Part shown: in pieces, positions 1 to 64,000 of the stretch
Position numbering within the stretch: position 1 is the stretch's first letter
Layout: each line of letters opens with the position of its first letter
Source of the DNA: Trichodelitschia bisporula
Taxonomy: Eukaryota
DNA length: 64,000 bases
Assembly (NCBI GenBank): GCA_010356995.1
Contig: ML996688.1
Span: 496,001 to 560,000, forward strand
Reading direction: 5' to 3'
Made by a program: the position numbers and the translations under genes
Notes under the pieces: model-generated
The model's input: the letters and a program-made list of their open reading frames with translations, nothing else
The model's database searches: none
What the model was told of the DNA's origin: nothing

Positions 1-426
1 TTCGGCGCCGTGAGCGTCGCCTGCGCCGCTATCTCCGCTATCGTGCTCTGGCTGGGTCTAGGAAGACTGCGTCGTGTGCAGCGCGTGCGCATGTGGGGCG
101 AGGGACCGCCGGGGATTGGGCTGAGGGAGAGGAGGGAGGGGTTGCCGCTGCCGGGGGCGCCGGGGGGTGGACTGGGTATGGGTGGTGCGGGAGCCGCGGC
201 GTCGGCTCATGCACAGGCGCAGGCTCAGGCGCATGCGGCGGCGACGGCGAGACGGGAGCGCTTTGGCGTGCATCAGCAGCAGCATGCGGGGTTCTTTGCC
301 CGGCGAAGGAAAGCGGTGGAGGCGAGGCATGGGGCGCATGGGGCGGGGCATTCGGCTTCGGCTTCGGCGTCGGGGGCGCATTCGGGCCCAGTCCAGCCTC
401 CGGTCAGGCCGGCGGGGGAGAGTTAA
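1..426 (+). CDS. 3' end of a gene entering from the left edge; probable mitochondrial CorA-family Mg2+ channel (Mrs2/Lpe10-like)
   Basis: Frame open from base 1: FGAVSVACAAISAIVLWLGLGRLRRVQRVRMWGE, a hydrophobic helix followed by a basic motif resembling the last TM and tail of fungal Mrs2/Lpe10 proteins as I recall them. Stop TAA at 424-426. The diagnostic GMN motif would lie outside the window. Confidence 0.55.
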   Translation, partial: FGAVSVACAAISAIVLWLGLGRLRRVQRVRMWGEGPPGIGLRERREGLPLPGAPGGGLGMGGAGAAASAHAQAQAQAHAAATARRERFGVHQQQHAGFFARRRKAVEARHGAHGAGHSASASASGAHSGPVQPPVRPAGES

Positions 427-1118
427 TGTACCATAGCACGGGCGTTGGGGGGCGTTAATGGGGGAGGGGATGGGATGTACGATGGCTCGCTTCTCTGGGC
501 ATGGGCATAGCATGGGGTTGTAAGCATAGAACAGTGGAAATAGAACACCGCGAGGCGTGCAATTTATCCTACTACCGAATACCATCCGCTCTTCCTAGCC
601 TACCTAGCCTACAACCCGCACACAGCCCATTTGCTGGAAACACCGGAAACCGAGAATGAAAGGGTGAAACGGGGGGATGTGAAATGGGGGAAACGATGTA
701 TGGTGAAAAGCCATTCTAGTGGTGGAGTACATTTCGCTGTCGTTGGGGTGATTGAGAACGCCGGAATGGAGATGAAGAAATGACGTCGATCTAATGTGGA
801 ATCGGGACGGTGTTGAGGGGTCGTTGAGGGTCGTTGAGTCGGAGTCGGGCCGGAGTCGAGCGATAGTCGAGCCGTGTCGAGCCGAGTCGAGCCGAATTCG
901 CATCGTCGCAGTCGTGATAGCTCCACGTCCCGAGTCCAGCCCAACGGAGCCCACAAACGAACACAGAAAAGAAACCTCAAGCAACACACAAAAGCAATTG
1001 AAAGTAAACCATGAAAAGCACACCCATCGATAGAACACCCGCATCATCATCTAGACCGTAACCTCAAAGCACAACGCGCCATCTTCCGCAGACATAAAAT
1101 GCACCCAGCACCCAGCCC

Positions 1119-4100
1119 CTAACTGACATAAAACAACTTCATCACACTCAGAACCCTCTTCCGACACACCGGGCACTGATCCATCCGCTTCGCACACCCC
1201 AGGCACGCAACCACATGCCCACAGTCATAGAACGCCGCCTCAGCCCCCTCATCCCAGCAAATGCGGCAAAGCCGCTCCGTCTCCTGCGCCACCTTCCACG
1301 TCGTCACGCCCTCGCCATGGCGCTTATCATGCCGCCAACCCCCCTCGTACTTATTCCCCGTTGACGCCTCCACGTACTGCCCCTGCCCATGCTGCATCCC
1401 GCGCTCCCACGTCCCCTCGTATACATCCCCATTCGCATACACCATCACACCGTCGCCCTGCCGCTCGCCCAACACAAACGACCCGCGGTAGCTATTCCCA
1501 TTGTGATACACGCGGTGCCCGATGCCGTGCGCCTGCCGCGCAACCATGTCGCCCTCGTACCGCTCCGTGCTGAAGTAATCGAGGATGAAGCGGCCGGAGC
1601 ACCAATTTGGGAAGTTGCGCAGATCGCTGCGCGCGCGCAGGAAGTGTGTGATGTCGGTGTGGAGGCCGCGCTCGCGGAGCTCGTTGGCGATTTCGTCTGG
1701 CATCTGTGGCTGGACGATGATAATGGCTCCACAACGCAGTTCCTCGTCGGCGAAGGTCTTGCGACGACGCAGCGAGTGGGCTGCGTCCGTGGCGTTTTCC
1801 TCCCACAGCTGGAGGGCTGTGTCCTTGCCGGAGGAGAGCAACTTGTTTACGGTGTGGTCGATGCGGGCCGATTTCCTCGCCATGTAGGTGCCCTTGTGCA
1901 CCAGCTGTTGGGTCGCGGGTTTGAAGACCTTGAGGAAGAAGATGATATCCTCAGCGCGGGCGGGAATAGCGGCTGGTGGCGGCGGCGGCGGGATTGAGAG
2001 GTCCAGCTGTGGCGGCGAAGGGATGAAGCCGCCTAGGGTTGGGACGGGCATCGGAGGGATAGGAGGGGGGATCATTGTGGGAGGAACGTCCTCAACGGCA
2101 GCCGGCTCCTGCAGGGGAGTGGGAACCTCCACTGGCGTTGGAGTCTCAGTGACACCACCCATCTCAGTGTCGACGGGTGCGGGAACCGGTGGGATGCCGT
2201 CCTGTACTGGAACCGGTGGGATGCTGTCCTGTACTGGAACCGGATCTTCAGCACCAGTCATGGGTACGTCCTCCCCAGGCGGAGGCGCCGGAGGTGTGGC
2301 AGCCACCGGCGGGGGATCCAAGGCTGGAGGTGGAGCAGGCGGCAGCACCTGCATGGGGGGCGGAGGAATCATCGGGGGAGGCGGGGGCGGGAGATCCGCC
2401 TCGTCGAGAACGTATAGCATCAAGCGGTTGAAGCCATGCAATACCAACTCACCAGCCGTAACTTGCACGTCCACGTAGGCGGGCGTGAACGGAGTGAATG
2501 ATGGGAACAAGAAGTTGCCAGTCTTCTTCTCAAGTATGAGAACGCAGCGCCGCGGCTTAGAGATACCGCGCGCCTTGGCAATATGGTCGCGAATCTCCAA
2601 GCGTTGGGCGTCGGCTGGGACAGTGATGTTGAAGACGTGGGGCGAGGAAGCCCACTTCGGATCGTAGTAATCGATCAATCCCGGGCCCTCGTGCTCCTTG
2701 AAGGCGCGCGGGTCAATGACCTGGAGCTCTACGGGGCCCTTGTGCTGCTTGATCTGACTCTCGTAGTAGGCTCCAAAAATAGAGTGGAATAATGGAATGT
2801 CGCTGTCGCTCATCTTGGCGAACTTTTCCACAATCCACTCCGGAACATCCCACACCGGCTCAGATTCATTATCAAACGCATGTTCAGCGATGTCATCGCG
2901 GATATACGAGACAACGTATGCCACCGGAGCCGTTTCCACCATCGGTTTCCCAGGTGCAATCCCCTCGTGGGCCTCGATAGCCTGGCTCTTTGTGAGACAC
3001 ACGACTTGATTATCGTCTCTGCCGTTCTTGAAAGTATACCACTTGGATCGAGGACCATTGGGACGTAGAACTGAGTTGTAGACACCGGATTGCAGGTTGT
3101 CCTTGTGCACAATGAACCCGTAGAGCGTGTACCAGGTGTCTTTGAGCTGGATGTGATCATCGAGCTTCAACATGTCCGCAAGCTTCTTCCATGACCGCGC
3201 CTTTTCATCGAACTGCTGACGTTCGAGCTCGATTTGAAGCACGTGCGGCAGTTCGTGAGTTGAATCCACCAGATCTTGCGCCTTCTCAACCGCCTGCTGA
3301 ACCGATTCGCAACCACGAACGGGCGCCTTGTATGACGGCTTGTTGACTGTGCGGTCCTTGGCCGGCCCAAAGAGCTCATTGAGGCGATTTGCAAGCGGGG
3401 TGTCTTGCAGCTCCTGCTCGAGCTTTGCGCGTAGCACCTCCCAGACCTCGATGACGTCCATCTTGTCGATATGCTTGTCAATTCCGTACCACTCAAAGGC
3501 CTCGAAGATGTCATCGAGGGGCACCGTGGTCTTTGTGTCAAAGTCCGATGGCTGGCGCATGCCGTATATGATCTTTTGGAAGGCTGCGAGCAGGGGCTTG
3601 GGCTTGGTGCGCCGATCACGGACCCGGTCCGGTGCAACAGCCTCGTAGAGCAGCTGACGGAATGGCTTGAGCAGCATCCACGTCGACACAGCGGAGACTA
3701 GGTTGCCCCCAGACTGAGGGCGCAGGTCACTCGTCAGGCCGCGCAGGCCAGTCATCGCAAGGCAATTCCACGGATTCTCACGGCTAGGATGCTCCCAAAG
3801 ACAGTTGGTATCATCCTCGACGACGCGAATGTAGCTTGTAAACGCGAGAGTGTCGTTACGGAGCAGCGCCATCAGCTGGCCGCGATGCCGGTGCTGGATC
3901 TCGTAGTAAGGCCCATGGAAGCGCGTCCAGCCCCAGTCGGGAGAGTTTTCGCAGAAGCGATGCAGACAGGTGCGGTAGTGGCCGACACGCGGCTCGAGGG
4001 GATTGTACAGAATGACTGACACTTGAGCAGCAACGCTGCGCCGCTTCGGAACGGGCACCCCGTTGATCATGGGAATCGGGGTGTGTTGATACTCCACCGG

Positions 4101-5224
4101 GCCTTCCGGTTGTGACGGCAGCGGAGGCGTCTCGGCCTTCGGCTCTTCAGTCTTCGGCTCTTCGCCCTTGCGGCCCTTGCGCTTGCTTTTTGAGGTTGGC
4201 TCGTCCTTTTTCGGGGGTGGAGCTACGGTGAGACACTCGACGTAGACGCTAAGGTAGTCGGAGTCGTTTCCACGAGGGTAGAACTTGATCTGCCAGTCAT
4301 AGCCCCCGATACGCGTCACTGGCGACTTCATAACCAAGTCCTTGTTGGGCTTCTCTTTGGTACCATTGTATTTGATCTCCCAGTCAATGCGACCGCTGGG
4401 CCCAGGACGGCTCTCGGGGTCGGTGAGCGGAGTAAACGTCTTGGACTCCCAGTAGGCATCTGACGGGTTAGCAAGGTCAGATATACAAGATATGACTTAC
4501 GCTCAAGCGCACTGACGTCGGTGGCACCGGTCTCGGCCATCTCCTTCAGCTCCTGCTCATCGGGAACTGAAGTATCCTCAATGATTTCCTGCCAAACCCG
4601 CTCTTCCTCTTCTTCCTCAGAGTCCGAGTCCTCACCACCATCATCTGCCGCCGGAGTGCCCGCGCGAGGCGAGGCGGGCGTAGAGAGCGGTTGTGCCTCC
4701 TCCGCTTCCACAACCACGATCTCAGCCTGGCTAGGCTGCGGAACAGCTGTCTCGTCGGTGGGGTCTGCGGCGGGAACGGGAGGTGGGTTTGTCGCTTGAG
4801 CTGGAGGTAGCGGTGCGTTCAATTGTACCTCCTCCGGATCGAGCGGAGGTACTGGAGCGGGACTCCCATCTGGTGTTGTGTCCATGATGTCCTCTGCCGC
4901 AATGTCTGTGTTGAGAGGCTCGTTGAGAGACGGGTCAGCTGGGGGGGCGACCGTTTCCGCCGCGGAATCGCTAGACGGGTTGTGTGCAACTCCATCCATC
5001 GCCTCGACCGTGTTTACTTGCACTTGCCGGTCGTGGTTCTGTGCCGGAAATGTGGTGGAGGTGCTCATGTCCATATCTTCCGGCTCGTCCATGGGGAACG
5101 GCGGCGGAGAACGAGGTGATGAGATATGTGCTGGAGAGAGCTGGGACGAGAATGGAGGCGGGCTTGGAGAACCGAAGAGGAATTGTGGGGGTTCGGCGTT
5201 TTGAGTGCTTGTGGTGAGGCTCAT
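1119..5224 (-). CDS. MATH + USP/UCH-like + Pro-rich + MORN repeats + C-terminal RING protein (~1354 aa, 2 exons)
   Basis: Exons 5224-4501 and 4459-1119 joined by a 41-nt intron (GTAAGT...GCTAAC...CAG, 4500-4460), giving ALEH-AYWESKTF. MATH motifs IGGYDWQIKFYPRGN and DWGWTRF; USP-like YTLYGFIVH...KWYTF; MORN repeats (YRGSFVLGERQGDG, YEGTWERGMQHGQG, YEGGWRHDKRHGEG); RING CRICW...CGHVVACLGC...CPVCR. Confidence 0.9.
2182..2243. repeat. 27-nt coding tandem repeat, ~2.3 copies (PVPVQDSIP/PVPVQDGIP)
   Basis: ggaaccggtgggatgc(c/t)gtcctgtact at 2182-2208 and 2209-2235, then a partial copy. Confidence 0.9.
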
Positions 5225-5608
5225 TGCGGAGTGTGGGAGGGGTCCAGCTCTGAGGGCAAGAGCGACCAGGAGCACAAACGAGAGTGAATGTTCTAGAAAG
5301 TGCAGAGAGTTATGGCAGGGTGGTGTATTGTTATTTTGTGTTTGCGAAGAAAGCGAAGGGAGGGATGTGGGAGGGTGTTGGGATGCGGAGAGCCGCAACG
5401 GTGGTGTTGTCGGGACAAGAGCTCAGGAAGGCTGATCAGGCTGCGTGGAGGAGGTTTGTTTGCAAAGGAAGACGGGATGACGAAGAGATAATAGCAAGCT
5501 TGCACAGTAGTTGGGGCAGAAGAGTTTCGGTATATAGTACTTAGATGGGAGTATATGGATGATGAGGTTGTAGGCGGTGATAGTTGTGGTGGAAGGCGGG
5601 AGGTGGTG

Positions 5609-5638
5609 GGTGGAGGTGGAGGTGGAGGTGGAGGTGGT
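5609..5638. repeat. (GGTGGA)n hexanucleotide microsatellite upstream of the MATH/RING gene
   Basis: About 5 consecutive GGTGGA units. Confidence 0.85.
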
Positions 5639-6361
5639 GAGTGAGTTGAGACCCACACGCCGCCCAATGCTCCCCACGTAGCTAAGCAAGGACGCTAACA
5701 CGTGAGTAATGCCACTCTCACATCCCGCTCTCCCACATCACGCACCCGGTCAAGGCATCTGCCTGGACAACCCGATGACTGCCTAGTACTTTGGTAGTTA
5801 TGTAATCGAGTGGTTCAGCTCACATGTAACCCTGTTGCCTACGCCCTGCTAGCAAATTATCCCTCCTCTTTGCTCGATGCCTTCATCTACTACTCATACA
5901 GTAAGGTTAGAGAGAACATAGCCACAGCTCACAGCCTAGAGACTGTTGAAACGCCCCATCAACATGTGGCGGGCACGGCGGGCCTCTCACCGCCCTGCTG
6001 GTTTCAAGCCACCGCGCCGTCGTCCGTTGGAGTCAACCGTGACAACGCAACAAAGTCGACAGACTAATGCGCCTGGGTTGAATGACACATCAGGGAGGAG
6101 GAGGGGGATGAAGCTATGAGTCGACATGATGACAGACCGACAGAGGTGCTAGTATGTAGCCCTATTGAAGGCACTTTCGATTCATCTCTAGCAAGTCTCG
6201 GGAAAAAATCCTCCATCATTGACGATAATACTGATTTTCATCCTTCGTCATCCTCACCTGCAACCGCCATCCCTCGACGCCGCATGCGCGCTGACCTCTT
6301 CTCCACACCGTTCGTCCTATCAGCGTGGCACATGCCCACCATGAACTGGCGCCGATCCAGT

Positions 6362-7537
6362 TCAAGCGCTTTGCGCCGTAGCCGGGGGTGCGGCAAACGT
6401 AGCCGCGACGATAAGCGGGAAGGCGATAGTCGCTTCAGCGTACACCTGCATATCCGATCAGACATATTCTAGACCTCTCCCAAAGTAGAAATACGGCCCG
6501 TACCTTTACGCTCTGCGCATCCGCGCGAATCTTGCCCCAACTAACCGCCTCATCCGGCCGTGCCCCAGCATCACTCCCGTCGAACTCCTGCCCCGTGTTG
6601 ATGTACACGGCATAATCAGCGCCGTTGCGCATCAGGTTCGCGTTGGCGATGTGGTGCTTGACCACTCCGCCTCCGAGGATCAGCATCCCCGAGCGCTTAG
6701 CCCGGACGGCGAGCGTGTTGATGCGGCGGATGTCCTCAACGATATCTATGCGCAGCATCTGCGGCGACGCCTTGAACGTGTGGAAGTAGAGCATATCACC
6801 CAAACTTCCGTCCGTGAGCGCCGGACAAAACACCGGAATGTCATTCTTCCACGCCCAGTAGTAGACAGAACGCTCGTCGTTGATCTCGCGCCCAAGCCGG
6901 TGAATCACCTTACTGGGCGTCCAGACCAACGGTTCATCACTGTCCTTGCTGGCCTCCTGTTCCGCCAGCATGGCGTCCAAAATCGGCACAACCCAGTCCT
7001 CAAACGCGCAGTAGTTGCTATTCGGTACAATCAGATTCCCAATCCGATTCATGCCCCGAGCACGTAGTCCCGCGCCGCCGGCCGCGAAAGAGCCTAGATA
7101 TGTAGGCGCCAGGCACTTGATAAAGTCTTCCTCGACGCCGCCGGCAGTCGTAACAATGGCACTGACATGCCGATGCTGCACGAGGAAACGGAACGTCTCG
7201 CGCAGGCCGGACGATATCATGTTGGACGTGTAGCCTAAGAAGATGGTGGTGCGGTCGCCGGTCTCGGGGTCGCGCCACGCCCGCTGGGTGTGTCAGCTCC
7301 TGTGCGGAAGGTGCGGGACTTGGGAGCTACCATGTCGTTGACGATGCGTACGGCATCACCCAGAGCACTGGCCTGGAAGCCCATGCTCACCATGCCGGCC
7401 ACGAGATCCGCGGCTGAGATGCCATTTGGGTGGGCGTTGAAGTCGATGCCTTGTACTTGCTTCGAGCCCTCGGGGACGGATTCTGAGGGCTTGAGAACAG
7501 CGGCGGTGACCGTGTCTGGGGCGCGGTTGTCCGCCAT
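6362..7537 (-). CDS. DYS1: Deoxyhypusine synthase (~356 aa, 3 exons)
   Basis: Exons 7537-7331, 7283-6504, 6445-6362 with GT-AG introns of 47 and 58 nt. Hallmark motifs [64 protein letters not shown] and [11 protein letters not shown]. Confidence 0.97.
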
Positions 7538-10500
7538 GGTAGTAGCGGGGAAAGTATGCCCGGTACGCTATGGAAGGAGATCGGGTAAGGGTGGTAGCGG
7601 GATGGTGTCCGTGAAAATATCGGCGGGGAAAAGCGCGGGCCAGGGTACAAGTGCCATCTTTAGGTTTGAGGAAGAGAAAAACGGGAACTGAGATGAGAGC
7701 GACTCTCGGGGCGTGGTGAGCACACCCAGTATGCGGCGCCTCTACTGCTTCTTGGTACAGCGTAGCATTCCATCAATATCACAGCTTCAAAGCACCCCGC
7801 TCTCCATCGCCTTAGTCAGCAACCGGCAATCAACCCCTCCACCGCAATGACGACAGCACGTGGCTAGGCGCTTCCGGCTAAACCTTGCCTGGCCGGTTGA
7901 CGCGAAATCCTCAGCCCTGTCACCGGCGTTTGGGCTGCCCCTGGCGCAAGTCGGATCTCTAGTGACTTAGTTCACTTGAGGGTTTTGGCCGTTGCGCTTC
8001 AGTGGCGCGTTTGACGCCCGAGACGGTCGCATTGTTTCGCCGTCTGATCGATCTCCTTTTGCGGCATTGTCTGCTTTGCTGGTGCTTCGAGTTTACGATT
8101 GCCTCCGCGTTAGCTCCCGCTGCTGTCTGGGCTTTTCGGCTGGGGTTGCGGCGTTTGGGGCATGCTAGTACTGCTTACAAGCCACGGGGAACTACTGGAA
8201 TCTACATTATTCAGTTCAGCTTACAATAATGACGAGGCCATCACGGGTTCTGGCGTGCCACTAGACTAGAAGTAATAGCTAACACCAGACAGAAATCACA
8301 GTTCATATCTGTCAGCCGCCGATATCTAAGCACCTCACTGTCCATATGTGGATCCTCTTAATACGTAGGCTGCTTTCTGGAACAATTTCATTTTGTCGAA
8401 TGTGCATTCTAGGAGATTAACCGAATAGAAAGACAGAAGGAGAACATGTATTCCCTTCTCAAGTCGTATCTTTCATACACTCGATTAAACTATCCTGCTA
8501 AACTCAATTAGCAAGCTGGGTATAAGTAGTAGTAAGCTTAGAATCAGTACGAGCTCTTTCTAATGTGCACATCCAGAGACTCAACATATAAGGCATCCGA
8601 TGCTCCAGTCTTCCTCTCGAGACAGCATCATAACAGTCACCGCGTCCTTACACCTACATTCAACCGCGGATTAAGTCTTCAGATAATCACGAGAGACCCC
8701 TCAACCCAGCATCCTTCTCCACACCACCACGTGCAACCTACAAGGCCCCCCGACAGCCTACCCCGCGCGCATCAAACACGGTACGGCGCACCTTGGTCTC
8801 ACAGGACGCAGTTCGATCGTGCAGACCCAAGATGTGGTAGCCCGAGGAGGGTTTCGGCGTGCGTGGGGAAGGCCAGGGCGGAGGGCTATAGAAGGGCCGA
8901 AGGGTTCTTGATGCCTGGTACTGATGTTGTAGAGGAGAGGAGGAGGGCGAAGGATACCGTGAGTGCTGTGAATGCTCTCTCCAGGTCGATATGGGATGTA
9001 GTATACGTGGGAAGGGAGGGGCGAGATTGATCCCCCGTCCAGCCGCAGGAACGCACTTCGCCAGCGCGGGGGATAGATTAATCGCCACGTCTGGTCCAAC
9101 CCCGCCAGTAGATCGCCGAGGACTGCCGGAAGGCAAACTTTGCGGGGCTTTCTCCTAGGTACCAGTTCGAAAATCTGCACTGGATGTCTGCTGGGTTGCC
9201 TCGTGATTCTCCGCTTCTCTTATATCGTTACTTGGAGCTGACGCTCTATCAGTCGACACTACTCCCATGCACGACGGCGGTGAGTGTTCGAGCGACTTGA
9301 CGCAGGCAGCGAGACATCCCTACCGCGCATCATGAGGACTCGGTCGGTACGGGATGGTGGACGAGAGCGTGTATTGGCCGATTGGGCGAGGCTGCGGAAA
9401 AGGTGCGAAACGGTGTGGCCGGCTTTTCACAACTTAAAGTCGTCGAGGCCTTTGAGGCAAATAAAGTGCGGTAGTCTTCCTCTCACTGCTGTTTTTGTTG
9501 CGAGTGTTGCGATAGAATGCCTTCTTCCTAGGCGAGAAGGGTGTACCCGGATCGTCTCCCGAGGGCCGTATTCCGCTCTAGTTCTGAAAAGACGGCTCGA
9601 CCAACCTCGTCTCTGTAAAGGACTTCCTCGGCTCACAGCGAACCTTCTCCGAACCCCCAAAAAAACATGAACTGACCCCACTGGAGCCCACCGCACCTTT
9701 TATTACCCCCATCCCCTATGCTGTCATCAGTCGATGATGACTTCCGTATTCCGTCTTCCGCACCGCGTTCCGCACTCGCGGCGACGGCGCTGGGGGCCGC
9801 GGGCGTAGGTGGCTGGCACGATTCCGCAGGCGGCAGCCGCTGTCTGGGCGGTCCGGTGCGTGCGAGCCCTGCGCCTGGGACTGAGGCAGGGCAAGGCAGG
9901 CGGCGGGCGGGTGGGGCCCGGGGTGGAACGGCGGCGGCGGCGGCGTCGATTGGAACTTATCGGGGGGCGTCTTCTTTCTCTGGCCTCAAGCTTTTCGTTT
10001 TCTCGTGTCTTTTAGTGTCCGTCATTCTCATCTCTTCGCTCTGGCTTCCATCTCGTATCTGTTGGTTCGTTCGTAGGTGAGGAGAAGAAGACGTCGAACG
10101 ATGTGCTATTAGTTTGACAGTCACTTTTACTGTCAGATCCCACGGGGGGCCCAGCCCCAACGGAAGATTTCCCTAGCGTGCCGGCCTTGATTCGTCCACC
10201 CCGCGCTTTTCGCCTCTAATTGCCTTCATCAGCCACAGGGCCATTTCGCCACTGCGGGCTGAGCGAGGAATCTCTCCGCGCTCACGCAAGTGACCCAACG
10301 CTCAAATCCACCTATCAGCACCAGCAACGAGCCCAGTAAGCAGGCAAGCAAAGCAGCAAGCAAGCAAGCAATTCAAGCAACTGCAGCGCCAGCGCGCGAG
10401 CGCCCGGTGGCACATTTTGCTGGACCAGGGCCATTTATGCGGGAGGCCGGAGGAAGGGTTTGCGCACGTCGTGTTGGGGTCAACTCATGCATTGCTACGG

Positions 10501-13021
10501 GAGCTCCCCTTTCGCTTGAACACGGGCCCTGTTCGGGGCCTGGTTGGACTGGTGCACACTGAAACAAGAGATCTCGAAGACGCTGGCCAATCACTGCGCG
10601 GCAGGGGCGTGGGGCCAAAAATGTATCGCCCGGGGGTTTGGAGGATGAACCCTGCTTGTAGGGCGCTCTTCTGGCTGGTTACGGTGGGTGTGGATACGGT
10701 AGACTTTTACCCAGTGACTTTAGAGAGGGTTACCGGGCTATCGTCTGCAGCAGCGGCTTTCTCTTCATTCCCTGCAGCCCTTTTTCGAGGAGGCACCTTG
10801 ACTGGGGAGCTGATTGAGGGTGGGTGAGCCGTCGAAGGATTGTGTGATGCGCAGATTGGCTGTCCGTTCTTCTGCTTTCTCGACGATGCAGAGTTCAAGG
10901 GACATTAGACAGCTTTTTGACCCCAATCTACGTACTCGACTTACCCGCGATGAGCCTAGCACCGGAAAGCCGAAAATGAAGCAAGGAGAGTGGGAGAGGT
11001 CCGAAAGTATGGAGTCGCTGGCGAACCTGTGAGGCGCTCTTCTACCCTGTCACCGTCGCCTGTCTGCAGGCGCAAGTGAGAGTCGTGAGAGTCAAGCCTC
11101 ATGCCGCTGATGTTCTGCTGTTGTCTTTTACCAGGTTCAAGTGCCGGTCTTCTGTGCGCCCGTCAGAGAAGCAGAAGCACGGGCAGTGACGCTTGTCTTC
11201 CTGTGGACTTTTGGGTGGATTGTGCTCTGGCTTCTGGCTCGTCCTCATCGCGTCTGGATCTGCATTACGTAGCAGCGATCTGCCTTTTCAACCTTTTGAC
11301 TGTTGACTGCTTGCCTACCATCTCATACAGGCTCTCTCCCCGCAACCCCTCTCAACGTCAAGATCACCAAGCCGGGATCTCACTCCCCACTTCGTGATCT
11401 GTGGGGTTTCTCGTGTCCGGTGTCCAACATCGTCGCCTCCCAAATCTAAACAGCCAACGTACGATTAGAGGCAGGCAATGGAGACAAGCCTATCTTAATC
11501 TTAGCTAGGCTTCGGGTTCGCTGGGCTCCTTCGGCGGCTTGCTTGCTCCAACGGGGCTGCTGCTGTCACTTTCGCTGCCAACTGCCGCTCCATCGATCAT
11601 CACTCACTTTGTCTGCCCCCACTCATGTCCCATCTCTCGTTCTGTGCCTCTTGTGTCTCTCCTCCGAATATCTCTGCCACTCGACTGTGACTTTTGTCTA
11701 CTGATGTACTGTGTCGGCCCAACCACCACTCTAGACCTAGGTACCGTAGAAGTCTACCCCCTCCCTCCGCCACCCCAAAAGCCCACACCACAACCCTCTC
11801 CCATGCCAATGCCCATACCCATGCCCCCCCAGTCCTTCCGTTCCCACTAGCCGCTAGTCCACTTTGTTCTACCCGCGGCCGCGACCGTGCTCACTCCTCA
11901 CGCACGCACACTCACTCGGCGACGCTGCACACCTGCACAACTGGAAACCTGCACTCCACACTTCTCCCTTCTCTTCATCGTCTCTTCTTCACGACATCAC
12001 GAGCCTTGCCACCCCGCATTTGCCTGTACGATACCCATTGTTGTCGCTATCGTCTCTGCATTAGCACTTCCGTCATCGCCTCGTGCTGCTCGTGTTCATT
12101 CAACCTTCCTTCCGCTGTTCCTTCAACCCGTTTCTGTGCAGTGCACGTGGAGACGTTGTTCTAGCACTTCTCTACTTCAGACGCTTCACCTAACCGCCGG
12201 CCCTGGCAACACACTTGACCATCTTCACCGACTCTCCAAGGTGAGCTTCTCTATTACGCCCGGCCTCTCCTCACCGCAGCGACTCAAACGGCAAGCAGGT
12301 TTATCATCGCCATCGCACTTTGTGGCCGCAACGTCATCAGCTGAGAGGCACGACGGAGGACGCGGCGCTGCAGTCTTCAGGGCCTTGTTGCGCTGGTGAA
12401 AACAGGGCTCCAAGCAATCTCAGCACACCATCTTTGGTTAGACAAACGACTTTTACGCGCAACTTCACTGTCCAGCGGCGTGAGAGCGACGACGGCATCT
12501 CTCTACCCACAAACGGAACGGACGTCTTCTTGACAACTTCAACACGTGACATTTCACTGTCCGGGTCTTTTCTCACTCTCTCACTCTCTCACTCTGGCCT
12601 CTCTCAACTCCTCTCGCCGCCTCAAGAGTTCGATCCCCGTGACGGCGACTCCTCGTTGGTCGAGAGCAAAAAAAAAGAGCAGGACGGGCCCACTCAAACA
12701 CAACCCAACAGTCCCAGTTCCAGCAGCCACGCAACCTCACTTTGCACCAGCCACACACCACCACAACGCCCTGACCAGATCCTCGCCCTGTGGCGCAAAT
12801 CTGGAGAGGGGAAACGCTCGGGCCATCCCTCTTTTTCGACGACCTTGGCGCGCTAGGTTGCCTTAGCGCCGTCTAGGCGGGCGAGCCGTTGATTTTGTTT
12901 CGAACTCTTGTCGGTTCCCTTGCTCCCACACACTCACTCACCTTCATCAACCTTTTGCCGTCTGACAGATCTTACCCGTACACAGTGTCATACGCCAATG
13001 CGCACGTCGCCGTAAAGTGTC

Positions 13022-16000
13022 ATGTCGCGATATCCCGATCGGGACTCGCGCGATTCTCGCTTCAATCCACGCGACCGGACTCCGCCACGCTATCCGGACC
13101 GCCGCGTGTCTGGGGCTTTCGCGCAGGGCTCGACGTACCGCAACAACGAGTATCGACCGAACTACCCCGATATTCCTCGTGGCCCGCGAGGTGCAGGCTC
13201 TGACTCTTCATCTGCGCCCACAGGACCACGCAGTCGTGGTTCGTATTCACGCGATGCTCCATTAAGCGATCGGCAAACCGAACGCTGGCGTGACGAGGGC
13301 GATCGATGGGAGCCACGTCCTTCGCCTCGGGGCCGCTCTCCACGCCGGGACCGGGACCGGGATCCAATCGACACTGAGCGTGCGCGTCGCCATTCCAGGG
13401 ACGGGCCTCCCTCCGGTGGTTCAAGCCTCTCTGATGCGCCGCGCGGCTCGGCGTCGCAGTCGTACCGTGGGGGAGGCTACGCACGTGGCCGTGGCCGTGG
13501 CGATCACGAATTCCGCGGACGCCGTGGGTATGCAGATGACCGCGACAACTTCCGACCTAGGAGCCGCTCGCCTCGCGACCGCCGCCGCGACCGCTCCCTC
13601 GAACCGCGCGACTCGGATCCGCGTGACCGGGGCCGTGATGATGGCGATCGCTATTACCGTGACCGTGACGATAGGGATCTGTACAACCGTCGTGATCCGC
13701 CGTCACGTCTTGATACGCGCGCCGAAGCTCGTCCGGGTGCTGGGTCAGCCGCTTCGACGCCACGGGAGGAACGGCCACCGATTCACCCCAGCGCCGATGA
13801 CAGCAAATCCGCCGATGTTAAGCGAGAGCACGAGACGACGCGTCGGGGATCTGTTATGTCGGAAAATATGCCTACCCGCGAAGCGCGCCGCGAGAGCGAC
13901 CGGGGCGAGCGGCCTGAAAGAGGCGAGATCCAGAGTCGGACGGAGCGTGTGCGGCCTTCGTCTCCCCTTCCTGCGACCCCAGTACCTCCCCAGGTACCCC
14001 CTTTTGGTGGTACTTTACGCATCGTTGGACCCACATCTAACGTCTGGCGCAATCCAGAGATGAAAAAGTCGCCGTCAACTACTAATGCCCTACCACAGGC
14101 AAAGGCACCCCCAACTGCCCCGAGGGCGCTCGCGGCAGCTGCTGCTACGGGAGCACCCATTCCAACGGCACCTAAGGCTGATCGTCCGGAGAAGGCGACG
14201 GCTCCTGTACTGCCTTCTACAGCTCTAGAGGAGAAAAAGGAAAAGCCGGAGGTCAAAGAGAACGTTCCACCCACACTCACTAAAGCCGTTCCATCAGCGC
14301 CGGCTGTCAGCAAGGCGACAATCGAGCAGCCAGCCCCGATACCGACGCCCGCCATGAACTCTCACCAACCCGATGTTGTGCCCAAGCCTCCTACTCCTAA
14401 ACCGAGTTTAGCTCCTCCGACGGCACCATCCGCTCCCCGTGCCATGGCGCTCCCTAAGCCAGCATCTTCGCCGGCCATGAGGGATGCCTCGCCTGGCCAC
14501 ACTGTACCTACTGGTCCTCGCGTAGCCACGCTCAGCACTTCTCCACGCATCATGCAAGGTCACATTCCTACAGGGCCGAAAGCCGAGCAGGTCCCTCCTC
14601 GTGGCCCGCGCAATCAGCCTTCTCTCGAACGTGTCCCACCCCAAGGTCCACGCAACGCAGTACCGTCTGTGCCACTGGCTTCGCAGGCGCCCCCTTCTGC
14701 ACCTACTGCTCCCAAGGCCCGCCGAGCGAACACTCAGCCACCGAACTCCCGTGGATTTTCACTGCCGGCCAAACGTGATGTGTCCGGCCGGGACAAGGCG
14801 CGCACACCGGGTCCCGATGGAGAGGCGGAGGTGCCGAGACCGGTATCAGCTGGTGGTCCTGTGCGTAAGGTGCCGCGGTTCGATGAGGGAGGGTTTCAGA
14901 GCTTCGTGAAAGAGGAGGAGGCAAAGCCGCAGGAGGCAGCTAAAGGGGATGTAGTCATGCAAGATGAAGTCCCCGTCAGCGCGTCGGAGCCGGAAACCAA
15001 GGAAGCACCAGTCGCTGTACCGCCTGTCAATATCATAGCCAATGCGGTGTCGATTGATGACGACATGTACGACGACGACGATATGGACGAGGTTTTCGAG
15101 GAAAAAGACATTGCCGAGAATGAGGCAAAGTTCCTCAAGGCGAAGAACCGGCTGGAGGCAACAAAGGTCGATCTTTCCAAGCCGGAGTTCATCATCTCGT
15201 CCGTTCTCGAGGCCGTCGCGCGTCTTGAGGCAGTTCGCGCTATCATCCCGAAACTGGTGTTCAAGGAGCCTACACCACCCAGCACAGATGTGATTGCAGT
15301 TTTGGCACCGCGCGAAGTTGCGGTTCCGGTACCGCGTCAAGTCGCCGACGGTAAGGCTGGCGATGTGGATAACGAACTCCACAGCACATCAAGGATTCCT
15401 CTCGGCCAACCAAAGCCTGCCCAGTCCGACATCGCCATGACGGATATCCCTATGACGGACGACGTTCAATCTCGCGAACTTTCCTTCGACTCTACCCCTG
15501 ATCCAGCGGGCCACCAGGTCCCAACTCCGCTGTCTGACCCCGATCCCTTTGCTAATCCCCGATACAAGGCTCTTGAAGACGTTGTTCATAGCTATGTCAA
15601 GATGGAGCGTGACGAAGAGGAGGAGCTGAGTGCAGAGTTTAGGCGGCGCTACACCACTTGGCGACTTGAGATGGATGAGCTCGATCGGGAGAAGGAAGAG
15701 CGAGAGCGTAAAGAGAGGGAGGAGAAGGAGGGTAAGAGGAGGCCTGAACCATTGGCGAAAACTGCGACACCTGAAGCTCAGGGTCAGGGACAGCAAGTGC
15801 CAACCGAGGGAGTGGGATCAAAGCGCCGACATCAGTATGCAAGCGAGTACGACATGGAACAGGTTATCAGACAGTCCGCCATTGATTACGAGGAGAGCCA
15901 GAAGAAAGAAACGGAGGGCGTTGCTGCAGCTGCCTCTCCGAACCTGCAAGCCAACATTCCCGACATGCTCCCCCGCCGGGAGATCCACCAACTGAAGTTT

Positions 16001-19000
16001 CGGGACATGGCCCACAACTTGCGCCCGCGAGATGCAATCGATGCCTTCCGTCTCGTGCCGCCTCGCGACGACTTCACCGAGGAGGAGGACAAGATCTTGC
16101 GCTCTGAATACGCGTCGCACACAAAGGAATGGGGTAAAATCGCCGAGAAGCTCAAGGCCATCAACCCGAACCGGACGTACAAGGATTGCATCGACCACTA
16201 CTACGCCAGCAAGTGGGAAAAGCCCTACAAGAAGGAGACCAAGACGCGAAAGTCAAGGCAACGCAAAAAGGCTGCGAAGAACACCGACAACTCTGCCGCT
16301 TCGCATGGTGCCGCTCAGCAAGGTGCTTCTGGAACTCCTCAGGTGACTGGTAGTGGGCGTCCGCGTCGTGCGGCTGCACCTGAATTCGGCCAGAAGGAGG
16401 ACGATACCCAGGCAGGGGAGGCCTCGACGGCTACCGGGAAACGGTCGGCGTCGACGGCAAACAAGGACACCGAAGGCGCCACAGAGCGGCCCACCCGAAC
16501 CCGAGCGAAGACCGCTGCAAAAGAAAAGGCGCCTAAGAAGCCCCGTAACCAGCCCCTCGCCGCAAAGCCCGCCCAGTCTCCCCAGAAGGTGGATCGTGAG
16601 CGTAAACAGACACCGCTACCGCCGCAAGAGGCCGAGGAATGGCATACTCCAGCTCCAGGGTTGCCCCACGTCCCATCACGTCCTGGCTCCGCGCGTGATC
16701 CCGAGCAGCGTCCTGGGCCGCAGCACCTGGCGCCTCAGCAGATGAGCAACTTGAACCCTAACATGGGTAGCAGCATGAATCTGGACAGCGCCATGGAGAT
16801 GCAAAAGGCTGTACCGCCGCAGCAAGCCCTGCCTTCCCCTGTGCCTCCGCCGTCGGTGGCTCTACCGCAAGTAGAACGACCGCGGTCGCACAGCAATACC
16901 CAGCGGCAGGGTGCGTCGAGCTACTGGTCGGTCATGGAAGAGCAAGATTTTAGGCGTTTCTTGCCCCACTTTGGCTCAGATTTCTTGTCCATTGCGAACC
17001 ACATGGGATCAAAGACGCAGACGATGGTAAGTGTTTTGCTCTGCCAATTTCATATTCTGTTCTAACTTTATCCAGATCAAAAATCATTTTCAGAAATACG
17101 TCAATGAAGGCAAGTATCCCGAGCTTATCGAAGCTGTCACCCAGGCGGATCGTCGTCGCCAGCTGGGTGAGGATCCGGGCCCGCCGCCTACGCCGTCGCA
17201 AGTAATTAAGCGCCGGAACGAGTCGGCTACATCATCGATTCAGCGTGCTCTTGCCCCCACGCCAGATGCGGATGCTGCCGTTGACCAAGTCATTGGAGCA
17301 CAGCCGCCGCAGATGCACGGCTCGCCTTCGCAGTATCCTGCCTCCGGTCGTTTCTCGGTTCCAGGCCAGACTAGCCGTCACATGCAGCCCGCAGGAGTTT
17401 CTCCTCCGCAGCATCCCGTACACATGCCGCCGGCCCCCGCTCAGAATCCTTTGACGCCGCAGGGTCATATCCCTAGACATCATCAGCCGAATGGTCCCAA
17501 GTTGGGCTATTTCCGTGAGGATCGTCCACACCATGGACCGAGCCAGCCCAAGGAAGATGTGCGCGCGCAGAAACCACCGATGGAACGCATCAAATCGGAG
17601 TATGACTCGCAACGACAGGTTCTTGATCGCCTGCCGGACCGCGAGGTGCAAGCTTCCAAGCCGCAAATGGGTCCGGATGGGGGTCCGCCACCACTTTTTC
17701 AGGGGCCCAAGGAGACCGAGAAGGCCTTCCCTCCCCAGGATCGCCCGATGTTCAGCGGGCACATGGCCCGGCAACCGGCTCGTGAGCATCCGGAAGCCCG
17801 AGCCGAGGCTCCGCCTCCCCAACAGCCGGTGCACATGCAGCAACAACAGCAGCTAATGCATCAGCAAGTCCAGCCACCTATACAGCCCCAGCAGCCTGCC
17901 GCTCAAATGCACCCCCCATCCGCTGCACCGCCTGAGCCACAGCGGCAACAAAAGCCGCCGCCAACAGGACCTCGTCACCAGGTTAGACCAGAGCCTCGTA
18001 TGGAGCGTCTGGAGCAGCGGGTGGAGCCGCGCATGGATCGCATGGAGCCGCGCATGGAGCAGCGGATGGAGCCGCGCATGGAGCCGCGCATGGACCGGAT
18101 GGAGCAGCGGATGGAGCCCCAGGAAGAGCGCCGCGAGCTCCGCCCGGAACCGGTTCACGACGTCCGCCAGGAGATGAGACCGGAGCGCCAGGGCCCACCT
18201 TATGGGATGCCGTTTGGAGCGCCACCGCCGTCTGCGCCCATTGGCCAGCGCGGTCCGACGAGCCAAATGGTGGACATGGCGCGCCATGGCTCGCCGCAAT
18301 CGCATGTTTCCGCCTTCGGTCCGCCGTCGCGTATCCCACGCCATGCGTCGCCTGTCCCCCCCACGCCGGTACAGCAACCCGCGCCTCCTCAGCCGCCGCC
18401 GCCTACCAAGCGCGTCAATATCATGAGCATGCTGAACCCCGCTGAGCCCGAGGAAGACCGCCCGCGCAAGCGTGATCCTGAGCCACAGCCTCCGCACGGT
18501 CATAGCACGCCGGCAAGCATGCATCGCAAGGTTCCCGGCTCTGCCGACCTGACGCCCACTTCACGCGAGTTTAGCGAGATTAAGCGGCCAGACTCTCGTG
18601 CTTCTTACCCGCGTCAGGCCTACCATTCGCACACGCCGACATCATCGCTCTCGACGCCCATCAATGAGCAGCCACCGCAGCCACAAGGCCCGCAGGGTCC
18701 GCGCGAACAACTTGCCCCCCGCGACATTTGGCAGAGCCGTGCGATCGGCCCATCGATGCAGCAGGCGCAAATGGCGTCTCATATCCCGCCGCACATGGGC
18801 TCGCCGCATCATGCGCCACACCCTGGACCCGAGACCCGGCCGCCGATGCACTATCGCGGGCTGTCTGGTCTCGACCACCCAGCCCAGCGTGCCGTGCCCT
18901 CTCCCCCGCCTGCCCCGTACCAGACTCACTCACGTGTTCCCTCATACGGTCAGCAACAACATCCAAGTGGGCCGCAGCACGCTGCGCAGCACTCGGCCTC

Positions 19001-19724
19001 CTACCCCGGACCTCAGCCTCATGCCACGCCTCACGCGCAACCTCAAGCTCCAGCCCGCAGCACGCAGACGCCGCCTGTGCGCCCTATGGATTTGCGTCCC
19101 AATCCCTACGGCAGTATTGACCCGCCATCGAGTAGCGTGTCATTGCCAGGCCGGCACTACGCAGCAACCAGCCATCCGGGTGCCCCACACGCACGTAACG
19201 AGTTCGCGCATACGCAGAACGCGTATCCGCTCGCTGGGCACGCGGAGCGCAAGCGCGAGGGCCAGATGGATCGATTCCGCGAGCGGGAGGAGGAGCGCCG
19301 TGTCGATCGGGGCCGTGGCGTGCAGGAGTTCGATCCGCGCCGTGTGGATATGGAACGTGGCTTGGCGATGCACGAGCGCGAGGACGCGCGGTACCGCGCG
19401 CCTGCCGGGGCGCCGACTGGGCCGCGCGAGCAGGTCCGTCCGCCGCCGGTGTATGCGCCTCCTCCGCCACCACAGCTCCAGCAAGAACACGTACTCGGCT
19501 CACCGCCGGGACAACCGCATGGGTATGAGCAAGCACGTAGACAAGCGGAGACTTGGTATCCGGAGCATGCGAGGATGATTGATGAGCGTAGACAGCAGGC
19601 GCCGAGTGGCCAGGGAACGGCGGGGTATGACGTGCAGCATATGGAGGATTTGAGAATGCGACAGATGCAGCAGCAACAGCAGCAGCAACAGCAGCAGTCG
19701 CAATGGATTAGGAGGGAACGTTAA
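13022..19724 (+). CDS. SNT1: Snt1/NCoR-like protein with two SANT/Myb domains, probable Set3C histone deacetylase complex scaffold (~2217 aa, 2 exons)
   Basis: Exons 13022-17026 and 17076-19724 with a 49-nt intron (GTAAGT...CTAAC...CAG). SANT1 FTEEEDKILRSEY...EWGKIA...RTYKDCIDHYY; SANT2 YWSVMEEQDFRRFLPHFGSDF...SKTQTM|IKNHF. RD/RS-rich N-terminus, PTGP/PTAP repeats, P/Q-rich C-terminus. Confidence 0.85.
18000..18120 (+). repeat. Coding minisatellite (MEPR/MEQR/MDR units) in the SNT1-like gene
   Basis: Repeated 12-nt atggagccgcgc / atggagcagcgg and 9-nt atggatcgc / atggaccgg units. Confidence 0.85.
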
Positions 19725-22700
19725 TGGTGACTGTACTGTAGGATTTGATTGGGGCTGCACTTACGGGAGGCGGTACGGTGGCACGATTTTTGTGTTTTTG
19801 TCACTTTCGCTTTGGGTGCTTTTCCTTTGTCTCACTGTTGAAGATAGGGTGTTGAAGGGCGTCGCGGGCATGGAGTACACTGGTTGGAGAGGAAGTATGG
19901 GTGGTCGGTTTGTTGTGGACTCTGGATGTCGGCGATGTCTGCGGGAAGGGATTCTGCGGTACCAACATAGGTCTCGATCGAGATCTGGGCTTACTTAGGT
20001 GGTGGTGTGGTGTGGTCTTTCTGAAAGGGTTTTGCATGGCGTGTCTTTGACCTCTAGGATCGGGGCTGGGGGTGGGCATGTATGGTCTGGCTTTGCGCAA
20101 GGGTTGTACGATATAATGGGCGGCACATCTGGTGATGTTCTGGGCACTGGAGCGCGATAGCTACGCTCTTTGTCTCTACTTGAACGGTAGATGGCAGGGA
20201 GGTATTGATACCTTTATTACCTTGATGCCGTGCGGTGTTTTTCTTGTCGGCAAGAGAGGTGCTAGGAGGTGGGAGCCTGAATACTCTGCCGGATCTCCGA
20301 GTTCAACAATGTGCTTATGGATCCTTCTCTCCTCCTCTTCCGTTCTTGACACCAACTGATGTAGAGCTAGGGAAGTGGCAGAGGGAGAAGCCGGAAGGAA
20401 CGCTAGAGGATAAGGGCCAACAGTGTACCTAGATATGAGTGGCCCTGCCGAGCACCTCTCTTCAGTTCTTTGTCTTTCATTCGTGCTTACACTCTGCATT
20501 TGTTGCCGTTTCACGCGCCTTGAGCAATTCCCTCATTACTAACGAGCACCCGCTCCCCTCTCCCCTCCCCTTCCCGCATCAACGGAGGGAGCGAAGCACG
20601 ATGGTCAAGATGGGAAAGGGCGAGGGTAATGAGAGTAGAATCGTGGACAAAAGGTGGTTGGAGTGACATCGAGGTGATGGAAGATACGTAATGCACGGGT
20701 ATCTGGCAAAGCTGATCGCCAGGTCACATCAACAATGCCCTCCCAACGCAAGCATCAACACTGTCTTTTCAGCTCCCGAAAAGGGAATCCCTTCCAGCTC
20801 ACCCACTTCTCACCGCTCCACGGATAATCCCGTCAATAACGTAAAAACCAACTCACCCGCCCCCAGCCTGCCAACCAGCTCCCGATCGGCCCGACCGCCT
20901 CCCCACTTCCGGCCCGAGCACCGCAGCTGATTTACGTAACACCCCTCCGACACCCGGAACCCCCGAAGCCCGGTGCCTGAGACGTGTCTCACGCACATGC
21001 TGAGGTGCAGAATCCAGAACGCGGTGCGGTTCCGGCGATGGCTTGCGTCTCAGCCACGGACCGCTGTGTCGGGGCGCGGCGGCGCGGGAATGGCTTGCGG
21101 GCTGGGGTTGGGGCATCGAACTTCAGCTTCAGCTGGACTTCAGCTCGACTTTAGCGGGACTTCAGCAACCGAGCAATTGGGCATTTGATGTTGAATTCTT
21201 CTACAGAGATGGCCCACGGGAGCTACTGTACACCAGATTGCCTAATTGTCACGCGATTTTATTTACGCTCGATCGGCACCGGAACGTGCGCTGTGCGAAG
21301 GCTGTCTACCCGCGACCCGTCCGTGCCCCGGGGCGGGCGGCTGCTCGTGCGGTGCGGGTTGCACACCCTTTGCAGTTGCAACTTCAATTCTTCTTCCGCC
21401 CGCTCTCTCGCAAGCTCAAGACTACAAGTCGCAGCTTACACCCCGCGGCTTAAGGTTTCTGTTGCTAGAGCACCCGCACCGTCAACCGGGAAGCGTCTGA
21501 ACAATCTTGCGGCGCAGCCAGACCGTACAACCATCATTGTGAGAGCAAGCCGGGCTCGCGGCCGTCTGCGCCGCAGGTTTGCGGACGGCGGGGTCCTGAT
21601 CCTCCATCTCCACATGTAACCTTCTTTGTCTGTCGTTGTTGTCGACAGGGCTTAAGGTTACCCGCGCTACCGTACATCACCCCTTCTTTGTCCCCGGACG
21701 CCCGTAGATGAGATAACTTACCCCAGACACTCCCCCCCCGTCCCGTCTCCCCCCGGCCTCGATACCCTGTCTGCCGGCCGCTGCACGTAACGGCGCGCCC
21801 CTCGCGTGTGCTGGGACCAGGGGGGGAGAGGGCGCGCATCCACACTGCTTACGGGAAGGTGCACACTAGGGGCGATGCTGGATGTGTTAGATGCCGCTGC
21901 GGGGGTGATCGATCGCGCTTATTTGGACTGTGCTGCACACGTCGTATGTCTGAGGAGAGGAGGTTGAGGGTGACTTGTGGGAAGTGAACGTGGACTAGAC
22001 CGGCTTGTGTGCTGAGGACATCGAGGGCGGATGCTTCAAGGGCGGGCTGGATACATATGTGTCGCGCCCAATATCCGGAAGCCAGCCCGTGCCGATCACA
22101 TACGACCTCCAATCCCCACGGGCTACGGCGACAGGGTAGGAAGAGGCGGCGAGGCGCGCCCAGAAGAGCTGTCAAGCGCGCGGCGCGCGGGCCGGGTCCC
22201 ATATTTGCATCCACACTCACTTCCCCGCGTCCATCAGTCCATGTGTCAAACACAGGAAGCCTCGCCGCACACAGTACGCAAATGGACGTTGAGTCGCTCG
22301 TTCTTCATGTAAACACAACAACACAGCCTTCAGACTGGTTTCAGCATCCCCATACTTACCGGGTATCGATCCTTCCCGTTCACTCTCTCTCCCGCAGGTG
22401 TGTAACCGCCCCGCATCCCCGATCCCCGCCCGCGCCGCCTCCGATCCGCGTTATGTTGTGTACCTCACTGCAGGTGTGCGCCCGCAATTGACGTCTGTGG
22501 TCGAGCCAATTGGCATTGGTCAAGGGCGGGCAACGAGTCTGGTTGGGCTGCGGTATCCTACGGTATGTCCCACCGCCTCGTCATGCTGCCATTCTCCCTC
22601 CATTAGCGCATACGGATAGGCGACCCACCGCCCGCTTCAGCTGTCCTGTCGACGTTGTTGAGCCACCGCGCAACCGTTCCCTGCGTCCCACAAGCCGTGC

Positions 22701-23324
22701 AAAGCGAGGCGAGACGCGGCGAGACCATGTTTTGCACTCCCAGCTGGGTCCGTGTTTTGCTTTCCCAACAGGAAACGTCAGCTCAAGCCGGACGTCAGAT
22801 GTCTCGCACACCCGCCCACACCACACGTTCGCAAACCACACGCTCTCAATAGAGGAATCCAGGCCCGCCATCCGCCCCACACTCCGCACTGTCCCGCAGA
22901 AGGATCGGACGGTAGCCGCGCCATGTCGGAGGTGTGCGCCCGGCGCGGCGCGCCTAGGGCCGGCGGTCATATATCTGGCTTGCGGGTGGCCACTGCGTCT
23001 CCTCCCGTTCCCCCCGCATTTTGTTCTTCCAGCGGAAAACGGCGTTCAAAAGCAGGGACCGGGCTCATTAAGACTCGCTGGTTAGCCCTCAATCTGTCTT
23101 TCTCTGATCACCCTTCGGATCCTGCCTTCGGATCCTGGATATTGGACGCGGCACGCAATTTTTGCGTTAAACGAGCCCTGCCAATCTTCTGCCGCTCCCG
23201 TTCGCGCGCAGAGGGATAAGCCGCGCGATTGCTGCTGTTGCCGCCGCTGGACTTTAGTCCGTATCCACAAGGACTCGAATATTCTCTGAGCGGTAACCGC
23301 GTTGCCACATCCCCACCTGCGATC

Positions 23325-24009
23325 ATGGAGAAGGAAACGGCTAGCATGTCGACGCCGACGACGACCTCGCCCTCAAACCTCACGCCACTCAGCAGCGCGC
23401 CCACATCTCGTCCGGCCTCGCCTTCGCCCACACCGCGCCGGTCCAAAGCCGCAACCCTCGCGCTTGTCGCCGCGCTATGTCTCAGTGTGTTCCTCGCCGC
23501 GCTTGACACAGTGCTCATCACCACGGCACTGCCGACGATAGCAGCGCAGTTCCATATCACGGACGCCGGATACGCATGGATTGGATCGTCATACCTGCTA
23601 ACCAACGCGGCGAGCGTGCCGTTCTGGGGCAAGATCTCAGATGTCTGGGGCCGGAAACCGGTGTTGCTGATTGCGAATGGTGTATTCTTGGTTGGGAGTT
23701 TGGTTAGCGCCCTGGCGACCGGGTTGGCCATGTTGATTGCCGGGCGCGCGGTGCAGGGTCTTGGGGGTGGGGGCATTGTGATTCTGGTGAACATTTGCAT
23801 TAGTGATATTTTCAGCATCCGGTTGGTTGAGTCTTTTCTCGTTTTACTTAGGGCTGCAAGGCTGACGATCCAGTGACCGCGGCTTGTATCTCGGCATCGT
23901 GGGCGCCGTGTGGGCCATCGCCTCGTCACTGGGCCCTGTGCTCGGCGGCGCGTTCACCGAGAAGTTGAGCTGGCGATGGTGCTTCTGGATTAACCGTAAA
24001 CCTCACCCC

Positions 24010-24104
<95 letters not shown>

Positions 24105-25225
24105 ATCAAGCTAATTCCGCAGTCCCGGCCGACGGCATGGCAGCGCTCGTCCTACTCTTCTTCCTCGACATCCACACACCCAAGGTGCCCCTCATGGCCG
24201 GGCTCCGCTCCATCGACTGGCTTGGCGCCTTCACCATGGCCGGCGCAACAGTAATGCTCCTGCTCGGCCTGCAATTCGGCGGCGTGACGTACGCCTGGTC
24301 CAGCGCAACAGTCGTCTGCCTACTCGTCTTCAGCGCACTGACATTCGCGCTCTTCTTCGCCGCGCAATTCAAACTCTCTCCCAGCCCCATCATGCCCTTC
24401 TCCATCTTCGCGCACCGCTCCAACCTCGCCGCGCTCGCCGTCTGCGCCACCGACGCCCTGGTCTTCAACTCCGTCGCCTACTTCCTCCCGCTGTACTTCC
24501 AGTCCGTACTCGCGGCGTCGCCTCTACAGAGCGGGACTTGGATGCTCGCGCTCGCGATCCCGCTCTCCATCTTCAGTGCCAGCGCTGGGTGGATCATGCA
24601 GAAGACGGGCCGGTACCTGGAACTTCTCCGCGGGGGCATGGCGCTGATGACGCTCGGCCTCGGGCTGTTCATCATGCTCCCGCCGCACCTGGACTGGAGC
24701 CGCGTGATCCCGTTCCTCGTCCTCGTGGGCATTGGGTTTGGGCCGAATTTCATGGCGCCGCTGATTGCGCTGCAGACGCGCTTGCCGCCTGCTGATGTCG
24801 CGCTGGGTACGGCGACGTTTGGTTTCGTCCGCATGTTGAGTGGGGCGGTGGGGGTTGTGCTGGGGCAGGTTGTGTTCCAGAGCCAGATGGAGAGACAGTT
24901 TGACCGGCTGAGGGAGGCGGGGATTGGGGAGAGCATTGTGGAGGCGCTGGCGCGGGGAGGGGCGATTGCTGAGGCCCCGGCCAGGCTGACGGATGTGCAG
25001 GATGAGTTGGTGAGGAGTGTTAAGACGGGGAGTATGGCGAAGATGTGGATCTTGTTTACTGTTGTTAGTGGGATTGGGCTGCTTGCGAGTTTTGGGATTA
25101 GTAAGGTGAAGCTGAGCTCTGAGCATGTGGAGGTTAAGCCGGGGCTTGGGAGTAGCGGGGTTGTGAGCGATACTGAGAGCGAGTTTAGGGAGAAGGAGGG
25201 GGTGAGGAGAAGGGAGGAGGTATAG
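23325..25225 (+). CDS. MFS drug:H+ antiporter, DHA2 (14-TM) family (~573 aa, 3 exons)
   Basis: Exons 23325-23821, 23874-23995, 24123-25225; introns of 52 and 127 nt. Motifs FLAALDTVLITTALPTI, WIGSSYLL, WGKISDVWGRK, GRAVQGLGGGG, GPVLGG, WRWCFWIN|LP. Confidence 0.93.
24011..24102 (+). repeat. C82 homopolymer followed by A10 inside MFS intron 2
   Basis: Uninterrupted C from 24011 to 24092 and A from 24093 to 24102, between donor GTAAAC (23996) and branch GCTAAT / acceptor CAG (24122). Confidence 0.9.
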
Positions 25226-25263
25226 TTCTTCCTTGCTTTTTGGTTGGAGTTCGGATGGAAAAC

Positions 25264-25314
25264 GGGAAACGGGAAACGGGAAAATGGAAAGGGAAAGGGA
25301 AAGGGAAAGGGAAA
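25264..25314 (+). repeat. GGGAAA(C) repeat just after the MFS stop codon
   Basis: Three GGG runs spaced by AAAC, then four spaced by AAA (25291-25311). Confidence 0.85.
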
Positions 25315-26962
25315 AGTTGTGTTTAGCGTTCAACGTGTAGTGGGACGGCGGTGACCGTTCAACTGTAGGATATGGATCACAATCAGGCTGTGTAAGCGAA
25401 GATTATGCGGTTTGCTGGATGGAGAATGAAAGACGCGCTGCCATCAGGCGGGAGACAACAAAGTGACGCCGTGCAACGTCGTCCCCTCTCAGCTGTGAGG
25501 TCGTGATATCTGCGGGGTCAGATGTGGCTTAGCCGTTTCAGGCGCGTCCCGCCGCATCGGGCGACGTGCAGGCGCCCTAGACGCGCCACTGCAAGGCTGC
25601 GATCTGCAATGGTCAGACCATGGATCCAGCAACTGGTCGAAACTGCGTTGAGTAATCTGGGGGATCCGCGGCGCCCGCGCGATGAGACTGACGGTCCGAT
25701 TCCTGTTATGGATGTGAAGGGTTGACGTTTGGTGGAGAATGGTGGAATGGAAAGAGCTGGATGGCGTTGTGTCGATGACCCGGGCATTCCTGGACTTTCC
25801 AAGTTTAGATGGCTGTCTGCTGCACACCATCTCCCTTCGGCACGTCTGGCGTCAGCCCCGGCCCAATCACGCTCGGATGTGCAGTTATCCCCATCTTATT
25901 ACCAGGCCGTGATAAGGCGGTGGAGCAAACGCCAAACCAAACCAAGGTACGGTGTTCGCCGTTTCAGGCCAGCAAGGAAAGAATGCGGAGAAAGGACGCA
26001 CAGAATCCGTACAGGCTCGGGTTTACATGGATCTCCTCGGAGCAAGTTGATACTCCGGACCTTAGGAGCAACCTCCGCTTATCAGGCACTCGCGCCACTG
26101 ATGCCGATCCCTCGCACAAGCACCGCCGGTGCAGAGGCGCGCAGTCACATTCCAGTCGACGGCCATCAGCCGAGTTTCGCGTACACGTGCAAAGCACACA
26201 CGTATCAGAGTCACCATTGAAAAAAAAGGCATGTTTCGCCCAATCCAGCAGCGGCGGACGCGCATTGGGTCCACCTCAGCGCGCCAAAATGCCCACGCAG
26301 CTGACGCCAGACTCACGGGCAAATGGAAAGCGCGCGTTCACGAGGTACAGCATCAGCAGCCTCGCTTTTTGCGCCCTTTCTTGTTCACGGCGTTCGAGGT
26401 TTGCGCACGGACGCTCCCAGCAAGGCAAGCAAGCAAGCCCGCCGATTTCTTTCTCGAGCGCTGTGGAACGACCAAGCCGGGAGGGGGGGGGGGCGATCGT
26501 GCTGGCTGCGTAGGCTGTACGAGGCTCAAAGCCGGGGCTAGGTTTAAGGCGGTGCGACGCTCGGCGTTTACTTTGGCGTGGGGCCTCGAGGTCAGGTATA
26601 AGTCTTCGAGGACAGTTTTCGCTCTGATGAAATGCGTTTCTTCTTTCGTTGTCGTAAGCAGGGTGGTCAGCGGGAGTGGTCAGGTCAATGCTGAATCACC
26701 GCCCTCGCAGACGAGTTGGAGGCCCGATCGGGTTCATCGTGCAGGTGTCGATCTTAGGCCTGCATGAGAGGGCGTCGGTGGAGCTTACGGTAAGGGGCGT
26801 CGCGTGGATACACAGCCCTATGCCACTTCTGCAGGCCATCCGGATGAAGCCGCAGAGGAGCGAAACAGGGAACTGGGTTGGTGGGGGGCCATCCATTAGG
26901 ATATATGTATGAATAGATTGCTCCCAAGCTCTCAGATATGGGATCAGAGAGATCAAGCAATC

Positions 26963-27557
26963 ATGACAGACGAAGCATCGTGTATGGGTAATGGTCGACT
27001 GGTGAGTGATATGTCCGGCAGCATTCTCTTGGCGTGCTAACGGCACTTAGGGCAAACTGCTCGTCGACGTTCTGAATCGAAGCACCTTTGACTTTGCACC
27101 GAAGAAGCGGTCCGCCGACGATGAGTCGGTATTCATATTTTGCATGGACGAGTCAGTGGTCTTGACAAAGTGTCGATCTAGACATGACGAGCGGGAGGAA
27201 GCAGTCAGACGACGGGACATTGAAAGCGACCACAACCCACGATCTGCATCCGGCATGTGGATCCCTGGCGCAGAGCCGCAGGAGGACTGGTACTCCAAAG
27301 CAGGGTGGCGCAAGAGCAAGTGTGGCGTGTGGGCTCCTGAAGCAGCAGCGAAGCACATGATGGCTCATCACCGTGGCATGGGATGGCGCGAGGGCGCGAA
27401 GAAGAAGCCGCGGAACGAGGTAGTGCCCAAGGGTCCGGTGGCAGACACGCTCATCGACGAGATAACGGATACCGACACCACGTCGTCGTGGCCGCACATG
27501 ACGAAAAAGAGCCGGCGGCGCAGGCGCACACCAGATGCAAGAAGGTGGTGTACATGA
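26963..27557 (+). CDS. Hypothetical two-exon protein (~181 aa), no recognised domain
   Basis: A canonical 49-nt intron 27002-27050 (GTGAGT...GCTAAC...TAG) joins MTDEASCMGNGRL in frame to GKLLVDVLNRST... and the ORF 27144-27557. The true start is uncertain. Confidence 0.35.
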
Positions 27558-28377
27558 GGGATGATAGGGCGGTGAGGAGTCGCTATTTCGTGCCACCTTA
27601 CCCCGCATTATCGTCCTTCGCATGCTTTATCGAGAGCGGAGATACCGTACGATAGGGAAAGCTTGCTTGCTGATGAGCGATGCCGCCATCGGGGAGGAAG
27701 CGGTGACGGGGCTGGCCACCCGGGAGTAGGCGGGGAGCAGACGGGGATGGCCCGGACCGGAGTGTAGTCCGAGATGAGGATGCAAGGGAAGTCATTGGGG
27801 GGACATTGAGGTTGAAGTGTCAAGAAGATGTCTGCTGCCGCAGAAGACTGGACGAGACCCAATGCTCCGCGGACTACCCGACAGGAGTGCAGTGAAGATG
27901 TTGAGATTGCTGGAGATGGATGTTGAGATTTGAAGGGGATTTTAGCCGGATAAATTTGTTAGTGTGCAGTAGATGCAGCCAATCTAGAATTCTAAGCGAG
28001 GGACTGACATGATAAAGACGTTGATGTTGGTGCATGCTGTCTGGTGTCCCACTCCACATTTTATCGATTTATGGAGCCACGGATTCACTACTATCTCAAC
28101 TATTCCCGTTCCTCTCCCATGACCTCCTCCCCACACATTTGAAGTCGTGGTCTGTCCACTTTTGTCCTCCTTTCCCACACTTCCCCACTTCTGAACTCCT
28201 TGCTGGCGTACCATACTTCCCCACCAAAAATATACGGGGTAGACACGGCTCGACTCCTCTCATCCCGTTTCTCAGCAGTCATCATCACTGATCACTTGCC
28301 ACTTGCATTGTCGATAACCTCGTCATTGCCATCACGTGTTACATTCGTCTTGCTAAACCATCTCAGCAGCACGTCAA

Positions 28378-28387
28378 ATTGCGCCAT
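28378..28387. promoter_or_regulatory. Candidate CYS-3/MetR bZIP site upstream of choline sulfatase
   Basis: ATTGCGCCAT, one mismatch from the CYS-3 palindrome ATGRYRYCAT, ~400 nt before the ATG. TCACGTG at 28332-28338 and TATAA at 28723 are nearby. Confidence 0.45.
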
Positions 28388-28779
28388 CGTCCTCAATGGT
28401 AGTCGCCATCGCAATCGCAATCAGAGATCCGGTTCTTGGCTAAGCTCTCTCCCTCTGCCGACCCGGCAAGTACATAAATCCTTGGAGGTGGCTTGAGTAC
28501 TTAATTCAGCCGCAAAGAAGGTTCCTGCATTTCTTTTCGTTGCTTTTTCTCCAAAGAGTTTCTTCAACTTCGGTTCTGCCAAAGAGTTTCCACCCATTGA
28601 TTTCTGAAGGGTCCACCGCCTTCCTAGTGTGTCATCATTTAGGCGGTTGGGGCCTAGTTCGTACCTGCATCTGCAAGAGGGTAGCTACTTCCCTTGAAGC
28701 GTGGTGGTCGCGTGCACCTGCATATAAGTTCAACGTCACACCCGCACATCCACGAGCATCGCAAATCCCTCCGATAAAG

Positions 28780-30556
28780 ATGGCTCCCCACGCTGAGAGT
28801 CCAATTGGTGAACAAGCGCAGTTCCTCGATGGCGTTTTCGCGGGATCCGCCAATGGTCATCCACCGTTGGAAGTTGTGAAGCCTAACATCCTCTATATCA
28901 TGGCTGATCAGCTTGCGGCGCCTGTTCTCAAGATCCACGATCCGAATTCACTGGTCCAGACACCGAACATCGACAAACTCGCTGAAACTGGCGTGGTCTT
29001 CGAGAATGCATATTCGAACTCTCCCCTATGCGCTCCTTCTCGTTTCTGCATGGTAAGCGGGAAGCTGCCATCGAAGATCGGCGCATACGACAATGCCTCC
29101 CATCTGAACGCGGACATCCCTACGTATGCCCACCACCTTCGGAAGGAAGGCTACGAGACCACCCTCGCTGGAAAGATGCACTTCATCGGACCGGATCAAC
29201 TGCACGGGTTTGAGAACCGGCTGACTTCAGATATCTACCCCGGAGACTTTGGCTGGGCGGTAAACTGGGATGATGCGGATCAACGCCTGGAGTGGTATCA
29301 CAACATGTCCTCGGTGCTCCAGGCCGGGCCGTGCGTGCGCTCCAATCAGCTGGATTACGATGAAGAGGTCATGTTCCGGGTGAGTGAAACGTACTTCCAT
29401 CGCTTGTACGACCGCTAACTGTATGGCTAGAGCACCCAGTATCTGTACGACTACGTACGTCAGGGCGACGCGCAGCGTCCCTTCTGCCTGACGGTCTCAT
29501 TGACGCACCCCCATGATCCATATGCCATCTCTCACAAGTACTGGGAGCAGTACGAAGGCGTCGACATCCCTCTGCCAAAGGTCACTGTTCCACAGGACGA
29601 GCAAGACACTCACTCGCAGCGCCTCCTCAAGTGTATCGACTTGTGGGACAAACCTGTCCCGGATGAGGCCATCCTGCGAGCCCGTCGTGCCTACTATGGA
29701 GCCTGCTCCTACGTTGATGATCAGATTGGCAGACTGCTGTCAACCCTCAAGGAATGTAAGCTGGACCGCAACACCATTGTCATTTTCTCCGGCGACCATG
29801 GCGATATGCTCGGCGAGCGTGGATTGTGGTATAAGATGGCGTGGTTCGAGAACTCCGCTCGCGTCCCTCTTATTGTCAACTACCCCCCGCGCTTCGCGCC
29901 TCGTCGCGTACCGGAGTCGGTGTCGACTATGGACCTTCTTCCAACGCTTGTCGATCTCGTCGGTGGACGCCTGGACCTAAAACTGCCGCTCGACGGCAAG
30001 AGCCTGTACCCAGCACTGATGGGCGCGCGGCTCGTCGACGAAGTGTTCGGCGAATACATGGGCGAAGGTTCCATTTCACCAGTGATCATGATCCGCCGCG
30101 GTCGCTACAAGTACACGTCCTCATTGGTCGACGCGCCGATGCTGTTCGATCTTGTCTCTGACCCGGACGAGCTCGTCAACCTCGCAACGTCGACCGATCC
30201 CGCTATCGCTGCCGTGGCTGCCGCGTTCGCTGAGGAGACTTCCCGCAAGTGGGATCTCAAAGCTATCCACGAGACGGTGTTACAGTCGCAGCGCCAACGC
30301 CGTCTGTGCTGGAGCGCGCTGAAGGTGGGGCGCTTCACTTCGTGGGACTACGATGCGCGTGAGGATCAGTCACAAAAGTAAGTATTTGCCATATCAAGCT
30401 CGTTTACAAGTAGATGTTAACTGGCCTAGGTACATTCGCTCCAACATCCCGCTTGACGACCTCGAGCGTCGTGCGCGTTACCCGACCGTCGATGCTCTTG
30501 GGAATGCTCTTGCCACTATGCATCCACATGGTCAAGCAGGCGCCAAAGGCGAGTAG
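28780..30556 (+). CDS. betC: Choline sulfatase, BetC-like (~557 aa, 3 exons)
   Basis: Exons 28780-29379, 29431-30377, 30430-30556; introns of 51 and 52 nt. KPNILYIMADQL, formylglycine signature LCAPSR, GKMHFIGPDQLHGFE.RLT.DIYP, THPHDPY, SGDHGDMLGERGLWYKM, and a BetC-type C-terminus SWDY...K|YIRS. Confidence 0.93.
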
Positions 30557-31780
30557 CAGTCTCAACGACTCAGCAGCCGAAAGTGAAGTTCTAGAAGAGG
30601 AGCAAATTGTGGTACGGTATGTTCAACACTGGCGTTACAAAGGACGGGTTGTTAGCGTTCTCGTCCTCGGCTTTAGACGTATCAGCGACGGCGTCATTCA
30701 AGGGGTTCCTCTGGATTGCAAGCGAGGCGCGGTGTGGAATTCTTTGCTATGTTTCGCGGCGTCTGGGTGGTGGCTGCGCGTTAAGCTTTAATGTCAACTG
30801 TACTTAGCCGGCAGCTAGCGTAGCGATCTCTGAGCCAGTGTAGGCTCCCTTTACCTTTAGCGCTGTGATTCTTGTAATATTTCGTCTCCGTGTCTGCCTT
30901 GTCCTTTGTAATTCCCGTAGACTGAAGCAGCTCGCTTTTCTCTCCGTCCGACAAGCTCCGACATCGGTTTGGCGTGTCGTGTCACGCCTCTGACCCGTAC
31001 CCAGCATTTCAACACCAGACCCAGGGGCTGTTCCCCACGAACTTCACACCCTTCGACCCTGAACTGGGGCCAAAAGATCATATGTCCTAATGCCCTTCCA
31101 CCTCAGAACCGCACTACTAGTATACATGTCACAGCAAGGCTGAACACCCGCCGGACGTCAAGGCAAGCTTTGCGGCGTCGCACCGCGCTTGTACGTGGTT
31201 GGTTGGTTGTGCTGGTTGGTTCGTGGGTGCGGGGTGCGGAGTTGGCGTGGGGGCGGGGTAGGTCCCTCGATCTGCGTCAGGTATCAGCGCGTGGAGATCG
31301 CTGCGGGGTTAGGGGAGGTTGAGGTTCTTGTTGGTGGTGGAGCTGAGCTGGTTGGGTTGATGGTGAGAAAGGCGGAGGGAGTAGAGATTTCTTGATCCCG
31401 ATAAGGGATTAGGATTCGCTTTGTGTTGGACTTAAGGAGCTTCTCTTGGGAGCTGTGAGCATCAAGTATGGGGTTGCGGGGTATTTGGAGGTCCCATGTG
31501 CTGACGGAGTGGTCTAGAACTAGGGTCACTGGCTTCACAGTTTACTTTCTCTTCGTACCGTACTTCTTTTCTTCATGGCATAAACTAATCTTAAGCCTTC
31601 ATTCAACGCCTGTTATGCCCTCAGAGAAAATATGGATGGTAAGAGGGGATACCGTTGAGGGCGACTGCAGTCACAGAGTATATACTGTCAAGGAAGGCTG
31701 CAGCCACAGGGAATAATCACAGAGGGGTCATTGTTCTTTTCAAATTATCAATTACCACGCAAACGTTCGTCCGAGCTCCA

Positions 31781-32176
31781 TTAGGTCCGAGTGAGCTTCG
31801 CACCGACCTCGGCCCATTGCTTGGTGAGGCCCGCGAGGGCTGCAGCGAGCTCCTCATATCTCGAAGTAAACTTATGAACTATCGCGGCGTGCTCAGCCGG
31901 ACCCATCTCGCCGTCAAGGTAAGTGGACAGGTCTGCATTTAGCTGCTTCTCAAAGGCCTCGAGATAGTCGAGCGCCTCTTCGAATGACTCATGGAGCTTC
32001 GCGGAGAGGCCCCACTTCTTAATACTTCTCTCCAGCGAACGCTCCGGACCTCTTTTCTCCCCGAGATCGTCTATCTTCTTCTCCATTAGTTCGAGCGCGA
32101 AGCGGAAATCTGCGATGTAGCTATTGCTGATCTTCATGGCCTGCGCGAGGCTGACTTGGGGAGTAGAGGCTTCCAT
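31781..32176 (-). CDS. Hypothetical helical/coiled-coil protein (~131 aa)
   Basis: ATG at 32176 (MEASTPQVSLAQAMK...). Amphipathic, E/K/L/A-rich, protein-like composition; no domain recognised. Confidence 0.5.
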   Translation of the reverse strand: MEASTPQVSLAQAMKISNSYIADFRFALELMEKKIDDLGEKRGPERSLERSIKKWGLSAKLHESFEEALDYLEAFEKQLNADLSTYLDGEMGPAEHAAIVHKFTSRYEELAAALAGLTKQWAEVGAKLTRT

Positions 32177-34271
32177 TCTTGCGGGTCTTGCGGTTCTTGC
32201 GGGTCTCGCGTTCTTGCGGTCGATGCGGTCGAAGGATGAGGTACGGGGAGTAACATTTACGGAGTTATTGCTTGCCTTACATACCGTAGATGTGGGAGAT
32301 TTGTGAGTCGGGTAGTGAATGCCTATGAGTGCCTTTGAGTGCGGTACAGGGGGTTGTGATTCGGGTAGTGAGTGCCTGTGAGTGCTTATGAGTGCGGTAT
32401 AAAGGGGTTTTGAGGATGGTAGTGAGGAACGTGAGCTGTGCGGGATTCGAGTGAGTTGGGTATAAGCGATGCGAAAACAGATATTCCGTGCAATCAAGAC
32501 TGCAATAGCAGCCGATTGGGCACCTGATTATTTTATCAGCATACAAGATATCTACAACGAGAGGCGAGTGTATCGACTTGAGCTTCTCTGAGGCATGGCA
32601 TTAATCCAGGGGCCACTCAAGCTCCTCCAGGAATGAAGAAGTGACGAATTCTGATCGCCTTTCGAGGATGCAGTCCAGACAAAGGAGAACGGCGTCGTCA
32701 CTGAGGCTCTTCTTTGCCCGTATGGTTGAGTTCATATGGCCTTTTTGAACTCTCAGTTCAATTTTACGCAGAAGAGGGTAGAGAAGGGATATCTGTGGAA
32801 GTGCGGATGAAAGCAGTTACTGGTCAACTTGTCTTTGGGTATATTACTCTCCATGATGTGGACATATGGCAGAAGCATTGCTACTCAGGAAGGAGCATAC
32901 TTGAAGGGCATTGTATTTATTCTAAAGCGCTTCCGCCGCTGACTTTCCTTGTCCTTTGTCTTTTCGTTTTACATTGAATCATGCGTCGTTGTTGTGCACA
33001 CGTGGCGTGGTGATGCTTCCACCACTCCAGGTCTTAGATGGAGCAAATGGGAGGCTCATGGAAATACTAAGGACGCCCTTCAGCCCTTCTAGCAGGCGGC
33101 AATGGTGCAGCAAGGCAACTGGTAAAACATCAGCATGTCTGCCTCGCCAGGTGTTCATCGTCTGATACTGGGATTTCAATCAGCTTCTCAGAGCTCTGGG
33201 CATTGCGGCAAGGAGCTATCACAACATTGCAGCCATGCCTGCAGACCAAGGTGTGAAGAGACGATATTCATCTCCTCACGGCATACCACCGGGCACAATG
33301 CCGAGTTCGACTTCTAGGGAGGTATGTCTGCCCGTGGTGCCCCAGTCATTGGCAGAAAGGGATACGGCATCCTCCACGACCGCGCCGGTCGACATCTGCC
33401 GATGACCAGACTTTCGGACGGCTGCCCGCGCTTGAAAGATGGCCGTCCAGGACGTCACTTCAGGGGATCCGGCTGAAAATGCTGAAGAGTCTCCACGGGA
33501 ATCAAGGGATGCACGCAGCTCCCAGCTTGGTCCGGACTACATGGAGGCCCGCCGAAGGTCGATGGGTTCTTAAGGAATCACCGGATTCTGGCAAAGAGCA
33601 CTTCAATCGCTGGTCATGGGGAACACGGGCCTGTCTGCTGCCGACGCCCGCGTAACACTTTTGCGTAGGAGTGTGCTTGCTCAGCGGGTACGTGTACATC
33701 CCGGCAACGATGACCCGTGGCTTGAAGTTGGCGGCGATTTAGCAGTCGCTAAGGCCGTTGTTATCGGATTGAGGCAACGACGAAGCTCGCAGGGCGTGAA
33801 AGCCGCTTCTAACGACAGAAATGCGGGCTTATCATACGCGACCTCGCACGGTGGATGGATAAGGTGCTGGCTTGACAGTAGGTGACTACGAACTATTACA
33901 GCGTTTGGAGAGGTCCGATAATGTAGATGGCCAATGCATAGAGTATCAAATCCAATGCCTCCCTTCGTCTTTTTCTAGCGCGTGCTGTGCCGCATCGTGT
34001 CTGAAGCTTGATTCCTCTCTTGATCCGACTGCTCCGACGAGCTCGTCTGAAGTACTCGTAGGATTGAGATGGCCGCGGAATGACCTCTGGCATGTCAATA
34101 TTTTGACATGGATGGATGTTGGGCGTTAAGCTTACCACCGATCTCCCTTGTTGACTTGAATCTCGTTCAGCCACCAAGCCGCAACGGACAAACGATGCCG
34201 GAAGGGAGGCCGAGGGCTTTTCGGCCAGCCGTACATACTGCCGTCAGGCCCAAACTCTCCATCTCGCAACT

Positions 34272-34589
34272 TCAAGGAGAGGAGCCATTTCCTTCCGTGG
34301 AAGACTTTCGACGAATATCGGCAATCTTCTTTTCCAGCTCAGCTTTTTGAGACATCAATCGCGCCCTCGCAGCTTCCAGACGGGCGAGCCGGTCCTCAGC
34401 ACTCTCAGCTGACTTCCGTTCAACGACCTAGGATGCATCCATAAGCAGCTGGCAAAAAAAAGCGGAGTTTAGATGTACCTGTTGGACTTGCTTCTGAGTT
34501 TTCAGTCCAGCGCCGTACCACGCACCCAATGCCGTAATAGACGCAACTCCACCAGTCAATGCAATCCGGCGAAAAGAATTAGACGACAT
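34272..34589 (-). CDS. Small single-TM + coiled-coil protein (88 aa, 2 exons), absent from the ORF track
   Basis: Exons 34589-34479 and 34427-34272; 51-nt intron GTACAT...TAG. Product MSSNSFRRIALTGGVASITALGAWYGAGLKTQKQVQQ|VVERKSAESAEDRLARLEAARARLMSQKAELEKKIADIRRKSSTEGNGSSP. Confidence 0.8.
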
Positions 34590-34787
34590 CGTCGCGCCTC
34601 CGCTCCAGAAATCTCACCAAAATTGACAGACGACGTTGGCCGCGCGGTCAACCCGGAAAACCCCCAGTCACGTGCGTTGACAGGGACCGCGGTGTTTACA
34701 ATCGCGACCTCACCTCCACTGCACTCCCAACCCCGACGTCATCCCACAACACCACCACCAGCCTAACACCCAAACCACCGCACCACA
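34590..34787. promoter_or_regulatory. 198-bp bidirectional promoter between the 88-aa gene and HSK3
   Basis: Divergent ATGs at 34589 and 34788. Contains a near-palindrome at 34635-34652, TCACGTG at 34668-34674 and forkhead-type TGTTTAC at 34693-34699. Confidence 0.65.
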
Positions 34788-35117
34788 ATGTCGCAATCCG
34801 CGCGCCCACAAAGCAACGCAACCTCGCGCCTCAGCACGCTTCCCTCGCAAAAACCGCGCCAACTCTCCCACCTCCACAGCCAGCTCGCGCAGCTGACGGC
34901 GCACGTATCGGACCTCGAGAATCTGCTTAGGATGACGGCGGTACAGGCGGAGAGCATGCGTGGACTGGGAGGGTATGCGGGCGCTATGTGAGTTGCAAGA
35001 CGGTGAGGACGGGACGCGGCTGATGGGCGCAGGTTTATGGCCGCCAGCAAGGTGCTTGGTGAGGAGACGGTTAATGGTGCGGCGCAGGCGGAGGTGAGGC
35101 GCGAGCCCGGCTCGTAG
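34788..35117 (+). CDS. HSK3: DASH/Dam1 kinetochore complex subunit Hsk3 (94 aa, 2 exons)
   Basis: Exons 34788-34987 and 35033-35117; 45-nt intron GTGAGT...GCTGAT...CAG. RQLSHLHSQLAQL...LENLLRMTAVQAESMRGLGGY...FMAASKVLGEE matches the filamentous-fungal Hsk3 pattern. Confidence 0.85.
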
Positions 35118-38100
35118 GACCATGGGCAGGCAGTTGATGGAAAGGTCGGACTACGGGGCATTTTTGTCGATGTGCGGCTTCATAAGGGCAGCTTGAAAAA
35201 TCCAGACAACAAGCGGCCAAGTTCGTGGTTTTCGACGCACATCTCTTCAAGACCTGGCAGGAGGGCAAACCAGCCCGCGTCATCGATGAACCCACCCCAA
35301 CAAGACCATTATCCAGGAATGCGATGACAAGAGAGGAAATATGACGGGAAGCCGCAATAGGCTCATTGCCATACGAGACGGGTGGAAGGGCATGTACGGA
35401 TTACCCGACTGAGGTTTCTTACTTGCCCTTCCACTAGTATCGTTGTGCGATGAGCCTATTGTGGCTTCTCTTCCCATGTGACCTCGGTTGTCATGGCATT
35501 CCTGCATGATAGTCGTCCGCGCGTGGGGGCCATCGATATCGCGTGCTGGTTGGGTCTTGCGGCGCGGAAGACTGCTGATGAGAAGGACGTTGGAAACTGC
35601 TTCGTGCCTGTGCTCTCACGATTGGGGATGCTGGGGAGTGGGTGGATGATATTGTTCATCTGGATATCGTTTATCGGATGCGGAACGAATCGGCACGAGG
35701 GCCGGTAGAGGGGAGGAATGAAGGAAGCGCTTTGGTCGAAACCCGTCGTTGGCCTTAAGCATGAAGCCGAAAAGCCTGCAGTGACTGCGACTGGCTGGTG
35801 GCCCTTTCCTCTGCAAGTTGCCGAGCGTATCGACGTCGTACTGTCCTGCTACCAGGGAGAAGGTATCCCAGACCTTCGCGTTGAAGTCAACATCTGCTCA
35901 TCACTCCCTCTGGTTCTGCAAACTGTGCAGATTGAGAGACGTCAAAGCCTTTGAATGCCATGGTTTCCATCTCATCGTGCTTTTACTATCAGCCCTAAGC
36001 CCGAGGATTTCTCGCATTTGAACCCTCACACGTGTCGCCTTTCCTTTTATCAGCATCTCTCTTCCGTCGGCAGCCATTGCCGTCTCAGCATCTTATCGCA
36101 CAATCCGTCGGCTTCATCTCTCTAAGCTCTGGTACCGCACTCCTCCAACTACTTGATACGCTACCAGCAGCATGTACCGTGAAGGAGAGCACAGTACGCA
36201 CCATCTCATCATGACCTACTAAAATGACGAGCGAACGGCGAGGCAGCACGGATCGGATATTAGCAAAGAGCCGAACCGCATATCGGCCCGAGTACCGAAA
36301 CCGAAAGTTATACGCGTGCTCAACCCGGCCTCTTTATCGGTACATCACGGAACATGCCTTTTAGGTGTGACATTGTAGCGGTTCTACCAGTAACCCGACG
36401 TATCCTGCGAGTAAACAGATCTCCAGCCTCGCATAAACACGGTATAGGGCGTGGAAATTGTATCGTATGAAGGACCAAAATGGAAACAGGAGAGCTTAAT
36501 TAAAAATGGTATGTCACTGTGTTCAATGTCAACAGTCTCGCCGCCTTGCCCGTCAATGGCGCAATCTTTGTCGACGCAGGTACCGACCCGAATAGGGAAG
36601 CCAGCCAGCCAATTGCAGCAAGCCATCAATCTGTCTTATCTCCAAAAGCAGTGCGAAGCTTTCACTCGCAAGGTTCAAAGGCAAAAATACAGCGTTGCTG
36701 ATAAGAACTGCCTGAGACTGCCCCGGTAGGCTCCTTGATGCGTTTTTGCCAACAGGCTGGTGTACCATATGGGCCCCTGCTCGGGCTGTGGCAGAGGTAG
36801 ACGTGTGAGGGTTGTGGGCGGCTCATTGGCAGAGAGGGGGCAATGACGGAAGAGGGCAGAGATAAGTTATCACTTCCCTCCGCCTCCTGCAAACCCCTGG
36901 GAAGGACATTATATAAGTGCCAGTCACTCGCACCCAGTGCAACTTCCCGACGTTTTGCAACCTGCTCGTCTTTTCGGACATGGCTGTCGGTCGTCATCAG
37001 TCACTTTGTGTCGCCACCGACAACGAAAAGACGGAAACTGGATCATGTCGTTCCGTCACACGATTAGGAGGGAGTCGGTGATCCAGGGCGACCCCGAGGT
37101 TTCGCATCTTCGGCAAGCCGGGAAAAGGTGGGCTGGCGGCACCTCGAACCTGGCCGTTCAACTTTCGCTACACTCTACCTCGAGCACCGCGCCAGCATCG
37201 CCGGGTCCCCCGACCGATCGGACAGAAAGAGAAGATGACTTGGCTCGCCGCTGTGGAGAAAGCCCCCCCCCTTCCCTTCCCCCGTCCAGACCGGCCTCTC
37301 GGAGGGGTGAAGAGGGGTTGTGGAAGGGCCGAGGCGAACCCGAGGGGACGGCCGACTATCCGAGAGTGTTGACCCCCACGCCAAGGACGACCATCCCACG
37401 CCATGCAGGGGATGCGTTTCGGCCCAAGCGTCTTTCCCGTCCTGCTCCGACATGGCCCGTGTGGTTCGGGTGCTCAACCACCGAACTCCCACCCCCAGTT
37501 AACCTCCAGTTCGCCTCCAGTCTCCACTCCTCCGCTTTGGGCTCTCCACTTTACAACCACTTACGATCGCCCTATCTTACAGTACTCCCCTGCTTTCACA
37601 TCCCCGTTTCTCCCGAGCGTCAAACGTTAGCAGGCCCGTGCTAACGAAGCGCAACAGGCATTCAACCTTACCGCTTTTTGGCGATCCGTGTTCCTGTCGC
37701 GCGCCTTTTCCGCACCCCCTTCCGCCCCCCTCTTCTACCCCACGGAGAGGGATCAATCTGGAAGCTCAAACAACAGCGGGAGTTTCCCATGGGTGCCGGA
37801 CAAGAGAGAAAGATATTCCAGCCCTTGATGCACTCTCGCGTGACCCGGTCAATGCCGAGGTGGTTCCGCGTCAGGGTGGCGCACACCGGGCTCCGGGGTT
37901 AATCCCAGTCTCATTTCTGGCTCGCTGACATGCAGCCCGAGACATGGTGAGCACACCCCACCACACTTGCGCCAGCGTGGGGGTTCTGCAGGAGCCAAGA
38001 CAAGCCACGTGCGGGACTGGACCCTTCTACACGCTGTGCCGCCCCCAGTTTCGGCCGTGCGCTCCCCGGCGGCATGCTGACCCTAAGCAAACTGCGTCGA

Positions 38101-41100
38101 GGTTTCGAGGCATATTATCATTTGCAACGCGCAACGGAAATACATGGAGACCAGCGTTCGCGGCGAGCCTTTTCGCTTGCCGCTAAAGACGGTAAGCTTA
38201 GGCTATGCGCGCATCTCCCCGAGATTGGACATCCTTGCGCATCCCCCCAAGTCACCGTTTGCCCGCTTTTCCCCGTCGCCTCGCGGTGTGCGTGGGTGAG
38301 ACCTGGCCAGATGTATCCCACTTTGCAGACCGGCGCGCTTGTGGAGGGCCAGCAAAGGGCAACGGTGTTGAAAGGGGATGATGTTTGCGCACGGCAGTCT
38401 TCCCATGCAGTCGCTATTCTAACCTCAGCGATCCCCAGCTGCTCACGGCCGGCGATCGTGCCCAACGTCCCGTCTTTTAAAGGTCGCCGACTTCGGCATT
38501 TCCACGTTCATGATGGGTCGGCGGCTAGACGGGGGCTACAGGAACGTCCCGCCAGCGGAACGTCGGTGGGCTGAGGGTTTGGGTTAGGAGTGGAGTCCGT
38601 TGAGGTGGTGCAACGCGGAGGCGGACCCTCGACCCGTTCAGGGTCTGGAGACGGCGAATGCGCATGCCCGCGGCACGACCTCCGGAAGCTTCCCCACTCT
38701 TGTCGGCGGCCCGCTCTCCACGTATCCACGGCCGATGACCGGAGGTTGACTGCGGTTGGCGCCATGATGAATGACGCGTAAGTGAACATGTTTAACCTAT
38801 TCTCGCCGTTTTGGATGGACGTCTATTGTCGCCGCGCTGCCGGCTGGTCTTGGTACGGAGCGACAATGTCGTGTTGCCTGTTGCAACTAAAGCCGAAATT
38901 CGGCCGCCGTTGAATGCTATTATATCACCAGTGCGGCGGTCAAGTAGAAGGCAAAGACGTCGGAACGTCATTTTGGTGTTACACTCTTGTCAGATCTGAG
39001 CCGTAGAACCTAAGATCTGAACTTCAATCCATTGGCGCACCGTGGAACATGTCGCAAGCAGAGCAGGCACGGCAGGCTCTATGGCCATTGGCACCCGCAA
39101 GTCGAGGCCGTGTCAAACGGCCCCACTCCCCACAAGGGACGGATGCCCAGATCGGCCTAACCTTAAATGCGAGTGAGTCCGAGCACAACGCCTCAATCCC
39201 CAGGGCCAGATGAGGGGTCCGCAGCAGCGGTACGCGCGGAATGCTCGAGTCAACCAGGCCCGGAAAGCAGGTCTGCGAGGCTAGGTGGCTCGTTCCATGC
39301 TGCAAGGCTTCCTCACAACAGACAACCCAGCCTACGAGAATGACTCAAGATGCACTGGGCGGACGTTGATGCCGGGCTCGAAACGTTCAAGCTCACTCCC
39401 GAGGTGGGGGGAACATCGGTGCACCGGCTAAGCTTGTGGAGTCCGGCGCTGCACTTGCGGGTTGGAGCGCACCACGCGGGAGGTCGCAAAGCCAAGTGCC
39501 GAAGGAATTTGGGGGGGTTTACGAAGCGAACGAGGCGTGGGCGCCGGATCGTCCATGTCTGGCGCGCTCCAGTCGATCGGGTAATTCAGGAAGGGTGCGA
39601 GGGGTGCCGAGAGGCTGAAGTGCCGGACCCTAGACGCGGGGCGACCATTGGCTTGTTCGCGCAGCGGTTCTCGCGCGCCGCGTTGCGCCTCGACGGGGCC
39701 ATTTGTGCCTGTGTACCCACTCAGGCAGCTGCACTTTATGCAGTCAGGGTCGTAGTGGTTGCCGGCCTTTTTTTTTCCTGCGATGTGCGTACGGAGTAGG
39801 TCCGTTCTTGCCGGGGGCGGGGGAGGTATTACCCTAATTGTTGACGTGGGGAGATGTGCGCACTTGCCGGCGCGAACGCAAGCGCGGGCAGCTGCGTCGC
39901 ATGCTCAAGTACCTGATACAGCCGAAAGCTGTGTGGGAGACGCGCGTACCGCAAAGGGCACGGACGTGGCGTGCCCCACCCTCCCTTAGATGCGCCATGT
40001 TTGGAGCTTAAATCAAGGTTGCACGCCCCTCAGCTCAAGAGACGCGGGGTCGCTCGCTAGCTACGAAGTAGACTAAAGAGGCGCGTGGCGATTGGCATTG
40101 GCGGCATACCGTAGTATGCTACTACGGTACGTTGCGCACGTAGACACAAGAAGTCGGCTTTGCGCTTAACAGGAATGAGCAGAATGACAGCAATTCCAAG
40201 GTAAGTAGGAAGTAGATGGTCCCGTAGTCGGGTATCGGGTGAAAGGAAAGCGTCGGCTGCAGCAAAGTAGTCGTGTATAGCCGCGTACTTTAGCGACAAT
40301 GCTAACTAGAGTGCAGGACATATGAAGCAAGGTGGGCTGAAGGCTGAAGACTTCAAGGGAGAGAGATGCGGAAGACGGTTAGTTATGACGCGCCAAAGGC
40401 GGCTACAAACGGATGTGGGATTTTGGCATGCTGCCCCACCATCGTCATTGACGTGCGCCGTGCGGATGAGGTGCGGCGATGATCTGTTCGCTGCCTTTAT
40501 ACCCGAGGTGGGTTGTGGCGATCAGCGTGCTTTTAGTGGTGAAGATGGTGGATGGTGGCATCTCCGTTCGCATCGTTATGTCCGTCGTCTTTCATCGCAG
40601 TACCCGCACATGCGTCATAGCGTTCCCCATCGGTTGCTCCTGCTCTGGTTGTATGAAGACAAAGCGTAAAGACGGAGGCCAAGGCTGCAGGCTGCACGTT
40701 CAAGCCTTCCATATGCAGGCGCGGGCAACTGAGCAGGGCAGGCACGGACGGACTGGCTGCGCTAGAGAAGGCGTGCGGCCGGTGCTCTCTTGCAGGCAAA
40801 GAGCAGGCAAGACCCCTCCAATGCTCCTTCCGCCGAGGGAAGTGTTTGGTGATGAACCCCCACTCTTCATCCCACTCTCCACCCCTGCTGCATCACGCTA
40901 ACTGGTCCGCTGCTGTGCACGTCCCCCTGGCTCTCTTCTCACTCCCCCTCCCTCGTTCCTTCCCTTCCCCTCCTCCTCTCTCTCTCTCTTTTTCTCTCTC
41001 CCAATCCCAGTCGAAGGCTGCCGCGTCTCTGCTTTTCTCTCCCCTCTGCACTTTCACTCCCTCTACTCTACTCTACTGTATTGCCTCGTCTCCATGTTTA

Positions 41101-41393
41101 ATTAATTTAGTGGTTGAATGGGGATTACGGATGTAGGGATAGGTGGATACACTACTACCAACGCCGGTGAATGAGGGTGTATCTAAACACCAATGGACTA
41201 GCAGCAGGCGTTCGGGTGCCTTTTATTTTGTGGTTGTCGACGAACACATGACTTCACTTCCCTTTGAGCTCCCTGCCTTGAGACATGTGCATAGGAATTG
41301 GAGCTGTTCGAGCCATGAAAGCCCCCGTGCAACACGTCACCGTAGAGCTTTGAGCGTCTAGAGCGTCGAAACCACGAAAGCATTGAGCTTCAT

Positions 41394-41504
41394 TCTTCTT
41401 CTTCTTCTTCTTCTTCTTCTTCTTCTTCTCCTCGAGAGAGAGAGAGAGAGAGAGAAAGCAATTCACTGTTCATTAACTCCATCTCCCTCTCTACTTTCTC
41501 TTCC

Positions 41505-41554
<50 letters not shown>

Positions 41555-41572
41555 TCTCTCTCTCTCCCTCTC
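41394..41572. repeat. Compound microsatellite block (TTC)n - (GA)n - (TC)n upstream of areA
   Basis: About 12 TTC units (41394-41429), a GA run (41434-41456) and a TC run (41508-41572). Confidence 0.9.
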
Positions 41573-41723
41573 TCCACCCACACCCTTCGAAAGTAATCCC
41601 AAGAGGACAATCCCGTCCAAGCGAATGAAATAGCCTTCCCCACCCTACAAGCGCAACGCCGCACACGACACTAGCACCAAATCAAAGCCCCGCCGCTCCG
41701 AGCGAAGCGCGTCCTCAACATCA

Positions 41724-42158
41724 ACCACTACCACCACCACTACCACCACCACTACCACCACTACAGTAACTAGAATATCCCCCGATTCCATCCCGTCCCG
41801 AATTGCCCCTCTATGAGCAACCGCTCCTCCATCTACATTCATATATACACGCAAAGCCTCCGCCCACTCTGCCCTTTTCCTACTTCTTACCCACCTACCC
41901 GCCTTGCGTCTTCCCCGCACCCTACTCATCCGTTTAATCCACCCGGTCCACCAAGTCCTCGACCAGGCCACCACTCGGCACTTCATCCCCACCACCCACA
42001 CCCACAAACCCCGGCGACGCCTCTCAACCTACCCACGCAAACACCCACCACCACCACCACCACCACCACCCACNNNNNNNNNNNNNNNNNNNNNNNNNNN
42101 NNNNNNNNNNNNNNNNNNNNNNNNNNNNNNNNNNNNNNNNNNNNNNNNNNNNNNNNNN
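41724..42158. repeat. (CCA/CTA)n repeats, the second running into an 85-N assembly gap
   Basis: accactaccacc... at 41724-41763; (CCA)n at 42045-42073; N from 42074 to 42158. Confidence 0.85.
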
Positions 42159-42403
42159 CCCAATTTCTCCAATCCTTCCCCTCCCTCTATTTCCCTATAC
42201 ACTTCCCCTTCCCTGTTCGCCTAGTGGTGGGAGAGCGAGAGAGAGAGAAAGAGTGGGCGGCGGCGGAAAAAAAGAAAGCAACGTCGAGACGCCAACCTGC
42301 AATTGTGCCCTTTGACATTTCCCTAACCTGCAGTAAAAAGCAGCCCCGGAAAAAAAGGGCGAAGCGCACGCTCACTGCTGCTGCATTTAGCAGGACCAAC
42401 TAC

Positions 42404-45330
42404 ATGTCTCAGCGCGTCCAACCCCAGACGTTCCCGTTTTCACATCCTGCGTTAATGTCTGCGGCGCACCATGGGGAACGTGGGGGAGGCGGAGGTGGAG
42501 GAGGCGGCGCGACCGGCCATACTGCTCATTTTGCCGACGATCTTGACGTCGCATCCCACGTCTTCTCGAATCTCTCCTCCTTCCCTCCTCATCATACTTC
42601 CGCTTCCGCCGCCTTCCCTTCCCCATCCTCTCCCTCGACCACCTCGACTCAATTCCACCACCCCCGCCACTTCCACGATTACTCCGGCTCCTCGTCCACG
42701 GTTCAGTCGCTCACCTCGTCGAGCACCCAAGACGGCACGCTGGATTTCTCGACGCGGGAAGGCGCGCTGCGCAAGGGCGTGCTGGAGGAGTCCTACTTTC
42801 CCGTATGGAAAGATGGCGCCGGAGGCCTTTCCTTGGACGATCCCGAGGAAATGCAAAGGAACGACCCGCTTGCGACCCAGGTGTGGAAGCTGTACAGTCG
42901 GGCGAAGTCCCAGTTGCCGAACGCGGAGCGTATGGAGAATTTGACCTGGCGGATGATGTCCATGAACTTACGGAGATTAGAACTTGAACGGAAAGGGTTG
43001 GTCGAGACCCTGTTGAAATCGTCATTCGAGTCGATTATAGTGTTTTGACTTGTTGGATGACCGTTGTGCTAACCATTTGGTTCGTGATAGGTCCAAACGA
43101 AAGCCGACCTCCGCTCCGTCCACTGCGCCCAGTGGCATCGCCCAGCTGAGAAAGTCCTCGGGCCAGACCAACAGGATGTCGCAGCCGACCTCTACAGCCA
43201 ATAACGACCCCATGAACCTCGACGACTTTCTCGTGCCGACTTCCATCGGCACCCCCTCCGGCCTCTCGCCGTCGCCGTCTGCGGATCGTCTGGCACCAAC
43301 TGCCACCTCTGCAATCCCCATCCGCAAGCCAAGTCATGCTAGCGACGACATGCACATCGCGCGTGCTTCAGCTCCCGTTGCGCAGCCCGTCATGCGCCGG
43401 GCTGAGGAATTCGGCTACGTTCAACGACACGTGCGCAAGACGAGCATCGACGAAAGAAGGGTGTGTATCTTTTCCGTGAAACCAAGTCTCTTCCTAATGC
43501 GCAGTTCAGCCCCCGAAGCGGCGTGCAGACGCTTCCCCTCAAGTTCCTCCAGTCAACGGGCTGGTCATCCCCAACGAACCCAATGCTGAGGCGAATCTGG
43601 GAAACTATTCGCTCGATCAAGGACAGCAGCACTATTCCCATTCTCATCCTGCGCAGCACAGCCAGGCTCCTTTTTCACTGGACACCTTCAACCTCGAAAG
43701 CGACCCTATCATCAACTCAGCTGGCCCGTTCCAGCAACACTTTGCTTTTTCGCCATCTGCGTCTCCCCATGTCAACTTCAGTGGCCATACTGCCATTTAC
43801 AACGCTTCCTCCATGGCCTCATCGCTGAACTCGACCGACTTCTACTCACCTCCTGGATCCGCATATCCGTCCACCGTTTCGACGCCGCAGCCCATCGCGG
43901 AAGGCGAGCACATGTACTTTGAACGCCACGGAGGACAGCACGCCATCCACGGATTCACGCCGCAGCGCACGACTAACCTGTCGAACTCGATGCAACCGCA
44001 ATACATCTTCAACCCCAACAGTGACCAGATTTTCAGCGCTGTCACCAGTACCGGTCCAGTACCCCACTTTACTGCGTCGAGCTTTCCCCAGTCCCGCGTC
44101 GTCAATCCTTCTCATGTCCTTCACCCCGAATACAGCAATGCGACATGTATCGGCAACCCACCGGCGTCGCAGCACGATGCTGTATTCACATTTGGTGATT
44201 CGGATGAGAACGAGGAGGAAGAGGGTGGTGCCTTCGCGGACCGGACGCTGGTGATGCCTGAGTACCAGTCGCTCGAAGATCCGTCGGTCGACTTGGCTGG
44301 AGGCTTCCAGTGGGAGACGAACCTCTCCAACCAGTTCAACCCTACACCCGCTCGATACCCCGCAGGCCCACCGCGGAAGACCGTGACGATTGGCGGCACG
44401 GAGATGGTGCCTTCTCCACCTGAGTGGGGCGGCGGCAGTCTGGGGCGCGCGCACGGCTCAGCAGCATCAGTGAGTGAGTTGCGCAATCGCAGCGACCCTC
44501 GCCGTCAGAAGATCCCGCGTACGGCGTCAACGCCAAATGCACCGGGGCTCCTTCACGGGATGCATCACCACTCGCATTCATCGCCCAATTCGCCTCCAGA
44601 ATCGGTGTTCAGTTCTGCTGCGCCGTCACGGCCGGCCAGCCCCGGCGGTAGCAAACAAACCGAGCAGAACGGACAGCCAACCACGTGCACCAACTGCTTC
44701 ACCCAGACGACCCCGCTTTGGCGGCGGAATCCCGAAGGCCACCCGTTGTGTAACGCTTGCGGTTTGTTCCTTAAGTTACACGGCGTCGTCCGGCCGCTGT
44801 CGCTGAAGACGGACGTTATCAAGAAACGTAATCGCGGTAGCGGTAGCGTAGCGGCTGTAGGTGCAAGCTCTACACGTTCGTCGAAGAAGCCTTCCCGCAA
44901 GAACTCCATAGTTCAGGCACCTGTCACAACACCGACATCGACGAAATCGGCCAACGAATCGGAATCGCCCAAGTCTGTAACGGGCTCTGTCTCTGCAACG
45001 ACGCCTGGCATGACGGGTGCTGCCGCGGGCAAGGGCAGCGTCGTGCCTATCGCGCCCGGCCCGCCAAAGGCTCCTGGCAGCAGTGGTTCGTCAGCCGGAC
45101 GGGGCGTCACCGTTGCGCCCAAGCGGCCGCAGCGCTCTAGTAGGGGCGGCGTACAAGACCTTGACATGGGCGATGCCGAAGACACAAGCGGGAAGACGCC
45201 AGCGCGAAAGCCGGACGGGAAACAGTCGGCCCTTGGCACGCATCAGGTGTTCCCGGGGGCCATGGGTCAGGGTGTTTCTGGACCAGGTACCGGCCCGCAA
45301 GAGTGGGAGTGGTTGACGATGAGCCTTTGA
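42404..45330 (+). CDS. areA: GATA-type global nitrogen regulator AreA/NIT-2 (~927 aa, 3 exons)
   Basis: Exons 42404-42996, 43091-43460, 43510-45330; introns of 94 and 49 nt. [11 protein letters not shown]...[21 protein letters not shown], zinc finger [50 protein letters not shown], and C-terminal [10 protein letters not shown] second in-frame ATG lies at 42455. Confidence 0.97.
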
Positions 45331-46723
45331 GCTGGATTTTGCATTCTACGGTGCCCTTTCTTCTGGCTCTCTTTTTGGATGACTTGATGCATTATCCGAC
45401 TACCCCGTACATATCCATTAGGCAACGAGCTTCCGCCTGTCGCGTTGCATTTGAATTTGGGCTCTCGCTCCCTCTCGCCAACAGGAGGGCTTATGCCTAG
45501 ATCGCGGATGACCTTTTTGTTCCGAGAGCACGGCGTTTGGAGTTGGTGCAGCAGTCTCTTCCGGCACTCTCGAACTTGCCAGCTTTCGTTTTGGAGGGGA
45601 TACCCGTTGCTAGCAGCAACATAGAAGTGGTTCCACATATCCATTTCGCTTCTTTTTCGTGCGTCTCTTCGACGCTAGATTTGGGATCCGGTCAGTGGAG
45701 GCAGGCGCTCTGACCGGGAGCGTTCTCTTCCCAGCAACACCAGCGCCTAGACGAATAGTGGAGTGGCAGGGCGGGGGGTTGTGAGTAGGCCATGTGCCAG
45801 CTCTTGCGCCTACGCGCCGCTCTGATGGTGTCGGGTGTTGTCGGGTGCGGGACGCGCGGACGGAGGAGGCAGGCGCTCCGTCTCTTTTTGGCGGTGCCGG
45901 CGATATCGGCCAGCCAGGTGCGGGACTCACTTAATGCTCCACTTTTCTCGTGTGCTTGGCCTTGAACGGACGTCGCAATTTCGTTGCTCTTATCTTCCTC
46001 CTTAATAATTCCCTTAGAGCCGCGCGCAGGGCCAAGTGCGAGATTTTGATCCCGTTCAATTTTTTTGGTCTCTAGCTTAATGGGGCAAGTGGGCGGTGCG
46101 TTTGTGCCTTTCTTCGTTTTAGGGTCTGTGATGGGAGGATGGACGAGGTATCTGCGGCAACCGGGAGGGCGGGAACATGAAGTCATGATACTGAATTTGG
46201 GTAGGATGGGGAACTAGGCATGCGTGTCTAGGCTTTGCGCTCTAGAGGAGGGTGTGGCTTTGGGATTTCAGGGATTCTGGGTCCCTTGACTGGGTTCCGA
46301 AATGGATCTGCACTGTATGGGCGGTCAAGGCGTGCGAGGAGTGAGTGGTAACCAGCCGAAGCAAAGGCGTTTTTATGTGAGATGCACTGCTTTCTGCGTG
46401 ACTTTGAACTCGTGCTCTGCCAACATGTCTTGACTTCTTCAGTCTCCATGGATGCCACCCTTGTGAAGGAGAGTCTGGAGTCAGCAAAGTCACGTTCCCT
46501 CATCAACCGGGGCAGGCTGAAACACGGCCTTCCCCGCACGTCCCTTCCTCGTCTGGAGGAACGACGTCATCACTCCGCCATGGGCATATGAACTGAAAGG
46601 CAGCACCTCTGGTTTCCTGAGTACCAACAAACAGCACACGACAAATCATTTCCAACGCCTTGAGACTCTCAGCGCTGTCAAGACTTCACCTTTAGAACAT
46701 CAAGCACCGTCCAAAGCACCAAC

Positions 46724-47120
46724 ATGCCTGTCCTGCCTACCGACAGCTCCCAGAGCAGTATGTTCCGCCCCTGCATCACTCTGAACCCACCCCGATCCCA
46801 CGACGCCTCGTGTCCCAACATGCAGAACATCAACTAACGTTCATCTCTCGAAGACCTCACCGACAAGGTCGCCAAGGAGTCGCCCGAGTCGACCGCCTCT
46901 TCCCACCCGCTGCACCAGGAGGGCCAGGACAAGGAATCTGGTGGGAAGGGCAAGCTCGCAAGTGCGATGGATCATCTGGCACATCCGGTGAGTTTGAGTA
47001 AGGTCTCTTAGAGGTTGGCTGCTGATGATGCTGTAGGGCCCGGCCATCAGTGACAACTTGGGCAAGCCAGCGAGCAAGGAAGAGTTGCACGCGAGGTCAG
47101 AGGAGCTGAACAAGAAGTAG
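46724..47120 (+). CDS. Small hydrophilic protein (83 aa, 3 exons), absent from the ORF track
   Basis: Exons 46724-46757, 46854-46987, 47037-47120. Introns GTATGT...ACTAAC...AAG (96 nt) and GTGAGT...GCTGAT...TAG (49 nt) both preserve frame. Product MPVLPTDSSQSNLTDKVAKESPESTASSHPLHQEGQDKESGGKGKLASAMDHLAHPGPAISDNLGKPASKEELHARSEELNKK. Confidence 0.8.
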
Positions 47121-47669
47121 GGGAGAGTGTGTGATGTAGGAAGCAGTAATGTATGCATGATATTGATGCGTTCTGTGCCGTTCAATGTGATCATTTTCCT
47201 GTTGAGGTGTACATCGGCGACACAAAAGGTTTTACTCGGATGCTGCTGACAGGTCGGCCATGCGGCAGGTACTCTACGCCTACATGATGGAGGTACGTAC
47301 CGCCAACCTTTCGCTAGACATTCATGACTTAGGCGAGGCAACGCGACTGATATTATCGTTAGACAGATGATTTCTCTTCCGAACCAGGATCTTCTCGACC
47401 GGTCCGTTCCTGCAACCAGGAACTGGTCACCCGATCGTCCAGAATAGGCCACGAAGAACCATGGACAACTCTGTCGGATGTGCGGGTACCTGTCCTGTCA
47501 ACTCTTGAGCTTTCCCCTAATGATCACACACTCAAGTCTTCTCTAGAATGGATGAGATCTTCGTCGATGATGTCTAATTTGACGTTGTGATGTAAATGCT
47601 GTACCCGATTACGGCAATACCCATTCGAACCCCGAACGCCTACAGATGAGTGGTATCACATCCAGATTT

Positions 47670-48852
47670 TTACGCCCTGCCACGCTTATTCCAGAATTCG
47701 GCCCATCGCTCCTGGCACGAACTGTCTACCCAGCACCCAGCAAAATGCACCAACAAGTCGCCTTCCTGCCACTTCATATATTCCGGACCGATGGGGTATG
47801 CGTTCGCCACCCGCTGCTTGATGAGCCCCAGGTGGTCTCTAAGCGTCTTGTGGTGCTCGATGAGGTGGAGCTGATAAGTTAGCAGGCGGCTTTTTCATCG
47901 AGCGTTGGACGATTTACCAAAGTTTGTTGCTCCTGACCAAACCAATCCATGCGATAGAAAAATGGATCGACCCACATGTCCAACAGCCACTGAGTGAAGT
48001 GGCTTCTTCGGAGGAAAAAGCTGCCGGCGTTGATTCCGTTCTGGTCTTGCGCAATGAGCAGGTCCAGATTGGCGAGGTCCGGCTCCGTGTCCATGTGCAG
48101 GCCAAGGCGCACACTCTCCAAGCCAAGAAACTGCGCACCGAGATTGAGCGACTGCAGCATCCCCTTCTGTGACAACAGCGAGGAGTGGAGATCCCGCTCC
48201 GGGCTCATGATGATGGCATCGAGGTCGAGGAAGAAGACCCATTGCGCATCGGGGTAGGTATTGAACGCGTCCACGATGGCGGGGATTTTCTTCCACACGG
48301 GGTGCGCGCACTCAATGTCGAACTGCGCGATGTTGACGAAGTGGTAGATGTACCCGTGTCGCGCACAGTACTCCTTGCGATTGTCCGCAGTGTGCTCCAT
48401 TATGTTCGCGATTCCGCCATTGTGACCTCCGCCGTCGCTAGCTGTCAACAGGATTATCTGATCCGGGCGCGGGCCGGCTGGGTCAAAGGTCATGTCTTTG
48501 GGGACCGTGATGGTGATGTTAAGCGCAGGGATCGGGTTCGTCATCGCGGCGGATTCGCACTTGGGCTTCTCCGTCTCCTTCTCCTTTTCTTTCTCCTCTA
48601 TAGGCGGCTCGATGATTGGTGGCGTGTGTTGCGTTTCTGTAGGCTCGTCTGCAATCATACCCCAATCCTTCCATTTTGGCGAGGATTGTGCTCCCTGCGC
48701 AGGGCTGCCGGAGTATCGATAGAGCTGGATGGTGAGAAGAAGGGTGAGCGCCGTCGCGAGCGCGATGAGGTTGCTGAGGATGGTTAGCGCAGGAATTTCA
48801 CGCGCGCTTGGAATGCGACTTGCTTCCTCGTCAAACGGCCAAGCAACATCAT
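47670..48852 (-). CDS. Glycosyltransferase family 34 (Mnn10/Gma12-like type II Golgi protein, ~361 aa, 3 exons)
   Basis: Exons 48852-48824, 48773-47918, 47870-47670. N-terminal signal anchor; NRKEYCARHGY, WKKIP, WVFFLDLDAII (DxD), QDQNGINAGSFFLR, EQ, GDLLVHFAGC. Confidence 0.92.
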
Positions 48853-50138
48853 GAACGATGATCAGTATGCGCAATCCGCCGCTAGTGCGGAAGAAAGAGG
48901 TGGGGGGGAGAAGGAAGAGTTGCTTGGGTGGGTGAAAGAATGAGTTATTCGCGGTTTCCCGGTCGCACTCGAGGTAGTCGAGGGCGCAACGCGGGTTCGC
49001 AAGCGCTGGTTGCCGGAGGAAATACAAACATCTCCTTGCACAACATATGTAACTCGAGGGGCGTTTGGGTAGTGTCAGCGCCCACGCGATCTCATTTGTA
49101 GGGATAAGGCTATCCCACCGACTTACTTACATCATCCCGTTCTGGCTGGGCCCCTGATGCGACCTCACCAATCAGGGGTTGCCACCACCTGGTGTGCAGA
49201 GACAACGGCGGTCTGTGATACGCGAAAGTTTTCTTTGACCATCTGTACCCTTCCCAAGTAACGTAAGGAGACGCTGATTTCATTGGTGACTCTGTCGGAA
49301 TGAAGGAACCAAGTGCTTCGAACTGCCTAATTCGAGGGGCTGTGCAGAGCCTTCAGTGCTGTCACCCGTCTGACTAGCCTCCCTGCTCCGCGCGCAACTC
49401 TCTCCAAAAAACTGTTTTGTCGATCAGCTGCGTCTAAATTTGGTGTTACGGCTACGCCGGTGCTGCTGTCGCTATCCAGGCTCATTCTCGTGCACATATG
49501 CACCACGTACGCAGATGCTGCGCACGTAGAACATGCTCTCGATGAACGCTCGTACTTGCTGATTATGCTCTTGCTGGCTGATCGTAATTACCACAGTTTC
49601 TTGGATCAATAAATGCACTCGGTTTGGCTTGGAAGCCACAGGCGGCACAGTGATTGGGGGCTGCGCAGGCATCCCGCACCATCTCTTGGTGGGGGTGAGA
49701 ATGTTCGTATGCACCCAGCCGAGATAGAGTACTTAGGTATGGCACAGTGCTCGCATTGCATTCGGTAATCTTAATCTTGAGCAGTCTGAGATTTTGGACG
49801 AAGGCTGCTAGTTCTAGAGCATGTTGTGTTTAAGCGTGTTGTGCTGATGCATGTTGTCCGGAGGTGATGTGGATAGTAATCGCCGGTTGAGTGTCGCTCT
49901 GGTTCCGGCACATCCGTCATATAGAGGCCTCTAGCAGCTGCGAATTCATACGAGGAGGCAAAGATGAGCTCAGAGGTGGAGGTTCAGATGACATGAAGTT
50001 CCCCGCAGGAAGGTGGTGGTGACGGAAAGAGGCTAGCGCAGTTTAGCGAAGCCTTGGCTCCCACACCCAAATTGGTGACAACAACTCCGACTCACGAACA
50101 CCGCAACACCACTGTCGACAACCCACCCCACCGCCACC

Positions 50139-50855
50139 ATGAGGACCTACGACGACACCTTCAGCGGGCAGAAGATCTACCCTGGCAAGGTATACCGTTC
50201 CCACTCTCGCTGAATATAGCCGCTGTCGAGCGCGGCGCTGGCAAATATTGGCACACAATGCTAACGTCACCGCGCAACCACAGGGCAAGCTGTACGTCCG
50301 TGGGGACAGCAAGATCTTCCGCTTCCAGAATGGCAAGACCGAGAGCTTGTTTCTCCAGCGCAAAAACCCGCGTCGCATTGCCTGGACGACGCTGTACCGG
50401 CGGCAGCACAAGAAGGGTCTGACGGAGGTTAGTGTCATCATTTCCATCCTGCGGAGCATCTATCTAGCGGAATGACTGCTGCCGGCTCTTCATAACAAGT
50501 CCCGGCATCACCGCCTCCGCGTGCCGCAATGCAATGCCATATCCGACCACCTCTGACAACCACGCAGGAAGTCGCCAAGAAGCGTACGCGCCGCACTGTC
50601 AAGCACCAGCGCGCCATCGTCGGTGCATCCCTCGACGTCATTAAGGAGCGCCGCTCCATGCGCCCCGAGGCTCGCGCCGCCGCTCGCCAGGCTGCCATCA
50701 AGGAGTCCAAGGACAAGAAGGCCGCTCTCGAGAGCAAGAAGAAGGCGGAGAAGGCTAAGACGGCATCGTCGGCTGCCAAGGGCCAGGCTCAGCGGATTCA
50801 GAGCAAGCAGGGTGCGAAGGGTGCGGCGCCGAAGGTGCAAGCGCGGACTCGTTAA
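50139..50855 (+). CDS. RPL24: 60S ribosomal protein L24 (eL24; 160 aa, 3 exons)
   Basis: Exons 50139-50189, 50284-50427, 50568-50855; introns of 94 and 140 nt. MRTYDDTFSGQKIYPGK|GKLYVRGDSKIFRFQNGK...NPRRIAWT.LYRRQHKKG. Start context GCCACCATG. Confidence 0.97.
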
Positions 50856-51757
50856 GGGACTGGCCTGGCATCTGGTGGATTCGGCGTTGTGCTTCTTTTT
50901 CAGTTACTGGAGCATGTCTCGTGAAGTCCGCCTGTGGGTCGTGCTCCCGGGCGTGGGAGTTATGACCATGGACGTCATGAAAACGTAGAAAATGGGACAA
51001 CTTGTCACGGCCCGCTATATCGCGTCTGTAGGCAGTGTGTGTCGTACTTGAGATGTCCATCTCTACGGCTGGATTGCTAATGACCAAGCCAACCTGACGA
51101 TGCCTTTGATCCATTTGGGACATGTGACACATGCCTAGTATCGCCGCATCAACGATCTGAACACTCCCGAGAATCAGAACTGTGCCATATGAAGCCTAGC
51201 CTCAACTTAGCGGTGATGTACAACTGCCCGACTCATGAAGTCTCTACCCCGCCTCATGTAGAGAGGCCATTAAGGTCCCGTGCATGCATGATACTACTCC
51301 GATGTCACCATGCATCCCCGTCGATTGACAGACAGCAACGACACTGGCCAAAAGAGCTGCGGGGTCTGCGGTTCGACGGGCTTGGCGGGAGTTGTCAGGC
51401 ATTGCGGCAAAGCCTACCCCTGGTCGGCAAAGATCGGATTCCACGAGCACTTAAAACCCTTCGAAAAATCCTATCGCAACTCCCAAACAATGTCGTTGCT
51501 CTCCTTCCCCACCTCTGGCCCCGTTGCCACCACGTATACGTTTCCCAGAAATAATTTCGCTTTTCACCTAACCAATGTCTTGCCACCGCCTCTAGCCATT
51601 GCCTCCCTGTCATCCCGTCACTATCCGGCATTGTTAAGCATCCTGCCATCGGCAACATCTGTTCGATATCCGTTTTGTTGAAGCCTATCAGATCCCGGTG
51701 AGATTTTTTGAAAGAAACAGAGTAAGTTTAAGTCCTGCAAACCTCCATGAGCACTCC

Positions 51758-51835
51758 TCTCTATGATGAATACCACCTTTTTTTAGATGTTAGACTTCCG
51801 AGCTCAAAGCTGCGGAGAAAACCCATTCTGATCAC
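51758..51835 (+). ncRNA. snR58: Box C/D snoRNA, snR58-like (predicted guide for LSU rRNA Cm663, yeast numbering)
   Basis: Box C ATGATGA 51763-51769; guide TAGATGTTAGACT(T) 51784-51797, antisense to LSU rRNA GAGUCUAACAUCUA (recalled sequence); D' CCGA 51798-51801; short AGCT/AGCT stem; C'-like TGCGGA 51811-51816; box D CTGA 51828-51831. Ends are approximate. Confidence 0.82.
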
Positions 51836-51930
51836 GTTTTTGCCCCACCCCATTATGTATTGTTTTTCAGTGTTCCTCTCGCTGATAGGTCTCGACAGGA
51901 AAAGGTTGATTGATACTTAAGGTTAACGCC

Positions 51931-53794
51931 ATGTGTGGAATCATTGCGGTTATCCACGCCGATACGGCCACTCCAGCTGCGGTCGAGATCCATGATGCGC
52001 TGTACCTCCTCCAGCACCGTGGGCAAGATGCTTGCGGTATCGCCACCAGCGGAGCTGGTGGTAGAATATACCAGTGCAAGGGAAACGGTATGGCATCCAA
52101 GGTTTTCCACGACGGCTCTCGCGTTGCCGATCTCCCCGGATTCATGGGCCTCGGTCATTTGAGATACCCGACCGCGGGGAGCAGCAATAACTCCGAAGCT
52201 CAGCCGTTCTACGTCAATAGTCCGTATGGCATCTGCTTCACGCATAACGGCAACTTGATCAACGCCCCGGAGCTTCGCCGGTTTCTGGACAAGGAGGCTC
52301 ATCGCCATATCAATACCGACAGCGACAGCGAGCTCATGCTGAATATCTTTGCCAACGAACTCAATGAAACCGGCAAGGCCCGTGTGAATGCAAGCGATTG
52401 CTTTGCCGCTCTCGGGCGAATGTACAAGCGTTGCGTGGGTGGTTGGGCATGTACCGCCATGCTTGCCGGTAAGCGATATTGCAGCTGAGGTTGATCGGAT
52501 ATCCACTAACCCGTTCAGGGTTTGGGCTTATCGGCTTCCGTGATGCATACGGCATCCGTCCCATGGTTCTCGGCTCGAAGCCTTCCGAAACCGGAGCAGG
52601 AACTGACTACATGATGGCATCCGAGTCCGTGGCCTTGGTTCAGTGTGGCTACAAAACCTTTGTCGACATCTTGCCTGGCCAGGCCGTGATTATCGAGAAG
52701 GGAAAGGAGCCGGTGTTTCAGCAAGTTCACCCGCAGCTTGCGTACTCCCCGGATATCTTTGAATACGTGTACTTTGCTCGTCCGGACACTATTATTGACG
52801 GCATCGACGTTGACGAAGCTCGCCGCAACATGGGGTTCAAACTGGCAGAGACCATTGAAAAAGAGCTCGGTCCGGAATTGCTTGCTGACATCGATGTGGT
52901 TATGCCCATTCCTGAGACCAGCATCACGAGCGCCCAATGCGTTGCCCGGGCACTCAACAAGGAGCACGTGCAAGGCTTCGTCAAGAACCGGTATATATTC
53001 CGGACGTTCATCATGCCGAACCAGAAGGCACGTCAGAAGGGTGTACGGGCTAAGCTCAATGCTATGCCGAAGAAGTTTGCTGGGAAGAATGTCCTTCTCG
53101 TGGACGACAGTATCGTGCGGGGTACCACCAGCCGGGAAATCGTTCAAATGGCCCGGGAGGCCGGTGCTAAGAAGGTCATTTTCACGAGTTGTGCGCCGCC
53201 GATCACGTAAGTCTCATGTTCTGAATCTCCGGGGTGGTGCTGACGGTTGCTAGAAATGCCCATATCTATGGCATTGACCTTGCCTCCAGCTCGGAGTTGA
53301 TTGCGCATCACCGGTCGTCCAACGACATTGCCAAGGTCATTGGCGCTGATGCTGTCATCTATCAGACGTTGACTGATTTGGAGGAGGCCTGTCTTTCACT
53401 GGTTAACACACCGGCTGGTCCAACGCGCTTCGAAGTCGGTGTCTTCTGTGGGAAATATGTCACGCCAGTGGATGATGCCTACTTCCAGCACCTGGAGCAG
53501 ATCCGAGGTGCGCGCAAGAAGGCCAAGGTGGTAGAGCAAGCGCGGAGTGCGGTTGTCCATGGCACTGCCGGGGATAAGGAGCTTACGATCGCGCTGAACG
53601 GGTGCGATGTCGACAACCTGGGCAATGTGGTGCCGGCCGAGAATGGCAACGGGGTCGTGGCTCCTCTGACCAACGGACATTCGGCGGTCATTGACGCTGA
53701 TGAAGAGAAGAAGCTGGACGGGGACAAGCAGGTCCGGGTGAGGGAGTGTCAAGACATCAGCCTGCACAACTTCAACGATCATCCCACCAACTGA
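51931..53794 (+). CDS. ADE4: Amidophosphoribosyltransferase (PurF; ~588 aa, 3 coding exons)
   Basis: Exons 51931-52468, 52519-53206, 53254-53794; introns of 50 and 47 nt. N-terminal nucleophile [41 protein letters not shown] loop [19 protein letters not shown]. Confidence 0.97.
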
Positions 53795-56700
53795 GTGATG
53801 AGATGGTTTTCCTTATATGGTACTGGATGGGCGGAGCACTTGTTTTTTATCCAACGCATGAACCGCACGTATGAACTGCTGAGACGAATAGGCGATGAGA
53901 CCTTGCGTTAGAATTAGATACCTATCACTTATATGCACTAGACATTACCGGTTGACCGCATTCCCTTGATCCATTTATCCCCTTGGAATGCTGAAACTCT
54001 GCTGTACAGGTCGAGTATATTCTCGCTTCAGTTCGGGTTGATACTCCTGGTGCTTTCCCGATCCCAACCTGGTCCAATTCCTCTCTACTCCTACATTGCA
54101 TTCTTGTTCTCATAAAATTGATGTTCATCGCCTTGGGCCTCCTAGCGATGGGGACATCAATTGACAGGTTTGGATGGGCCTCATGTATCATGGTTGAATT
54201 CTTCAAAATATCCATTACCAGTGACGAGAAGACCATGCTCCCCCAAAATACAAACGATCGCTGATCATATCGGAGTATCATCTCCTAGGAAGGCAAATCT
54301 CTAGAGTATCCAAGGCTAGACTCGCAAAATCAAGACATCAGCCTCACAACTAACACAAACAGTATTCACCCAGTTCTACCAAGCCTGCAGTACAGCAACT
54401 CAGCTCAGAGTCCAACACCATCGAGCCACTCCACCCTCAATCCATCTCTACCCGTCACACCAGAGCCCCCCTCGGCTCAACCTCCCTCATCCCTCAGCCT
54501 CGTCGCGTCACAAAGCGACGCGCCGCGCAACACAACCCCCCACGTACGACGCGCTAGTCACCGGTCTCGCGTCGAAAGTATTTCCTACCTGCATAAGCAT
54601 CACGAACCGACGTTCAACAAGGGGCTCCATCGGTCCAGCATGCGCAGGCACGCCCATGCCATTTGCTCGCGGGCGCGTCATTGAGGGGGACCGCATCGGT
54701 CGGTGCTCCCACGCAGCCGCGCGACGGGACGCGTGTTTAGGGAGAGGGGTATGTACGGTACATGGGCGGTGCGGCTGGTTCAGCTGCGGTGAGCGCGGGA
54801 AGGTGAGGCGCAGGCTATGGTTAATTTCCCGGGTCTGGGATGCGGGGGGGGGAGCTCGGGCTCGTATTTTTGACAAGGCTGCAGCGGGTGGGGGGGTTGC
54901 TTGATGTTGTTGCTTGACGCCGGAGTCTGGAATAATGACGAATTGGCCTAGATGCGGTTTACTTGAGTTGAGCTCCCCGCGGTGAGCTCGAGTACGGGGC
55001 TGAGGGGTGGAAGGTCAAGCGCGTGTGGCGTGCAGGGCGGCTGTGGAATTGAAATTCGCGAAGGCGCGCAGGCTGTCTCCTGTTTTGGTCTGCAGGGGCT
55101 GCATGTTGGAAGTACCGGATGGATAATAGGATGCTGTGACGACGGCCACACAATAGTTAGATGCGTCTTTAGATGAATGGTATTATGCGCCAAATTAAGA
55201 ATCGAGAAATTGCCTGCAGGTGAACGCATAGCAGGGCGGAACGATAGCTGCCCGCATGTTCAGAAGGAGATGGGAGGGAAGGCGAGTGTCATGTGGATCC
55301 TCACTCGGGACTAGAGGGGGCACCTATCAGTAGTATCACGACTTCAAGGAGCAGGGTCCGATGAAGTTGGTCGTGACAATATACATGCAATGCTGTCGAG
55401 ACTCAGATATGGCGACCTTCCACGGAAGGGTTCAGCCTCAATACTGAGAATCATAGACCAACTGAGATGCGACAGTGGAGTACTAAGAAAGACGATCTGT
55501 ACTGTAGCGTTCGACGAATTAACGTATGGCTCGTGACAAAGGCTTCAGCTCAAGATCACTGCAGCAGGCTCTCCAGAATAGCATATCAGTCCTCAGAAAA
55601 CGTGATGTGCAGAAAATCTGCGGTGATGAGCGCGGCAGATCACGTCGACGGATATGCCCCGAGATCGGGCCGTGAGGCTCCCCAGATACCAGCATCAAGA
55701 CTGTTCGACTTAACCATCCGTAATACAGAGTAGACGTGGTGATATGGCGAAAGCGTAGATTTCATCGGGACATGCAATGAAGATGCAGACCAGGAACGAC
55801 TTGAAAAAGAGAGAGTCTATGTAAAAACGTTGTGGACATGAAGATCAGATGGTGAAGCACAACGTCATTATTATTCCCCAGAGCAGAGGCTCAAGCCACC
55901 GGACAGTGGGGCCACAAGCAGTTGAGCTTGCGGCGCCCCGGCCGCCCTTTCCGCACTTTGGCACCCGCTCCCGAGGACGGGCGTCGAGCCGTCAACGATC
56001 AACCACAGTCGTGCGCTGCGGTCCTGCCTCGCAGGCAATTTTTGTGGACGCAGGTACATGATCTAGTAAACGGGAGAGGAGGATTGATCGCCGTGGCTTG
56101 ACCGCCATCCCTGCACCGCTTCTTGCGCGTCTTTGAGGCGGAGAAACCATGAAGCGGGGAGAAGCCCAGTTCAAAGCGGAGGGCAAAGAGATGAAGATAT
56201 CGCGTTGGTGGAGAGAGAGAGAGAGCGTCGCAACGACAGCGGAACCCGTACCGATCACTGTAGATCTTCCGCGACTTCACTAAGGCACAGAGGCCAGGGA
56301 AATGAAAGGATACATACTGCATTCGGTATGGAGTGGCGGGACCCCCTCATCAACTGACGTCTCAGCATATGTGCATTCGGTTTATGCGTGATGCCGCCTC
56401 GCCTTACCGTAGACGTCAAGGGAAGCGATTTCGCCTCCGAGCTTTCCAGAGCATATCGCGAAGAAGCGAGCGCAAGAAAAGCAAATAACCCCAGAGGGAG
56501 GGTGGATACTGGTATTGGCATAGCGCAGTTTTCAGCCAGTGCTCCGTGCAATCGTTTCGGCTGAGGAGGTGCGCGGTTTGGCGCCTCAGCCGTGTGCCCA
56601 GGGGCGGGCTCGAGTCGGTGGCCGAAGGATTTGGATCCTTGCAGTTCACGAGTGGCAGGTGAAGCAAGGATGGCTTCAGGGTGGGTGATAAAGAGAGCCA

Positions 56701-59700
56701 TGGTGAAGGTATGGAGGACCAGTCAACGGCAAGTATCGCGGTACGTCCAAAAATATATCTGAAAGAAGGTCAGTCCGTACGACAAATGCTGGATCTGGAC
56801 GAATAGATGATATCCCAGCATCCAAATTCCACAGCGCAGTTTTGGGGTGACATTTCGTCCTTGTACTGCCAATGAATTGAAGTGGATTGCTTATGTCTCC
56901 TTGCCAGACAGGATGCACTACCAGTGCAGGTGCTGGTGACTGGAGTACGCGGAAAGGCTCGCGAGGGTCAAAGGTGTGCACGAAGCTAAAGTCTGGGTTG
57001 GGTAAGGTTTGGCGGGTGCAAGCAAGCCGTAAAGTAGCGCAAGAACGCCCGCGGATGCCAAATGCATGCCGTGGCCAGTGGCTGCAAGCCTACCGCTGGC
57101 GGTTGTCCGCCCACAGAGGCAAGTGTGGTCAGCACGTGTGGGGGTTTGCTTTTGTCCTCAAGGCTGTCAACTTGATATCCGGCCGCTTCCTGCAGCCGTA
57201 GGCTAGATTCGAAGAGTATATGTGAGTAAAATGGAACTCTAAAGTTGAGTGAGCTTGGGAGGGGTAGGGTGGGGGATTTGGATGCATTAGTTGTGACTTG
57301 AAGAGCGCAGCTGTGCAGGAGGCAGGTCCGCAGGCATCGACAGCTCGGTTCATCACTAGGCGAAGCACGCGAATTGCGCCGTGATGGACTTTTGTGAAGA
57401 AGCTCTGTGAGGATGGTGATGAAAGGAAGTCAAGAAAACAGAAACTGAGGCACCAGCTAGTTCGTTCCAGGCCTAGTGTGTGGTAGATGGCCGTAGACAT
57501 GACTGGGATGTCACTGCGAGAATAGGGGGGGCGCGAGGCAAAAGACAAGAGGCGGCAGTCCAAGAGTCCAGAACGGGAAAAGGCGGGGGGGGGAAGGCTT
57601 GCGGTGTGTGGCAGGGAACAAGGGTTTAGAAGGATTGCCGTCGGCGGCGTGGCGGAGGAATTCCAGGAAGGGGCGTGGGGCGGGGAGATGAGAATGAGGG
57701 CCGATTAGACGACTGGCGAGTCTGCAAGTCAAGACTTTCCCAGCACAGTGGCTCTGGCGTGAGCTTCGGCTACGGCTGTGGGCTGCGTTGATCATCAGCA
57801 AAGAGGTCTTCCGGTGACGAACGGTTGGACTGCCCGGAGGCGCACAAGATCTAAGACGGAGGTTGACCAGTCAGAGCGCCTGTCAAAATTGGCCTTCAGC
57901 TTTCCTACGCTTATTTTCCTGCTCCCCTCCAAAAGGATCGACATGACGACGATTTACAGTACCGTAGCAGATCCAGATCTTGAATCCAGTCTGGCCAAAA
58001 CGCAAATCGGCAGTGCGCACGAACAGCATACAATGATAAGTGGGCGAGGTGTGGGGGAGGGGGGAAAGAGGAGACAAGTGACATGAATAGCCTCAAAAGA
58101 CCCAGACGTACCTACAGGGTAGCTACAGGGCAGCGACCAGTTAGCACACTGGCTGATGCGCCTGGCTCGATGCTGCAGTGTCTTGTCGCCTCCCCCACAC
58201 TTAACCTAGCACTGATATGTCGCCGTGCCGTGCGTCCCCACGCGGCAAGCCTTCTCGACGAGTTGGCGTCCGGAGGGCGATGGCGGGCGGGGTAACGATG
58301 TTGAGATGTTCAGGCGAAATCGTGGGTAGGAGGGGTCGATGGTCACCTCCACACCTGGTCTCGGCTACGGATTAGATATTAGGACCCGAAATGCTTAGGA
58401 AAAAGAAGCAAAGGGAGAATAGCTGTGGTAAGAAGAAGCGGGTTGGCGTAGCGTGCAGCGAGAAAAGTATCACCACCGGTGTTCCATCATCGAAAGGAAC
58501 CAGGGAAGGCGGAGTGAGAAAACTCTGAATGGGATGAGGAAGCCTACTCCAAGTACATCATTGCAGTAGTCCATACCGTAATACCGCACCGCTTGTCTTT
58601 GCTGCTCTGAAGCAGGATGAAGCGCAGCCGCGGTCTTCAGCCTCCCGTTTTGAGACAGTGTGTGAAATGAAAGGTTAAGGCAGACGCGGATGTCTCTGGG
58701 CTTGGCAGATATGGAGTGCGTATTTCTCAGTACAGGTTGTAGTTTTTGGGGGAACCGAAAGCAAAGCAGCCCACAGATGCAGCACCGTGCCGCTTCAGCA
58801 ATGGAACGGACGGCTCTCCGAGGCTGGTCGGCTAAATCCTGATGCTTAGTGAAGGTTTCTACCAACGTACATCGTAGACCAACTTGGCTCACGATACCGC
58901 CATCGGGCCAAGGACAACCAGCATGATAAAACCAGCAGCAGCACGTTCTTGCTGATCCCTCACTTCCCTAAACTCAAAGTACATTTTGCAAGATGCTGGA
59001 CGACGACGCGCCGTTGTACACACGTACCTCGAAATACCTCCCGTGGCACGCACACTCGGTCACCACACCTACAGTCACAACAACCGGCGGGTCGCAGCTG
59101 TCGAGCGATTGCGCGAAGCGGAAGTGGGAAACGGTCCAGCTCGCTTATGAGGCTCAATGATTGGCTGCATGGTCAGCCTCGGGGGGTAACGCTGGTCAAG
59201 TGTCAACGCTCCCCCTGTTCACAGCGTGAGAGGAAGCCTGTTACCGGTACAGTAGGTACCGTACAGCGAGCTGTACACGGACCGTCCCCAGCTCCCTTCC
59301 CCGACGAGCTTGTTTGCATTGCAAATCTGGAATATCTGGCAAACCTGCGTACGTTATGGCCTGTAAGACTTTCCACCCCGCGCCTCTTTTCCAACGTCAG
59401 AGCTCCACATGAACTGGTCTTTCCATCCATCCCCCAAAGTGAGTGCCGCGGCACACATGCCATGGTTCTTCGGGGAATACTTGCGGAGCATGTCGCTCGG
59501 TGCCACGTTCGACGCCGGCGCCATGGGCGGTGGTCGACCTCATGGCCTAGACGTACGTAGTTACATGCCAGCGGCTGGGCGCGATGCGGAGGGAGGGGAA
59601 GCTTTGGGAATCTCGGGGCGGGTGGCACGCCCATGGGCGCCGCAAAGCCGCGCCGCATCCTTGTAGCCATCCCGCGAACCCGGCGGCAGGTGGATGGAGA

Positions 59701-62700
59701 AATCTGCAAGCTGCAGGCCTTGTCCCTCAAAAAAGCGGAGGATGGGGGGGCACTCATGTGCCTCGTTTGCGGAAAAGGCGCAAGAGGCTTGCCGCATAGA
59801 CGGGGCCATGGCCGGCAGGAGATCTTATCGACGACCAGTCCGGCTCTGGCCGAGCCTTGTTGGAGAGGTCGCTGGTTAGGGTAGGAAGCGTTACGGTATG
59901 GAGGAGGATAAGGCGTTGTTAAAGTGCACCCTTGATCGACGCGCAGCTCTCGGGTGTGGTGTTGTGGAGCGGTACGGCGGCAGCAGACCCCAGGGTATCC
60001 AGGGTTTGCTCGCCCCTGCAAGGATCATGTTTCGCGCGCCAGACTCAAGCGGGCGCAGCGCCAAAAGCTAGACGCGACGCCAACTCAAACTTATGGTCCA
60101 ATAGAAACGAAGGTTAGCTAGGATTCCAGCACGTTACTGGCAGACGAACTGGCGGCATCCAGTGAATGGCCGCGGCTCTCAGGGGGGGAACCCGGTTATT
60201 GGAAAAGAGATCCTCCACGATTGCGGGTTCAACGGAATGAATTCGTTTATCCTACGATGCTGCCACTGGAATGACGTTTGTTAGGGAAGAATATACACAA
60301 GGCTGTTGCAAAGCTTAGAAGGCTTCAAAGCTTGGGGAGGTTATGGTTGGGAAAGGCGCCTACTAAGCTTTCATACATCTGCTGCCCACGGTGCATCGTG
60401 CGCTCTTACACCAGTGGGAGGCGCTGGAGAAGCGCAAGTGCAAAGAGCATAGAGGGAAAACGGGGAAGACACATCAATGCATTGCCCCGCGACCCACGGA
60501 CCAAATCGCAGTCAAGGTCCACACTGCATGGAGGGGGACGGCCCCCCTGTCACTTGCAGCCATGGCAGTGACGGACGATGTCGGCTTCCCGCTATGCGGT
60601 AAGTACCGCGTGCTGGGGAGCGCCTTTGCCATGCTCCTGGCTGCTTGGCTCGCTGTCGGTGTCTGCAGCTGCAGCTCTCAGGGAGAGACGCGGACCCAGC
60701 AACGAGGACGGGCGAGCTTGTCCTGCGTTCAGAGGGGTGCGGTTGGTAGACGAGTAACTCTGGTACGGGCTGCCCAATGAAGGTCTCTTTTATTCTCGTT
60801 TTTGCTGTCGCGCCAAACATATGACGTCGAAAGCAAGACCGGCCAGTCGAGCATAAGTGTGCGATGATTCCAGCACCAATCTCTGGAAAGGGAGCCAGGG
60901 GTGGAGAAAAGGTTGACGAAGGTTGCGAGAGGTGCTCAAGGATGGAAATCCGGGCCGCAACCTAAATATAGCTCGTATTGTTGGACCCCAGACAGGAGAG
61001 ACGAGAAATGGGAAATTGCGCGGGGCTCGATGGAGGACTTTTGTGTCCGAAAGTGGGATGGAACGGGATCAATATGGATGACGAATATGCTATTGCAGGC
61101 CGCAAGGGCGAGATTATGGAGATGCACGCGAAGCGATGCCGGAATTTCAGGGCCCGCGACAGATGCAGTCCGGCAAGGAGGAGGAGGGATGGTGGTCGTG
61201 GGGCTGCAGCAAGCGACTGAGTTTCAGGGGCCGCAGGCGCAGTTGCGTGAACGACCGTCTGACTGCGTGGGTGGTAGACAAAGCGTTGAGATGCGAGAAA
61301 CTTGGGGCATTTCGCCAATGTTTCTTTTATGACGATGGAGTCGATATTGCTTCGGTGAGGTTGGATGATAGTTGTGGATTGGGTATAGGCAAGTGCTATC
61401 CAGTAATGGTTTCCCCATATCAAGCTGAAGTTATTTGTCTGCGTTCGCCGCTAGCCAATCCGATTCGGCTGGCAGCTCTCGTGCCGGTCGCAGCGGTCTT
61501 GAAGACGGGTGTGGCACTGGGCGGAGGCGAGACAGCGCCATTTCAGAAGAAAAGCAACGCCAAATGCCGGGAGGTCGGGTCACAGCCGCACTCACGTCGA
61601 GAGTTATCTTCTGGTCTTGCTCTCAGTAATCCGTACCGTAGTGCGGCATTGCCAATGGGCGCTTGATAGAACCAATTGCGAGGTTAAGAAAAAGCCACTT
61701 AACGGACGCTGCAAGTTATCTTCCGTCAAGAAGCTTGCAGGTACTTGAGCGAGGCTTGAGGGCAAGTACGGTAGAGGGCCACAAAGGTTGAGGGCGTACC
61801 GTTTGTGACATCGGCTCAAGGTACGTACCACAAGTCCAGAATAGGGAACACGTGTGGGGCAAAAGACGCGGAGAATATGGGGGGGGGAGGGGCGATGTAC
61901 GATCATCATATCTGGTTGACGGGAAGAGATCTGGCTGTGAGGTCATTACTGAGGAAATTTTGGGTGAACATCCCAAGTCAGTAGGATTAGGACGTATTGA
62001 GGAATGGCGGAGAGGAGAGGAGAGAGCGATGAAGGGGATGAGAGGATGAGGCGTCGCGATGTGTGACCGGGCCGGGCGAAGCGAGCACTTTTAGTGAGAT
62101 TGCTGGGTTTAGAGCCAACTAGCGCGTAGGGATTATTTTGACTAGCGCAAGAGGCTATAACCATTTGGGCCATGATTTTGAGGGTGGTGAGTTATGGATG
62201 AGAGGGTGTTGCTGTGTGTTGCTATGAGGTCCTACGGTAGTTCTAGCTCTATGTAGGTAACTTCGTATGTGTGTGAGAGAGTGAGAGAGAGAGGGCCAGT
62301 TAGGAGCCTCCCCTTGACCCCTTCGCCCCTTCCCTAACAATTCTGCCTAACCCCTCCAACCCACCCCCAAACCCACGGACCTTCCAGCATTTCAGCCAGT
62401 CGTGAGTTCCTTTCTTGAGCACTCAAGTCATGGAAAGTCTGCGCGTGCTTGGTGCCTTCCTCCTCCTCCTCCTCCTCCTCCTTCCCTCCATCCCCCTTCT
62501 TCCTTCCTCCCCTACTCATCCTTTCCCACCCCCCCGCTCCTTCCTCAAGCCTGACTTGTTATACCCCGGCCGTTATGATCCTGGCTTAACCGGGAGACAG
62601 CGACCTGTTGACTCCTGCGCTACAGGCCTACGAAAAAACCGCCTAGGATCCTCGACCATCCCTGCCACTAACAAGCCGTCAAGAGCGATGAAAGGAAACG

Positions 62701-63692
62701 GACCTTGGAGGGGGAGGAGGAGGGGAAGGCGCTTGGGCGATGCATCTGACGAACCAAACTGGTACCAAAGGTATCCAAACGTCAACAACTCTATCCAAAT
62801 CCTTCCTTCCTCACGAACTACGTATGAGGGCATGTTATAACGAAAGATACATCTGTTGTGTAAAAGAGGAAGCAGAGTCCCCTTCACCTAAACAGAGCGC
62901 ATCACCATTATCCCTCCATATACGCGTACTCCTACACATCTTCTTCTCTCCCTATCTCTTTTACATATCGTTATATATCCACCTCTCACGACTGTGAGAT
63001 ACCACCTACAAAACACCCCCTTCGGTGCTTGTCTCGACCAGCAGACGACAGGTTAAGGTTAGGGCGTGAGCAACTCCCGTCCGGGAACACTTCCTTGAGC
63101 ACTGTCTGGCGTCCGTGTGCATGAGAAGAATAGACGCCTCCTACTACTTGCTCTCTTTTGCTCCCCCACTAGAACTAACTCTCTCTCCTCGCGCTCAATT
63201 CACCACGCTTTTCATGCTTCCCGCTGCATCTCACTCAACGCTCTTCTCCACGCCGCAGTCACAGCTCCGGTTCCGCAGATCGTCAATACGTATCTGGACC
63301 ACTTCTAACCCATCTACCCATTCGCATATTTTGGTACCGGCAAGCGACCTCGCCTATACGCACCTATTGAGTCTCGAACGTAGGCGCCTCTCACCCTATC
63401 TTTGAATTTCCCTCCTACCCAACCCCTACACCATCACGCCTCTCGCTCCACGCTCGTCCCGATCCAGATCCCATACGCTCGGACCCCATACGCCTCCAGT
63501 CTTTTCCCCTAGCACGCGGGCAGCCTAAGCAGCCGCGGCGTACATAACAACCCGCCCTGACGCCCATCTACTCCCCCCTCCACTCAAAGATCATCGACAA
63601 AGAGAGCGAAAGCCTGTCCGCCTCAAAAGCCCCAAAAGCAACGGACCACCAGGGCAGCGCGAGACCCCCATTGTCGCGCCAAACTACCCCCC

Positions 63693-63746
63693 NNNNNNNN
63701 NNNNNNNNNNNNNNNNNNNNNNNNNNNNNNNNNNNNNNNNNNNNNN
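63693..63746. other. Assembly gap (54 N)
   Basis: Run of N preceded by a C run. Confidence 0.99.
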
Positions 63747-64000
63747 AACCACCATAACCACCCAAAGCGTCTCTTGAATCGACAGCCTTATCCCCCATAC
63801 CCGTCGCTCTTTTTTTCTCTTCACTGAGTGAGGAACCAAGTACACGAACCTTCTCCCCATCCAACAAACCCTCACCTCTCCCATCGTCGCTCATTCTCAA
63901 CACACCGTGTCCGCGTTGTCAAGAACCTACCCTCTTACTACCCCGTCAAAACTGCATCGCGTCGACGCGTATCGCACTTGTCATCCTCAAACATCTCGTA

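Follow-up and report, generated by a model that had tools for sequence, protein, structure and literature searches.

Guide RNAs for one cytidine of the large-subunit (LSU) rRNA are on record for yeast, plants, and humans. In yeast the residue is 25S Cm663, which a review table assigns to the snoRNA snR58 (PMC5699541). The homologous LSU cytidine is listed as Cm1327 of human 28S rRNA and as Cm674 of plants, and the guides given for it in that listing are plant snoR58Y, human U104, and snR58 (PMC3511168). Human SNORD104 (U104, Rfam RF00289) and Arabidopsis snoR58Y, which belong with snR58 to clan CL00077, are likened to the RNA described below by this table listing. Within the fungi, a survey of the snoRNAome treats snR58 as the computational family CD_68, which it traces through fungi, and reports Sordariomycetes without CD_68 (PMC5824354). 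The term ‘host gene’ is absent from the main text of that survey, whose supplements may list family members and their positions. In Neurospora crassa, 45 of 55 box C/D snoRNAs are intronic, mostly at 41–60 nt from the 5′ splice site, and their processing is sensitive to the spacing from the 3′ splice site (PMC2780460). The Neurospora study contains 0 mentions of an snR58 homologue or of an amidophosphoribosyltransferase host. Hosting of snR58, or of any snoRNA, by the amidophosphoribosyltransferase gene ADE4, or the conservation of such hosting, was not found in the literature, judged in part by titles and abstracts; supplements or genome annotations may hold it. The snR58 family is already known in fungi; its conserved ADE4 host is apparently undescribed.

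Here we describe an snR58-type RNA in the 5′ leader of ADE4. We refer to the whole 64-kb (64,000 nt) stretch of DNA that was analysed as the window; it is Dothideomycete by protein identity, and so falls inside the reported range of CD_68. S. cerevisiae snR58 (RF01199) and the window copy share the C box, the guide core, the guide-to-D′ register, and a single guide at D′. The D′ box of the window copy, however, is CCGA, its guide has U in place of C at one position, and its RF01199 score is 17.5 bits, where the gathering score is 70. The S. cerevisiae gene is intergenic and longer (96 nt are matched in the baker’s-yeast-like relative L020), whereas the window RNA is intronic and about 75 nt long. 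We consider it highly probable that the ADE4 leader intron gives rise to a genuine snoRNA of the snR58 type.

Boxes, guide, and predicted rRNA target

A full C/guide/D′/C′/D layout had been claimed by a sequence-only reading of this DNA, and each of its elements is directly visible in the letters of the forward strand:

51759–51835 (+), box C/D snoRNA of the snR58/U104 type, ends approximate (Rfam snR58 alignment 51759–51833; match of our own model 51760–51830; metagenome homologues)
51763–51769 (+), C box AUGAUGA (sequence reading; invariant in 17 of 17 aligned homologues, though part of the search pattern)
51784–51797 (+), guide (antisense element) UAGAUGUUAGACUU, 14 nt, abutting D′ (sequence reading; aligned to the snR58 guide)
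51798–51801 (+), D′ box CCGA, degenerate (sequence reading, snR58 alignment, homologue alignment)
51802–51810 (+), short D′–C′ hairpin spacer of 9 nt, AGCU-CAA-AGCU with the neighbouring A and U (centroid fold)
51811–51816 (+), C′-like box UGCGGA (sequence reading; homologue comparison)
51828–51831 (+), D box CUGA (sequence reading; CUGA at least 22 nt past D′ in 20 of 20 distinct homologues)

From the first base of the C box to the last of the D box the RNA measures 69 nt, within the 60–120 nt expected of box C/D RNAs, whose boxes read RUGAUGA near the 5′ end and CUGA near the 3′ end. A U-rich spacer lies 3′ of the C box. Yeasts and Pezizomycetes have CUGA as D′, in contrast to the CCGA of the window copy. 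In a centroid fold of the intron, the D′–C′ hairpin is the sole structure retained inside the snoRNA. Relatives carry AGAA/UUCU, GUGC/GCAC or GCGC/GCGC at this position; the arms vary by lineage, and the hairpin is common to the relatives though it lay outside the pattern used to find them. The C′-like element was likewise absent from that pattern, and reads CUGCGGA in six of the seven ADE4-hosted sequences and CUGCAGA in the remaining one. Intronic snoRNAs without a terminal stem exist. In the window copy, no terminal stem joins the C and D boxes: the flanking bases are non-complementary and the fold contains no terminal helix. Such a stem is present in relatives L007, L013, L014, and L009 (GGU/ACC or CUAC/GUAG). 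As a whole, the leader intron folds no better than its shuffles (z +1.1).

The combination of C box, 5–30 nt, guide, and D′ has a single occurrence in the 64-kb window, and none of 100 dinucleotide shuffles contains it. Moreover, a sequence model built from 17 metagenome homologues, with the window excluded, has a single match in the window, at 51760–51830 (43 bits, E ∼1e-12); there is some circularity in this test, since the homologues had been found with a pattern derived from the window.

An Rfam scan of the whole 64-kb window at gathering thresholds returned 0 matches. In a permissive search of 51600–51960 the best match was RF01199 (snR58) at 51759–51833, with an E of 2.5 for its 17.5 bits, and the C box, guide, and D′ were aligned to the model at high posterior probability. 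Matches to snR61, SNORD18, and Afu_294 were weaker and are supported by boxes alone. As cmscan reports the best match per clan, U104 (RF00289) has no score of its own. The low score of the window copy is explained by the narrowness of the RF01199 model, whose gathering score is reached by just one of 15 related fungal loci tested. That locus is the baker’s-yeast-like L020 (116 bits), which was caught by the same pattern and matches the window in guide-to-D′ register. To judge from these loci, RF01199 is specific to close relatives of baker’s yeast. It misses the whole filamentous-fungal branch of the snR58 family, and routine Rfam annotation will therefore leave the family unlabelled in filamentous fungi as well as in many yeasts. 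The snR58-like identity put forward in the sequence-only reading agrees with both the best Rfam match, in which guide and D′ align, and the register shared with L020.

The window guide lies in the same register as the snR58 guide; the one position at which they differ has U where snR58 has C and still allows pairing (G-U or A-U). The window guide is complementary to the LSU rRNA motif GAGUCUAACAUCUA, its 14 positions giving 13 Watson-Crick pairs and one G-U. Under the D′+5 rule, the methylated nucleotide pairs with the fifth base before D′. That base is G51793, as the sequence-only reading had said, and it would face the C corresponding to yeast 25S C663. The predicted target under this rule is thus the C of GAGUC, equivalent to yeast 25S C663. 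The complement of the guide is contained in a primer that is reported to fit LSU rRNA across many fungi (PMC4024029).

A second guide before the D box was considered and dropped, as the stretch in question differs in every lineage. Because the sequence 5′ of the D box is unconserved, we regard the RNA as a single-guide RNA, in which the stretch before the D box probably guides nothing.

Splicing of the ADE4 leader intron

The snoRNA lies between the coding regions of RPL24 and ADE4, which are on the same strand:

50139–50855 (+), RPL24 gene, upstream of ADE4; transcript to about 51098–51113 (open frames, contigs)
50188–50281 (94 nt) and 50426–50565 (140 nt) (+), the two spliced introns of RPL24 (contig joints)
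51494–51721 (+), ADE4 exon 1, all 5′ untranslated (contigs; 5′ limit set by the longest contig and not by start mapping)
51722–51898 (+), ADE4 leader intron, 177 nt, donor GTAAGT, branch CTGAT (A at 51885), acceptor CAG (contig joint, geometry)
51899–51930 (+), leader part of ADE4 exon 2, 32 nt (sequence, contigs)
51931–53794 (+), ADE4 coding region, exons 51931–52467, 52518–53206, and 53254–53794, stop included (contig joints, translation)

The three coding exons translate to 588 aa, and TIGR01134 purF (NCBIfam) is the best family for coding exon 1 (137 bits) and coding exon 2 (209 bits). Over its full length, the 588-aa product is 100% identical to the protein that NCBI names amidophosphoribosyltransferase in the Dothideomycete Trichodelitschia bisporula; both the name and the taxon were assigned by comparing it locally with the proteins retrieved for the other loci.

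Transcript contigs assembled from two runs, both of the same sample and study and with RNA as the guessed run type, were aligned to 50000–53400. They skip five GT..AG intervals, namely those of 94 and 140 nt in RPL24, 50 and 47 nt in the ADE4 coding region, and 177 nt in the ADE4 leader. As five canonical introns of the genomic window are missing from them, the contigs are spliced-transcript assemblies. The 177-nt leader interval is removed at a joint between 51721 and 51899, which is found in one contig of each run. Both contigs (2176 and 2174 nt) cover exon 1 up to 51721, starting at 51494 or 51508, resume at 51899, and extend across the coding exons, with zero mismatches. They also remove both ADE4 coding introns, and other contigs remove both RPL24 introns. 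An upstream exon is thus joined to the exon with the ADE4 start codon, and the snoRNA therefore lies in the ADE4 5′ leader intron; splicing into the ADE4 transcript is directly observed, and the snoRNA is situated wholly inside a spliced sense-strand intron. No contig covers the leader intron itself, which has no bearing on the small RNA. RNA ends are not visible in the contigs, and a minor ADE4 start within or past the leader intron would be compatible with them.

An ADE4 leader intron was a central claim of the sequence-only reading, and the joint in contigs that run into the coding exons bears it out, including the junction ending at 51898 that had been named as one of its checks. Two donors had been offered. 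GTAAGT at 51722 is the one used, whereas the alternative GTGAGA at 51698 is absent from the contigs and was rejected. An ADE4 start downstream of 51835, which would have made the snoRNA a separate unit, is contradicted by the contig starts at 51494 and 51508. The intron had further been described as three to four times the usual size, which holds against the ADE4 coding introns and less well against those of RPL24.

Within the intron, the C box lies 41 nt from the donor. GCTGAT starts at 51881, CAG ends at 51898, and the ADE4 ATG is at 51931. From the end of box D it is 54 nt to the branch A, close to the ∼50 nt claimed beforehand, and 67 nt to the 3′ splice site, which is inside a 50–100 nt placement range; the corresponding distance is 70–101 nt in six relatives. 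Hirose and Steitz reportedly described, in 2001, an optimum distance of an intronic snoRNA to the 3′ splice site. The distances in the window, 41 nt on the 5′ side and 67 nt on the 3′ side, are like those of Neurospora intronic snoRNAs, and the latter would fit the importance reported for this spacing in intronic processing (PMC2780460).

Conservation of the snoRNA in ADE4 leaders

A scan of metagenome contigs for the exact pattern taken from the window (C box, 5–30 nt, guide, D′) identified 25 loci with 20 distinct sequences. All loci have a D box, and the predicted RNAs are about 67–90 nt long. By tblastn with the window ADE4, the gene is downstream of the snoRNA at eight of the 25 loci (L006, L009, L018, L019, L021, L007, L014, and L023), where it begins 90–210 nt past box D; at a ninth locus (L013), the contig ends 16 nt after a matching ATG. 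The eight loci include one that is Pezizaceae-like (L023, 90% protein identity to Peziza echinospora), one that is Helotiales-like (L007, 94% to Hyaloscypha), one with a protein nearest to Leotiomycete proteins (L014), and a lineage without a close named relative (L009 and L019, best identity 70%). Conservation of the placement in distant Pezizomycotina is thus directly seen: the search for the same RNA in ADE4 leaders across this group, which had been suggested from the sequence alone, is answered by these eight loci and L013, all of them on metagenome contigs placed by protein identity. Read from these sequences, the ADE4 host is old, being common to Dothideomycete, Leotiomycete-like, Pezizaceae-like, and one unplaced lineage.

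Seven distinct ADE4-hosted sequences, the window included, were compared for intron geometry. All seven have a GTnAGT donor 41–73 nt before the C box and a branch-like CTRAY followed by AG 67–101 nt after box D, giving predicted introns of 177–250 nt. Mean pairwise identity in this comparison reaches 0.66 in the snoRNA but only 0.28 and 0.31 in the flanking intron sequence on either side.

This contrast bears on the possibility that the element is a decaying or chance box C/D look-alike, devoid of function. Such a reading can draw on the degenerate D′ and C′ boxes, the absent terminal stem, and the sub-threshold Rfam score of the window copy. Yet the same degenerate CCGA and CUGCGGA are common to the Leotiomycete-like and unplaced lineages while the flanks around them have been randomised, and the shuffled sequences never produced the pattern. 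We regard a functionless look-alike as extremely improbable.

The same geometry speaks to whether the RNA is instead an independent transcription unit, with a promoter of its own within or beside the ADE4 leader, rather than a product of the spliced intron. The snR58 copies of budding yeasts are intergenic, and the contigs, which do not show RNA starts, leave room for such a unit. Against it, the 41 nt between donor and C box are too short for a promoter and are unconserved (identity 0.28). In addition, in every one of the seven ADE4-hosted sequences the spacing of donor, branch, and acceptor is that typical of intron-processed snoRNAs, and similar distances are found among the mostly intronic box C/D snoRNAs of Neurospora (PMC2780460). 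An independent unit is therefore very unlikely, and an snR58-type snoRNA derived from the spliced ADE4 leader intron remains our preferred reading.

On this reading the RNA is orthologous to yeast snR58, human U104, and plant snoR58Y and is transcribed within the ADE4 pre-mRNA. Its further course is suggested by established intronic box C/D biology. Snu13, Nop56, Nop58, and fibrillarin/Nop1 would assemble on the intronic C/D motif, and the spliced intron would be debranched and exonuclease-trimmed to a particle of roughly 75–80 nt. The D′ guide would then pair with LSU rRNA, and fibrillarin would methylate the 2′-OH of the C opposite G51793.

Other hosts and the question of purine coupling

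ADE4 is not the sole host of the family. Five further loci (L003, L004, L015, L011, and L025) carry the snoRNA in CDS1, the gene for phosphatidate cytidylyltransferase (PF01148), where it is flanked by two exons of the same strand and occupies one conserved protein position. Its coordinates in these loci are about 3001–3045, or 1994–2038 in L015. The nearest relatives of the CDS1 proteins are in Tricharina for L003 and L015 and in Trichophaea for L004, and the L011 protein is 100% identical to Tuber borchii CDS1. Three more loci (L005, L012, and L022), outside the CDS1 host scan, are near-identical to this group in the snoRNA and its flanks. The CDS1-hosted RNA of these Pyronemataceae-like and Tuber-like fungi has the same boxes and guide as the window copy and is intronic too. 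It differs in occupying an internal coding-region intron of another gene, in its CUGA D′ box, and in a longer D′–C′ hairpin. Because the Peziza-like L023 carries the RNA in the ADE4 leader and the Pyronemataceae-like and Tuber-like loci carry it in CDS1, a host switch within Pezizomycetes is indicated; in the Pyronemataceae/Tuber lineage, an intron of CDS1 took the place of the ADE4 host.

In budding-yeast-like loci (L008, L010, L016, L020, and L024), the snoRNA lies between genes, and the neighbouring genes are long and intronless. At L001, L017, and L002, it is flanked by a gene for a DEAD-box helicase and a NUDIX gene. In the yeast-like L001/L017 and L002, TACTAAC and then AG follow shortly past box D, a sequence arrangement which suggests that the snoRNA may be intronic there too.

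The variety of hosts weighs on the proposal, put forward in the sequence-only reading as a coupling of purine supply to ribosome biogenesis, that hosting by ADE4 is adaptive. Here, carriage of a Cm663 guide in the mRNA for the committed step of purine synthesis would tie snoRNA output, or splicing of the leader, to purine demand and thereby couple nucleotide supply to ribosome making. In its favour, the ADE4 placement is kept in at least four distant Pezizomycotina lineages, longer than neutral intron drift might suggest. However, dependence of a snoRNA on its intron is enough to fix that intron, coupling or not. The same snoRNA also sits in the phospholipid-synthesis gene CDS1 of Pyronemataceae-like and Tuber-like fungi, and is intergenic in budding yeasts. 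The RPL24 neighbour that the sequence-only reading had cited in support of coupling fares no better: tblastn found RPL24 in 0 of the 25 related loci, with the full 3 kb upstream present in only six of the ADE4-hosted ones, and we reject RPL24 adjacency as part of the unit. We therefore judge adaptive hosting to be unlikely. Equally doubtful in our view is the historical form of the proposal, in which the Cm663 guide was already housed in the ADE4 leader intron before the Pezizomycotina split into classes and was kept there because snoRNP assembly or a shared promoter links the first purine enzyme to ribosome production. If this were true, the ADE4 leader would be a regulatory unit of a metabolic gene and a snoRNA, not a frozen accident. 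Because of the CDS1 and intergenic contexts and the unconserved RPL24 adjacency, we favour a historical accident fixed by the intron dependence of the snoRNA, and find no evidence of a regulatory purpose in the choice of ADE4 as host.

As a historical accident, the ADE4 case is a neat but fairly ordinary intron-borne snoRNA whose placement is kept in several distant filamentous-fungal classes, and it opens no new mechanism. It adds a verified snR58-type guide for a Dothideomycete, and the snoRNA accounts for the length and retention of the ADE4 leader intron. The host relationship is the more useful part: with the ADE4 leader in four lineages, CDS1 in another, and intergenic copies in budding yeasts, the family offers a clean and datable case of host switching. 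Fungal annotators could use a homologue-based model to label the RNA and to correct 5′ UTR models of ADE4.

Some minor features of the region may be recorded. The 140-nt RPL24 intron contains no C/D box pair discernible by eye. The RPL24 contigs end at 51113 and 51098, the latter continuing into sequencing-adaptor letters. The ADE4 leader exon holds an upstream open frame of six codons at 51575–51595 (+); its ATG is the only one visible in exon 1 past the beginning of the contig. Finally, a palindrome, CATGTG-A-CACATG, at 51119–51133 (+), about 370 nt upstream of the first transcribed ADE4 base seen, may be a promoter element.
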